Assembly: GCF_020745735.1 (NCBI RefSeq)
Contig: NC_083409.1
Location: 17,050,619-17,114,618 of the forward strand
Length of the DNA stretch: 64,000 nt
Direction: 5' to 3'
Source of the DNA: Hemiscyllium ocellatum
Taxonomy: Eukaryota
Shown here: positions 1-64,000 of the stretch, piece after piece
How positions within the stretch are numbered: position 1 is the stretch's first letter
How the letters are laid out: each line of letters opens with the position of its first letter
Position numbers and translations under genes: made by a program
Notes under the pieces: model-generated
What the model saw: only the letters and a program-made list of their open reading frames with translations
What the model was told of the DNA's origin: nothing
The model's database searches: none

Positions 1-211
1 GGCGATTAGGGATGGGCAATAAATGCTGCCGATCCAGCAATGCCCTCATTCCATCAAGGGAAAAAGAAAAACTGTTTATCCCATGTGTTTTCTGAAGCAC
101 CTCACTGACCTGCATTCATTAATCACCATGGCCACATCGTCCACCTGCACACACATCTGACTTCCAGCCTCAAGCTGACGAGAGACATTCCTTCATTATC
201 TGAGAAACAGA

Positions 212-1130
212 CAGAAACATAAAACACAGGACCAGTAGTAGGCCATTCGGCCCCTCAAGCCTGCTCCACCATTCAATATGATCATGGCCGATCATCCAAC
301 ACTGTCCCCTGTTCCTGCTTGCTCCCCACATTCTTTGAACTCATTAATCTTAAGAACTGTATCGAATTCCTTCTTGAACACATACTGCATCTAATTCCCT
401 CATGCTGGCAAATTGATGAGAAGTATTGAGTTGTTTTTTGACACAATGATCCGTTGGGCCTTTTGGGTCTCCCTGACTCTGACCCTATTCTTATATATTA
501 TGAATAACTGGGTACCAAGGACTGATCCCTGTGGTACCCCAACTGGTAAATATCTGCCATTCAAAAAAAGACTCACTCTTCCTGTCCTGTCTGCCAACCA
601 GTTCTTAATCCATGTCAGGACATGATCCCAAATCCTCTTGTTTGTTGGGATTTCTTTGATTCAGTTGGACATAGTTAATCCTGTCTTTGCCTTCCTCAGG
701 TCCTGTTCAATGTCACCCCCGCATTTTCGATCCTCCTCTGGACTTTCTGCAGGTTTGATCTCCAGATAACCAACATCACCTTCCCTGTTTAGTCTTCCCT
801 ACTCTGGCTGCCTTTTGACATCCCAGGCTGAGAGTCTAGATTTGGGAGTCCCACCCTTACTCATTGTGGGAACAGATTCTGAACAATCTCTGTCTTTTCT
901 TTTGAGGGATCCCACTGCCCTGACACTGATTTCACATCATGGCGTTGGTTCCAGTCCACTTTTACTAAATCATCGCACAGTTTAGTAAAATAGTTCATTC
1001 CCAAGTGAAAACGTTAACACTTGCTGCGTGGTTCTCCATTTCCATCTCAACTCTCAATCTCACTGAGTTCTGGTCACTGTCACTAAACTGCTCCCCCATT
1101 GAGAACCCTTCCAGCTGCCCACATTCATTC
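212..1130 (-). mobile_element. Fragmented CR1-like LINE in the Ig J-C intron
   Basis: RT motif GVPQGSVLGTQLFIIY (ORF 400-597) and a gaaacatagaaacatagg-type 3' tail. Confidence 0.75.
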
Positions 1131-1377
1131 CCTAAACAAGGGTCCAAACCTGTTCCTTGTCTTTCCCCATCACCTTCTCGGGGCAATTAGGGATGAGAAA
1201 TAAATGCTGGCCCTGCTCGTGACACTCACTCCCAAGAAACAATTTAAACAATACCTGGTTTTTTGTCGGGTTTGGTCGGTATTGGATACAAATGTTCAAA
1301 CATTTTACCAGTGAATGTTCTGAGAGTTGAAGTTTCTTCAATTGGCAGGGATTAAAATTGTTTCTCTTGTCTTTCAG

Positions 1378-1706
1378 GCCGTGAGAACTCTCAGCCCAAG
1401 CTGACCCTGCTGCCCCCCTCCCTGGAGCAGGTCAATGCCAAGGGCACTGCCACCCTGGTGTGCCTTGCCAATCACTTCTATCCCGATGAGCTGGAGGTGC
1501 AGTGGAAGAAGGACGGTGCAGTCATTTCGGACGGGGTTCAGACCAGCAACTACCTGCGAGCTTCGGACAGCACCTACAGTGTCAGCAGCCTGCTGACCCT
1601 CTCTGGGTCTGACTGGGAGTCCGACGCTCGCTTCTCCTGTGCCCTCACCCACGTGACCCTCCCCTCTCCCCTCAGCAAGAGCATCAGGAGATCAGAATGT
1701 GTGTAG
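1378..1706 (+). CDS. IGKC: Immunoglobulin light chain constant exon, kappa-like (shark type III/NS4-like), C1-set Ig domain
   Basis: Polypyrimidine tract and AG (1376-1377), phase-1 start. Translates xRENSQPKLTLLPPSLEQVNAKGTATLVCLANHFYPDELEVQWKKDG...STYSVSSLLTLSGSDW...FSCALTHVTLPSPLSKSIRRSECV*. Both domain Cys, the core Trp and the terminal inter-chain Cys are present. The kappa class rests on recalled resemblance to nurse shark NS4 and mammalian C-kappa. Confidence 0.93.
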
Positions 1707-2230
1707 AGTGTTTGAGACAGTCCACAGAGGAGACCCAACTTTAAACAGAACAGGGCTGAGCTGGCAGGACAAAGGTCATTGTCAGCACTGAATGTCAACG
1801 CTCCTCCTTCTCAGGACTGGTCTAGGGAACACTTCTGAGGTTCAGGAGTTCAGGCAGTTCATTGGGACAGCGTAGAGAGAGTTTTATCCTATGTAAAACC
1901 TCATGCTGTCCTTGTTCTGGGAGTGTTTGACGGGTCAGGGTTGACTTGTGATGCTAAGTAAAATCTCTTGAAGATGTTGAAAAGTGCCAGCTGTACAAAA
2001 CAATGTGAACCTCTGAAGTCTCTGCTTCAGTAAAACAGATCCCCTTCCTGCTCAGCCACCAGTTCCAATTCAAGGTTTTTATCACTGTTTAAAGGGACAG
2101 GGTTCTCATGTTACTGAGAAAACCTCCACAAGTGTTTTCCTCAAGCACCATTGTGGCTGTGAATTTGAGCAGCTTCCTCTGTCTGGGCTGTTAATTTTAG
2201 TGTTTATTCTCCCAAAGCCAATCAAATCAG

Positions 2231-2236
2231 ATTAAA
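2231..2236 (+). promoter_or_regulatory. Candidate polyadenylation signal (ATTAAA) of the light-chain transcript
   Basis: First AATAAA/ATTAAA hexamer I found after the stop codon, followed by a GT/T-rich stretch (tctctgtttctgtgtgctttgg). Confidence 0.3.
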
Positions 2237-2614
2237 GTTGAAGAAGATTCAGTCTCTGTTTCTGTGTGCTTTGGAAATGGACCACTCCCTTCAGCTGATT
2301 GGATGCATTTCAGCACAGCATTGTCACAATTGGCTGTTTGGTCTGTCAATCAGTAAGACTTTCATTGTAGTATGGACTGACAGCTAATCATCAATCATTT
2401 TCAAATGATCCCTTTGATCTGGAAACTGTGGAGGTTGCAAGTTTTCAAACAAAACAGAAACTGAAAGCTGTTGGGACTCTGTAATTACAATCTGAGGCAT
2501 TCCCTCTTCACTCTTTTGATCCAGGTAGAGTTGCTGGGATAGCACTGTGCGCTCTCTGCTGCATGCTGGATAGTACCTGTAATGTTTTAAGGCCAGTCAC
2601 TGAGAATGGAGGCT

Positions 2615-3150
2615 GTGTGTCTCTCTCAGTTGAGTGTGCGTGTTTTACATAATGCTGCCTGAGGTGTCACTGTGAATGTGGGTGTGTTATTCAGAGACAT
2701 CGACATGCAGCGCTGAGTAACATGTTCACACTCAGAGAGACACCTCCAGGCAGCATGGACTGTGAGCATTTTACTCAGTGCTCAGAGAGTGTGGTGGTGG
2801 AAAAGCATAGCAGGTCAGGCAACATCCGAGGAGCAGGAGAATCAATGCCTTCATCAGGAAAATTCCTTCATCAGGATGTCCAAAACGTTGATTTTGCTGC
2901 TGCTCAGATGCTGCCTGACCTGCTGTGCTTTTCCAGTACCACACTCTCAACTCTAAGCCCCAGCATCTGCAGTCCTCACTTTTGCCTTGTTACTCAGTGC
3001 TGCCTGGCACTCTGAGTGTGTGCGTTACTCAGTGTTGCCTGTAGATATCTCTCTGAGCGTGTGTGTTATTCTGTACTGCCTGTCAGTATCTCATTGAGTG
3101 TGAATGTGTTACTCTGTGCTGCCTGTAGGTGTCTCTGAGGTATTTGTCTC
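2615..3150 (+). repeat. Degenerate minisatellite of about 30 bp (gtgtgttactcagtgctgcctg-like units) interrupted by the palindromic element
   Basis: Repeated ttactcagtg(c/t)tgcctg and tgagtgtg units at about 2620-2780 and 2985-3150. Confidence 0.65.
2781..2982. mobile_element. Palindromic element, same family as 45312-45500, centre rearranged
   Basis: gagagtgtggtggtggaaaagcatagcaggtcaggc ... gcctgacctgctgtgcttttccagtaccacactctc. Confidence 0.8.
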
Positions 3151-3812
3151 TGAGTGATGGATAGAGAATGGGCTTTGTGATGGGAATTGAAGACTTGGCT
3201 TTAATCATCTCAAATCATGAATGAAAAACAGTTCAGTCTGAAATGGTGCCTCAGTGAGATGGCCAAAGTTTAAAAATCACACAACACCAGGTTATAGTCC
3301 AACAGGTTTCTTTGGAAGTACATGCTTTCAGAGGTCCTTCATCAGGCAGCTAGTGGGGCAGGATCATAGTTGATAGAATTTACAGTGAAATTGAGATGGC
3401 AACTGAGAAAGGTGAATACTGCGAGTGTGTTCTCAGTAAGGGAGGGATTTCAGAGGCAGTGGGCACTGTGCTCCCTAATGTGTTGCCTGATTACAAGGGG
3501 ATTTTCTGGATCCAGGGTTATTGCAGTTGTGGCTGCCTGCCCAGCCAGTGCTGACTACCCATAGTCATATTTCAATGGTCAATTAGCTCTAAACTACGTG
3601 CAGTAATATTACCTTACAGAGAGGGGAGCTGTCTGAGCGAGGGTGGTTGAATTCTTGCAGCCCCAAGGGGGGTTGCAGTGGATTAATGAAGGACACTACC
3701 AACATGAAGGTACCACCTTCTCTCCCCCTGCCTCAGCTGTGGTGACCCTTGGATTAAACTCACCACCATTTGGCTCTGTCTGTAATGAGTGAGTGGGACT
3801 ATGCTCCTCTGG

Positions 3813-3955
3813 GATTAGATTAGATTAGATTACCTACAGTGTGGAAACAGGCCTTTCGGCCCAACCAATCCACACCGACCCTCCAAACAGAAACCCACCC
3901 GACCCATTTCCCTCTGACTAATGCACCTAAAACTATGGGCAATTTAACATGGCCA
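3813..3955 (-). mobile_element. 5'-truncated HE1-like SINE / CR1 tail with (ATTAG)n end
   Basis: gattagattagattac followed by ctacagtgtggaaacaggcctttcggccc, the reverse complement of the SINE tail. Confidence 0.8.
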
Positions 3956-4412
3956 AAACATTATGTTTTCAAGAAGGGGGTAGAGACAGCTCTTGTGGCT
4001 AAAGATTCAAGGGATATGGGGTAGGGAGGGATTACAGTGTAGTGCTCGATGATCAGCCATGACCATAGATAGATTCTTGATGACTGAAGAGATGAAACAT
4101 TATCAGAGAATGTAGAGTTGAGGTTAAAATCAGATCAGCCATAAGGGCCGAGTGGCCTACTTTTGTTCCTTGCCCATATGTTGCCTCATACACTTTCACA
4201 CAATTGAAGACTGTCATTTGCATTTTCTACCTGCAGATTAAGCTGCTTGTGCAATAGGCCTCATCTGTACAGTGTTTCCTCCAGTCTTTCACCATGATAT
4301 AGTTAAGATAATGATCCCATAATCAATCCATTAACTTTGTAAGTTAGTTTAGTTAAAGCAATAAAACACATTACAATCATGAAGCAGACATTACAGCAAG
4401 CAAGATTTCACT

Positions 4413-4712
4413 GCACGGAGGCTCAGTTGTCAGCAATGCTGTCCCGCAGCGCCAGGGACCCAGGTTCGATTCCAGTCTCGGGCAACTGTCTGTTTGGAGT
4501 TTGCACATTCTCCCCGTGTCTGTGGGTTTCCTCTGGATGCTCCGGTTTCTTCCCACAGTCGAAAGATGTGCAGGTTCGCTGAATTGGCCAAACTAAATTG
4601 TCCATGGTGTTCAGGGGTGTGTGGGTCAGGGAATATGTAGAGTAATGGGGTGGGGGAGTGGGATGCACTTTGGAGGGTCAGTGTGGAGGCCTATTTCCAC
4701 ACTGTAGGGATT
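4413..4712 (+). mobile_element. HE1/V-SINE-like SINE
   Basis: Same head, core and tail as 34124-34434; more diverged. Confidence 0.85.
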
Positions 4713-5000
4713 CAGCGAATTGATCTTGGTCTGTGCAGCTTGCAGGCTCACAGATGACTATCTGGTGGGTAGAGTTCAACACCGTACATACACAGGGGTG
4801 GATTTTCTTAAAGGTAATGTGTGCACACAGCACACAGCTACTGAATATCAAGGCAAGATAGTTACATTCTCTCTTGTTGGAGACAGTCATTGCCTGGCAG
4901 CTGTGTGGCACAAATGTAACCTTATTCATGTTCCAAACCCACATCTCTATCAGTAAAATGCTTTGGAACATTCTCAGGTGACAAAAGGTGCTATACATTT

Positions 5001-5322
5001 GGGGTGGCACGATGGCTCAGTGGTTGGCACTGCTGCCTCACAGCGTCAGGGACCCGCCTCAGGCAGGTCTGTGCGGAGTTTGCACATTCTCCCTATGTCT
5101 GCGTGGGCTTCCCCCGGGTGCTCTGGTTTCCTCCCACAGTCCAAAAGATCTGCAGGCTGGTAAACTGGCCATGCTAAATTGCTAGTGTCCAGGATGAGCA
5201 GGCTAGGTGGATTAGCCATTGGAAAATACAGGGATAGCATCGGGGTCTGGATGGAATGTCCTTTGGAGGGGTGGTGTGGACTCGATAGGCTGAGTGGCCT
5301 ACTTCCACACTATAAGGATTCT
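5001..5322 (+). mobile_element. HE1/V-SINE-like SINE
   Basis: ggggtggcacgatggctcagtggtt head, conserved core and tail. Confidence 0.85.
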
Positions 5323-5426
5323 GTGATACAAATGTAAGTTCCTTCTTTCCATTCTAGCCCTGAAGCATGTGGTTCTGTCTCATTTCCACTCAAGAGATGG
5401 CAACCCTTTGAAAACAGGAGCAGCCT

Positions 5427-5547
5427 CTATTCTTTTGGAAAGTACTTCTTCCACTCTGTGTCCTTCATAGCCTTGTAGACAACAACAATGAGATCGGGAA
5501 ATAACCCAAAGCTATAATCTTCTGGACTCTTCATTAAACTGTGGAAC
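5427..5547 (-). pseudogene. RNASEL: RNase L-like gene, terminal coding exon (end of KEN/RNase domain)
   Basis: ttgtacttttcAG acceptor, phase 2. Translates [39 protein letters not shown], which aligns to recalled human RNase L [38 protein letters not shown]. Phase matches the donor of the exon at 9629-9753. Confidence 0.85.
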
Positions 5548-5867
5548 CTGAAAAGTACAATTAATGTCCAAGTCAATGAAGATATTTCTCAGCAATCCCT
5601 AAATGCTGAGTTTTAGTACTCAGCAGGCCCCAGGAATCAAAATAACCGAGTAGATCATTGCTCTGAATTGCTCATAAATGTCACCTTCACATTTCAGGAG
5701 GCTTTGATCAAAAAGGTTGCTTACTCCTCTCCAAAATACAGCTTAAAATCAGCTCCAACTCCCAACCATCCAGCTGAGAGCGGAGCCCTGTACAAACTGG
5801 AACCTGGTCAGTGGGAGCACTGTCACCTCTGTCTCAGAAGCTTTGTCTATTTAAACCAGTGTCTTAG

Positions 5868-6685
5868 TCAGAGAGTCATTCAGCACGGAAACAGACCCTT
5901 CGGTTCAACTCATCCGTGCCAACCAGACATCCTCATCTAGTTCCATTTGCCATGATTTAGCCCATATCCTTCTAAACCCTTCCTATTCATGGACCCATAT
6001 AAATGACGTAATTGTACCAGCTTCCACCACTTCCACTGGCAGCTCATTCCGTGCATGCACCATCCTCTGCATGAAAAGTTGCCCCTTAGTTCCCTTACAA
6101 ATTCTTCCTCTATTACCTTAAACCTATGCCCTCTAGTTTTGGACTGATATACCCTGGGAAAAAGACCTTGGATATTCACCTTATCGATGCCCCTCACGAT
6201 TTTATAAACCTCCATAAGTTCACCCCTCAACCTCCAACGCTCCAGGAAAGTAGCCCCAATCGATTCAGCCTCTCCCTGTAGCTCAAACCCTCCAGTCCCG
6301 ACAACATCCTTGCAAATCTTTTTTTTGCCCCCTTTCAAGTTTAAAAACATTGTTCCTAGAGCAGGAAGACCAGAACTGAGCCCTGTATTCTCAAGGTGTC
6401 CTCACCAATGGCCACTTTGGTGGACAGCCAGAACATGACATCCCAACTCCTATACTCAATGCACAGACCAATCAAGGCGAGTGTACCAATCACCTTTGTC
6501 ACTACCCTGTTTACCCATGGCTTCACTTTCAAGGAACTGTGAGTCTGCACTCCAAGGTCTCTTTGCTCAGCAACACTCTCCAGGAATCTGCCCTGATTTG
6601 CCTTCCCAAAAAGCAATGCCTTACACTTATCTAAATTAAACTCCATCTCCCACCCCTTGCCCATTGGCCCATCTGAACACGAATT
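5868..6685 (-). mobile_element. CR1-like LINE 3' fragment
   Basis: MEFNLDKC, QRDLGV, RLRGELMEVYKIVRG motifs. Confidence 0.9.
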
Positions 6686-6689
6686 GATC

Positions 6690-7392
6690 ATACATTACAA
6701 ACTGGAACATATGGAAGGCATTGGTGAGACACAACTGCAGTATTGTGTCCAATTGTGGTCTGCTTATTAGATTAGATTACTTACAGTATGGAAACAGGCC
6801 CCTCGACCCAACAAGTCCACAGTGACCCTCCCAAGAGCAACCCACCCAAACCCAATTCCTTACACCTAACACCATTTGAGGAAGGATGTGGTGGGACCGG
6901 AGGCTGTTCAGAGGATTTTCCCCAAACTGATTCCAGGAATGAAAGGGTTGTCCTATGAAGAGCAGTTAAATAGATTGGGCTTGTACTCACTGGAGTTCAA
7001 AAGAACGAGGAAGGATCTGATTGAGGGATAGAAAATGTGAAAGGGGATTGATAGGGTGGATATTGAATAGATGCTCCCCCTTGCGGGACAGTCTGGAACA
7101 AGAGGTCATCGATATCGAGTGAGAGGAAGTAGGTTCAAAACTGAGATGAGGTGAAACTATTTCTCCCAGAGGGTTGTGAATCTGTGAAACTCAATGCCCC
7201 AGAGTGCAGTGGAGGCAGAATCAATCAACAGGCTCAAGAAAGATATGTTTCTGATTAAACGTGAGATAAAGAACAAAGGCAACAGGCAGGAGAGTGGAGT
7301 TGAGACCAGGATAAGATCAGCCACAGTCATGTTAAATGGCGGAGCGGGCTCAAAGGGCTGAATTGCCTCCTCCCGCTCCTAATTCCTATGTT
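6690..7392 (+). mobile_element. CR1-like LINE 3' fragment of a second subfamily
   Basis: LVRPQLQYCVQ-like coding remnant and cctcctcccgctcctaattcctatg tail. Confidence 0.8.
6766..6872 (-). mobile_element. 5'-truncated HE1-like SINE tail nested in a CR1 fragment
   Basis: (ATTAG)n and ggaaacaggccc...caacaagtccac interrupt the CR1 sequence. Confidence 0.75.
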
Positions 7393-7759
7393 GAGCACAC
7401 AGTCAAGGCTGACACTGCAAAACTGAGGGAGCTGTTGTCTTTCAGGTGAGATACAAAACAGAAGTCCTGCCACAATCTATCGAACTGTACTATCTCCCCC
7501 AGTGACAAATGCTGGAATTTGAATTCAAATCACAAAGCAAGCCTCATTAATGGTGACCACGATAGTGATCCCTGAATGCTGTCCAGCCTCAGCCTTACCC
7601 AGTCTGGACTTCATGTGACTCTAGCCCCACAGCAATCTGGTTAACTCTTAGGTGCCTTCTGAGAGGCCACAGCAAGGCCAGCAGTTCAAGGGCAATTAGT
7701 CTTGGGTTACAAATGCTGATCGATGCCAGTGACACCCACGTCCCAGAAAATAGAATGCA

Positions 7760-8850
7760 ACAGAGATTGGTGTCAGCCAAAATTGTCAGATCAGACTCCC
7801 AATGAGATGGGGAGATGGTTAAAGATGTATTCAGCTCAGTATGGAACAGGTCCCCACTTGTTAGCACATCGTCACTGATAAAATAAGTGAGAGAAAACAG
7901 AAAACTAAAGGTGAGAACACTCAAATGTGGGAATATCAGTGAGATTTCAGGCAACTGAAGGAAGATATGAAGAACTGCAAAGGAAGACAAAAAGGAAGCA
8001 AGAGTTACAAAGCAAGTGATGGAGAAAGAGACCTGCAAGAGGTCACAAGAATAACACAAATGCTTTACACGAAAATTAGAAAATCATGGGAGCTCCATTG
8101 CAATGTGACCCCATTAAAAACAAACTGGGAATTCCATGAATGAGACTAAGGGAATGACCGATGTGAACAATAATTAGTTGTGTCAGTCTTCACGGTCAAG
8201 GAACAGGATAATGCAGCTTCCATTCCAGGGAGGTTAACAATGAAAGGAAGATTGGAATTCACAAAACTTGATACATGCCAGAAAACAGCATTGGAGAGTG
8301 AGCAGCTCTAAAGGCTGACAGATCTCCAGGACCTCAGGGGTTTAAAGGAAGAGGGGGAAGAAGTTTCAGAGGCTTTTCCCATCAGATTCCGAAGCAGCAA
8401 CGATTCCTTTAGTTTGGAAAATGTCTTGCTGTAACTCCACGGGTTGAAGAAAGATGAGTGAGGGAACCAAGGAAATTATATCCTGGTCAATCTAACATCT
8501 CTTTTAGGGGCTTCATTGGAATCTATAATTAACAGCCGAGAGAATGAGCATGTAGAGAATTGGAAATAGCCCACATAGATTTGTGATGGGTAGGTTTTAA
8601 CTAACAAACCAAATGCATTAAATAAAATAGTTGATAGGATGTATAGGCTTATCAACTTTCAGAAGTACTCGATCATTTACCATAAAACAGTCTGCTGACC
8701 AATATTAAAACCCTTAGGATTGAAGATGAATGTTTGACTTGGTTCAGAGGCTGGTTTAGTGACAGACAACAGAGAAAGAAAGTGACGAGTGGTGTTCCAC
8801 AAGGATTCTGTGGTGAGGCCTTAACTACTTACTGTATGTATTAATGAGAA
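7760..8850 (+). mobile_element. Old degraded CR1 ORF2 fragment
   Basis: Remnants of the endonuclease-RT linker and SGVPQG motif (gagtggtgttccacaaggat at about 8790). Confidence 0.55.
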
Positions 8851-8974
8851 TCATAGTTCCACATTGACACAAAGACTGATGGAATAGTAAGCAGTGCAGA
8901 TGATGTTTTTGTTTAAAACTCACTTGGAGGACATGGGTGTTGCTGTTTGGGCCAGTTTCCTAGTTGCCCTTGAG

Positions 8975-9312
8975 AATCATAGAATCATAGAATCATTATA
9001 TGGTGTGGAAGCAGGCCATTCAGCCCATCAAGTTCACACCAACCCACCAAACAGCAACCCGTCTAGATCAGCCCCATCCTTGTAATGCTGCATTTCCCAT
9101 GGCTAACCCACCCTGCCTGCACATCCCTGGACACTGTGTGCAATTTAGCATGGCTAATCCACCAAAACTACACATCTATGTAGTGTGTGGAGGAAACTCA
9201 CTCAGACCTGGGGAAAATGTGCAAACTCCAGACAGACAGTCATCCCAGGGTGGAATTGAACCCAGGTCCCTGGCGCTGCGAGGGAGCAGCACTAATCACT
9301 GACCCACAATGC
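8975..9312 (-). mobile_element. HE1/V-SINE-like SINE
   Basis: Reverse complement of head (gcagcactaatcactgaccc), core and (ATAGAATC)n tail. Confidence 0.8.
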
Positions 9313-9628
9313 TGCCCTTTGCAAGGTGGTGGTGAGCTGCCTTCTTGAACCGCTGCAGTCCATGTGCTGTAGATAAACCCACAATGCCCTAAGGGAGGGT
9401 AGTCCAGGATTTTGACCCAGCGACACTGAAGGAACGGTAGTATATTTTCATATCAGGATGCTATGTAGATTTGAGTGAAACTTGAAGGTGGTGGTATGCT
9501 GTGTATCTGCTGCACTTGTCCTTCTAATGGAAATGGCCTTGGGTTTGGAAGGTGCTCATTCTGCCTTTGAATCAATGCAAAAAGCTGAAAAAGCAGGAAA
9601 ATATTGCCACCAACGATTGTTCACATAC

Positions 9629-9753
9629 TCTTTCTATTCATCGAAGTGCTGGATGAGGTTTCTTATGAATTTCAGAAGGTCATTGATAGTGTCCTTATAT
9701 TCTTTATTCTTACCTTGTCTCTTGTTCATGTCATTGAGGAGAACGGAGTCAAC
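9629..9753 (-). pseudogene. RNASEL: RNase L-like gene, penultimate exon (catalytic part of KEN domain), disabled
   Basis: Translates [40 protein letters not shown] versus human INECVMKKMNKF...[24 protein letters not shown]. Phase-2 donor GA|gtatgt. In-frame TAG at 9634-9636; acceptor reads ttctCG instead of AG. Confidence 0.88.
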
Positions 9754-10699
9754 CGAGAAGGAAATGAACAGCAGAGTTTGTTTTCTCTGATGATTAAATT
9801 CACCTTGCTTGCTCCTCTGAACACCTGAAGAAGGGGCGAGGCTTGTGTCTTATAATAAACCTGTTGGACTATAACCTGGTGTCGTATGATTTTTGACCTT
9901 GGGGATTCCTGGATACAAGGTGTTCAGTAAAGATAGGAAAGAGAGAAAATTGCGGGAAGTGGTGGAATGTACTGGAGCATGAGAGTGCTGACCAACCTTA
10001 GGCCCTGAGATATGATGGAGATGAAGGGTGAACTCTACTGGGCTTTAACTCACTGTTACCAGAGTAAAACAGGGATTGCCCATTTCACAAGAGAGTACAT
10101 GGAGCTAACAAACCAGGTGCGTGTGAAACACCCACCCTGTCCCTGAGAGAGTGTGGGACAAGAACAGGGACATTCTCAGACAGAAAGGATGCTAAAAATG
10201 GTATCACCCCGAGAGTGAAGGGTGGGGATAGTGACAGCGGCACTCCCCCAGAGAGTGGGGAAAGTAACACTGACACATTTAAAACTGTATTATCACAAGT
10301 GAGAATTCAAACAGCCACCCAATCCATCATACGGTGTTGAAGATGCACTGTCCTCATCAAAACATGTTTGCAAACTCTTCACAACACATAAGGGGAGAGA
10401 AACATTGAAAACTGTATTATCACGAGTAAGGGTCCATTTAAAACTTGGATCATGATGTTAAATGTTCTCAGCCGCAAACAACACTGGTGTTTTGACGTCA
10501 TTATCTTACTAAACAATATTAAAACCTTGGCCAAACATTTTCCTGCAGACAGTGTATTTAAAATATCAAGAGGCTTTCCCCATTGTTGGTTTGATCAGTG
10601 ACGTAGCAAGGAAGCAGCAGCTGCCCCATGAACTCCAACAAAAGAATGAGAACAGGCTCTTCATACGGAGCTGGCTCCCAAGAATCCAATTCAACAGCA

Positions 10700-11810
10700 G
10701 GGACCAAAGAACAAGGAACAATACAGCACAGGAACAGGCCCTTCAGCCCTCCAAGCCTGTGCTGACACATTTTGCACTTCCATACTGAAACTATCTTCAC
10801 CTACAGGATTCGTATCCCTCTATTCCCTTCCTATTCATGCATGAGTGCAGGTATTTTTTGAATACTTCTATTGTGTCTGCTTCCACCCCGTCCTCTGGCA
10901 GTGTGTTCCAGGTATTCAACTCCTTTTGTGTGAAATACTAGCCTTGCACAATTCTTTAAATTCCCCCCTCCCCCCACACCTTGAACCTCTGTCCCCGAGT
11001 AAGTGATCCCTCCATCCTGGGAAAAAGCCTCATATTTTCCACTCTACCTATGCCATTCAAAACTTAATAAACTTCTATCAGGTCACACCTCATTTTCCCT
11101 CATTCTGGTGAAAACAAACCCAGTCTCTCCAACCTTTCTTCAGAACTAAAATCCCCCATACCAGACAATATCTAGGTAAACATTTTCTGCACCATCTTCA
11201 AAACATCCACATCCTTCTGATGGTGTGGCAACCAGAACTGTATACAATATTCCAAGTGTGGCCTAACTAATGGTCAATAAGCTGCAGCATGACTTGTCTA
11301 TCCTTATACTCAATGCCCCTTCCAATGAAGGCAAGCAGGCCATAAGCCTTTTTTACTGCCTTACCTCCCTGTGCTGCCACCTTCAGTGATCTGTGAACAT
11401 ACACACCCAGATCCCTCTGCATATCAATACTCCAAAGGATTCTGCCATTCACTGTATAATTCCCACCCGTACATCACCTTTCAAAATGCATCACCTTACA
11501 TTTGTCTGGATTAAACTACATCTGCCATTTTTCTGTCCATGCATCCAACTTATCTATATCCTGCTGTGCCCTCTGACAATCCTTCTCATTATCTGTAACT
11601 CTACCAATCTTTGTATCAACTGTAAACATTTAATAGACCAGCTACACTTTCCTCTAAATCATTTATGTAGACCACATACAGCAGAGTTCCCACCACTGAT
11701 CCCTGTGGGACACTAGGAATCACAGCCCTCCATTCTGAAAACCATCCTCCCATCACTGCCCTCTGTCTCCTCTGACTCAGCCAGTTCTGTATCCAAAGCT
11801 GGGAACATTT
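10700..11810 (-). mobile_element. CR1-like LINE 3' fragment
   Basis: VPQGSVVGTLLYVVYINDLEE, QRDLGVYVHRSLKVA motifs. Confidence 0.9.
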
Positions 11811-12344
11811 TAGACAAGACACCTTTTGCCAGATCCTTACTGCAACTTGATCCAGTTCATTCAGAAAGAGGAAAAGGACAATGTGCAGATTGGAGAACTG
11901 GCCCCAACACCTGGGCCTGAGGCAGGAGCCCAAGCTCCAACACACTGGCCTCACTTCACACCAACCTTCACACAGAGTGAGGTCATGAACTCCAGCCATC
12001 AATTCCTCTGGGACCGTGTTGGAGTGAGGGAACAGGGACAATGTCGAAAAATCAATAAGGAGTAAAGCAAGATGGAGAGAGTGTGCTGGAAAGTGTTTGA
12101 TGGAGGAACCATTCTTTGTGATACCCAATACTGACATAGTCCATCCATATCACAGAATGAACAAAACAGCACACCGTGAAGACAATCAAAAGTCTTATCA
12201 AAGCACTTCTTTTTTTGAAAAAACATAGCATGCAAAACTTTTTTCTTGTGGTGTGATCAATATCATGATCCAAAGATCCTCACAGAGCCCCAGTTTATTT
12301 GTACTGTTCGCTAATGTGGGGATACCGATGGGGGGGCTGGAGTT

Positions 12345-12432
12345 ATCCTGATGAAGGAGCAGCGCTTCGAAAACTTGTGATTTCAAATGAACCTGTTGGG
12401 CTAGAACCTGGTGTTGTGTGACTTCTGTCTTT
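12345..12432 (+). mobile_element. Short hammerhead-bearing repeat (third family)
   Basis: CTGATGA-A-GGAGC-AGC-GCTTC-GAAAACTT, then aacctgttgggctagaacctggtgttgtgtga. Further copies at 3265-3347 (-) and 9821-9900 (+). Confidence 0.72.
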
Positions 12433-13514
12433 TTATTGTTCGGGCAGAGTGAAACAGCTGCCTTCGCATAACTATAGAGTACTTGTACTGCAACTGAGGA
12501 TTATGGGTAATTACTCCATCCATTGGCCATGAACAAATCTATAGTCACTCCATTGGATTTCAGTAGGAATGACCTGTCAGTTGCTTCCTAGATATAATTT
12601 GATTCACCACCACTCTCTCCAGGGCAATTAGGGAAGGACTGACACATCAATGCCCCCCCTTCACCCCCCATCTCAGGAGAAATCAAAATAAATGGCGTAT
12701 AATTCAAATGATCAAACTGGTGAGGCTTGAATTCATCTCTTTGAAAGATTGGAGTCTTGGCCAGAAATAGAGCCATGACATGGGTGAACCTGGTTTGTCA
12801 GACAGAAAGGTGGAGTGTCCTTCAGATTGACACTGGGATCAGCAAAAACTGAATTACACTCAAAGATCTAACAAATGGCTATCAAAGCGTGTCCCAAACT
12901 GCAGAGAACAGCACTTTAGGCTTCACGTCCCCATCTGTATCCTAGCTTGTTGCCCTTCCCTAACTGTCCTGGAGAGGGCAGTGGTGAGCCATGAATTTCT
13001 CGAAGAGGATCTGACAGAGGGACAAGGTCATGTCCTTGGCCTGAGCACAACTGTTTGACCTGCTGTGCTTTTCCAGCGCCACACGTTTTGACTCTGAGCA
13101 CAATGATCCCTCAAGAGAATGAGCTGTGACACAAGAGGAAACGTGGGAGTGTTGGAAAGGCACCGGCAGCCTGGTCAGCCTGCAGAGGGGCAGAAACAGA
13201 TTTGATGAATGAGCTGATATCTTCCCGAGCTGAGATGCAGACTCAGGCTTTCAGAGCCACACAGTTTACATTGTTACTGACCGTGGCTCCATGGGCAATG
13301 CTCCTGCCTCATAGTCAAAATGGTCATCGGATTGAAAGCCACCTCAGAAATGAGAGCGCAGAATCCAGGCTGAGACTTTGGTGCACTGCTGAAAGTTGCA
13401 CAGTCTCTGGCACCATCATTTGAGGCTCCACCACCACCACACCCCGACCACCACCCCCCACCTCAGGGGGCTTGACAAGATCCCATTCTGAAGAGATTCC
13501 CTCAGGTATCCTGC

Positions 13515-14140
13515 TCAAAGTGTTTGGCATGCTTTCTTTCATTGGTCAGAGTATTGAGTACAGTAGTTGGGAGGTCACGTAGCAGTTGTACAGGTCATTG
13601 GTTAGGCCACTGTTGGAATATTGTGTGCAATTCTCGTCTCTTCCTATTGGAAAGATGTTGTGAAACTTGAAAGGGTTCAGGAAAGATTTTCAAGAATGTT
13701 GCCAAGGTTGGAGGATTTGAGCTACAGGGAGAGGCTGGACAGGCAGGGGCTGTTTTCCCTGGTGCTGAGGGGTGACCTTATAGAGGTTTACAAAATTATG
13801 AGGGGTATGGATAGGATAAATAGGCAAAGTCTTTTCCCTGGGGTCGTGGAATCCAGAACGAGTGGGCATAAGTTTAGGGTGAGAGGGGAAAGATATAAAA
13901 GAGACCTAAGGGACAAATCTTTCACACAGAGGGTGGTATGTGTATGGAATGAGCTGCCAGAGGAAGTAGTGGAGGCTGGTACAATTGCAACATTTAAGAG
14001 GCATTTGGATGGGTATATAAATAGGAAGGGTTTGGAGGGATATGGGCCGGGTGCTGGCAGGTGGGATTGATTGGGTTTTGGGATATCTGGTTGGACTGAA
14101 CTGTCTGTTTCCGTGCTGTACATCTCTATGACTCTATGAA
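13515..14140 (+). mobile_element. CR1-like LINE 3' end sharing its tail with the SINE
   Basis: KDVVKLERVQERFSRMLP...RGDLIEVYKIMRG; ends tacatctctatgactctatga. Confidence 0.92.
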
Positions 14141-14859
14141 TAGATTAGTCTCGTCATTTGTTTCCTGTCTGTGGGACTCACCATCTTGTCCGTGAAAGTG
14201 ACTGCACTGTGCTCACAGCTTTCAATATCCTGAGATGATTAAAAGACTGCACCAACAAGAGTTCTCTCTCCATGATCATGTAAAAGGGGAGCAATGAGCA
14301 AGTGATAATACACACTGAGCGCAAACACTGAAGCTTCAGCTGAAAGGCTTTTTGCACCATGTTAACCTGCTCCCTGGGCATTTCCTTCCAATGTCCGAGA
14401 TGGTTATCAGGCTGTGATGGAGACTGACAGATCACATGGAATCCTTCAGACAAGGTACACAAGGGCACAGTCCAGGCTTGCTGCAAACATTGGCCTTCCT
14501 TCCATTGAAGGGCAGTGAGTTTGTCAATAGCGGTTTCCAGAGCACATCCTCCCTGGAAATATCACAGACTTTACTGAAATGGAATGAACTGAAAGAAGAG
14601 AAGGAAATGGGAAGAATTAACCAGACAAGGGTGAGCATCAAGAGAGGTGGGAGCGTGTGGGAGATTCAATGCCATTAAAGAAATCCCAACTGGGTTTCAC
14701 AAGAAAAGCTCAAATCGTTACCAGGATATAACAGGGAGAATCCTCACTGACATAAACAGGCTGAGAGTCAGAGACCCTGAGCCTCCGGTGCCTGACTCTC
14801 TCTGAGGCATTACAGTCAAGGACTGTTCATGTGTCAATGAAGGGAGACTTGGTGACATG

Positions 14860-15160
14860 GGGTTATATTATAATCAATGATCGGAGGGGTACAGATTAAA
14901 GATAAATGGCCAAAGGTTAAGAGGGAACATAAGGAAACACATTTTGACCCGGAGGGTGGTGGCAGTCTGGGACTCACTCCCTGTAAGGGTGGTTGAGGCA
15001 GAAGCTCTCCCATAACATTGACGTATTTTGATGTGCAGCTGTGATGCCAAGGTATACAGGGCTACGGGCCAAGTGCTGGAACATGGAATTAGAATAGTGA
15101 GGTGGTTGTTTTGACTGGCTTTGGCTCATTGGGCCGAAGGGCCTTGTTCTTGTAGACCTG
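14860..15160 (+). mobile_element. CR1-like 3' fragment
   Basis: cagagggtggt...ttgggccgaagggcc tail similar to other CR1 copies. Confidence 0.65.
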
Positions 15161-15169
15161 TTGTAGATG

Positions 15170-16110
15170 TCTGACTCTGCCAGGACTCCAGCAATGTGGC
15201 TGACCCTTACCTGCCATTTGAAAGGCCGAGCAAGCTACTCAGTTTCAGGGCAGTTAGGGATGGAGAACAAATGCTGGTCTTGCCAGTGACACCCACATCC
15301 CAGAAAAGAATAGACGGCCTCAGTGATAACACCGTCACCTGAACCTGCAGGTTTCAAGCCCCACTCCAGACACTGGAGCACTATCCTGAGGCTGGCAAAG
15401 GCAAAGACGCCATCTGCTGGATGATCGGTTAAACCACTGCCCTCTCAGGTCGATGTGAATATAAGGGCTTTGTGACCATCTCAGGGAAAATCTCCCCAGT
15501 GTGCTGGCCAATGCTTCTCTTATAACCAATGGCATTAAAACAGATACATAAACAAAATACTGCAAATCTCAAATAGAAGCTCGATGCTGGAGAAAGGGAA
15601 CAGGTGCAGCCTCTGTGGGGAGAGGAGGAGTTAATTTTTTGTTTTATCAAAAAGGCAGCACATTTTTATTTTATTTTATTTTATGTTGTCTTACATTATT
15701 TTATTTAAATCTCGTTGAAAAAAAATTAGCCTGCTTGATTGGTACCACATCCACACACATCCATTCCCTCCACACCGACGCTCAGTAACGGCTCTGTGTA
15801 TTATTTACAAAATGCACTGCAGAGATTCACCAAAAATCCTGAGACAACATCTTCCAAAGTCATGATTACTTAAATCAAGGACAAAGGCAGCAGATACAAT
15901 GGGAACATCACCCCAGCAAGTTCCCCTCCAAGCCATTCACTAGATTGACTTGGAATTATAACACTGTTCCTACATTGTCACTGGGTCAGAATCCTGGAAT
16001 TCCCTTCCTAAATGCATTGTGGATCTACCTACAGCACACAGACTGCAGGGGGTCAAGAAGGCAGCTAATCACCACCTTGTCCAGGGCAATTAGACATGGA
16101 CAGTAAAAAG
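15170..16110 (+). mobile_element. L2/CR1-group LINE 3' fragments with ggcaattagggatgg...aatgctgg tail
   Basis: Shared blocks (caagttcccctccaagcca, ggaattcccttcctaa) with 26110-26820 and 47940-48500. Confidence 0.55.
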
Positions 16111-17244
16111 GCTGGGAAAAGTAAGAGTAGGCGTGCTTAAGGACCAGAAAGTGAGACTGTGATGTTTCAGTTTTTCCTGAACATTGGTGTGACCACATCT
16201 CAAATACTGAGGGTCTCTTTATTGAAGGAAGAATATAAATGCATTGGAGGTGTTTCAGAGGAGTTTTACTCGATTGATCCCTGGAATGAGTGGGCTGTGT
16301 GATGAGGAAAGGTTGGAAAGACTGGCCTTGTTCTCAGTGGAGTTTAGAAGAGTGAAGGGTTTTCCTGTCCCATAGTATTCTCCAACTCCCTATCTGCCTC
16401 CCTCATGGGTCATCCCTTATTGAACTGTGCTGTCCTGAGGCCTATAACTTCCTTCTGGAACAAAGTCTCCAGGTATCTCCGCCCCTCCCGAATGTATCAT
16501 TTTTTTCAACTCAGCCTCCAAGTGGGAGTTCCGGTAGTTTTATACATTCACTACACATGTATTTACGCTGAATCATTTCAATTAAATAAATATATTGAGC
16601 TCACTTACAAATGAAAAATATCCATTCCTTCATTGGACCAGTAATTGTCTTCAATCTCTGTTTTGAAGTTTCAGTACTTTCAATTTATAAACCTTCCCTA
16701 ATGGACATGTCCTGAAGCAATCTATTTAGACAGTCCCTCATACTGAACAATTCCCAGCTGATCTGCTTACCAGACTCCTATTCTCTTGTTTATCATTTTA
16801 TTTCATTCAAACCAAGTGCATGTGCAGGCTCCCAGCAGCTGAAGTGACAGTTCCAAATCCGTTTGGAAAAGCAAAGGTAGGCTCCGTCCCCGAATTCTCC
16901 GAACTTCCACACTGACCAAACTTCCCAGCATTCCCCTCTGTGTTGGCTGCACTCAGTGCTAGCTGCAGTATTAAGGCTGCCCTGTATTTATACTGTTTCT
17001 GATTTATATCACTCCATTCTGTTGTGCTGTTGTTCAGGATCTGGGTTAAGCTCACTAATTTCTCAGTGGAGAGCTTCCTTTCTTCAGCCTGAGAGAGACA
17101 TTACATGTGCAACCAGCAAATGGGACTTCAATGTTGGAATCTGTTTTCAGGATTGATGGGCTCGATGGTTTGATTCAATGAGATGAGATATGAAGTACCT
17201 GTGACTCTTGTTGCAATCCAACCTTCTCTGTCTAACCTCTTCAG

Positions 17245-17281
17245 GAGTCGACATTTCAGGTGTAACCCTTCTTCAGGACTC
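17245..17281 (-). ncRNA. Minimal type I hammerhead ribozyme motif (Penelope-like element type)
   Basis: Minus strand reads GAGTC-CTGAAGA-A-GGGT-TAC-ACCT-GAAA-TG-TC/GACTC: perfect 5-bp stem I, complete core, 4-bp stem II, 1-bp stem III and a UC cleavage site. Activity untested. Confidence 0.75.
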
Positions 17282-17380
17282 AGGGTGGGTGTTGGGGGAG
17301 CTGTGTGGTGGGGTGGGGATAGGTTGAGAAAGGTAGAGAGTATGACCTGATTGGTTGATGGGAGAGATGAATCTGGATGG

Positions 17381-19588
17381 CGTTATCGCGAATAATATGA
17401 AATTGAGTAATTTTGGTGTGGGGAGGGGCAGCTGACAGGGATGTTCCCTGTTGCCCCTACTGTTTACCTTGGTACTTGAACCACTGGCAGGGACTGTCTG
17501 AAAAGACCCTGAAATAACGGCACCGAAGGTGGGAGTTGGGGAAACAAAAATCACTCTCTACACGGACAATGTCCTCTTGTTTTTAGCTAACTCTGAAATG
17601 TCCATACCCTGGCTAATAAAAAAAAAAATTATTCGTCAACCTTTCAGGATACAGAATAAATTTTCCAAAATCGGAAGTCCTGCCTGTGGGGGATTGGTGC
17701 AGGTACTGAAACTGGAGGACGGAATGGAGTTTCCTTTTAGATGGTCACAGAAAGGTTTTCCCTATCTGGGAATTTTTATTACCCCTCACTTCCCGCAACT
17801 GTATGGAGCTAACCTTGTGTCGCTGTTTGAGAGGGTAAAGCAGGACCTGCAGCGATGGGAGGGAATACCCAGATCATGGCTCAGCCGTATAGCCTTGATT
17901 AAAGTGAATGTTGTTCCTTGGTGGTTCTATCCTGTGAGGATGCTCCCTTTGTTATTACCCAACCAGGTGCTGCGGAGGTTTGTGGGATGGCTTGGATCAT
18001 TTATTTTGCACTGTCAGCACAACTTAATTAAATTTACCAAATTGCAACTTCCGCAGGATATGGAGGGGGTGGTGGACCTCCCAGATCTGAAGAGTATCAA
18101 AGCAGCACCCTGTTGCTATATGTAGGTGAATGGGTGCGTAATGACTCAAAGTCGATGTGGCTTGATGCAGAGGCCTCGCAGGTGAGATGTCCCTTTAGAA
18201 ACTTACTGTTCATGGATAAGATGAGATCGGTAGGTGCGCATTGTGAAAGTCTGATTATCATAAATACAGTAAAGCATGGAGGATAATGCGGCAGGGTGGA
18301 GGCTATTTGTAGTTCACCCCGTTAGTGGGAGCCCCAGGATTTAGACTGGGATCAAAGGACTCCAGCTTCAGAGCATGGGAGCGTAATCGAATCCCCTGTC
18401 TGGGAGATTTATTTGACGGAGGGGTCTTGATGTTTTTTCGCCAATTAGGTCAGAAATATGAAATCCCTAATTGGGATCTTTTCCGATATTTCCAGGTTAG
18501 GGATTACATACAGAAGAAGACTACGTTCTTGACCCAGCCCAACAAGTCGGATATAGAATGAAGAGTGCTCCGATGAGGGGGCACTCTTTCAGTTAGTACC
18601 TCATATCATCTGCAGAGAGGGAATGCCTTGGGGGAATTGGAGAGAGTCAGGGAGATTTGGAATCAGGAGTTAAGGGAAGAAATCTCATCAGAAATGTAGG
18701 AGGATTAATGAGGGAATGTAAAGAAAATTTCAATCTACAATAAGGCACAAGCAATGCAATTGAAGATCCTCCCCAGGACCCAAATGGAGCCAGAGAGGTT
18801 AGCAAAGTTTAAGAAAGGGTCTTCCCCGAAATGTCCCAAATGTAAAAACAGTATTGACATCCTTACACATTGCTTTTGGTCCTGTTACAAGATCCTTGAA
18901 TCCTGGGGGGGCCAAAGTGAATGAGCTGGAGACAATCCTGGGAATGGAAGTTTGGGAGGATCTGGTGTCCCTCCTTTTGGGAACGACCGAAACTTCCCTC
19001 TTTGGGTGAGCACGGGAAGAGGTTATTCAACATTCTTACACATTGTGTGAGGAAGGACATCCTAATGAATTGAATATCAGCAAAGCCTCCAGGTCTTTCA
19101 GGGTGGCACAGACTTGTGATGGAGCACGTCCCTCAAGATTACCTGACAGTATGGGGCACCACGGAATGGAGCAATTTTATAAGACATGGCGGCCCTTTCT
19201 AATTTACATCAACATGGATCTGTCGGCAGTACTGATTAGGGCCTTTATAGAGGCACGAGGGCTGTATGTGGTGGTCCGGGGATGACAGGGATGGGGGGTG
19301 GGGGGGGTGTGGTCTCATAAATACGGGTATAATCACTGTTGTTCCTGTGGACAGGAGCTTTGATGGAGAGTGCGGCGAGTGGAGTCATGTAATATAGTAC
19401 AAGTAGTGCAATTTAATTTTAATGGATTGTACTTAAATTTAGTGTTATTTTATTTAATTTGAGTTTGTGCTGATTTGTTTTAAGTTAAGCAAAATATGAG
19501 ACAACTGTATCTTGAACAGTAGCCGGCGGTTTATTCACATTACTGTATTATAATATAATATTTTTTCAATAAATATTTACTAAAAAAA
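17381..19588 (+). mobile_element. 5'-truncated L1/Tx1-clade LINE, decayed ORF2 (RT C-terminal half plus CCHC knuckle), 3' UTR and poly(A)
   Basis: GRGS*QGCSLLPLLFTLVLEPLA (RGTRQGCPLSPLLF-like), KITLYTDNVLLFL (YADD box), YLGIFIT, CPKC...HCFWSC at about 18830-18885, AATAAA at 19568-19573 and an A-tail. Multiple stops and frameshifts. Confidence 0.9.
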
Positions 19589-19685
19589 GAGGAACATTCG
19601 AGAAAATTAACAGACAGAAGCACCATGCAATAGAAATGATCAGGAGTGGTGAGAAAGGAGGGAGAAAAAGAGATTCCTGTAGTAT

Positions 19686-19770
19686 GGAGAGAGAGAGAGA
19701 GAGCAAAAGAGAATGAGTTCTGAAGGGGAGAGAGAGAGAGTTCTGAATGAGAGAGAGAGAGAGAGAGAGT
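19686..19770 (+). repeat. Interrupted (GA)n microsatellite
   Basis: Three (GA)n runs separated by gttctgaa. Confidence 0.9.
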
Positions 19771-20439
19771 TCAGAAGAAGTTCTGAATTAGTGCAAGTGA
19801 TCTCAAAAGCTGCTCAAAGTTTTCAACGTTTTCCTGAAAATCACAAATACAGTCCATTTACATGAATAAAAATCAATTGTCCTTTCTGAAATAATTTAAA
19901 ACCAAAAAATAAAATCAAGACTTATAATGAAGTAAGTGCAAGTATTTAAAATCCTCAATACTTCTGCCTTCCACTTCAGTCATGCAGATATAGTCCTCCT
20001 CACTCAGAGGGAGTATTCAGTGTCTGGTATCAGCCATTGTTCAGAGTCTCAGAGCTAACATACACCAAACACATATCATCGCACCACTAGATATACTTTT
20101 TAAAAAGGTAAACGTAGGTGTAAATACAAAACAAAATTAAATGTGCAATCTTCTTTGAATTCAAGTCCATGCTACAGTTTGGATAAATAAATGGGATCGG
20201 GTTGTATATAAATAGGTCAGGAGAAAGGTTGGCACTTTTGGTATCCACATCCTGCCAGTCGGCTGACTCCAGTAAGGATCGATATCCCAAACCACCTACT
20301 TATTGAGGAAATTCTATGCCAGATGTCAAAACTCAATCAGAGAGAGGAGTTTAGAGGCCGAGGTGGATTCTCTTCTGCTCGGGGCATGAGGTTTGGTTTT
20401 TTTCTGGAGTCCACAAGTTGGCCGATGGCATGGCCCATG

Positions 20440-20604
20440 TTAGGATAACATGAGTTTTAACTGTTGCCCCTGAATCTGATTCAGTACATTTATTGTGTCT
20501 TTTATCAGAACTTCAAAAATATAATCTGCCAACTGCATCTTCACACAAAGCTCATCCTCATCATAATTCACCCATTGGGCTTCCTCCTCATAAAGCTCTT
20601 GAAC
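20440..20604 (-). CDS. CEP350: CEP350-like terminal exon (VQELYEEEAQWVNYDEDELCVKMQLADYIFEVLIKDTINVLNQIQGQQLKLMLS*)
   Basis: Not in the ORF track. ttttttctggcAG acceptor, TAA at 20440-20442; near-identical to the human C-terminus. Confidence 0.96.
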   Translation of the reverse strand, partial: VQELYEEEAQWVNYDEDELCVKMQLADYIFEVLIKDTINVLNQIQGQQLKLMLS

Positions 20605-20899
20605 CTGCCAGAAAAAACAGAGGGGGTGTTATTGTTTTTATATCAAGATTTATTTGTTACAGCTCTTTCCTCTCGTACTGAGCAGCGTTTGCCCTGAAAT
20701 CACTCAGACTGCAGGCCTCCCACTTTCCTTGTGTCCAGTATCACACAAGTGGCCATTCCCACACAGCAAGTGGAGCTTGGACAGGAGTTCTGGAGGGCTC
20801 ACTGCGAGATCAATGGAGAGTCACTAGTTATTCTTGTACAAAACAATACCAAGTCTGAGAAGGTTAAGGACTGGCTACATAAATTAGGTCTGACCTGAA

Positions 20900-21335
20900 T
20901 ATTTCCAGCATTTTTTACTTTTATTTGATAAACGAGGCCTGCATTCTCTTGAGTAAAGATGACTAGGGGATGGATCTATAGAAGTGACTGAGATGATTAA
21001 ACGATTTGACAGCGAAGGAAGTGAGAAACTAGTTCCTTTAGCGAGGCATGCCAGAAATAGGGCATGCAGGAAAATAAGACTTAGGTTGATTAGGGGGATG
21101 ATGTGAAGAAGCCTTTTGTCACACAAACAATACTAAAATAATCTGGTTCCTTCCAGCCTTAAAAACTATTGTGACTGTTACAGCATTTCAATACGAGTGT
21201 TGACAGATATTTGTAAGGTCAAATAACAGTTCGGAAAAATTAGGAGATCAATATACAGAGGTAGATACAAATCAGCTATGATTAGGAGTACGAGAACAGA
21301 CTGAAGGGAGCTGCTGGCTTAATCCTGTTCCTACC
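20900..21335 (+). mobile_element. Degraded CR1-like 3' fragment
   Basis: gggatggatctatagaagtg...ggcttaatcctgttcctac resembles other CR1 3' ends. Confidence 0.55.
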
Positions 21336-22789
21336 TGGTTTTGAATTTGATTCCAATGCCACAACTCCTCAAACCAGTGAGATCAATCACCAATATTGCC
21401 AGTAACATAATAAACGAGTGGAGATGTTTTACTCAGTATGCACAACCAGAAAGGAATACCCACCACAAGGAAAGAGCTGGTGAGTGTAACTGAATTACAC
21501 GTTTTAACTTTAGGCTGGCCCTCTGCCCTGGTGTAGCTGTGGCCTGACGGTATCACTACTTGAGCTGGTGCAGAGCAGAGACTTCCAACCCTTGCCTAAT
21601 GGACGCACACTATCAGCTGGAAATGTTTGATCCAAAGAGGGAAAAAAAGCAATGATTTGAAATTTTTGGCATACCAAGCACCCAATTTTTTAAAACTTCA
21701 GTGTTGGGATGCATGTTGCCACCCCCCCACCCCCCCCACCATTTCTCTTTGGAAAGATATTTATCTTGAAGTGCTACAGCCTGCGTGTTGAAGGTACTCC
21801 CACAGCACTGCAAGCTCAGGGATTCCAGGAGATTAACCATGTAAATATAAAAGGAAAGGTGATATCTGACCAAGTCAAGGTGGTGGTGTGGCCTGAAGAT
21901 AACGGTGTTCTTACAGACCTGTTAAACTCATCAATCTGCTGACACATGTTGTGCTGTGACACACCAACACATGGGGAGGACTGGAAAGGTCTGCAAAAAC
22001 TGTCTTCTAATTTTTCTATACTTTTGATTTTGGACTCAAATGGGGATAAAGCAATTTTAAAACCCAAGGATTGTTCAGGGATTGCTGGCACTTTTCAGTA
22101 GCAAGTTCCCTGACACACACTAAGTGCTACTCACTTTCAAACAAGCTCCAGCCAAGGGCTGTGTTCAATGGGAGCTTCAGTCAATAGTAAGTAGCTAACT
22201 AGTCACTAGGCCACAGACAAATATCCTTCGGACAAAAACGGAGATTGGCTCCCAGGTAGCTGATCAGCCGAGGCTGTATACAAGTGAATTGAGAAATCAC
22301 CAGATCTCCACAAGTTGAGGATCTGTCTCCGCAGTGAAAAGTCTGAAGAAAACCAGCTTCTTTTCCCTTCAGCACTTGCTGTAAGCTGTGGCTATTAATT
22401 GATAAGTCGCAGACTTGTACATGTGTGAACTAGTCACCCTGTGCCTCCTGAAAACAAATGGAAGCATCTGGAGAAGGAAGATCAAGGAACAGCATTCTGA
22501 TCAGCACAAGGATTATCTCAAGAAAAGCGATCAATAGGTACCATGGAAGTACGTTCCCAGTCTTTCTCTTTATGCAAAACACCCAGTGCACTTTGTCCCT
22601 GTTTTTCTATCTGTGTATGTGTAATGAGGAATGCATGTGGGAGGGGTTGTTAGTTTTAGTTAGTAGTTATATGCCAGTGGTTGGTAATTATTTGCATTTT
22701 TTTGTAACAAACTGTAACTCTTGTTAAGCAAAGAACCCTGACCTGTACTTTCTGTAAAACTGGGTCTAAAAGACAGGTAAGTGAGGAAC

Positions 22790-22975
22790 TAAAAGAGAAA
22801 ATGCTGGACAACCTCAGCAGGTCTGGCAGCATCTGTAAGGAGAGAAAAGAGCTGACATTTCGAGTCTAACTGACTCTTTTCTCTCCTTACAGATGCTGCC
22901 AGACCTACTGAGATTTTCCAGCATTTTCTCTTCTGGTTTCAGATTCCTGCATCTGCAGTAATTTGCTTTCATTAG
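22790..22975. mobile_element. Palindromic element (second family), hammerhead cores deleted
   Basis: gagaaaatgctgga...ggtctggcagcatctgtaaggagagaaaagag / ctcttttctctccttacagatgctgccagacc...ccagcattttctc. Confidence 0.8.
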
Positions 22976-23252
22976 GTGAGTGAGGAATTCAATGTACTTC
23001 TGAATTTCTTTGAAACTTTTGTGGCAACTAATGAATTTCAGCAAATTACTCCAGTGAGGGCCAAGTTTTCAATTCAGTCAGAAAGTTGAAGCATTTTCTG
23101 GACAAATGCAGGATAGCCAGACAGGTCAGCCAAAGACAGATAAAGCCTTTGTCATTTAAAATAATAGAAAATTCAGATGTACAATGAGGTTTCGTAATTG
23201 TGATACAATGGTACAATATAAAACTGAACAGTTCCTAAACTGAAGCACCTAC

Positions 23253-23375
23253 CAAAATATGGTCCACCCGATCACGTTGTTTGGTGCCAAATTTCTTCAA
23301 CTTCTGCCAAGTCGTCTTCTGATGTTGCTCTTCATTCAACCCAAATAACTTCAAAACTTCATTAGAAATGAAGAT
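23253..23375 (-). CDS. CEP350: CEP350-like exon (IFISNEVLKLF...WQKLKKFGTKQRDRVDHIL)
   Basis: 123 nt, phase 0 to 0; matches SFIASEVLKLF...WQKMMKFGRKKRDRVDHIL. Confidence 0.94.
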
Positions 23376-25089
23376 CTGTGGGTAGAAGCACAGGAGAAAT
23401 GGCAGCTGTTGCACACACCCTAAATACACAGACAAACCCACTCCCAATCCATTATTCTTCCCTAAAACTGCTCAACGAAGACTTTGATGCTTCGACCTTC
23501 TGATTCTTCCCCCATTCAGAATTATGTAAAATTGGATGGAACTCAAAGCATGTTCAATGAAACAAAAATCTGCTAAATGCTTTAAAACTTAATTATAACT
23601 GAAATGAATAACATTAGTGAGATCCAAAAGCACAGACAATACAACTTTAAGGTAACATGCGATGCTCCCAAATTGAAAGAAGGTTTGAAATGTTCCTTTG
23701 CCTAAGACCTTGGCTGAGAAATGATGAATTATTCACTGCATTACATGGTTCAGCACTTTGCCTACAGCATCTTCGAAGAAGCCTCTGCTTCGTCAAATTC
23801 CAAAAATGTTCTGCCTTTAATCGACTGTAGGCAGCCAACTGAAGATCAGCGCTGTGGGAAGTCTCACAATAAATATTGGGGCTGACATGGATTCATACAG
23901 CGCTCCCAGCATTTCAGGATGGTCAAATCATTCTCAATTTAACAGATGAGTGCTTCAAAGCTATATGACCTAGCCACTGACCACTGCCTCACATGGCTCC
24001 AGGCAGGAAGATTTTGATAGGTTTCTCGGCTAACACCATCAAAGGCAAGTAACATGCACAGAAATGTTGGTGTGTGAAACAGTTCAGACTGAAGATACAT
24101 TTGAGTCGAGTTATAAAGACAAAGCAAAGGAAATGAACAGTTCCAAATTTGCTGTGTGGATGAAAAGCTGATTTACACATGCCCATTCTCAGTCCCTGGC
24201 AAAGTGCAACACTTCACAAACTGTGCACAAAGGGAAGTCAGACAATGAGTAGGTTGATGTCGACTTTAGACTGTGGTAAAAAGTTCACATTGCAGTGTTG
24301 CAAGTCTGCGCTACTGGAAGGAGTCATCCAGTGTACACTTCAATGTCAGTGCCACAAGAAAAGAGAAGTTGCATTGTTGGAATTGTAAAGAACTTGGTCT
24401 TCGTGCTGGACAATACTTTGTAACCAATGCTCAAGTCACCCACCTTAACCTCAAACTGTCAAAAACAGCATATCACTTATCTCACTTGTACCATGTTGTT
24501 CCCAACCTTTGAAGTACAGCCACTATTATAATATCATCAAAAGCTGCAACAAACTTTCACACAGCAAGTTCCCACAAATTATAGAAATGGTTCAGTAAAC
24601 GTTTAGCCATAATGACTCATGATTGACCAGGACCATGAGGGAGAACTTCACTCCTCTTCAAAGTAGCACTAAAAATCTTTTTTAAAAAAAACTCACCCAA
24701 GGGGGAAAATGGGGCCTCACTTTGAAAACAATACTTCAGTACTGCACCAGGACTGTCATCCAGGACTTCACTTCAGCGTTTGCTTAATCCCCTCTGCTGA
24801 CTGAGGAAGAGTGCCACTGAGCCATAGCTAACACTCAGAGCTATTACATTGTGTCTCCAGTTTGGAGTAAAATGAGCTTCCTCGAGGATCAGAATAAAAT
24901 GGGGTTCCTCAGTTCCTGACCTTACTTCCATCATAAGGTCAGAAGTGCGGATGGTTGCACAATATTCAGTACCATTCATAGACTGTTTCAATATCTGAGG
25001 AGTTATGTTCAAAGGCAACAAGATCTGGACAATATGTAGGTTTGGACTGGCAAGAGGCAAATAGTATTCGGACCAAAACTGCCAGTCAA

Positions 25090-26110
25090 TGACCATTCCC
25101 AGTAGGAGGCCTGTGACCAGTGGTGTGCCACAAGGATCGGTGCTGGGTTCACTGCTTTTCGTCATTTACATAAATGATTTGGATGTGAACATGGAACATA
25201 GTATGGTTAGTAAGTTTGCAGATAACACCAAAATTGAAGGTGCAGTGGACAGTGAAGAAGGTTCAGAATACAACAGGATCTTGTTCAGATGGGCTGAGGA
25301 GTGGCAGATGAAGTTTAGTTTACATAAATGTGAGGTGCTGCATTTTGGAAAGGCAAATAAGGGCAGGACTTATACACTCAATGGTAAAGTCCTGGGGAGT
25401 GTTGCTGAGCAAAGAGACCTTGGAGTGCAGGTTCATAGTTCCTTGAAAGTGGAGTCACAAGTAAACAGGACAGTGAAGGTGGTGTTTGATATGTTTGCCT
25501 TTATTGGTCAGAGCATTGAGTACAGGAGTTGGGAGGTCATGTTGCAGCTGAATAAGACACTGATCAGGCCTCTTTTAGAATATTCTGTGCAATTCTGGAC
25601 TCCCTGCTCTTGGAAGGATGTTGTGAATCTTGAAAGGGTTATGCAAAGATTTACAAGGGTGTTGCCTGGGTGGGGGGGTTCTGGTATAGGAAGAGAATGA
25701 ATTGGTTGGGGTTACATTCCCTGGAGCACCAGAGGCTGAGAGGCGGCTGTGAAAAGATTTATAAAATTATGAGTGGTATGGACAGGGTAAATAGACAAGT
25801 CTTTTCCCTGGTGAAGGCAATTCCAAAAATAGAGGGCAGAGGTGAGAGGGAAACATTTAAAAGGTACGTAACAGGTAACTGTTTCATGCAGGGGGTGGTG
25901 TGTACATGGAATGAGTTGCCAGAGGAAGTGGAGGCAGCTGGCATAATGGCGATATTTAAAAGGCATCTGGTGGTGTATATGAATAGGAAGGGTTTAAGAG
26001 GAAATGGACCAAATGCTGGCAAATGGGACTCGATTTTATCTCGGATAACTGGTCTGTATGGACAAGTTGAACCGAAGGGTCTGTTTCTGAGCTGTCCATC
26101 TCTACGACTC
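25090..26110 (+). mobile_element. CR1-like LINE RT C-terminus and 3' end
   Basis: VTSGVPQGSVLGSLLFVIYINDLD, SKFADNTKI, KCEVLHFG motifs in ORF 25089-25700. Confidence 0.95.
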
Positions 26111-26820
26111 TAAGAGACAATTTAACCAATGGCCCTTGACATTCAATGGTATTACCATCACTGAATCTTCCACAATGAACATCATGGGGGTTATCATGGA
26201 CCAGAAACTCATTTGGACTCATTATATAAATACTTTGGGCTACAAGGGCAGGTCAGAGGCTTGGAATACTGGGGTGTATAACTCACTTCCTAATTTCCCA
26301 TTGCAAATCCACTGAGTACAGAGCACAAGTCAGGAGTCTGATGGAATACGCCCCACTTGCCTGAATGAGTGCAGCTCCAGTAACACACAAAAAGCTCGCC
26401 ACATCCAAGGCAAAGGAGCCCACTTGATTGGCACCACATCCGCAAGCAGCCATGCCCTCCACCACCCTCCACTCAGTAGCAGCAGTGTGTACAATCTACA
26501 AGATGCATTGCAGAAATTCGGAGATCTTTAGCCAGATCCTCCCAAATCTGTGACCATTTAGATCAAGAAGGACACGACCACCAGACCTGCAAGTTCCCCT
26601 CCAAGCCACTCATCATTCTGACTTCGAAAAATATAATTGTTTCTTCAGGATTGCTGTATCAAATTCTGGGAATTCCCTCCTGAAGGGCATTGTGGGTCTA
26701 CCTACAGCTCATGGACGGCAGTGGTTACAAAAGACAGCTTACCAGGTTCTCAAAAGCAACTAGGATCGGTCAATAAATGCTGGCCAGCCGGCGATGCCCA
26801 GACCCTCTGAGTCATTTAAA
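26110..26820 (+). mobile_element. L2/CR1-group LINE 3' part
   Basis: caagtcaggagtctgatggaatac...gagtgcagctcca block; ends caataaatgctggccagccggcgatgccca. Confidence 0.7.
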
Positions 26821-27162
26821 AAATGGTCATTGAGGAGTTAAGAATTAAAATGGGGTTCCTTGGTACTCAATGAGCATCGAGGAATTTTTTTCTGTTCATT
26901 CATGAAATGTGGATGTCACTGCTGGCCAGCCCTTATTGCCCCTTCCTGGTTGTCTTTGAGAAGATGGTGCTGAGCTAGACCCACAATCTCATTAGGGAGG
27001 GACTTCCAAGAAGCAGTGACAGATTTCCAAGTCAGGATAGTGACCACTGTTTACAAGTTGAGTCACTCACTTACTCAATCTACATACTTTAACTCCAACC
27101 AGCACCACGTTTGTCACATTATTACTGACAAATAGGAAAAAAGGATTACATGGAGTTATTAC

Positions 27163-27309
27163 CTTCACTTCATTTAAATTCTGTGGGTTCCTCGCTCGTT
27201 TGAAGAACAAAGAGCTAATTCGGCTTGGCTTCATCCACGGGGCTGGGCTGGCACGGAGGTCGTCAGAAAAGATGTCAGCAAAGATTTCCCTTGTCACATT
27301 AAAGATAAG
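27163..27309 (-). CDS. CEP350: CEP350-like exon (LIFNVTREIFADIF...WMKPSRISSLFFKRARNPQNLNEVK)
   Basis: 147 nt, phase 0 to 0; matches AVFDLTKEIFEEIF...WMKPCRINSSYFRRVKNPNNLDEIK. Confidence 0.93.
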
Positions 27310-27799
27310 CTGGAAGTAGTAAAAGAGTAACAAAGAAAATATTATATTAGATACGTCCTCTCCACCCAAAAAAAAGCTTGTTAGATCACGACAGTGAAAA
27401 TAAAAGGGAATACTGTTCAAAATATATAAAATAACAACTGTTTGATTCACGATCTGAATCAAGGATAAATTTAGAATTTCATTGATTGCAGTAGAGAAGG
27501 CAAAAGAGAGATGAGAGAAAGGGTTTAAAAGGATTGCAGAACTACCAAGGCTAGGTGCAGATGTATTAGACAAGATTACCTACATAATACTGAGGAAGGC
27601 ACCACAACATAAAAGGAGGCAAATCTTTGAAACAAAATGAATGACATCTGTGGGACATGCTGTAAATAGAAAACAAACTATCATGGCTCCAATTATTACC
27701 TCCTAAAATTCGACCAGAGGGTTGGAGGGCAGCTAACTCCTCATTCAATAAGAAGAAAAACAGGAATATCTCAATCAGTTAGTTTTGTGTCATTTGTTG

Positions 27800-28720
27800 G
27801 TAAATTAAGAGTTAACAGCATGGAGTGAAAGACGAGCAGTTAAAGAGACAATAGCAATTAGCATGAATTTCTAATTAGCAGGTTGTGAACTAGCAAGCGA
27901 TTTGACAAGGCTGTATTAGTAAAGGAGCAGATTAGTGGGAAAAAAGTGTACATGGTTTACATGGATTTTCAGAAAGTATTTCAAGTAGTTACCTCTGAGA
28001 AGACCAAAGGCAAAACTCAGGGGCACCTCAAGTGAAGGGGAGCACAGTCAAGTGAATAGAGGTAGTTGGGAAAATGCAGGTCAGGGTAAAATAAAGATTT
28101 CACACAAGAAAGGTGTGGAGAATGGAAGGGGTCCACAGGAGCCCATACTCAGATCGTCCTTAATTGTTATCGTAATAAACACAATCTTGACTTGGGAATT
28201 TAAGAGAAAGGAATCAAATGATTCCAACTTGGGTTGAAGGGACAGAGATGGAACTATACTGCAGTGACAGTTACAGAAGAATATTTACCGGAAGATGGAA
28301 TTGAAGTTAAGAGTGGGATGAAGTAATACATCGTGTGGATAAGAAAAGGAATTACACCTGAAATGGTAAGATCCTAATCAGATGAGAGCAAAGGCCACAT
28401 AGACACAAACAATTACAGCCACGTTAAGCTGCATAAGATCTTAGAATACTTTGGTCAACTTTGGGAATCTCAACATCGTGCAAATTCTCAAGATGTTATC
28501 AGGAAAAGAGGTACAGACATGATCACAGATTGAGAAGTTCAACCTTTCAGGCTTTCTTTATCTGAAAGTTACGGAATGACCTGTGATTCTAGCTTCTAGA
28601 TCAAGATTCTAGAGAGTTTTAAGAAGGTGAATAATAATCAAATATTGTATTATCAACCAATGGAAACAGCAATAGAAAGACAGAAACGATAGAGAAGAAT
28701 TTGAAAAAAAAACACTGAGT
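27800..28720 (+). mobile_element. Very degraded CR1-like fragment
   Basis: MDFQKVF-like RT remnant at about 27960 and residual CR1 blocks. Confidence 0.45.
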
Positions 28721-29073
28721 GGCTGGAAGGGACACTATATATTATGTAAATAGAAACGGAATCTACAGATTCTCAGACTGGGCAAAGTTATGACAGATGG
28801 GATTTAACGGATAACAGTATGATGATGATGATGATGATAAATTAATAATGGGAGAGTACAAACAGTGGAGGAGAAAGGGGCTTTGGATTTTTAGGGAAGG
28901 GGCAAAATGGTAAATTGAATTCAATGCAGTCATCAGGATCGAGATAATGTTTTTAACATGCTCTGTTATACATATCATCAATCAGAGCTGCAATGGAGCA
29001 CTCTTAACCCATACGTTTCTTGCTTAACAAAGAAAAAATAATTTGGTTTTCAAATGCAAAATCTGGGTCTCAC

Positions 29074-29351
29074 CTCACAATAAGCTCTTCTGCTGACACT
29101 CTCATCATCCTTCCATTTATAATTCCCGAAGTCTGGGGGTATTTGCAAATCCCCCAAATCATGGCCAAGTTCCTGCCATTTGTACAGCTCCTCAGCCGCT
29201 CCATGAACCAGTGTCACAATCTCGACTGCATCTTCAGCAAAAGCAAAGTTAATTTCCCCTTGGATTTTTCGGGGCACATCTTTTCGGGACTGGGGCTCCT
29301 GCACTGGGCTGCCCTGTTGCAAAGTACACATACTGTTGGTCAATCTAGATA
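29074..29351 (-). CDS. CEP350: CEP350-like exon (EIVTLVHGAAEELYKWQELGHDL...ESVSRRAYCE); 5' boundary uncertain
   Basis: Matches EVEILVHNAAEELWKWKELGHDL...ESTSKRVYKQ; GAG|gtgaga donor. Several candidate AG acceptors lie between about 29310 and 29353. Confidence 0.85.
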
Positions 29352-29569
29352 CTGAAGGTCAGGAACAAAAATGATGGAATTCATTTCAAAACATTAATGA
29401 ACAATACATGGTTTTAATAAACTGTGAAATCAAAGCATGAAAACAGGAGACAAACAAACGACAACCTTTGTTTTATATCTCAGAATATGTCTGACAAATC
29501 AGACACAGGCTGGAATTCATTTCCAATTTATTCTCAGCCATGTAATGAAAGTCAAGGTTTCCACATGGA

Positions 29570-30060
29570 GTGAGATCCAGATCATTAAACAGTATATTTT
29601 TTAAGACTGAGTACTCAAACTCAATACAAAATTTACTTGATGGAGTGAAAACAAAAGCTTTCTACTCCTTTTTAAGCTTCTTCTCAAAACCCCTCACAGC
29701 TTCCTTAACTTTTCCAAAACACTCATCATTCTTCTTATTTTACAATACTTTGAATTTCAACACCACACGCTCTTAGCACATAATCAAATTATTAAATGAA
29801 CACCGGAAATAAAAGTGCCCCCAGAAGCAAAGCCAGAAACCACGACTTTCTTGAACCACTCTGGAACTTCCCCAAGTCCTTTTCTATATTTCCACCCTTC
29901 TATCTGTTTAAATCCCGTTTGCTATCCCTGCCTTAATTCCTTGCCAATTAATCTCATGTATGACACGTTGTCAAATGTTTTTTTAAAAAGTGCATGTACC
30001 CACCCATCATACCTCCACATCTGAAAGTTGAGGCTTTTTTAAGCACAGTCATCACTTTTG
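29570..30060 (-). mobile_element. Degraded CR1 RT fragment
   Basis: VGYMHFLKTFDNVSYMRLIGK-like (DVVYMDFQKAFDKVPH) remnant on the minus strand. Confidence 0.55.
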
Positions 30061-30699
30061 AAATCTGCTCGGATGCTTTATTTCACAGTTACCTGTTTTC
30101 TTCCTGTTTTATCTTTAAAAACTTGCATTGATAACAAATCTTTCATATGATAAAACAAACCAAGTAGCTTCACAGAAATAGAATAAAACATGATACTGAG
30201 CCTCACAGAGATCCAAGGGCAGATGTGAAATCTGTCATACAGTTCGAGTGTCTTGTAGGAGGAAAGTGACACAGACAGAAGTAAAGTTCAGGGAGGGGAT
30301 TAAAGAGGTCACTGTCTTAGTAACTGAAGGCTTTTCCATGAATGGAGCAATTAAAATTGAAATTCTCAAAGATTTAATTAAAGGAATACAAATAGCTTGC
30401 CTGCAATGTATAATCATATAAATTAATTTAAATGGTGCAAAGACTGGTTCTGGTATTATCCTTCACCAATCGGCTTTCTGGAATAGAACAAGTAGTATAA
30501 TACAATCATCAAGTCTGGAAGTAAGACAGACATTGACGAGGTTTCTGCAGTGGAAGAACGGAGGTGGGACAGAGACAGATAATCAGAGATTCCGTAAAGT
30601 GTCGGAGCAGGTCATTTGGGCTTTTAAGTCCACATCAACCCTCCGAGGACCAGCCCACCCAGAGCCCCCTCCCCCACCTGGATTTCCCATTGTTAATCC

Positions 30700-30975
30700 A
30701 CCGAGCCCGCACATATTTCCCATGCCTTCACAAAATTCCTATTCTTTCCCACATTACATTTCTCATTCCCCCACAGAATTCCCATTCTCTGCCACTCCCG
30801 TTTCAAATTCCCTCTCAGAATTTCCATTTGATCCCACTCCCATGTTTCCCAACCCCACTCAGAATTCCCATTCCCCCCACACTTATATTTTCCATTCATT
30901 CTCAGAACTCCCATTCCCTCAGATCTCCCACCCCCCTCTCCATATTGTTTCCCATTCTCTCCACTTCCTGTTTCC
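30700..30975 (+). repeat. C-rich degenerate minisatellite (ctcagaattcccattccc-like units)
   Basis: At least four agaa(t/c)tcccattc units; this explains three overlapping spurious ORFs. Confidence 0.7.
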
Positions 30976-31089
30976 CTGGGACTGATTTTGAGCAAAGCCA
31001 AGGATTTGCTATTCTCTGCAGCCTTATATGACATTCTTTACTCATTAGAAACAGTTTTTGTAAAAAAGACAATGCAAAACATCTTTTAC

Positions 31090-31292
31090 CATTTTACTGT
31101 GTGTTGCAACAAAATCCTGGGAATAAACACCATCCGTGAAAATAGGATGGTCAGGACTGGTGGTCAGCCGAAGGGCTGCTGATGGTGATTCCAGTGACTG
31201 AGCAGGTGAAATTCTAACTTCCTCAGGAACTGAACTGTCCCTGTGGGGCTGGGAGCAAGGCGGCACAGGACATTCTTCCACACTGCCTGTGT
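31090..31292 (-). CDS. CEP350: CEP350-like exon (DTGSVEECPVPPCSQPHRDSSVPEE...SPDHPIFTD...)
   Basis: Matches EEESPVPLYSHLNSESSIPEE...SPDHSILTE; tttctgtAG acceptor, gtaaaa donor. Confidence 0.82.
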
Positions 31293-32144
31293 CTACAGAA
31301 AATAACAATACTTAGAACATTTATACAGCAATGGATTAACAGTGCTTAAAGTGAGATGCACAATTCAGTATGACTGTCTTACAACTTCATCCTCCTTTCA
31401 ATATATTCTTTACTTCAGATGCATGTAACAGTATCATAAGGGGAGTAGGTTAGAAACAATTAACCAGAGAAAGTTAAGTATGCACAGGTCACTGATGAAA
31501 AGCACCTTGAGCCAACTCAGATACTATCAGACATATCTGCTCATCATCAAAATACTCCGATACAACATTCTGTGCAGTCCTGGAGATAGTTTCATGTTGC
31601 TGCTAATGGGGAGGAATGAAATTAATTATCAATATTGCAAAGAAAATTAGATTTTTCCGTGTGAACAAAGTGGCCACATAGTCTTGTATAAACAACATCC
31701 AAGCTCTCACATTGATGACAACTTTTGCTGCTTCTCAACTCTGCAAGTGATACGCAACCACCAGCAGTGAAAGGAATTAAAATCTGAAACTTCAGTCTCC
31801 CTCGAGAGGGTGAGTGGGAAACTACACTGAGCTATCGTTTCAAGGTACCATTGAGAAAGATGATAATTCCAACATCTGACCTATTCTGTTTAAATGCATC
31901 ACGGCAGATGCTTGGGAAATGTGATTTCCTTGAATTAATGAGACAGGCTAAGTAAAAGGCCAGGTTTACACCTTGCTTCTTCTGCATTAATGCAGACTGA
32001 TGACATTTACACATCAATATATCACCTCACACGTGCCATGACAATCAGCCATACCAAAGTGCACTTGAAAGCAGTCAGAACCACAGTAAATGCATTACTG
32101 TCTTGAAGAAAAACAAACAAACAAGAAACAGAGGCTAACATTAC

Positions 32145-32341
32145 CGTTCAATTCGGGAATCTTCTTGCTTGCCTCTCTCTTTATCATGTTTGTTTTGAGC
32201 TGCTGGTCCCAAGCAGCCTGAGCCTGTTCTTCCATTTGCTGGATCGCAGCTTCCTCGGCATCGAGCCGCCGCTTCCACTCCAGCAGCTCCTCCGCACGCC
32301 GTCGCCGATGCATCAGTTTCTGCTCCCGTTTAGTGAGAAAC
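32145..32341 (-). CDS. CEP350: CEP350-like exon (FLTKREQKLMHRRRRAEELLEWKRRLDAEEA...)
   Basis: Near-identical to FLTKREQKLMQRRQHAEELLEWKRRLDAEEAEIRQME; phase 2 to 1. Confidence 0.95.
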
Positions 32342-33002
32342 CTGATGGACATGCAAGCAGGACGGGGGAGAGCGAAAGAAAGTGTCAGCTAGCGCTGATA
32401 TTCATTTCTAAAATTGGACATTAACCTGCAGCTCAAAATGTATAATTCTTACTTTTGAAATTCAACACTGTTTGGGTGATAATTTCACAACACAAACAAA
32501 ATTCAGGGCAATGTCTCCTTGGCCCCTTCACACATCCTAGAACATTGCAGCACTACTGCATGTAAATAGGCTCAGTGCAGTTAATCAACACATTCAGAAG
32601 GATTTCCTCCAAGTTTGCTGACGCAATATTAGTCAAAACCATCAACTTTAATCTGCAATGCTGCTCTTAAATAAAACTTCAGTCTGACACAGATTTCCCC
32701 ACCCCACTGCAATTGGTAACCTGGCCCGGCCCAGGGGTTGGTACTGGGACATTTGTGGACTGTGATCTCAAAGGAAGCGTGCAAACAAAATTCTGATAGC
32801 CTGGTCCTCAAAGTTTGGGAAAAGGTTTGAGACCAGTCAGGTGCTATGCCTTCTTGTATTTAGCTCAACTGCATTTCCTATTTACAGTACAGTGTTTTGT
32901 AAAGTGTAAAGAATTATGTGTTCTTTTGCCATGGTGGAGGATTTTTATCCTAGTTAATCACAGTTGCTGCCTCTCACTCCCCAAGTCAAATTATTAGGAT
33001 TT

Positions 33003-33200
33003 GTAACAAAACAAAGAACTGCAGATGCTGAACATCTGAACCGAAGAAGCAAAGTGCTGGAGAAACTCAGCAGGTCTGACAGCATCTGTGAAGAAAAAGA
33101 AAAGTTATGTTTTAAGTTCACTAAATCTTCGTCTGAACGGACAACAGGTCACTGGACTTGAAACATATAATGTCTTTTTCTCTTCAGTGATGCTGCTGGC
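33003..33200. mobile_element. Degenerate palindromic element (second family)
   Basis: gtgctggagaaactcagcaggtctgacagcatctgtg arm with a partial inverted counterpart. Confidence 0.6.
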
Positions 33201-33869
33201 ATTTTCAATATTGAACTTTATTTATAAAACAGATCGGAAAAATACTCATCTGCAAAAGTGAAACAAAAGCGTAAACTTGAGCGTAGTTTCCACACTTGAG
33301 TTAGAGAAAGTCACCTCAGTTTAAAAACACGATTTAATTCAAAGTAGCATTCCATCCCAAAATGAGCCAAGTTACACCAGTAATAAAGCTCACCCAGCCA
33401 ATTAGACACTTCTGCACAAAATCCTGTAGTGTTGGACACAGTCACCTTTATCAAAGAATGACCACATGTCACAAAATTCTCGGCCTAGAGCATGTCTCTT
33501 TAAAGGAGCTGAAAACAAACTCTCAATTTTTACGAAGTTTTTTGATCATACCTAATTGAACACTTAAATCTCAGAGAATAATCTTTGCTTTTTAAAAAAT
33601 GTTTGTGGGACACATCCCACACCTTGCTAAAGGTTCGGTTAGGTCTGATCCATAGAGACAAAGGTCAAGCAAGTATCACACTTTCCATTCACTTCTACAA
33701 AGGGCTAGCGTCACATTTCTTCAGGATTTAAAGAATTTTAGAAATTGTTTGTAAAATCAATGATCACATGAAAGAATTGGACAATAAATGTATGCGATAA
33801 GAGTGAAGCCTGTGACAGCAGATTTTTCTTTGGAGGGCAGTGTGCCCGCTTTCCAAATTCTGGGAGCAG

Positions 33870-35245
33870 ATACATTTACAAGCTATATTGGCGTACAGTC
33901 AAGTTTCTTACTGAACAGTGACAGGATTGGACAGAGTTGGCATGGATTTAAAAGAGGGGAATCATACTTAGCAAATCTACTGAAAGTTTGAGGATCTACC
34001 TAGTAGAATTGATAAGGGGCAAATCTGCAGAATGCTTTTGATCAGGTCCCATATAAGAAATTAGCATATAATGTGTGAGATCGGTGGGAAGGTAGTGGAG
34101 GGTAGAGACTTTACAACCTTAGTGGGCGGCACGGTGGCACAGTGGTTAGCACTGCTGCCTCACAGCGCCTGAAGACCCGGGTTCAATTCCCGACTCAGGC
34201 GACTGACTGTGTGGAGTTTGCACGTTCTCCCCGTGTCTGCGTGGGTTTCCTCCGGGTGCTCCGGTTTCCTCCCACAGTCCAAAGATGTGCGGGTGAGGTG
34301 AATTGGCCATGCTAAATTGCCCGTAGTGTTAGGTAAGGGGTAATGTAGGGGTATGGGTGGGTTTCGCTTCGGCGGGTCGGTGTGGACTTGTTGGGCAGGG
34401 CCTGTTTCCACACTGTAAGTCTAATCTAATCTAACTCTTTTGAGTAGGTCCCACATAAGAAATTAGCATATAATGTGAGAGATCGGTGGGGTGAGGGGGG
34501 GAGTGTATTTGCATGGACAGAGCGCTAGTTGGCAGACAGGAAACAAAGAGCTGGAATAAACAGGCCATTTTCTGAGTGGCAGCCAGTGACCAGTGAGGTA
34601 CTACAGGGATCAATGGTTCAAACCCAGTTATTCACAATATATACGAATGATTTAAATGAGGGAACTATTACTATTTCTAAGTTTGTGGGTGACACAAAGC
34701 TGGGTGGAAGGTAAACTGTGAGGAGGATGCAGAGATGCTTCAAGTGTGATTTACATAAGTTGAGTGATAAGGAAAATGCATGGCAGATGAAAGATAATTT
34801 TGATAAATGTGAGATTTTTGGTTGCAAAAACAGACAGCGAGATTATCTGAATAGATTAGGAAAGGGAGAGTTACAACAAAGGGTGTCTTTGTACACCAGT
34901 CACTGAGAGTAAGCATGCAGGTGCAGCAGGTGGTGAAGACAAATGGTATGTTGGCCTTCATGGTGGGGTAGGCCAGAACCAGTGGTCATAGTCTAAAGGA
35001 TATAGGTTAGGCTGTTCAGAACTGAGATGAGGAGAAATTTCTTCATCCAGATAGTGTTGAACCAACAAAATATTCTACCACAAAGTGTATTTCAGGACAA
35101 AACATTGAATATTTTCAAGGGTTAGATATAGTTCTTAGGGCTAAAGAGATCAAATGGTATGGGGAGAAAGTGAGACCAGGGTTTGGAGTTGGATGATCAG
35201 TCATGATCAGACTGAATGACAGAGCAGGCTCAAGGGGCTTATTAT
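33870..35245 (+). mobile_element. CR1-like LINE fragment interrupted by the SINE at 34124
   Basis: VTSEVLQGSMVQTQLFTIYTNDL, SKFVGDTKLGG motifs and 3' tail. Confidence 0.85.
34124..34434 (+). mobile_element. Full-length young tRNA-derived SINE (HE1/V-SINE-like) inserted in a CR1 fragment
   Basis: Pol III A box TGGCACAGTGG, B box GGTTCAATTCC, V-domain-like core (tttgcacgttctccccgtgtctgcgtgggtttcctccgggtgctccggtttcctccc), CR1-like tail and (CTAAT)n end. Confidence 0.9.
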
Positions 35246-36529
35246 TATCTTGCTTTTCATGTTACTAACAGGAAAAATATACAATTACTTCTAAAACATG
35301 TTAATTGCTTATCTGGATCACAAAAGAAAAAGCTAATTATTTGTTACAGCCTCTTTAAAGCTTTACACAAGCATAATTATTACAAAGTTCCAGTGGTAGT
35401 TAATTCACCTTGGGAGAATGTGCTAGTTACTATTAGCTTTCCAATATTACAACATTCACACAACAAACATAATTTACACTTCTAATTCTGCAATACTTTT
35501 CAATTATTTCACTAATTTTGGGTGAAGTTCATTCAGAAATGTAGTACAGCCAACATGTAGCTGCATGTAGTTGGAGATACTCATGTCTACTGTGACGGTT
35601 ACATACCAATTAAGTTTTCATATCCATAAGAATACCTCAAATGTTCACCAAAGACACATTTGCCCTCTTAAAGAGGCACTGCCTTATGAAAATTCAACCT
35701 TGCAACTCAAATTTCAGATTTCTTAAAGTTACATTTATCAAGGTTAGTGGGCTGCTAACTCTGCCAGACTATTTGCAAAAGTCCAACTCAACGTTAAATA
35801 GGTCAATCTTTATTGTACCCTGTTAGCATGAGCAGCTCAAGATTGTTTGTGTAACTTCAACTTCTTGCTTTCACAGTAATGCCCCTATAAAACCACGTTC
35901 CAGATTAATTGTAAAGTATGCATTATATTGCAAACGAGCAGCTTGCTGCATCTATGTGAAGCCAAAATTCCTTTCCCCTTGACCCTCCACCGACCCCCCA
36001 CATCATCCACATGCATGTGATGAAACAGAGCATGCTCGATCAGTGAGAAGCAGAGGTTGCACAGTACCTGACCAGCTGATTGTAGATGGACATCTGGAAT
36101 TTGGGATGTAGGATGGAAAAACAGACACTGAGAGAAGCCCACTGATGAGACGTAAAGCCAGAGAAGAAGTAGTGACAGGAGAGCGATGTTTACAAAATAA
36201 AGGAGCAAAACAAGAAAAACAAAACAGCTGAGTATCTCCCCAAAATTGCTTTATCTTTAGATACTCAAGAAAACCTCACATTATGAAGGAGAAATTACAA
36301 ATATTCAATCAAAACATTTGTAACCAACTTCCCTACACCTCTACATCAACACAACCCCTTCTGCTCGGATTCATTAACTTCAAATGGCAACAGAGCTCAT
36401 CAAAACCAACCCCAGCTCCATTTCTCTTTCTGACTTAGATAGTGGGAGAATCTCAAGCACTGCCTTCCTAACAGTCCAACCACAGATTACAAACCCATCT
36501 GATGTTTGTTTAATGTGGTAATTATTGTT

Positions 36530-37030
36530 GCCTTCACCATCATTCCATACATGTGTGAAAAAGTTGCCCCTGAGGTAACTTTTAAATTTTTCCTTTCTTA
36601 CCTATGGTCTCTAGTTTTTGACTCCGCTATCCTGGAAAAAAAGATCATGGCTATTTACCCTATCCATGCCCCTCATGATTTTATAAACTTTTAAGGTTAC
36701 CCTTCAGCCTCTCCCTATAGCTCAAACCTTCAACCCTCGCAACATCCTTGTAAACCTTTACTGAATCCTTTCAAGTTTGACAACACACCAGCACTGAATG
36801 CATTATTCCAAAAGTGGCCTCACCAATGTCCTGTACAACCATAACATGACATCCCAACTCTTATACTTAATGCACTGACCAATAAATGCAAGCACACCAA
36901 ACGGTTTCTTCACGACCCTGTCTGACTGAAACTCCGTCTTCAAGGAACTAGGAACCTGCACCCCAAGGTCTCTTTGTTCAGCAACACTGCCCAGGACCTT
37001 CCCATTAAGTCCTGCCCTGATTTGCCTTAC
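36530..37030 (-). mobile_element. CR1-like fragment
   Basis: LGSVAEQRDLGVQVPSSLK...LVRPLLE. Confidence 0.88.
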
Positions 37031-37129
37031 CAAAATGCAGTACCTCACATTTATTGAAATCAATTAGATCAGAAAAAAACACCAGTAGTTTAGCACATCA
37101 TCCCTATCTAATTATTTATTAAATATGCT

Positions 37130-37650
37130 AAACCTGAATCAAACCTTGCTGAAACCACACTTGGATACTGTGTGCAGGCTGATCATCATACTATAAATAG
37201 AAAAAGGAGAAACTGAAGTGGGTACACAGACAAGATTGACAAGGTTGGTCACAGGAATGTGTGGGTTCACATCTCAGGAAAGGGTTGACAGGCTATGTCT
37301 CTTTTCTCTGAAAGAAGGACAAACAGGGACATAATAGAGGTCTTTAAAATGTTGACAGGGTTCAGCAGACTGGATACAGACAGAATGTTTCCTTTCACAG
37401 GGAAGAGCTACCTTGAGGTCACAAAGTATTCACCAAGAAATCCATCAGGGAGATATGGAAGTTCTGCAGAATTGGATTACAGCAATGAAGACTGAACAGG
37501 GAGCAGTTGAATCAAATATGATACGGGTGTTTAAGGGGAGGATAGACAAGATTAGAGGGAGAAAGGAATAGAGGGTCAGGGTAATAGATGAGCAAGGGTG
37601 ACAGGATTCTCAAGTGGAGCAGTAACACTGATGTGAAGTGATTGGAACAA
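37130..37650 (+). mobile_element. CR1-like 3' fragment
   Basis: SLFSERRTNRDIIEVFKMLTGFSRLD. Confidence 0.7.
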
Positions 37651-37654
37651 ATCA

Positions 37655-37958
37655 TAGAATCCCTCAGTGTGGAAACAGGCCATTCAGCCCATTGAGTCCA
37701 TAATAACCCCTCGCACAGCAACCCACCCAAACTCACTCCCCTAAGCTATGAGTGTAACTTTGCATTTCCCATGGCTAATTCACCTCGCCTGCATATCGCT
37801 CGGCACTATGGGCAATTTAGCATGGCCAATCCACCTAACCTGCATATTTGCAGACATTGGGAGAATGTGCAAACTCCACACAGTCACCTGAAGGTAGAAT
37901 CGAACCCGGGTTCCTGGCACTGTGAGGCAGCAGTGCTTGCCATTGAGCCATGGTGCTG
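37655..37958 (-). mobile_element. HE1/V-SINE-like SINE
   Basis: Reverse complement of head, B box (gaatcgaacccggg) and tail. Confidence 0.8.
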
Positions 37959-38515
37959 CCCTAATAAGACCTGTTTATATCCTCTGTAGTGTACACAATT
38001 GTCTTCATAGGATAAAAAAGCTAACACAATGATGTCAAGCTGATAATTCCACCAGGAAAAACAATTCCTGCAACATTTGCATGTACCTCCAGTTTCCTAA
38101 CACACTCCACTGAAAGGCAAAGCAAGCTTTGCACGAGTGAAAATTTTCACAGTGCAATCCCATTCTGAGACTGTTACTCCAGGGCAATGGGTGTGAATAA
38201 AAAAGATGAGGGTAAGAAAAAAGCTCCCCTACTTGGAGAGCAGTAGCAGTGAGGCCGTATTGATGTTTTGCTGCCCCACTCGCAGGGTCAAACATGACAA
38301 CATCTCAGGTGGGATCATTAGAAACACCATTTGCAGCAAACACACTGCCTTTGAAAAGCACAGTGAAATGGACTTCCTATATTTATCTCTGCTCAGAGCC
38401 ACTCGGTCTCTCTCTTTCTCATCCTCTCCATAACATCACCAGCTGACAAATGAGCTGGTTGGCTTGCCAGTCTTTCACAGCAATATGCCTTATAAGAAGC
38501 CATAAGAGATATTAC

Positions 38516-38703
38516 TTTTCATCCACATGACTGCGCATCTTCTGTTTTTGCATGATGTTGCTGGTCTCGCTGCCTGAATTCGAAACAGAGGAGGGACTCC
38601 ACGTCTCCGTATCTGTTTCCAGGAGAGTGGAAGTGGGGCTCACTTTGGAAACATTCTGCACTTCTGGTTGTTCTGCATTCCGCTGCTCCTGTCGAGTTGG
38701 AAC
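38516..38703 (-). CDS. CEP350: CEP350-like exon (...ETWSPSSVSNSGSETSNIMQKQKMRSHVDEK)
   Basis: Matches ETRSPSPISISSSETSSIMQKLKKMRSRMDEK; phase 0 to 2, AG/GT. Confidence 0.9.
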
Positions 38704-39546
38704 CTGAGAATATACCAAGATGGACGCATGGAAAGTTACGTTTGCTCCTAAATGGAAACAGCTCCAGAATTAGTGAAACACAGATGAGATTCAAAGACAG
38801 GTTTCTGCAACTAAGCAACATCATTTCCTTTCAGGAGGCAGAGTGTTTCATTAGTTTTGAATTAATTGAGCTTTGAATTAATTGAACATTTTAAAAGTGA
38901 GTTTGATTTTTTTTGTTTGTTGGGAATGTTTATTCAGGGAAACAGATTAAGGGAGGGAGATGTAGATCAATTATAATAGAAGCAAGTGCAAACAGATGAG
39001 TGGCTCAACAACCTAGTCCCATTCCTATGCACATGATCAAGTGCAAAAATGTTTTGACCCCTTTGTAGGATATGCTGATAACAGGTCGGAGCCAGATTGC
39101 AGGGAGGGAAAGAACAGAAGCACAGATACATTGGGCTGAAAGCTCCATTTCTTGTGCTGTCACTTCTACAGAATGCAGAACAAAACACGATATCGATGAA
39201 TACAAAGGATGGTATTCTCGGCAGCAGCAGGTATTCCTGGTATTTTAGGTTGCAGAGTTTTGGCCTCTACATAAGGGAACATGTGAACATGTTATCAACT
39301 TAATAAAGGTACCGAGGCTTAAGTTGATGTTTCTCAGTGGCAGACAAACCATTCTTACATCTTTTCTGTAAAATATTAAAAGTTTTATTTATATTGTAAT
39401 GATAATATAGACTAGAAACCTGGCTGATAGCAAGTTTGGATTGAAATTGATCACCCATCATTCATGCTGCAGAGTAAGTAATTCCTTACTTTAATAGTAA
39501 CCTTGAATTGATCAGTTCAGATGTTTGCAAATGGTGGGATACTAAC

Positions 39547-39693
39547 CAACTTGCTCTCCCCAACTGATTTGAGCCTCTCCTGAATTTCCCTGGTGGACTG
39601 GAGCATGTGTTGAATCTCCTCCTGCTGTTTCAGGATCAGCTGCCTCTCCCTGTGAGCAGCCTTGTTGGCTTTTTGAAGATGCCTGATTTCAGC
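39547..39693 (-). CDS. CEP350: CEP350-like exon (AEIRHLQKANKAAHRERQLILKQQEEI...LKSVGESKL)
   Basis: 147 nt, phase 0 to 0; matches AEIKRLQEANKAARKERQLILKQQEEI...LKSAGESKL. Confidence 0.94.
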
Positions 39694-40765
39694 CTGTGGT
39701 GAAATTGTATACAATGTATTACCATGTTAGAGACCAACCAAACCCGTCTTTACGTCGTCAATAAATTTATTTTGACGACAAACTACAGACAAAAATGAAG
39801 TCAGGGCACGCAACTCCATAACCCATTAAGTTCTAAGTTGCACAGTTTCCAGGTGGCACTGTGCAACTTTTACAACTTATAATGCTTGTTCTTGATGAAA
39901 ACTTTGTGGGTTTTTTCGACAAAATGTATTGTCAACACGAACTCAAACAGTCAAGTACTCCAGGTGGAAAATTATCATGAAAGAGTTACTCACGTTCTTT
40001 TTCAACAGCTGATGCCTAACTTTGAGTGAGCATTTCTGATTTTATTTCAGGAGGTTGCTTCCTGGCCTGTGGTGAGTTAACCTGAGTTCTCAAACCTGAA
40101 AAACTGTCCTCAGCTGCCAAGTACTTTGCAGAAGAGAAAGATGATGAATAGGCAGATTTCCACTCACGAGAATTGCGTATTAGCTCTTGCTGCTGGGCAA
40201 GTTGGAAAGTGTGCCTGGGTTGAGTGAGTGCAGAATCTGACAAATCTGTAGTGAGTCCAACAGCAAATAACGTAACATTCCAAGTCTGTGTGATACTGCC
40301 TGACACTGCGTGATTGGCAACACCTCTGCCAACAAAAATCAGCAACTTGTTGAGACCATCACTATATTTTTCTCATTTTTGGTTTGGAACTGTGAGCTGA
40401 AGTTGAGAATTGAACTTTGAAAAGCAACTTGTTTTTAAACAAAAAAAGGGGAGAACAAAGATAGATGTCTGCTGGCCTGGAGAGACAATGCAGATTAATT
40501 ACTGGCCGAAGAACACTCCAGATGTTTCAGCCCCAGGGTGCTGCCGTGGGCATTGCCAGTAGAAAAACTGCATTCAGAAACACCATGGCATGGAAATCTG
40601 TCCCTAGGCCGAGCATATACATTACATTCAGTAGCATTTGTTATTGGCATTTCAAGGAAAAACTGGATCACCATTAATAAAAGGTTTGAAATCAAATCGG
40701 AACCTTGGGGAAACATGCTCATTCATGAAGTATGAACATTTTCCCTGGCATTCAGTGGGTCATAC

Positions 40766-40853
40766 CTGCTCCTGCTGCAGCCTGAGCAGAAGCCCACGCT
40801 GCCTCCTACGGATGGATGGCATCTTATCATCTTCTCCATTGTCTCGAAGGCAT
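40766..40853 (-). CDS. CEP350: CEP350-like exon (CLRDNGEDDKMPSIRRRQRGLLLRLQQEQ)
   Basis: 88 nt, phase 2 to 0; matches HLRDKGEDDKMPPLRKKQRGLLLRLQQEK. Confidence 0.93.
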
Positions 40854-40879
40854 CTGGTTAGAGGACATGGCAAAGTCAC

Positions 40880-42830
40880 ATGAACATAGAACAAAGAGCA
40901 TTACAGCACACTACAGGCACTTTGGCCATCAATGTTGCACTGACCTGTAGAACCAATTTGAAGCCCATCTATCCTCCACTATTCCATTTTCATCCATATG
41001 TTTATCCAATGAGCATGTAAATGCCCTTAAAGTTGATGAGTCCACTACTGTTGCAGGCAGTGTGTTCCACACCACTACCACTCTGACTAAAGAAATTACC
41101 TCTGACATCTGTACATCCTCCTGCAATTTAAAGCTATGTCCCCTTGTGCTAGCCATCACCATTTGGGAAAAAAGGCTCTCTCTGTCCACCCTATCTAACC
41201 CTCTGATTATCTTATATGTCACAATTAAATCACCTCTCAATCTTCTTCTCTCTAATGAAAACAGCCGTAAGTCCCTCAGCCTTTCCTCATAAGACCTTCC
41301 CTCCATACCAGGTAACATCCTTGTAAATCTCCTCTGAACCCTTTCTAAAGCTTCCACATCCTTTCTATAATGCAGTGACTAGAACTGTACACAGTACTCC
41401 AAGTATGGCCACACCAGAGTTTTGTACAGCTGCAACATGTCCTTGTGGCTCTGAAACTCAATCCCTCTACCAATAAAAGCTAATACACCGTATGCCTTCG
41501 GAACAACCCTATCAAGCTGGGTGGCAACTTTCAAGGACCTATACATGGACACCGAGACCTCTCTGCTCATCTACACTACCAAGAATCTTACCATTAGCCC
41601 AGTATTCCTTATTCCTGTTGCTCCTTCCTAACCTCAGACTTTTCTGCATTAAACTCCATTTGCCACTTCTCAGCCCAGCTCTGCAGCTTATCTATATCCT
41701 TCTGTAACCTGCAACACCCTTCAGCACTATACACAACTCCACTGACCTTCTGTCATCTGCAAATTTACTCACCCATCATTCTATGCCCTCATCTGAGTCA
41801 AAAATGACAAACAGCAGTGCACCCAAAATAGATCCTTGCGTTACATCACTCGTTATTGAACTCCAGGATGAACATTTCTCATTAGCTACTACACTCTGTC
41901 TTCTTTCAGCGAGCCAATTTCTGATCCAAACAGTTAAATCACCCTCACTCCCATGCCTCTGTATTTTGTGCAATAGCCTACAGTGGGAAATTTATCAAAT
42001 GCCTTACTGAAATCCATATACACCACATCAACTGCTTTACCCTCATCCATCTGTTTGGTCACTTTCTCAAAAGAACTCAATAGGGTTTGTGAGACACGAC
42101 CTACCCTTCACAAAAATGTGTTGACTATCCCTAATCAACATATTCCCTTCTTGATGATTATAAATCCTACCTCTTATAACCTTTTCCAACATCTTACCCA
42201 GAACCGAATGAGGCTCACTCGTCTATAATACCAGGGTTGTTTTTACTCCCCTTCTCAAACAAGGGGACAACATTTGTTATCCTCCAGTCTTCTAGCACTG
42301 TTCCTGTAGACAACGACGACATATAGATCAAAGGTCAAGGTTCTGCAATCTCCTCCCTGGCTTCTCAGAAAATCCTCGGATTAATCCCATCTGGCCCAGG
42401 GGACTTATCTATTTTCACACTTTCTCGAATTGCTAACACCTCCTCGTCAACCTCAATCCCATCTAGTCTAATAGCCTGCATCGCAGTATTCTCCTTGACA
42501 ACACTGTCTTTTTCCAGTGTAAAAATGAACAAAAAATATTCTTTAAGTGCTTCCCCATCTCCACGGACTCCATGCCCAACATCCCACAACTATCCTTGAT
42601 TGGCCCTAATCTTTCTCATCATTCTTTTCTTCCTGATATACTTATAGAAAACTTGATGGTTTTCCTTGATCCTATCTGCCAGTGATTTCTCATGTCCCTT
42701 CTTAGCTCTCTCTTTTGGTCTTTCCTGGCTAACCCGTAACTCTCAAGCACTCTGACTGAGCTTTACATCTCATCCTAACATAAGTTTTCTTCATTCTCTT
42801 GACAAGAGATTCAACTTCTTTAGTAAGCCA
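40880..42830 (-). mobile_element. Longest CR1-like LINE remnant in the window (ORF2 RT to 3' end)
   Basis: KSPGPDGINPRI, VTQGSILGALLFVIF, ALERVQRRFTRMLPG motifs and (GAACATA)n tail. Confidence 0.92.
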
Positions 42831-44316
42831 CAGTTCCCTACACATGGTATAATGATGCTCAAATTTACAGACAAACTTGGATAAATCTGCCCAAGTAGAT
42901 CTCACAGTGTCACCACTGCTGAATTAGCAACTAAACCAGAAAGAGAATGATCAGGGTTTAAGATTTTGTTTAGCAGCAAAGTCTTCTTAATATTTTATAA
43001 CTGCAATGCCCCTCCATGCTTGTCATACTCAATTTGAAGAAATTTTATTTCAACAAGACAGTGTTTATGCTCACAAAATTAAAAAGGATATTTTGAAAGA
43101 AAATCTGGAAATAAAAGGTTGGTGTCAGTAAAAATGTCCACAAAGATGTTGAGCAGCCGGAAAAACCCAAATAATTCACGGACGGACTTTGAAGGAAATC
43201 TTTTGCCCACAACTAATATGGCATACGTGACTACAGTATTACGGCAGCATGGATGCATGCATACCATACTGACCAAGCATTGACCATCTCTTGCAATCGT
43301 TTTGATATGAAGTGGTATTATCATGACTGCTTCCCTCACAATTATCACATTAGAGTTACCCTCGACCTGAAACTGAAGTGGATCAGCTATACAATACTGG
43401 GTCAACAAAACCAGGTCAGAAGCTGAAAATTCTTCACTAAGTAACTTACTTTCTGTCTCCCCAGTACATGCCCAAGATGCATAACACCAAATAGGATGTA
43501 GCAACCTGCTACAGTGAGAGCTTTGTGCACTATATGATGCACTGCAGAAACTCACTCAATTCCTTCAATAGCATCTTCAAAGCCTGTGACCTCTACCATC
43601 TAAAAGGACACAGACAGTAGATAACATGGTAACACCATTACTTGTAAGCTCCTCTGCAAGCCACACACCGTCCTGACTTAGGAATACATCATTCCTTCAC
43701 TGCTATAGGATCAAAATCCCAGGTACTCCTTTCCTGTCAGCATTGTGGTTGTACCTGTAGCAGGTGAACTGCAGATGTTTGAGGAAATGACTCACTATCA
43801 CCTTCCCAAGTGCAATGAAGGATGGACAACAATACTGGCCTTACCAGCAGCGAAGAAGTCTATTGAAATTATTTGTTTAAAATCCTGACCCGTGGGTGAG
43901 GACAACAGTCTTGCAACAATCTATTCCAGAGCCTTGAACTCCAAACCTAACAGCACTTGCGAGTTGATACGTTTATATTGACTAAGCAGACTGCAGTGGC
44001 TCAAGGCAGCTCAACACCATGACCATTTCGAGAATGAGGGATAGTAAATAAATACCAGCATTACCGCAACATCCCAAGTTCAAAGAACAAACTTAAAAAT
44101 TTGAAAAAAAAATCAAAATTGGCTTCATTCTACTCAATCCAAACAGTGATAAGGGGAAAGATGACGTGAATACCTAGCTTCTGCACAACAGCCTCACTGC
44201 AATGAGAAAAGACACTAGCTTCTCCGGAAAGGATTACTGGAAGGATCTGCACATTCTTACATTGCATTTTTGAAAGGCTATTCAGCTTACCATCACTGCA
44301 TAGGTCAGTCACTCAC

Positions 44317-44504
44317 TTTTTCTGGTGCTCCAACCAGGCCAGCTCTGCTTTGGTCTTTTCCTTCATGGCTTGTTCTCTCAGTTTGAGGAGTGACACCTGG
44401 TGCTGTGCACGCATCTCCTCCTCCTCCACGTATTGTCGCACCATCTCCATGGTGAATTTACAGAGACTGTCTTGACCTCCAGAGAAGGACATGCTGAAAT
44501 CATG
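44317..44504 (-). CDS. CEP350: CEP350-like exon (FSGGQDSLCKFTMEMVRQY...KEKTKAELAWLEHQKK)
   Basis: Near-identical to human FSGGQDSFSKFTMEMVRQYMKEEEMRA...KEKTKAELAWLEHQKK; AA|gtgagt donor. Confidence 0.95.
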
Positions 44505-45311
44505 CTGACAGTGAAAGACAGGAGGACAAACAGTACAGAGTGAGGTGATCTGCTTCCCCTGACCCAAGCAAAACTTGTCCTGTAATCCACAAAACCTCAG
44601 GACTGAGTGCAGACAACAACAACAATCAAAAGTAGTTGGAGCATCATCAGATATGCCAAACATGCTGCATCACAAGTGATCCCATCAAACTATCCCAATA
44701 TTTATCAGGATGAGTAAATGCTGACTGTCTCATTTCATCATCTGTGAAACACATTAAGACTGGCAAAGTCCCTCATACTGATAATTTTCTGGTCAGGACT
44801 CCAGTTACTAATTTGCTGCCAGGTTCTGATAAATAACCAAAAACAGAATAGGAGTTGCACATACAGAGAATAAGGGTGTCATGGTTACATCAACATTAGC
44901 CAGGAGGTGGCTATTTAGCTTCTTGAGCCTATTCCACCATTCACCCAAATCATGGTAATCTTCAACATCATGACAAATCCCTGTCTTTGTCCCATAATCC
45001 TTCAGCATTTTGGTTAAAAATCTACCAATCTCAGATTTAAAATTTGTAACTGATTTCAAATCAATCACTGTTTGTGGAAGGGAGTTTCAAACTTCATCCA
45101 TTTCTGTGTGTAAAAGTGTTCCACAATATCACACCTCAATGTTCTGACTCTAACATGTTATCTATTTAATCTCTCTTCTTAAATTAAGCCTCAGAGCCCA
45201 AGTATCACTTCAGTAAGTCTACATTGCACTTCCACTAAGAGTGATACTCTTCTTAAGCCATGGTGCCCAGCCCTGACGGATTGGTCTGACTCGGTTTTGA
45301 ATTGCTGAAGA

Positions 45312-45500
45312 GGAGAAAGTGAGGTCTGCAGATGCTGGAGATCAGAGCTGAAAATGTGTTGCTGGAAAAGCGCAGCAGGTCAGGCAGCATCCAAGGAACA
45401 GGAAATTCTGATGAAGGGCTTATGCCCGAAACGTCGAATTTCCTGTTCCTTGCACGCTGCCTGACCTGCTGCGCTTTTCCAGCAACACATTTTCAGCTTT
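45312..45500. mobile_element. Palindromic non-autonomous element with a plus-strand hammerhead core (45408-45435)
   Basis: About 70-bp inverted arms (aaaatgtgttgctggaaaagcgcagcaggtcaggcagc / gctgcctgacctgctgcgcttttccagcaacacatttt) around CTGATGA-A-GGGC-TTAT-GCCC-GAAACGTC. Confidence 0.85.
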
Positions 45501-46417
45501 GAATTGCTGAAGCATGACTTCTAATCCTTTGCTTTTGCAACTTCTTTGGATATAAATGTCAACATTCCACTGATCCTTGTTCACTGTTTTGAGCCTGTTT
45601 GTGACATTTTCATGAACTACATACAGCTGGATCACCCCCATCAAGTTTCTTTGAACTCCACTGTCTCTCGATTTTCACAATCAAGAAATATCCTATCTTG
45701 ATCCAACCTCTCACTTGCTGACACAAACTCATCTGTAGATTTTTCATTTACTTCATCTATCAAGATTGTTTTCTTATTTTATGCTTTCATCTACCTACAC
45801 TCGAGATCGCTGCTAATCTGGAGAGAGGCCCCAAGTTTTGAATGTGGCTTTCCTTTCATCATGAATAGCGAATAGTTAGGGCACCGACATAGATCCATGC
45901 AAGATATCACTAACCATATCCTTCCAATTAGAATATCTCTTATTATCTGCACAAATGTCTCTTGTTCAAATCAAATTCCTCTGCAAGCGCCACTTGTCTT
46001 TTGCATCTTATTACCACCTTTAATGGACAGTAGAAAGTTGTAAATTCAGGGATATTCTTAGCAGTCAAATTTAGCTTGTGTTTACCAGACGAGGTGAGCA
46101 AGGAATCCCAGTAAATATTAATCTTTGTCTTCACTGCATGGTAACTCGATCACAAAGATTAACAATGTAAAAGATTAATTCCTCTTCAATATTTATAAAC
46201 TCTGGGCACATTGTTAGTGAGTGGTAATTATCATTTGTAAAAAACAGCCCCTGCCCAACACTTCCCTTATACTCATTGACCCATCTGCTCCTCATCCTCT
46301 ACATCTGAGTCTCATAGCAAGATACCTAGAACATGGAGAGGAGCAACTATGCCAAGCACTGAGATCCCACAAACTGGCACCATCACTCACCCTTGGCTAA
46401 CCCATGGGAGAACTCAC

Positions 46418-46602
46418 TTTGACAGCTATTGAAGCCGATTGATCCTGCAGAATGTCCTCATCGGAATCATCCTGCTGCCTGTGTTTCTTCCCCATGTTAA
46501 AGCAGCAATGGCTCTTTGATGGCAGAAGGGGATAAAAGGATTGCTCTTCAATTTCATCCTCAGTCATTGACTCATCGAACTCAGTGGCAACAGAAGCAGA
46601 GT
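46418..46602 (-). CDS. CEP350: CEP350-like exon (DSASVATEFDESMTEDEIEEQSF...DDSDEDILQDQSASIAVK)
   Basis: Matches DSTSIATEYSLKFDESMTEDEIEEQSFRSLLPSESHRRFNME; YSLK is missing and RR is changed to CC. Confidence 0.93.
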
Positions 46603-47061
46603 CTGGAGAGACAATAAATGATTTACATTGTTCTTTGTTATTTTCCATTGTTCACTGAAAGATTTAGAACTTGAACATGAAGTTAAAGGCTGAGCTAGAA
46701 TCCTTGGATTAGTTTTCTGCCCAAGGAGCAGAGTTGGGTTACAATTATTGATTCAACACAACTGTTATGTTGAATCACACATTGTTTAAGGGGACATGTG
46801 GAAGTTTCCATCTGCACAACCACAGATCCAAGGGGAACACAAGGAAGTTGGATTGAATAGCTTGAGCACATGACTGAATAAAGGAATCTTGAAATAAATT
46901 AGTGCTCAACTTGTTACTATTTGACCCACATATCCTTTGGGTATGGAAGGAGTGCTTACATGACAGTTGATTTGAATCATCTAATTGAAGAGACACAAAT
47001 CCCCATTTAAGTCATGAGATCAGTGAAAGGACAAAACACCATTTCTGGTTAAAGAATTCGC

Positions 47062-47228
47062 CTTTCTCACCAGGTAATGAAGGCAGACTGTCACTGTGGA
47101 TCGAGTTGTCAGCTGTTGTTTGAACCACCTCTTCAATAGAGCTGTTTCCCTTTGTATGGTGGGAGGTTCTGCTTTTCTCCAAGAATGGTACGGATGGGCT
47201 GTCTTGTTTACTGCTGCCACTGCTGCCA
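47062..47228 (-). CDS. CEP350: CEP350-like exon (GSSGSSKQDSPSVP...SSIEEVVQTTADNSIHSDSLPSLPGEK) with damaged splice sites
   Basis: Matches SSGSSRQESPSVP...SSIDEQVQTAADDSLRSDSVPSLPDEK. The acceptor reads tttcta (no AG); the homologous donor reads GC. Confidence 0.88.
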
Positions 47229-47329
47229 TAGAAATGTCACAGATCAACACACATGCACAGATTTAGAACGCAAAAACAGAGTCTCGGTATTTGAGATTTA
47301 CATAGGCCTCCTTCTGTATCTCTCCACCT

Positions 47330-47930
47330 AAACCCATCAACATATTTTTTTTTCGATCACTTGTATTCCAGCTTCTTCTTGAATTCATCTGTTGTTTGCT
47401 TCAATTATTCCTGGTGGTTTAATTTTGACCTCAAACCTCTTTCTGGGTAAAGACCTTCCCCACCACCCCCACCTCCTCCCCAGCAAATTCCCTGTTGGAT
47501 GTAATAGTGACTACAATTGTATCCACAGCTCCAGTGGATAGTGTCATTCACAAGCAGAAATATCTTTTCTATGTCAACCCTATCAAACCCCGACATAACT
47601 TTAATGGCCTCGACCATGATACTCTTTTTCAACAAGACAAGACTGTCCAATCTTGCTTGATGGATTCAAATTCAGTTTTGATATAATTCCAGTAAATATT
47701 TTTAATATATTCCCTACTGCCTCTACATCCATATTACAATGGATCAGAACTGTTTGCAGTGCTCCAAGGGTGATCTGTTCATGGTTCTACACATATCTAA
47801 CACATCTCCATTCTGTAGCCCCAGAAATAAACCCATGCTCAACTTTTCTTTGTAACCTGATGAACCGGTATCATTTACTGCTAGTGACTCATTTTTATCA
47901 CCAAATTCCTCACCATCAACATTCTGGGGG
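47330..47930 (-). mobile_element. Degraded CR1-like 3' fragment
   Basis: IEAIKVMSGFDRVD-like remnant. Confidence 0.6.
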
Positions 47931-47939
47931 GTTACTATT

Positions 47940-48500
47940 GACTAGAAATTGAACTGGACTTGCCATCTGACTACTGTGGCTACAAGAGAAGGTCAGAGGC
48001 AATGAATCCTGCAAAAATAAACCACCTCCCGAATCCCTGAAGCCTGTCCACCATCTACAATCCTCAAGTCAGAAGTGCAATAGACTATTCGCCACTTGGC
48101 TTGGTTTGGGTGCAGCTCCAAGAACACTCAAGAAGCTTGACGTCAGCTGGAAAAAAGCAGACTGCATTCACTCCCTCCACCACTAATGCCCAGGGCAGCA
48201 GTGTGTACTATCGACAAGATACACTGCAGAAATTCATAACACTTCAATATGGATCGTACAAACCCATGACTAGTACCATCTCGAAGTCAAGGGAAGCAGA
48301 TTCATGGGAACACCGCCACCTACAGGTTCCCTTCCGAGCTACTACCATCTTGAGTTGAAAATCTTTCAGCTGTCCTTAAGTGTCATTGGGCCAAAATTCT
48401 GGAACTCCCTCCCAACAGCACGACCAGTCGGCCTACATGGACTGCAGTGATTCAAAAAGGGAGCTCACAGCCACCTTCTCAAGGGCATTAGAATTAGCCA
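47940..48500 (+). mobile_element. L2/CR1-group LINE 3' part
   Basis: Collinear with 26110-26820. Confidence 0.65.
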
Positions 48501-49179
48501 ATAAATGTTCGCACAGCCAGTGACATCCACATTCCATAAATTAATTCATTAATTAACGCTGCCTCCTTCCTTCCACAGCACCCCCATCCATATATCCCTG
48601 CGCTTCTCAAACACAAGGCCTTGAGTAGCATGTGGTAACCCACAAGGAGGCCGAAGCCACATTTAGGAATCTCTTGAGGCCCTGAGCCATGCTCAGCAAG
48701 GGGTGGTCCTGAATGAACAATAATCCCCAGCGATTCACTCACCGCAGGCAACAGTGAAACCATCAGTTGCCAACTTTTTCACAAAGAGGTTGAGTCGTAC
48801 ATAGAATGAACGGCCAGCGGAAGTGGGAGATGCAAGTACAGTTACAATATTCAAAAGGCATTTGGAGAGGGACACGAATAGGAAAGGTTGAGGAATATGG
48901 GTCAAATGCAGGCTAATTGGACTAGTTTAGTTTGGGAAATTTGGTTGGCATGGACGAGTTGGACCGAAGGGTCCGTTTCCATGTCGTATGACTCTGATTC
49001 CATTCCTTTCAGCCACAGTGGCATTTTGCAATTTCCCCAACGTATGGTGTAATTGAACAAGTCAATGGAGGTTTTTGGCACTAGGACCACAGTACTCTGT
49101 TGGGAAGGTGTTGAGTAGGAGTTGCAATTTAGTGGACATTTAATAAACAAAATACAGAAGAAATATATAAGGAAATTAC

Positions 49180-49345
49180 TGCAGATGATGGAATCTGTAC
49201 TGAAAAGAACAAATGCTGGAGCTCACAGCAGATGAGGCAGCGTCCATTGGGACTGAGCAAGCTAACATTGAGTCGAGATGACTCTATCAGAGCTCTGATG
49301 AGGAGTCATCTCGACTCAAAATGTTAGCTTGCTCTCTCCATGGAT
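49180..49345. mobile_element. Palindromic element with head-to-head hammerhead remnants
   Basis: Axis cagAGCTctg; right arm AGCT-CTGATGA-G-GAGTC-ATCTC-GACTC-AAAA-TG-TT-AGCT (G12 mutated to A). Confidence 0.75.
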
Positions 49346-49773
49346 TTTTAAAAATAATATGTTTATGGGATGAGGGTGTCACTGACTAGGCAGCATTTAT
49401 TGCCCATCCCTAACTGCCCAGAGGGCAGTTCAGAGTCAACCTCATTGCTGTGTGTCTGGAGTAGGCCAAACTAGGCAAGGATGGTAGTTTCCTACCTAAA
49501 TGATTTTAGTGAACCAGATGGGTTTTTCCCAACAATCGACCAAGGATTCATAGTCATTTGATTCTTAATTCCAGATATTTATTGAATTCAAATCGAACCC
49601 GGTTCTCCGGGATGTTATCTGGATCTCTGGATTAACAGTCCAGCAATAATACCACTGGGCCATCACCTCCCCACTGTGATCTCCAGGATTTGTTGTTTTC
49701 AGTACTCAAGAGATATGTTTTGGATTAATATTGTACTATGTAAAAGCATCCACAGCGAACATAAATAGCCCAC

Positions 49774-49896
49774 CTCCGATCATGATGTTTGAGTCTGGAT
49801 GACTCAGTCAGACTGTCTAATAAAGTGGAGTTACGCATTTTAGTGTCTGGCAGTTTCTCTGCAGATCCAGCTGGTGTTGGGCTGCACTCGTTCTTT
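49774..49896 (-). CDS. CEP350: CEP350-like exon (KNECSPTP...LTESSRLKHHDRR)
   Basis: 123 nt, phase 2 to 2, AG/GT; end matches YSESSGYKNHDRR. Confidence 0.8.
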
Positions 49897-51139
49897 CTAC
49901 GATGAAACAAAGAAAGAAACAACGATCAGCTACTTCTAGCTAAGTCTCTGGATTCAATTCCACCACAGCCAAAGCAGTTTTTTTTTAATTCAAACAATTT
50001 TTTCAGTGATGGACATCTCAGCAAGCTCACCATCTCCTGTCTCAGTTCAATGGAAAATGGGATCAATACTGCAACACCTACTGTCCCTTAAACAGACTAT
50101 CAGCTAATCTGACTTTACAATCTTGTTCTTTGACAGGTTGCAACAGGTTTTGCACAAGGGAGCGTGCAGACAGGACAAACTTCAATTATATTCAACACAA
50201 GCAAAGGCAATTCAGTTTAAATGAGATGGGTTAATTGAGATCAGGCCTCAGGTGAGGATACAAAATAGTCAAGTTTGGAATTTCCAGAGACCATCAAGAT
50301 TGTACATTCAATTACTGAAGTTTGTCTCATGTTTCTTTCCTAATCAACACTTCTGGAGCAGGTAGGATTTATCCAGGCCTCTGGCTCAAAGTTGGAGACA
50401 TGACCACAGCATCACAAGAGCACTTTGTTTTAGACTGAGTAACTCGTGGGATAATTTGCCCAATTATCTTACTAATCTGCAAGATACTGTTACCATCCCA
50501 AAGGTGGGAAAAAAGCAAGGTATATAATGGGAGGTAAGATGTTATAACAGTCTCTATCACAAGGGACAAAGTATCTTCCAGCAGTTTTTTGCTCATCCTT
50601 CGATAGTTGGAAATTCTCAAATTTTCTGGCCTACCACCACCTTTGCAGTTTTGTATATCTTTTCTTTCAATTTGATGTCACCCACAATTCCTTTAGCTAT
50701 GCCCCGCTGTTGCCACCTTTTCATTGTGCATTTCTTTTATAAATAAATGTACATTGTTGAGAATTATGAAATAACTGAATAGGTTCTTCTGCTTTAACAT
50801 TCTAACCTCTCGTCCCATTCCCATTTAGCTCACTATTACTTTATAACCTTGTGACTGCCTTTAACTTTAGATACTAGTTCAAGAACCAAATTCCTTCGCC
50901 TAAAGCTAAATTCTATTATGCTGCATTGAATCTTACCAAAAGGGTCTTTAATTTTGAACTCATTAATCAATCATATTACCAAGTCCCTGACTGGTTCCAG
51001 AACAAAATGTTTGAAGAAACTGTACAGAGCAGTCTACCTCAAATTGCTGCAGAAGGTAAGAGTGCACAATACTATTTTAACTAACAGAGTGCCTTCTGAA
51101 TAACAGGATTCTGTTCGACCCCCAAATTACTCTGATCAT

Positions 51140-51475
51140 AGAATAGAATAGAATTCCTACAGTGTGGAAACAGGCCCTTCGGCCCAACAAATCCACATCA
51201 ACCCTCTGAAGAGTATCCCAACCAAACCTATCCCTTAACACTATTACTCAACATTTACCCCTGACTAATGCACCAAACCTGCACATCCCTGAACACTATT
51301 GGCAATTTAGCATGGCCAATTCACCTCTTTGGATTGTGGGAGAAAACCGGAGCACTCAGAGGAAACCCATGCAGACACGGGAGAATGTGCAAACTCCACA
51401 CGGACAGTCATCTGAGGCTGGAGTCACCTGGGTGCCTGGCGCTGTGAGGCAGCAGTGTTAAACACTGAGCCACCT
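51140..51475 (-). mobile_element. HE1/V-SINE-like SINE
   Basis: Reverse complement of a full SINE with (ATAGA)n tail. Confidence 0.85.
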
Positions 51476-51637
51476 CCTTTTTCCTAAAAGACTGAGTGCA
51501 TTGACCCTGCCTCTCCTGATCACAGATAATAGCGAAAACATCCAAAACAGTGCATCGCATCAAGCAACAAGCCTTAGGTTATGAAGCCAAGAAGCTTAAT
51601 ATTATTGATCAGGTTTGGGACAGTGTAAAAATCTTAC

Positions 51638-51798
51638 CTGTCAGGTTCAGTTCTGGTTCGAAGTTGGTTCATGAAGTCTGAATGTTGCTGCCTCTGTTGG
51701 TCCAGCAGCACTGTCACTGGCACAGGAGCTGTTCCATGAGGTGGGTTTGTGGCAGTCAGAGATCCTGCTGCAACCTGCGCACATGCCAACTCAGTCAT
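51638..51798 (-). CDS. CEP350: CEP350-like exon (MTELA...LLDQQRQQHSDFMNQLRTRTEPDR)
   Basis: Not in the ORF track. tttAG acceptor, AG|gtaag donor; matches MAELT...LYDHQRQHLPDFVKQLRTRTETDR. Confidence 0.9.
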
Positions 51799-52099
51799 CT
51801 AAACCAGCAAGAATTAGCACAGCACAGGTTAGAAGACAACTTGGATCACATCTTGCTTTTGAAATCAGAGGCCCCTACTCAACCCATCGCATGTGTGCCG
51901 CCTCTTTGGAATAGCTATTTGGCTAGACCCCTGCTCTCACAATGTTGCAAGTAATTTATTTTTGCAAGTATTCAAATTAATTCTGGAACTAATCCTGAAT
52001 CAGCTGCCACCTCCTTTCCAGATGCTCCCAGCTCTTCTGTGAAACAGCAAAAACCAATGAGAACATCATTAAAATTGAAGCATCCAGTGTTAAAAAATT

Positions 52100-53680
52100 C
52101 ACATGCTCCGTCACTGGGATATGATGGGCTTTTTTTCATAACGCTGAGCAAAATGTTATTTGAGGCTGAAAGGAGAACTCTAAGAGAAAGGTGAACCACC
52201 CGTGGGTAACAAAGGCAGTCAAGGACAGTACCCACAAGGAAAAGAACGACACAGCAGCGGAGGACGAAAAAGGAAAAAAAAATTGATCATGAAATTAAAT
52301 TGACAAGATACAAAAACGAATGGCAAAAGTTTCTACAGGTATGTAAAAAGTGAGTAGCTAAAGTGAGCATCGAACCCTTGGAGGTTCTGATTCGGGAATT
52401 GATAATGTGTACAGGGAAAACAGCAGATAATTTAAACCAATATTTTACATTGGTCTTCATGGAGGAGAATACCGTTATCATCCCAAAGATAGCAAAAAGC
52501 AAGGTATTCGTGGGAGGACAAATGCTACAACAGTCTTTGTCACAAGGGACAAAGTAATGACAAACTAATAGGATTAAAGGCAGACAGGACCTAATGGCCT
52601 GTATCAAACATTTTTGAAGGCAACTGGCTGCAGAGATATTCAAGGCATCAATTGAATTATTCCCGAATCAGTGGATACAGGGAGCTTCCAGTGGATTGAT
52701 GCGCTGTTCAAGAAGGGAGGGAGACAGAAATCAGGAAAGTTAGTTTAATATCTGTTTTGGCAGAACAGCAGAGTTGATTATTAAAGGAAGAAATAGCAGG
52801 ACATTTGGAAAAGCTTATCATTAAACATGGTAGACTGGATTTTGTGAAAGGGAACTATATTTGACAAATTTGCTAGAGTTCATTAAGGAGATAAGAAGTA
52901 GGGCTGATAAAGGAGAATCTGATGATGTTCTGTATTTGGATTTTAAAAATGCATTTGATAAGGTGCTACATAAAAGTTAATTGCACAAGATAGGAGCTCA
53001 CGGCATCGGGGGCCATGTATTAGCATGGACTGAGGATTGGTTAACCACAATGGCTGTTGCTGAGACCTCACTTGGAGTACTGTATACAATGTTTGCTCTC
53101 ATATTTAAGAAAGGATAAACTAGCATTGGAGGCCACTCAAAAAAAGATTCATTTAGTTGCTTCATGGATGAAAAGGTTGGTCTGTCAAGAATAGGTTAGG
53201 TCATTATTCAATAGAGTCTGGACAAATAATGGGTGATCTTATGGAAACAATGTTCTGAGGAGCTTGACAGGGGTTGATGTTGACTAAATGTTCGAGTACC
53301 AGTGAAGTCTCAACCCAGGGGACATTACAGAAGGGAACATTCATTTTCTCTCTCAGTGAATGGCTGGAATTCTCTCGCCCAAAAAATTGTGACAGCTAAA
53401 TGGGGTAGGGGAATGGGTCTGGTGGGTTACTCTTCGGAGGGTGGGTGTGGACTTGCTCAGCCGAAGAGCCTGTTTCCACACAGTAGGGATTCTATGATTC
53501 TATATCAAATTATTTTAAAAGAGGGTAGATAGAGTTTTGAAATATTAAGCAGTTGAGGGCTATGAGGATCAAGCATAAAAGACAAGTTGAGGCCTGGTTT
53601 GGCCCAGCCATGATCTGATAGAATGGGGGAGCAAGCTCAAGGGAACGAATACCCTACTCCTGCTCCGATTCCTTGAGGCT
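52100..53680 (+). mobile_element. CR1-like LINE remnant with a SINE/LINE tail inserted at about 53400-53500
   Basis: LNQYFTLVF and YLDFKNAFDKVLH motifs; 3' tail ccctactcctgctcc. Confidence 0.8.
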
Positions 53681-54572
53681 CCATTTCATGCTTTCTTTTC
53701 TCCAAAGGGGAGCATGAGACAATGTGTTAAAAGATCTCAGACGTTGTGAAAAGGAGTGAAAATGGGGTGTTTATGTATTGATTCCGATGGCATTTATCAA
53801 TCAATCACAGCTATGCAGTCATGAATACGAAGGCAATTCCCTCCATGAATAAAGGAAACCTACTACAGAGCTCATCCAACGGGAATTCTTACCTTCAGTA
53901 AACTCTTCCATCACATGACCCAAAATTGCACCCTCAGCTGTTTACTTATTTGTTCACTTCCAGACATGACTATTCCAATGTTCTCTTGACTGAACTTTCA
54001 TCAACTTCAACATATTCAAAAGCTCCACTTACTGCACCCTCTTTCCAAGCCCCTTTTACCCACGATCCTTGTACTTGCTGATTCATGACTTGCCAACAGC
54101 TTCAGTATAAGAAGTCCTGTCCTTCCGGACATATTTTTCCTTTCTATCTCTGCAATTTCCTTCAATCCTCGAAACTTTTGAAGTGTCTATGTTCCCCATT
54201 TTAGCATTTTCATTTTCACCACCCCAGCTCAGCACTGAAGCTTTCAGCTGCATGGTCATCAGCTATGCAACTCTGTCCTAACGCAGCTCAAATAGTAACA
54301 TTTTCTTCCTTTCCAACATTCTATCTCACCTATTTCTTTGACCAAGCATTTGGTCATCTTTCTTAATATCATATGGTATGCTGTTAAGCTTTGCCCTGCT
54401 CTTCCTTGACAGTTTACTACATTCGAGGAATGAAATAATTTCAAACTGCAGTGACAATTAACTCAATGCAGCAATTGTATGAGAGAAATTCCTTCAAAAC
54501 TCCAGAAAGTACTGGCTCTTCAGCATGACTGGGGGAAAGGGCCATCTTGCCAAGTACACTAGAAGAAAGTAC

Positions 54573-54704
54573 CTCTGTAACCTGACGTGCTGTATCAGCC
54601 ATCAGCCTTGCAAGTTCCACCTGCTGAGTGATCATTTTAGTTGTGGACTCTTGCAGCATCTCTTGGCGAACCTGTACAAACTGCTGCAGACTTTCTGCAC
54701 ATGC
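54573..54704 (-). CDS. CEP350: CEP350-like exon (ACAESLQQFVQ...ARLMADTARQVTE)
   Basis: 132 nt, phase 0 to 0; matches VHAESLQQVVQ...ARLTTDAARQICE, three codons shorter. Confidence 0.88.
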
Positions 54705-55329
54705 CTGAGAACACAAAGAGAGGTTTTCACGTCCAGCAATTGATAATTCAGATACTTTAATCAAGAGACAAAGCACTATTAAAATGCAATGTGAAATTGA
54801 CTTATGATCCAGTAAGCACACTGCTCACATGTTTCATCATGCAACTTTAGCTCACTGACACGGCTTCTGTTTTACAATCAAGCTTTTAAGCCTTTCCCTC
54901 TCCTCCAACGTCACATATAAGCACAGTAACCTAGTCATAGTGTGATTTTGTTTTTTTGATTTCCAGTATTTGCAGTTCTTTGGTTTTTTTTTAATTTAAC
55001 CTGGTCATGGTATTGCGAGATTGTTTCCATGATGGGGAGATGTATTCAACCTTAAAACTAAAAACCAGACCATTCAGAACTGAAAAATCAGGAATTAATT
55101 ATTTAATTCATTCTCAGGATGTAGATATCCCTGACACTGACTGTCCAACCATAACTGGCATTAAAAGGTGAAAGTTAGTGATCTTCTTAAACCACGGCAA
55201 CCCATGTGGCTGCAAGATACTCCCAATGTATGTCAGACCATTGTAGGCAGCAAAGGAAGAGCAACATAATTTAATGTCATAACTATATGCGGCATTCCCA
55301 GGCACTGGAATGGAGGCCTTGCTTTATGA

Positions 55330-55745
55330 AGAAAGCTTGAATAAGCTTGTATGCTTCTCTCTGGAGAGAAGGACGAAGAGAAAATACCTGATCGAGGCAT
55401 AAAGAGAGGAGTAGATAGAGTCAATAGCCAGAGACTTTTCCCCAGGGCAGGATTGACTGGTGCGAGAAGCCATAGTTTGAAGATATTAGGAGGAAAGTAC
55501 AAAGGAAATGTCAGAGGTAGGTTCTTTACGCAGAGAGTTTCAAATGCATGGAATGCTTGCCAGCTGTGGTGGTGGAAGCAGAGTCATTGGGGATACTTAA
55601 GCGACTGCTGGCCATGCACATGGATAGCAGTGAGTTGAGGGGGTGCGCAGGTTAAGTTACTGTATTTTACATTAGGATTCAATCTCTGCACAACATCTTG
55701 GCAAAAGGGCCTGTTCTCTGCTGTACTTTTCTATGTTCTATGTTC
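55330..55745 (+). mobile_element. CR1-like 3' end with (CTATGTT)n tail
   Basis: RGVDRVNSQRLFPR...FFTQRV; tail ttctatgttctatgttctat. Confidence 0.85.
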
Positions 55746-57978
55746 TATATTTGCTGCCCTGTTCTTCCAGACAGGATAGGTCATGAGTCCAGATCTGTCA
55801 AAGGAGCCTTCAGTGAGGTATTGCAGAGCATCTTGTAGATGGTGCACCTTGTTGCTACCGCATACTGATGACAGAGGGAATAGGCACTTAAGGGGGTGGA
55901 CATGATTCAAATCATGCTGATGTTTTGTAATGGATGATGTTGAGCTTCCTGAGTATCACGAGAACTGCACTCCTCCAGGTAAGTGGGGAGTATTCCATCA
56001 TAATGCTTTCCTAGACCTGTTCATCTCTCAGCTCCATTTCCTCCTTTAAACACTCCTTAAAATCCAACTTCACCAAAATTTTGAATATCTTGCATGACAT
56101 AAACTTTTCCATTTGATGCTTTTTTGAAATATTTTGAGATACTTTATTATTTTAAATGCTTTTTTCCAGCAAATTGCTGTGATGAGATGATACTTTTATT
56201 TTGCATGTGTTTTGAGGGATAAGGCTGATGAAAAGCGAAAGGGCTTTTCGGCAAAAACAAATTTAAACTCAGTTGGATAAGAGAATGAAGAGGCTGATTG
56301 TTCTACTCTTGTTCCTATATCCCAATGACAAGTTGTGAATATGCATTCCACAATTCTGGTGATCTCGTGGTAGGCCATTGCTTGCTAGCATAGTCCTCAA
56401 CTGAGGAACAATTCAAAAAAAGCTGCAGTCTATTTTTATTGCCATGATCTTTATTGGTCAAGTGGATACTCCTTACCCTCATGGTTCTACTCTCTCTGTG
56501 TGGGTTCTACCAAAGAAATCGCAAATATGGCATCAGAGGCAGTTCTGCGCTGTGTTCCTCAGATGGGGACAATCTGAAGCAAAAACTGCCGTTTAAAGAA
56601 GCTAAAGTTTTCACGGTGTCATTGACATCTTCAGGTCATTGCAAAGTCCTTCTCAGCTAATGGAGTTCTTTCAAAATATAGTCACGCTGTCCAAGAAGGG
56701 CCTTTTGACAAGCTCCTAAAAAGACAGCATCTACAATAGTGAGGAATTCATATTGAGCAGGATAACAGGAGAACTCCCTTAGACTTCTTCAAGTATTAAA
56801 ACGGATCTTCTCTATCCACTGGAATAGAAGATGGGAACTTGCTTTAACGTCTTGCCTGAAAGTGTCATCTCTAAGAATGCAGCAGTCCTGCTCTAGATTG
56901 AGTGCGTATGGTCGGCTTCCATTCAAGTCGAAGCATGGGGCTTGAAACAAAAATGTTTTCATTCAGAGGCAGTTGCATTCACAATGAGATAAACTGACAT
57001 TTGTATCACACCTTTATACTATAACATCCCATGGACGTTGACAGGAACATGATTACAGAATATGACAAGTAGCCACATAAGAAGTGCTCAGATAAAACAT
57101 AGTTTTTAAGGAGCTTCTTGAAGAAAGACAGAGACACATTCAGGTTCAGTAAACAAATGTCAGTGCCTGGATGGTCAATAGTTGAAGGAGCCACTGTCAA
57201 TCAGACACTAAAATAGACTGCAGCCTTTTTTTGAATTGTTCTTGGGTTGAGGACTATACCAGCAAGCAGGCCTTTATGGCCCACCTCGAGATCACCAGAA
57301 TTACAGAATGCAAATTCACGACTTGTCATTAAGGCATTAAAACACAGGAGCAAGCTTGCACAAGTAACTAAGAACAATAGCAAGGATTATTTTGATTAAG
57401 ATTTCTGACTCTTAAGATACAGAATTCCAAGAGGTAAAAACACAGGAACCTGCAACCTTCCAAACTTACTCACCCAAATCAAAGTCAGCATGACCTCCCT
57501 TTGTCCCATTCCTGTAACCTGCTCCAGCCCTATAACCTCCCTCATCATCTACATTCCTGATGTCATCTTGTTCAACCCCACTCCATCAAGTTGTGTGTCT
57601 CAGTCTTTAGAATTCACTCCTTAAGGTCTTACAATCTGTCCAGGTTTTCTAAAGAATCTCTGAAATGTTAACTCTTCTTTCTTCCCACAGATGCTGCTGA
57701 GTGTCACCAGCAAACTATGTTTTTGCTTCTAAAACTGTACCTTCTCCTGTCCCCATGGTCTGGGCCTGTCATTGATTTTCATGATGACATCTTCATAATG
57801 TGCTTTTGTTGAGTGGGGCAGTTTACCGGTGGAACAGAACAGGGCAGGGGTGGGAAGAGGTTTGGCTTCAATGTTAAAGGCACTTTATAATTATAATTTG
57901 TTTATTCTTATTGCACGGTGAGAAGCAGTCAACACTGAATTATTTGCATTTCCAGACACCTGTTACATGTTCAAGTAC

Positions 57979-58089
57979 CTGTACAGCTTTCTGTCTGGCC
58001 TCCTCTAGCTGCCTCTGACTTGCAGCAGCTTCCTGCTCGGCCTTCAGCTTCAGCAGGGCTATGTCGTGCTCATGGCTCAGCTGTTGGGC
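57979..58089 (-). CDS. CEP350: CEP350-like exon (AQQLSHEHDIALLKLKAEQEAAASQRQLEEARQKAVQ)
   Basis: 111 nt, phase 0 to 0, AG/GT; matches AQQQRHERDLALLKLKAEQEALESQRQLEETRNKAAQ. Confidence 0.92.
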
Positions 58090-58630
58090 CTGGACACAAA
58101 CAAAGATTAAATAGGAACCATCACTCTACATTCCACTGCTCTGCTCTGTGAAAAACTGGTATTTAAATTTGCAGTGTCCAGAGAGAGAGAGAGTAACAAT
58201 TGAAATGCAAAGGCATCAAAATCTTAAGAGTAACAAATGACAAGATTTTAATCAATTAATTTTAATATTGCAACTTTATAAATAAAAAAAATTTTCTCAT
58301 AAATCTCATCATAATGGCTCAAATTTTAGAAAGCTGAAATTTCTTGAAAACTTGGCAAGTTTGCCCTGCTTCTATCAGTCAACTTGGAAAGTGCAGTCAT
58401 GCGCAGGTTCGATGCTAATATCTGCACATTTAAGATTAGGCATTGTCCTAAATCACAACCCAAGGGTAAGTAAATTTAATCTCTAGTTTTGGAATAATCT
58501 TTGTTTTGCCTGATTTAACTGAAGAACGTTGCTCAGAATGTTGCCTGGTTTGGAAAACGAGCGCAGCCATTATCACTTAAGACAATTTCACAAAACCATT
58601 TCTGAAAGAGCACAAGGCATAGACCTGTAC

Positions 58631-58794
58631 CTTTAGGATCTGAGCCAATGACACAGTCTCTTGTTGAGCAAAGGCTATTCCCCGGGTCATGTCTATCTCC
58701 GATAGCTGACGGATGGACTCTTCCATAGCATCCAAGTAAGTGTGTTGAGCAGTCATGTGGTGTTGGATACTTGGTGGGGAGCTGAGCATCGAGG
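58631..58794 (-). CDS. CEP350: CEP350-like exon (TYLDAMEESIRQLSEIDMTRGIAFAQQETVSLAQILK)
   Basis: Matches SYLNAIEESVRQLSDVERVRGISLAQQESVSLAQIIK; AG/GT sites, phase 1 to 0. Confidence 0.92.
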
Positions 58795-59059
58795 CTGCAA
58801 TAACCAAAGTGAAAAGTGTAATTCCAACTTTTACAATTAGTTCAATAATGCATTGGGATCATAGGGTTAACTGCACGCCTCTCCAGGATTCAAAACAAGT
58901 TCGGGAACTGCGTAAAAAAATGACAAGGGACAAGACATTGAAATTTTCATGAGATTCACAGGATAAAACAAATAGCAAAGCGTGCGGAAAATCCAAACCC
59001 AATCATTGTATTTGGGTCCTGGTGAATGATCAGGAATGCAACAAAGGTTCACCAGACTT

Positions 59060-59480
59060 GTTTCTAGGACATTCTCATGGAGAGAGATTGGGAAAACTGG
59101 ACCTGCATTCTCCAGCATTTTGAATTGATTTCATTGAAATCTACAAAATACTTAAAGGGTAGATGTAGGTAACGTTTCCCCCGTTGGGGAGTCTAGGACT
59201 GGTGGGACAACTTATAAGTGAGACCATGTCATAAGTCTGAGCTGATGATAATTCTGTTGTTACTTCAGGGTCATGAATCTTTTGGAGTTCACTGCCACAG
59301 AGAGTTGTGAAAGCATAGTCATCAATTATGTTTTATGTAAAAATTGACGGATTTGATTTCCAACAGTGTATGGGGTGATGGGAACAGGGTGGCTAAAACG
59401 ATACTGAAGCACTGATCAGCCATGATTGTACTGAATGACAGGGGATGGCTCAACAGGCCGAATAGCCTACTTCTGCTTAA
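59060..59480 (+). mobile_element. CR1-like 3' fragment
   Basis: gaatagcctacttctgct tail and coding remnant. Confidence 0.65.
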
Positions 59481-59695
59481 TGTTCCTCAGACAGGATCCG
59501 ACCACTTGAATGGAAAAGCACCTGCTTCCACGTCACGTGGCACCTCACCATTTCATCCAGTCATCACTATGCCTGTCACTTCAACTTGGTTGTCTACTTA
59601 CTCAGGGTTTTATTTTTTTTTTTAAACTACTCCAATGGAGACGGTTGGGACAAACCAATGACAGTTACAGAAAACATGATTCCGAGAGTTCCAAC

Positions 59696-59901
59696 CTGCA
59701 GCAGAGGATGTGGAGGGCCAGGCTGCAGTAACACTGATGTCGGCTAGAGAAGGTGAAGGTGTGGAGGTAGTAGCACGCAGCCTTGTCCCCTCTCTGGATG
59801 TTATCACTGCGTCATTCTGAAAAGGGCTCTGAGACATGGAACTCACAGTGGAATGGAACAATGAAGAGCTTGTGCTTTTCTTTGATGACTTCCCGTGAGC
59901 A
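59696..59901 (-). CDS. CEP350: CEP350-like Ser/Thr-rich exon (AHGKSSKKSTSSS...PSTSSAA)
   Basis: ctttcAG acceptor, open frame, phase 2 to 1 fits both neighbours. Low-complexity, so the sequence match is weak; donor gttgga is weak. Confidence 0.6.
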
Positions 59902-60664
59902 CTGAAAGCACAAAATTTACACAATCACAAATGTTGACAACTGCCAAAATGAGACATCACTTAAACCATTTAACACTGCAGATTTCATGCCATCAAGTAT
60001 CTGTTTGCTGAAGCTCTGCTTTAAACAATCTGTTGGACTCGGTCGGCATTAGGGATAAACAGAGTCGAAAAGTGTGGCACTGGAAAAGCACAGCATGTCA
60101 GGCAGCATCCAAAGAGGAGACTCCATGATTCCGGCACAAGCCCTTCATGAGGATAAACAGTCATCCTTACTGGATGGGCCCATGTTCCCTCTACTATTCC
60201 CAAAAGCCAATCTTCTACAATACCATTCCCACTCTTAAATTTAAACAACAATGTACTGACTGGACACAGCAGCCTAAAGGCTGATTAACCTGCCAAACCT
60301 GACAACCCAGACAACAGCTTCGCAACATACTTGCCAAGGCCTAAAAGGTCCTTTGGGTTTACCAATCCATTTGAGTCATCAAGAGGATTCATCAGTGACT
60401 ACCATCACACTAGCCACCGTATGGTTGGTAGCTCTCTGGGATGCCAGAGGAAAAATAAAGGACAACGACATCACATGCACATCAGCAGACAGCACACAAT
60501 TATACAAGAGCTGAAGAGTTTCCAAAATCACATACACTAAATAAAGCAAATGCTCACTGATGACAATTTCCCCTTGATGAAGTCCAAAAAATGCCAAGAA
60601 CCCAACTTCTATGAGCAGCAAGGAGAATTCACCCCAGCTCAACATATGTTGGACTATCCCGTGC

Positions 60665-60842
60665 AGGAGAAAATGAGGACTTCAGATGCTGGAGATCAGA
60701 GCTGCAAAATGTGTTGCTGGAAAAGTGCAGCAGGTCAGGCAGCATCAAAGGAGCAGGAGAATCGACGTTTCGGGCATAAGCCTGAAGAAGTGCTAATGCT
60801 CGAAACGTCAATTCTCCTGCTCCTTTGATGCTGCCTGACCTA
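60665..60842. mobile_element. Palindromic element with a plus-strand hammerhead core (60782-60809)
   Basis: Same family as 45312-45500; CTGAAGA-A-GTGC-TAAT-GCTC-GAAACGTC; the left arm retains gacgtttcgggcataag. Confidence 0.82.
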
Positions 60843-61836
60843 TCCAGTGTAGGCTTACTAAAATATACTGAGTATCTGGATTATTTACGTGGCACTAATA
60901 CCACTCGGCCATCGCCTCCCCTTGAAATGAAACTGTAACTTTATTAATTTGGTGACTTCCATAACTTCACTTTGTATTTTCCATCTACTTACTGTCTCTT
61001 CCACCAGTAGAAGCAGTTCTTCCAACATCCTGACCAGGTTTGAGGTCTCCTCTGAACCACTATTCAATCAAAATGATCAGCAATTTATCGAATCTCTCTT
61101 GATTACTATAATCAGCGAATGTCAAGTTAACACTTTCTGGTTCCTGTGCACAGCCTTGAAGTCCTTCCTGAATTAGGGTTCCCAATACTGGGGACAACAT
61201 TCTAACTGTAGCTTAACCAGTGATTTGTGATGGTTTAACATCATTCATTTTTGTACTCCAGTCCCAATTTATAAAAGCTTAATGGCTCTGATGAACTGAT
61301 GATGATCTAAATACTGCACAAGACTGAGCTTCACTAACGTATCTCCATTAATAGTTGGTTTCACAGAGCAGTGAGCATTGAATAAAAAACAAATAGAATC
61401 AACTAAGGTGGGCTACACGGCAAAGGATTCTTGTAACCACGTTTTATTATTATTATTCCATATTTGAAATTGTGCCCATGTTTCAGGTTACTGGCAGACC
61501 CCAGTTTACAAATGGTTTCTGTTCTAGAGTGCATCTGCAAGTCAATTGGTGCACAAGTTGTAACACACTGTAAAAAGTCATAAGCACAGAAAATGTTTGT
61601 GTGCAAGATCTTTAAAATTACACCCTCGGATGAGATTACGTGTGAAAGAACAAGCATTCTGAAGCCTGGGATCCTCTATGTATCTATCCTGCCACTGTTG
61701 ACTCTGTTGTGATTTGAGTGTCAGAAGAGTGCAACTATAAGCTGTCAAGCAGGTATTGGTTGTTTCTAATATATGCACAGCTTCAGGAATTGATAACAGA
61801 AAGTGACCGACAGAAGGTACATACGTCTGGTCATAC

Positions 61837-62008
61837 CTATATGCAGTTAATGGATCTCTGAATTCATCTCGACTGCTCTTCATAATGTTACTTTCCAGGG
61901 TGGTAGATCGCAAGGGACTGCGGGAGGTGTTGACCTTCCGTGATTTGCTGCGACTACTGGATTTGACAGATGTAGCACTGGCTACAGAATCCTCCAGATA
62001 CCTTCCAT
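61837..62008 (-). CDS. CEP350: CEP350-like exon (DGRYLEDS...RSPLRSTTLESNIMK...EFRDPLTAYR)
   Basis: ctatcAG acceptor, AG|gtatga donor, phase 1 to 2; matches DGRYLDDSW...RSPLRATTLESNVKK...EFREPLVSYR. Confidence 0.92.
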
Positions 62009-62535
62009 CTGATAGAAACAGAAACAAAGTTTAAGAAGTCAAAAAGGAGCATGCATTCCATTATCACAATCAATGGGATTGGTTAGTAAGCACAAGTTTC
62101 TCTTAAACTGTTGCTGTCAGAATATAGAAGAGATAGATGCTAAGTTAATTCTTCTCGCCCACCTCCTCAAATTCTGTGGACCAGCACAAAGTGATAAACC
62201 AGACATTTGGGGGGAATCTGCAAAGGGCAACAGGTGTTGACACAGATGGAAGCGGGAGATGACCACTTCAGGAAGGGAATGGAGGGTTGACTTTGCCTGC
62301 TAAGCCTTACCAATGAAGCTCCATAAATTAGAGAGAAGGAAAAGATTCCATAGCCTCAGTCTCTGTTGCAAATGCTTTCAAAACACTGCAAAATGTCAGT
62401 GCATGACCCTCGACCACTTAACTTAATTTCACCAGGGTTATTACTTTTATCTGATTAACAATGGCCAGCATGAGGTCAAGAGTAACTGTTGATCTAATTA
62501 CCATGAACAATTCATTTTGTATTCCTTCCACTTAC

Positions 62536-62650
62536 CCAGTCCGCTAATTTTTCGAGTAGCACTGCTCAAAGCTTTCTTAGTATCCATCACTGTGTCTGTC
62601 ACTGCAGTAGTGGTGGGTACAGCTTCAAGCCTGTTTTCTATGTGCCGCAA
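62536..62650 (-). CDS. CEP350: CEP350-like exon (LRHIENRLEAVPTTTAVTDTVMDTKKALSSATRKISGL)
   Basis: AG acceptor, G|gtaagt donor, phase 0 to 1; matches human LRHIENKLEVAPTSTAVCDSVMDTKKSSTSATRKIS. Confidence 0.9.
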
Positions 62651-63724
62651 CTTGGGATGAAAGAAAAATAATGAATCAAACACAATGCAAGTTAAAATAG
62701 TATGTTTCCTGCAGTAAAAACTCTTAGGATAGAGCCAGGCAGGAATCAAAGGGGAACTAGAAAACATGCAGGGTGTCAAACATATATTTTGAGGGAAACT
62801 GGAAGCTAAGAAGCAGGAAATGTCAGGGTGAGACTGGGAAGTATGGAGCTAAAATGTTCAGCAGACAGAATGACCTGAGATATGGAGGGGGGCAGGGCAG
62901 AAAAGAGTTGGAAAAGTAAACGGGAGCCACAAACAAATCTGTACATAGGAACTTTGAAACTGAAGGACTGGGTTAAGGCAGAGAATGAAATTAAGTAACA
63001 AGAGGGTGATAAGCGAGCAGGGCGATGATGCAGAAGATAGAATGTGTAGAAATGTACAGCATGGAATTAAAGTTTTGGAATGGTTTTGGTAGGTGCCACC
63101 CTGTCAGTCTTAGAGAGCTTCTGTAAGTGTATTAAGCAAATGGTACAGATTGGTGCTGAGTGTTGAAGGTGGAGGAAGTGCAGGTTTGTGCATGTGGTGT
63201 TAGCCCTCAGCTGTTCTGTCCCAAATAGTGTCAAGCTTCTTCAGTATTACCAGATCTGCACTCATCCAGGCAAGTTGAAAGTATTCCATCACACTACTGA
63301 ATTGTGCAATGTAGATGGTGAACTGCAATATGTGCTAGTAATTCAACCAGGCAGCCAAAAACAATCATGGGACAGCAAATGTTATTTTAACTGGCACTTT
63401 ATGAACTGTTGCTCTTAATAAACCAACAAAAATTATACACCTGAAATACTCGAAGGTCACCGCATTTTCATGGTGTCAGAGTAGTCAGTTGAGGCTGTAA
63501 GTGAGAAGGCACTCTGCCATTAAGTTTTATTTAAGGCAAATGTGCATGCTTGTTTCAGTGAGTTATACGACAAATAAAGTGATGTGTATACCCCTGCATT
63601 AGGTTTCTATTACTAAGCATTGATTATGTCAGTCTGTTTGACACTGGAATATTTGATCAACCAGCGCTCCTGGTCCCATTGGTGACAGTTAATAAAACAT
63701 TTACTGTATCTTCAAACAGACATG

Positions 63725-63960
63725 GCGGGAAAGGCTTAGTAGGTCTGGCAGCATCTGTAGAGAGAAATCAGTTAACATTTCAGGTGCAGTGACTCTTCCT
63801 CACAACATGTAGAGAAATAAGAGTTATTGTTGCAGTGTTCAGAGGAAGGATCGCTGAACCCGAAATGATTACGGATTTCTCTCCACAGATGCTGCCAGAC
63901 CTTCTGAGGCTTTCCAGCAATTTTTTTTGTTTCAGATTTCCAGCAGTTCTTTTGGTTTTT
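63725..63960. mobile_element. Palindromic element (second family) with a short spacer and mutated hammerhead cores
   Basis: aggtctggcagcatctgtagagagaaatc / gatttctctccacagatgctgccagacct. Confidence 0.75.
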
Positions 63961-64000
63961 GTGCTGTATATTCAATCAAGGTTTTGCTGGGGATCTGATT

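What the first reader, a model, noticed from the sequence alone, without database searches (positions are those of the whole stretch)
5427..9753. Hidden RNase L (2-5A-dependent ribonuclease) gene remnant convergent with an Ig light-chain gene
Seen: two minus-strand exons absent from the ORF track join in phase (GA|G). Together they give [80 protein letters not shown]. Knowledge: this matches the RNase L KEN domain, and residues equivalent to human Y655, R667, N668 and H672 are all present. The FIRNLxxH signature favours RNase L over IRE1 (RNKKHH), and the intron phases fit the last two human exons as I recall them. RNase L is well characterised in tetrapods and poorly so in fishes. Inference: sharks have or had an RNase L, and this copy is a disabled duplicate.
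Basis: partly seen in the sequence, partly recalled or inferred. Interest (0 to 1): 0.8.

Follow-up and report, generated by a model that had tools for sequence, protein, structure and literature searches.

The report
Dead RNase L tail beside antibody gene
The two hidden exons are real leftovers of the antiviral RNase L gene, but only the last two exons were copied next to a shark antibody light-chain gene and the copy is broken, so this is ordinary duplication debris and not a working or newly discovered gene.

Summary
Minus-strand exons at 9753-9629 and 5547-5427 join in phase (GA|G). Each alone hits Pfam Ribonuc_2-5A and solved RNase L structures; neither hits IRE1.

They are 75-76/81 identical to the intact RNase L of bamboo and epaulette sharks (Hemiscylliidae) and nest in that clade (bootstrap 95).

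This is only a 3' fragment. tblastn with 11 full-length RNase L proteins, and a profile of 16 of them searched against every ORF of the 64 kb window, find nothing for the ankyrin repeats, the pseudokinase or the first third of the KEN domain.

DNA homology to the intact Chiloscyllium punctatum gene starts about 150-210 bp upstream of the penultimate exon. It runs about 2 kb past the stop codon, towards an intact Ig light-chain C exon (1378-1706, + strand) lying tail-to-tail.

The copy has two further lesions: its 3' splice site is TCG instead of TAG, and an AAG codon is now TAG. The exons are no better conserved than the flanking introns.

RNase L in cartilaginous fishes has been published since 2007 and was functionally tested in 2023, and NCBI annotates it in at least 10 sharks and rays.

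Earlier notes of this scan describe the same RNase L-tail/Ig-C arrangement in several other windows of this genome.

Verdict: a non-processed, truncated pseudogene fragment; low interest.

The parts
9629..9753 (-). Relic of the penultimate coding exon of RNase L (125 nt; KEN-domain helix carrying the Y...[12 protein letters not shown] catalytic motif). It has an in-frame TAG at 9634-9636 where intact genes have AAG (Lys).
   Evidence: It is 118/125 nt identical to C. punctatum exon L001:37398-37522.
9754..9755 (-). Destroyed 3' splice site: CG here, where the intact gene has AG (TTCTAG|GTT becomes TTCTCG|GTT).
   Evidence: alignment A1 column 167.
9756..9964 (-). Remnant of the intron upstream of the penultimate exon. 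Homology to the intact gene ends at about 9901-9964, which is the breakpoint of the copied segment.
   Evidence: Window 9555-9901 matches L001 37597-37241 (89%) and 9902-9964 matches L001 36780-36718 (92%). Nothing unique matches beyond.
5548..9628 (-). Retained intron (4,081 nt) between the two relic exons. GT donor and AG acceptor are intact, and it is filled with LINE and SINE-like fragments.
5427..5547 (-). Relic of the last coding exon of RNase L (39 codons plus the natural TAG stop at 5427-5429).
   Evidence: It is 116/121 nt identical to the C. punctatum last exon.
3457..5426 (-). 3' flank co-copied with the exons. It is homologous to the DNA downstream of the intact C. punctatum RNase L gene, up to the end of that scaffold.
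   Evidence: Window 3951-6161 matches L001 44473-42275 (83-95%) and 3457-3956 matches L001 50766-50266 (89%).
1378..1706 (+). Ig light-chain constant-region exon, open (108 codons plus TAG), with a splice acceptor. It is convergent (tail-to-tail) with the RNase L relic.
   Evidence: C1-set E=7.8e-22; best solved-structure hit is a light chain.

Best explanation
This is a non-processed (DNA-level) duplicated fragment of the shark RNase L gene. It holds only the last two coding exons, their intron and about 2 kb of 3' flank, and it sits tail-to-tail with an Ig light-chain constant exon.

It does nothing as a ribonuclease, for these reasons:
- It has no promoter and no start codon.
- It has no ankyrin 2-5A sensor and no pseudokinase dimerisation domain.
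- It lacks the first third of the KEN domain.
- Its first exon has lost its splice acceptor (AG to CG) and carries a nonsense codon (AAG to TAG).

Most likely origin (inferred, not shown here): the working RNase L gene lies next to an Ig light-chain cluster. When that cluster was amplified by segmental duplication, the copied unit reached into the 3' end of RNase L. The fragment has since decayed neutrally.

Shown here: identity, truncation, lesions, retained intron, homology of the flanks, adjacency to Ig C, and the lack of extra constraint on the exons.

Inferred: that the Ig cluster and the RNase L tail were copied together as one unit.
For: Identity:
- Pfam Ribonuc_2-5A hits on both pieces.
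- RNase L is the best hit among solved structures, and IRE1 does not appear.
- 75-76/81 residues match hemiscylliid RNase L.
- The relic nests in that clade with bootstrap 95 and has a branch about 4 times longer than the working orthologues.

Truncation:
- tblastn with 11 full-length RNase L proteins finds only the last two exons.
- A profile HMM of 16 RNase L proteins, run without filters on all 2,856 ORFs, hits only profile positions 725-768 and 773-811 of 811.
- The window has no N.
- In the intact gene the next exon upstream is only 1.7 kb away, whereas here 54 kb upstream hold none.

Not a retrocopy: the intron is retained, and intron and 3'-flank DNA are homologous to the intact C. punctatum locus L001.

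Lesions: acceptor TAG to TCG, and AAG to TAG.

Neutral decay:
- The exons differ from the parent at 12/246 nt (4.9%); the adjacent introns and flank differ at 23/389 (5.9%).
- Five of the six amino-acid differences, counting the stop, are specific to the relic.

Adjacency: an Ig C exon lies 3.7 kb away, convergent.

Leads only: earlier notes of this scan report the same RNase L-tail/Ig-C arrangement in other windows of this genome.
Against: - Co-duplication with the Ig cluster is not demonstrated here. The only parental DNA I could read (L001) ends 53 bp after the last homologous block, about 1.75 kb short of where an Ig C exon would be. No neighbouring genes are called within 10 kb of the intact gene in four chromosome-level assemblies.
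- A crude count gives 6 synonymous against 5 missense differences (pN/pS 0.18), which could suggest past constraint. However, 10 of the 12 changes are transitions, which brings the excess within chance. Part of the divergence also lies on the working gene's own lineage.
- Identity around the last exon (about 95%) is higher than further downstream (83-90%). The cause was not determined.
Confidence: 0.93

Rival explanations
1. It is the 3' end of the working RNase L gene, and the upstream exons are missing only because of misassembly or because they lie outside the window.
For: The catalytic motif, donor site, last-exon acceptor and natural stop are all intact.
Against: There is no N in the window. 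The 54 kb upstream hold no other RNase L exon even with an unfiltered profile search, whereas the intact gene spans 20-33 kb with the next exon 1.7 kb away. The acceptor is mutated and there is a nonsense codon. The relic differs from all three hemiscylliid orthologues at 5 positions where those orthologues are identical to each other.
Confidence: 0.02
2. The fragment has been co-opted. Either it holds a cis-regulatory element serving the adjacent Ig light-chain cluster (3' enhancer, terminator or insulator), or it forms terminal exons of a chimeric transcript from the CEP350-like gene copy upstream on the same strand.
For: It lies 3.7 kb downstream of an open Ig C exon. A roughly 600 bp stretch around the last exon is about 95% identical to the parent, against 83-90% for the DNA further downstream. 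CEP350-like exons lie upstream on the same strand.
Against: The exons are no more conserved than their immediate flanks. The acceptor needed for splicing into exon A is destroyed. No PU.1/IRF composite site (GGAANNGAAA) occurs anywhere in the window, against 4.2 expected by chance. There are no expression data.
Confidence: 0.04
3. It is a processed (retrotransposed) pseudogene, or it derives from IRE1/ERN rather than RNase L.
For: The KEN domain is shared by IRE1 and RNase L (Pfam PF06479).
Against: A 4.1 kb intron is retained at the parental position, with homologous intron DNA. Identity to shark RNase L is 93%. No IRE1 hit appears among solved structures up to E=10. The relic nests within shark RNase L in the tree.
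Confidence: 0.01

Closest known systems
RNase L (2-5A-dependent ribonuclease) of hemiscylliid sharks: XP_043555869.1 (Chiloscyllium plagiosum), XP_072429490.1 / GCC19658.1 (C. punctatum), XP_060686052.1 (Hemiscyllium ocellatum)
   Same: The last 81 residues are 75-76/81 identical. The exon borders, intron phases, natural stop codon and flanking intron and 3' DNA are the same.
   Different: The intact genes encode 812-873 aa with ankyrin repeats, pseudokinase and a complete KEN domain. The window holds only the last 81 codons, with a nonsense codon and a dead splice acceptor.
Human and pig RNase L (PDB 4oau, 4o1o)
   Same: The C-terminal KEN helices are shared, including Y...[12 protein letters not shown] and FPDL..YVY....E..K.FP.
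   Different: The two pieces score only about 20 bits each against the mammalian chains. This is the mammalian orthologue of the parent gene, not of this fragment.
IRE1/ERN1 KEN domain
   Same: Same Pfam family (PF06479).
   Different: No detectable hit of either piece to any solved IRE1 chain up to E=10. The motif is the RNase L type, FIRNLxxH.
Non-processed (duplicated) pseudogene fragments at the edges of segmental duplications, here in the multi-cluster Ig light-chain loci of sharks
   Same: It is a partial gene copy with introns retained, a breakpoint inside an intron, and neutral decay, next to an amplified gene family.
   Different: Nothing unusual, apart from the neighbour being an antibody gene cluster.

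Membership tests
RNase L (functional 2-5A-dependent ribonuclease) | N-terminal ankyrin-repeat domain that binds 2-5A | tested here: not met
   No ankyrin match anywhere in the 64 kb, by tblastn with 11 RNase L proteins, by profile HMM without filters or by motif scan.
RNase L (functional 2-5A-dependent ribonuclease) | Pseudokinase (Pkinase) domain that mediates dimerisation | tested here: not met
   No match to RNase L residues 1-724 of the 811-position profile. Best tblastn E>0.05.
RNase L (functional 2-5A-dependent ribonuclease) | Complete KEN / Ribonuc_2-5A domain (PF06479) | tested here: not met
   Only profile positions 43-78 and 96-125 of 127 are present. The first third, encoded by upstream exons in the intact gene, is absent.
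RNase L (functional 2-5A-dependent ribonuclease) | Catalytic motif Y...R-N-x-x-x-H of the KEN domain | tested here: met
   [19 protein letters not shown] aligns with the same motif in all shark, caecilian, turtle, pig and human RNase L sequences.
RNase L (functional 2-5A-dependent ribonuclease) | Uninterrupted reading frame with usable splice sites | tested here: not met
   TAG at 9634-9636 replaces AAG, and the acceptor AG is CG at 9754-9755.
RNase L lineage (homology or descent, as opposed to IRE1) | Groups with RNase L sequences rather than other KEN proteins | tested here: met
   It nests in the hemiscylliid RNase L clade (bootstrap 95) with non-RNase L KEN repeats as outgroup. There is no IRE1 hit among solved structures. 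No IRE1 sequence was available for inclusion in the tree.
Non-processed duplicated pseudogene | Introns and flanking non-coding DNA of the parent retained; disabling lesions; no extra constraint on the coding part | tested here: met

The most novel reading that the evidence does not exclude
The RNase L tail is not mere hitch-hiking debris. One possibility is that the segment is kept in the Ig light-chain duplication unit because it carries a cis element the cluster needs (3' enhancer, terminator or insulator). Another is that the many relic copies act as gene-conversion partners that feed variation into, or take it from, the C-terminal KEN region of the working RNase L gene, which evolves under arms-race selection.
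Probability: 0.04. Interest if true: 0.5.

Novelty: new member of a known kind. Interest (0 to 1): 0.12.

Why it matters
It matters little. The fragment confirms that this shark lineage has RNase L, which is already published and annotated. It also marks one edge of a segmental duplication in the light-chain locus.

Its practical uses are two:
- As an annotation warning: KEN-domain hits in shark Ig loci are dead fragments, not extra RNase L genes.
- As a neutral marker for reconstructing how the Ig light-chain clusters were amplified.

Tried and rejected
- Search for upstream exons. A regex for ankyrin and kinase motifs, tblastn with 11 RNase L proteins and an unfiltered profile HMM on all ORFs found nothing.
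- A frameshifted upstream extension of exon A. I first suspected 'SFPSR...' in another frame was homologous to 'SFHKW'. I rejected this once the alignment with the intact gene showed that this stretch is the polypyrimidine tract of the intron and that the exon starts at GTT.
- Neighbours of the intact gene. The gene tables for Mustelus, C. plagiosum, Hemiscyllium and C. punctatum chromosomes came without DNA and list nothing within 10 kb. This is inconclusive, because Ig segments are usually not listed as protein genes.
- Ig C exon as a route to other cassettes. The homologue search with the Ig C exon returned only three short hits without useful context.
- Exact look-up of the relic ORF in public assemblies found nothing on record.
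- Rfam scan of the whole window at gathering thresholds gave no hit.
- PU.1/IRF composite motif: 0 sites.
- dN/dS: the raw ratio of 0.18 is not trustworthy with 11 changes and a strong transition bias, so I did not take it as evidence of selection.
- Literature search for CEP350 or RNASEL beside shark light-chain loci found nothing relevant.
Full report
**1. The observation**

On the minus strand the sequence reads GTT GAC TCC ... CAC TTC GAT GAA TAG AAA GA|gtatgt (exon A, 9753->9629). After ...ttttcag| it reads G TTC CAC AGT ... CCA AAA GAA TAG (exon B, 5547->5427).

- Pfam: exon A hits Ribonuc_2-5A (PF06479) at profile positions 43-78/127, with E=1.2e-5 and 25.9 bits, above the curated cut-off of 23.3. 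Exon B hits positions 96-125, E=0.021.
- Solved structures: the top hits of each piece are pig RNase L (4o1o, residues 640-668 and 675-711) and human RNase L (4oau). No IRE1 chain appears up to E=10.

The two hits are independent, collinear and on the same strand, so the match is not chance.

**2. What it derives from**

An exhaustive search of 1.84 billion representative proteins with exon A returned an 811-aa protein. NCBI names it 2-5A-dependent ribonuclease-like, Mustelus asterias. It has ankyrin repeats, a Pkinase domain and a Ribonuc_2-5A domain.

A homologue search with its KEN region found intact RNase L in these species, with further cluster members:
- Scyliorhinus canicula and S. torazame
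- Heterodontus francisci
- Carcharodon carcharias
- Chiloscyllium punctatum
- Narcine bancroftii
- Hemitrygon akajei
- Mobula birostris
- a caecilian and a turtle

The relic is closest to Hemiscylliidae:
- 76/81 residues identical to C. plagiosum
- 75/81 to C. punctatum and Hemiscyllium ocellatum
- 63/81 to Heterodontus
- 44-49/81 to carcharhiniform and lamniform sharks

In a maximum-likelihood tree of this segment, rooted with non-RNase L KEN repeats from a teleost protein, the relic nests inside the hemiscylliid clade (ultrafast bootstrap 95). Its branch is 0.05, against 0-0.012 for the working orthologues.

**3. It is only a fragment**

- tblastn of 11 full-length RNase L proteins against the window finds only the two exons (E about 2e-18 each with C. 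punctatum). Nothing credible matches residues 1-764.
- A profile HMM of 16 full-length RNase L proteins, run without filters against all 2,856 stop-to-stop ORFs of at least 15 aa on both strands, hits only profile positions 725-768 and 773-811 of 811. It reports nothing else even at E<=10.
- The window has no N.

**4. Comparison with the intact gene**

The C. punctatum scaffold BEZZ01001581.1 (locus L001) carries the intact gene. Its coding exons lie at L001 10001-10042, 22195-23886, 28821-28997, 30823-31044, 35579-35713, 37398-37525 and 42896-43013.

Unique homology with the window:

| Window | L001 | Identity |
|---|---|---|
| 9902-9964 | 36780-36718 | 92% |
| 9555-9901 | 37597-37241 | 89% |
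| 3951-6161 | 44473-42275 | 83% overall, about 95% around the last exon |
| 3457-3956 | 50766-50266 | 89% |

Everything else shared between the two sequences is multi-copy LINE or SINE material.

- The copied segment therefore begins inside the intron about 150-210 bp upstream of the penultimate exon.
- It keeps the intron between the two exons.
- It continues at least 2 kb past the stop codon.
- L001 ends 53 bp after the last block, so I could not see what lies beyond in the parental locus.
- The retained intron and homologous non-coding DNA exclude a retrocopy.

**5. Lesions**

1. Everything 5' of the penultimate exon is lost: promoter, ATG, ankyrin repeats, pseudokinase and the first third of the KEN domain.
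2. The acceptor of exon A is TTCTCG|GTT instead of TTCTAG|GTT (position 9755).
3. AAG (Lys) has become TAG (9636-9634).
4. Four missense changes are specific to the relic (T>I, S>N, A>V, V>M) at positions where the three hemiscylliid orthologues are identical to each other.

The donor of exon A, the acceptor of exon B, the natural stop and the Y...RN...H motif are unchanged.

**6. Constraint**

- The exons differ from the C. punctatum gene at 12/246 nt (4.9%). The immediately flanking intron and 3' DNA differ at 23/389 (5.9%). The coding part is therefore no better preserved than its surroundings.
- A crude count gives 6 synonymous, 5 missense and 1 nonsense change (pN/pS 0.18).
- Ten of the twelve changes are transitions. 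About a third of random transitions are synonymous, so the excess is within chance. Some changes also lie on the working gene's own lineage.
- I read this as neutral decay.

**7. Surroundings**

- An open Ig light-chain C exon lies at 1378-1706 on the + strand. It has an acceptor, 108 codons and a TAG; it hits C1-set at E=7.8e-22, and its best structural hit is a light chain. It is convergent with the relic, and the two stops are 3.7 kb apart.
- Upstream on the minus strand, at about 31-62 kb, are exons of a CEP350-like gene copy. The ORF at 44316-44663 hits 'centrosome-associated protein 350-like isoform X2 [C. plagiosum]' at E=1e-22.
- Earlier notes of this scan report the same RNase L-tail/Ig-C cassette in several other windows of this genome, many partial CEP350 copies, and a fuller RNase L-type gene between CEP350 and the Ig cluster 1.8 Mb away.
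- I could not read those windows.

**8. Known or new**

- RNase L and OAS were reported in a cartilaginous fish in 2007 (PMC1845163).
- A 2023 study showed that RNase L is present in all major jawed-vertebrate lineages except ray-finned fishes, and that Callorhinchus OAS plus RNase L is functional in yeast (PMC10400998).
- The inference 'sharks have an RNase L' is therefore already established.
- This locus is a new but ordinary member of a known kind: a truncated, non-processed pseudogene at the edge of a segmental duplication.

**9. Mechanism and verdict**

- The fragment has no function as a nuclease.
- Most likely an Ig light-chain cluster lying tail-to-tail with RNase L was duplicated, with a breakpoint in the intron before the penultimate RNase L exon. 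The copy has since drifted.
- Confidence is 0.93 for 'dead duplicated 3' fragment' and about 0.7 for the specific co-duplication history.
- Interest is low.

Noticed in passing
window 1378-1706 (+): An open Ig light-chain constant exon (108 codons, ends ...SECV*). Its V and J segments must lie before the window start.
   Followed up: partly
window ~31000-62100 (-), e.g. 44316-44663, 46400-46651, 54444-54824, 58580-58858, 61581-62030: Exons of a CEP350-like gene copy lie on the same strand as the RNase L relic. One ORF matches NCBI 'centrosome-associated protein 350-like isoform X2' of C. plagiosum (132 aa) at E=1e-22, along with many short Logan contigs. Earlier notes describe 'mini-CEP350' copies across this genome.
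   Followed up: partly
protein P0001 (TMS01848.1, Larimichthys crocea, 449 aa): A teleost predicted protein holds three tandem KEN (Ribonuc_2-5A) domains with an RNase L-like LLRFIRNLxEH motif, but no kinase or ankyrin part. Ray-finned fishes are reported to lack RNase L, so this may belong to another KEN clade or be an annotation artefact.
   Followed up: no
proteins P0020, P0021: Ig C1-set proteins 84% and 78% identical to this light-chain C exon are deposited as Aeromonas veronii and Salmonella enterica proteins, on contigs of 507 and 990 bp. They look like contaminating vertebrate Ig sequence, though no source organism was identified.
   Followed up: no
proteins P0004 and P0024 (Scyliorhinus torazame): Two separate series of NCBI accessions, both 808 aa and more than 90% identical, suggest that the cloudy catshark may have two intact RNase L genes.
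   Followed up: no
window 2785-2982: A 61-nt inverted repeat (2785-2845 / 2888-2948, 87% complementary). In addition, a 76-bp stretch (2907-2982) is 88% identical to DNA just after exon 1 of the intact C. punctatum RNase L gene (L001 10116-10191). This is probably a small mobile element rather than a piece of the gene.
   Followed up: no
window 5866-6700, 13520-14140, 25100-26110, 40930-41380: Repeated LINE reverse-transcriptase C-terminal fragments (motif ...YRERL..LGLFSLE.RRLRGDLIEVYKIMRG...). One of them sits inside the relic's intron.
   Followed up: no
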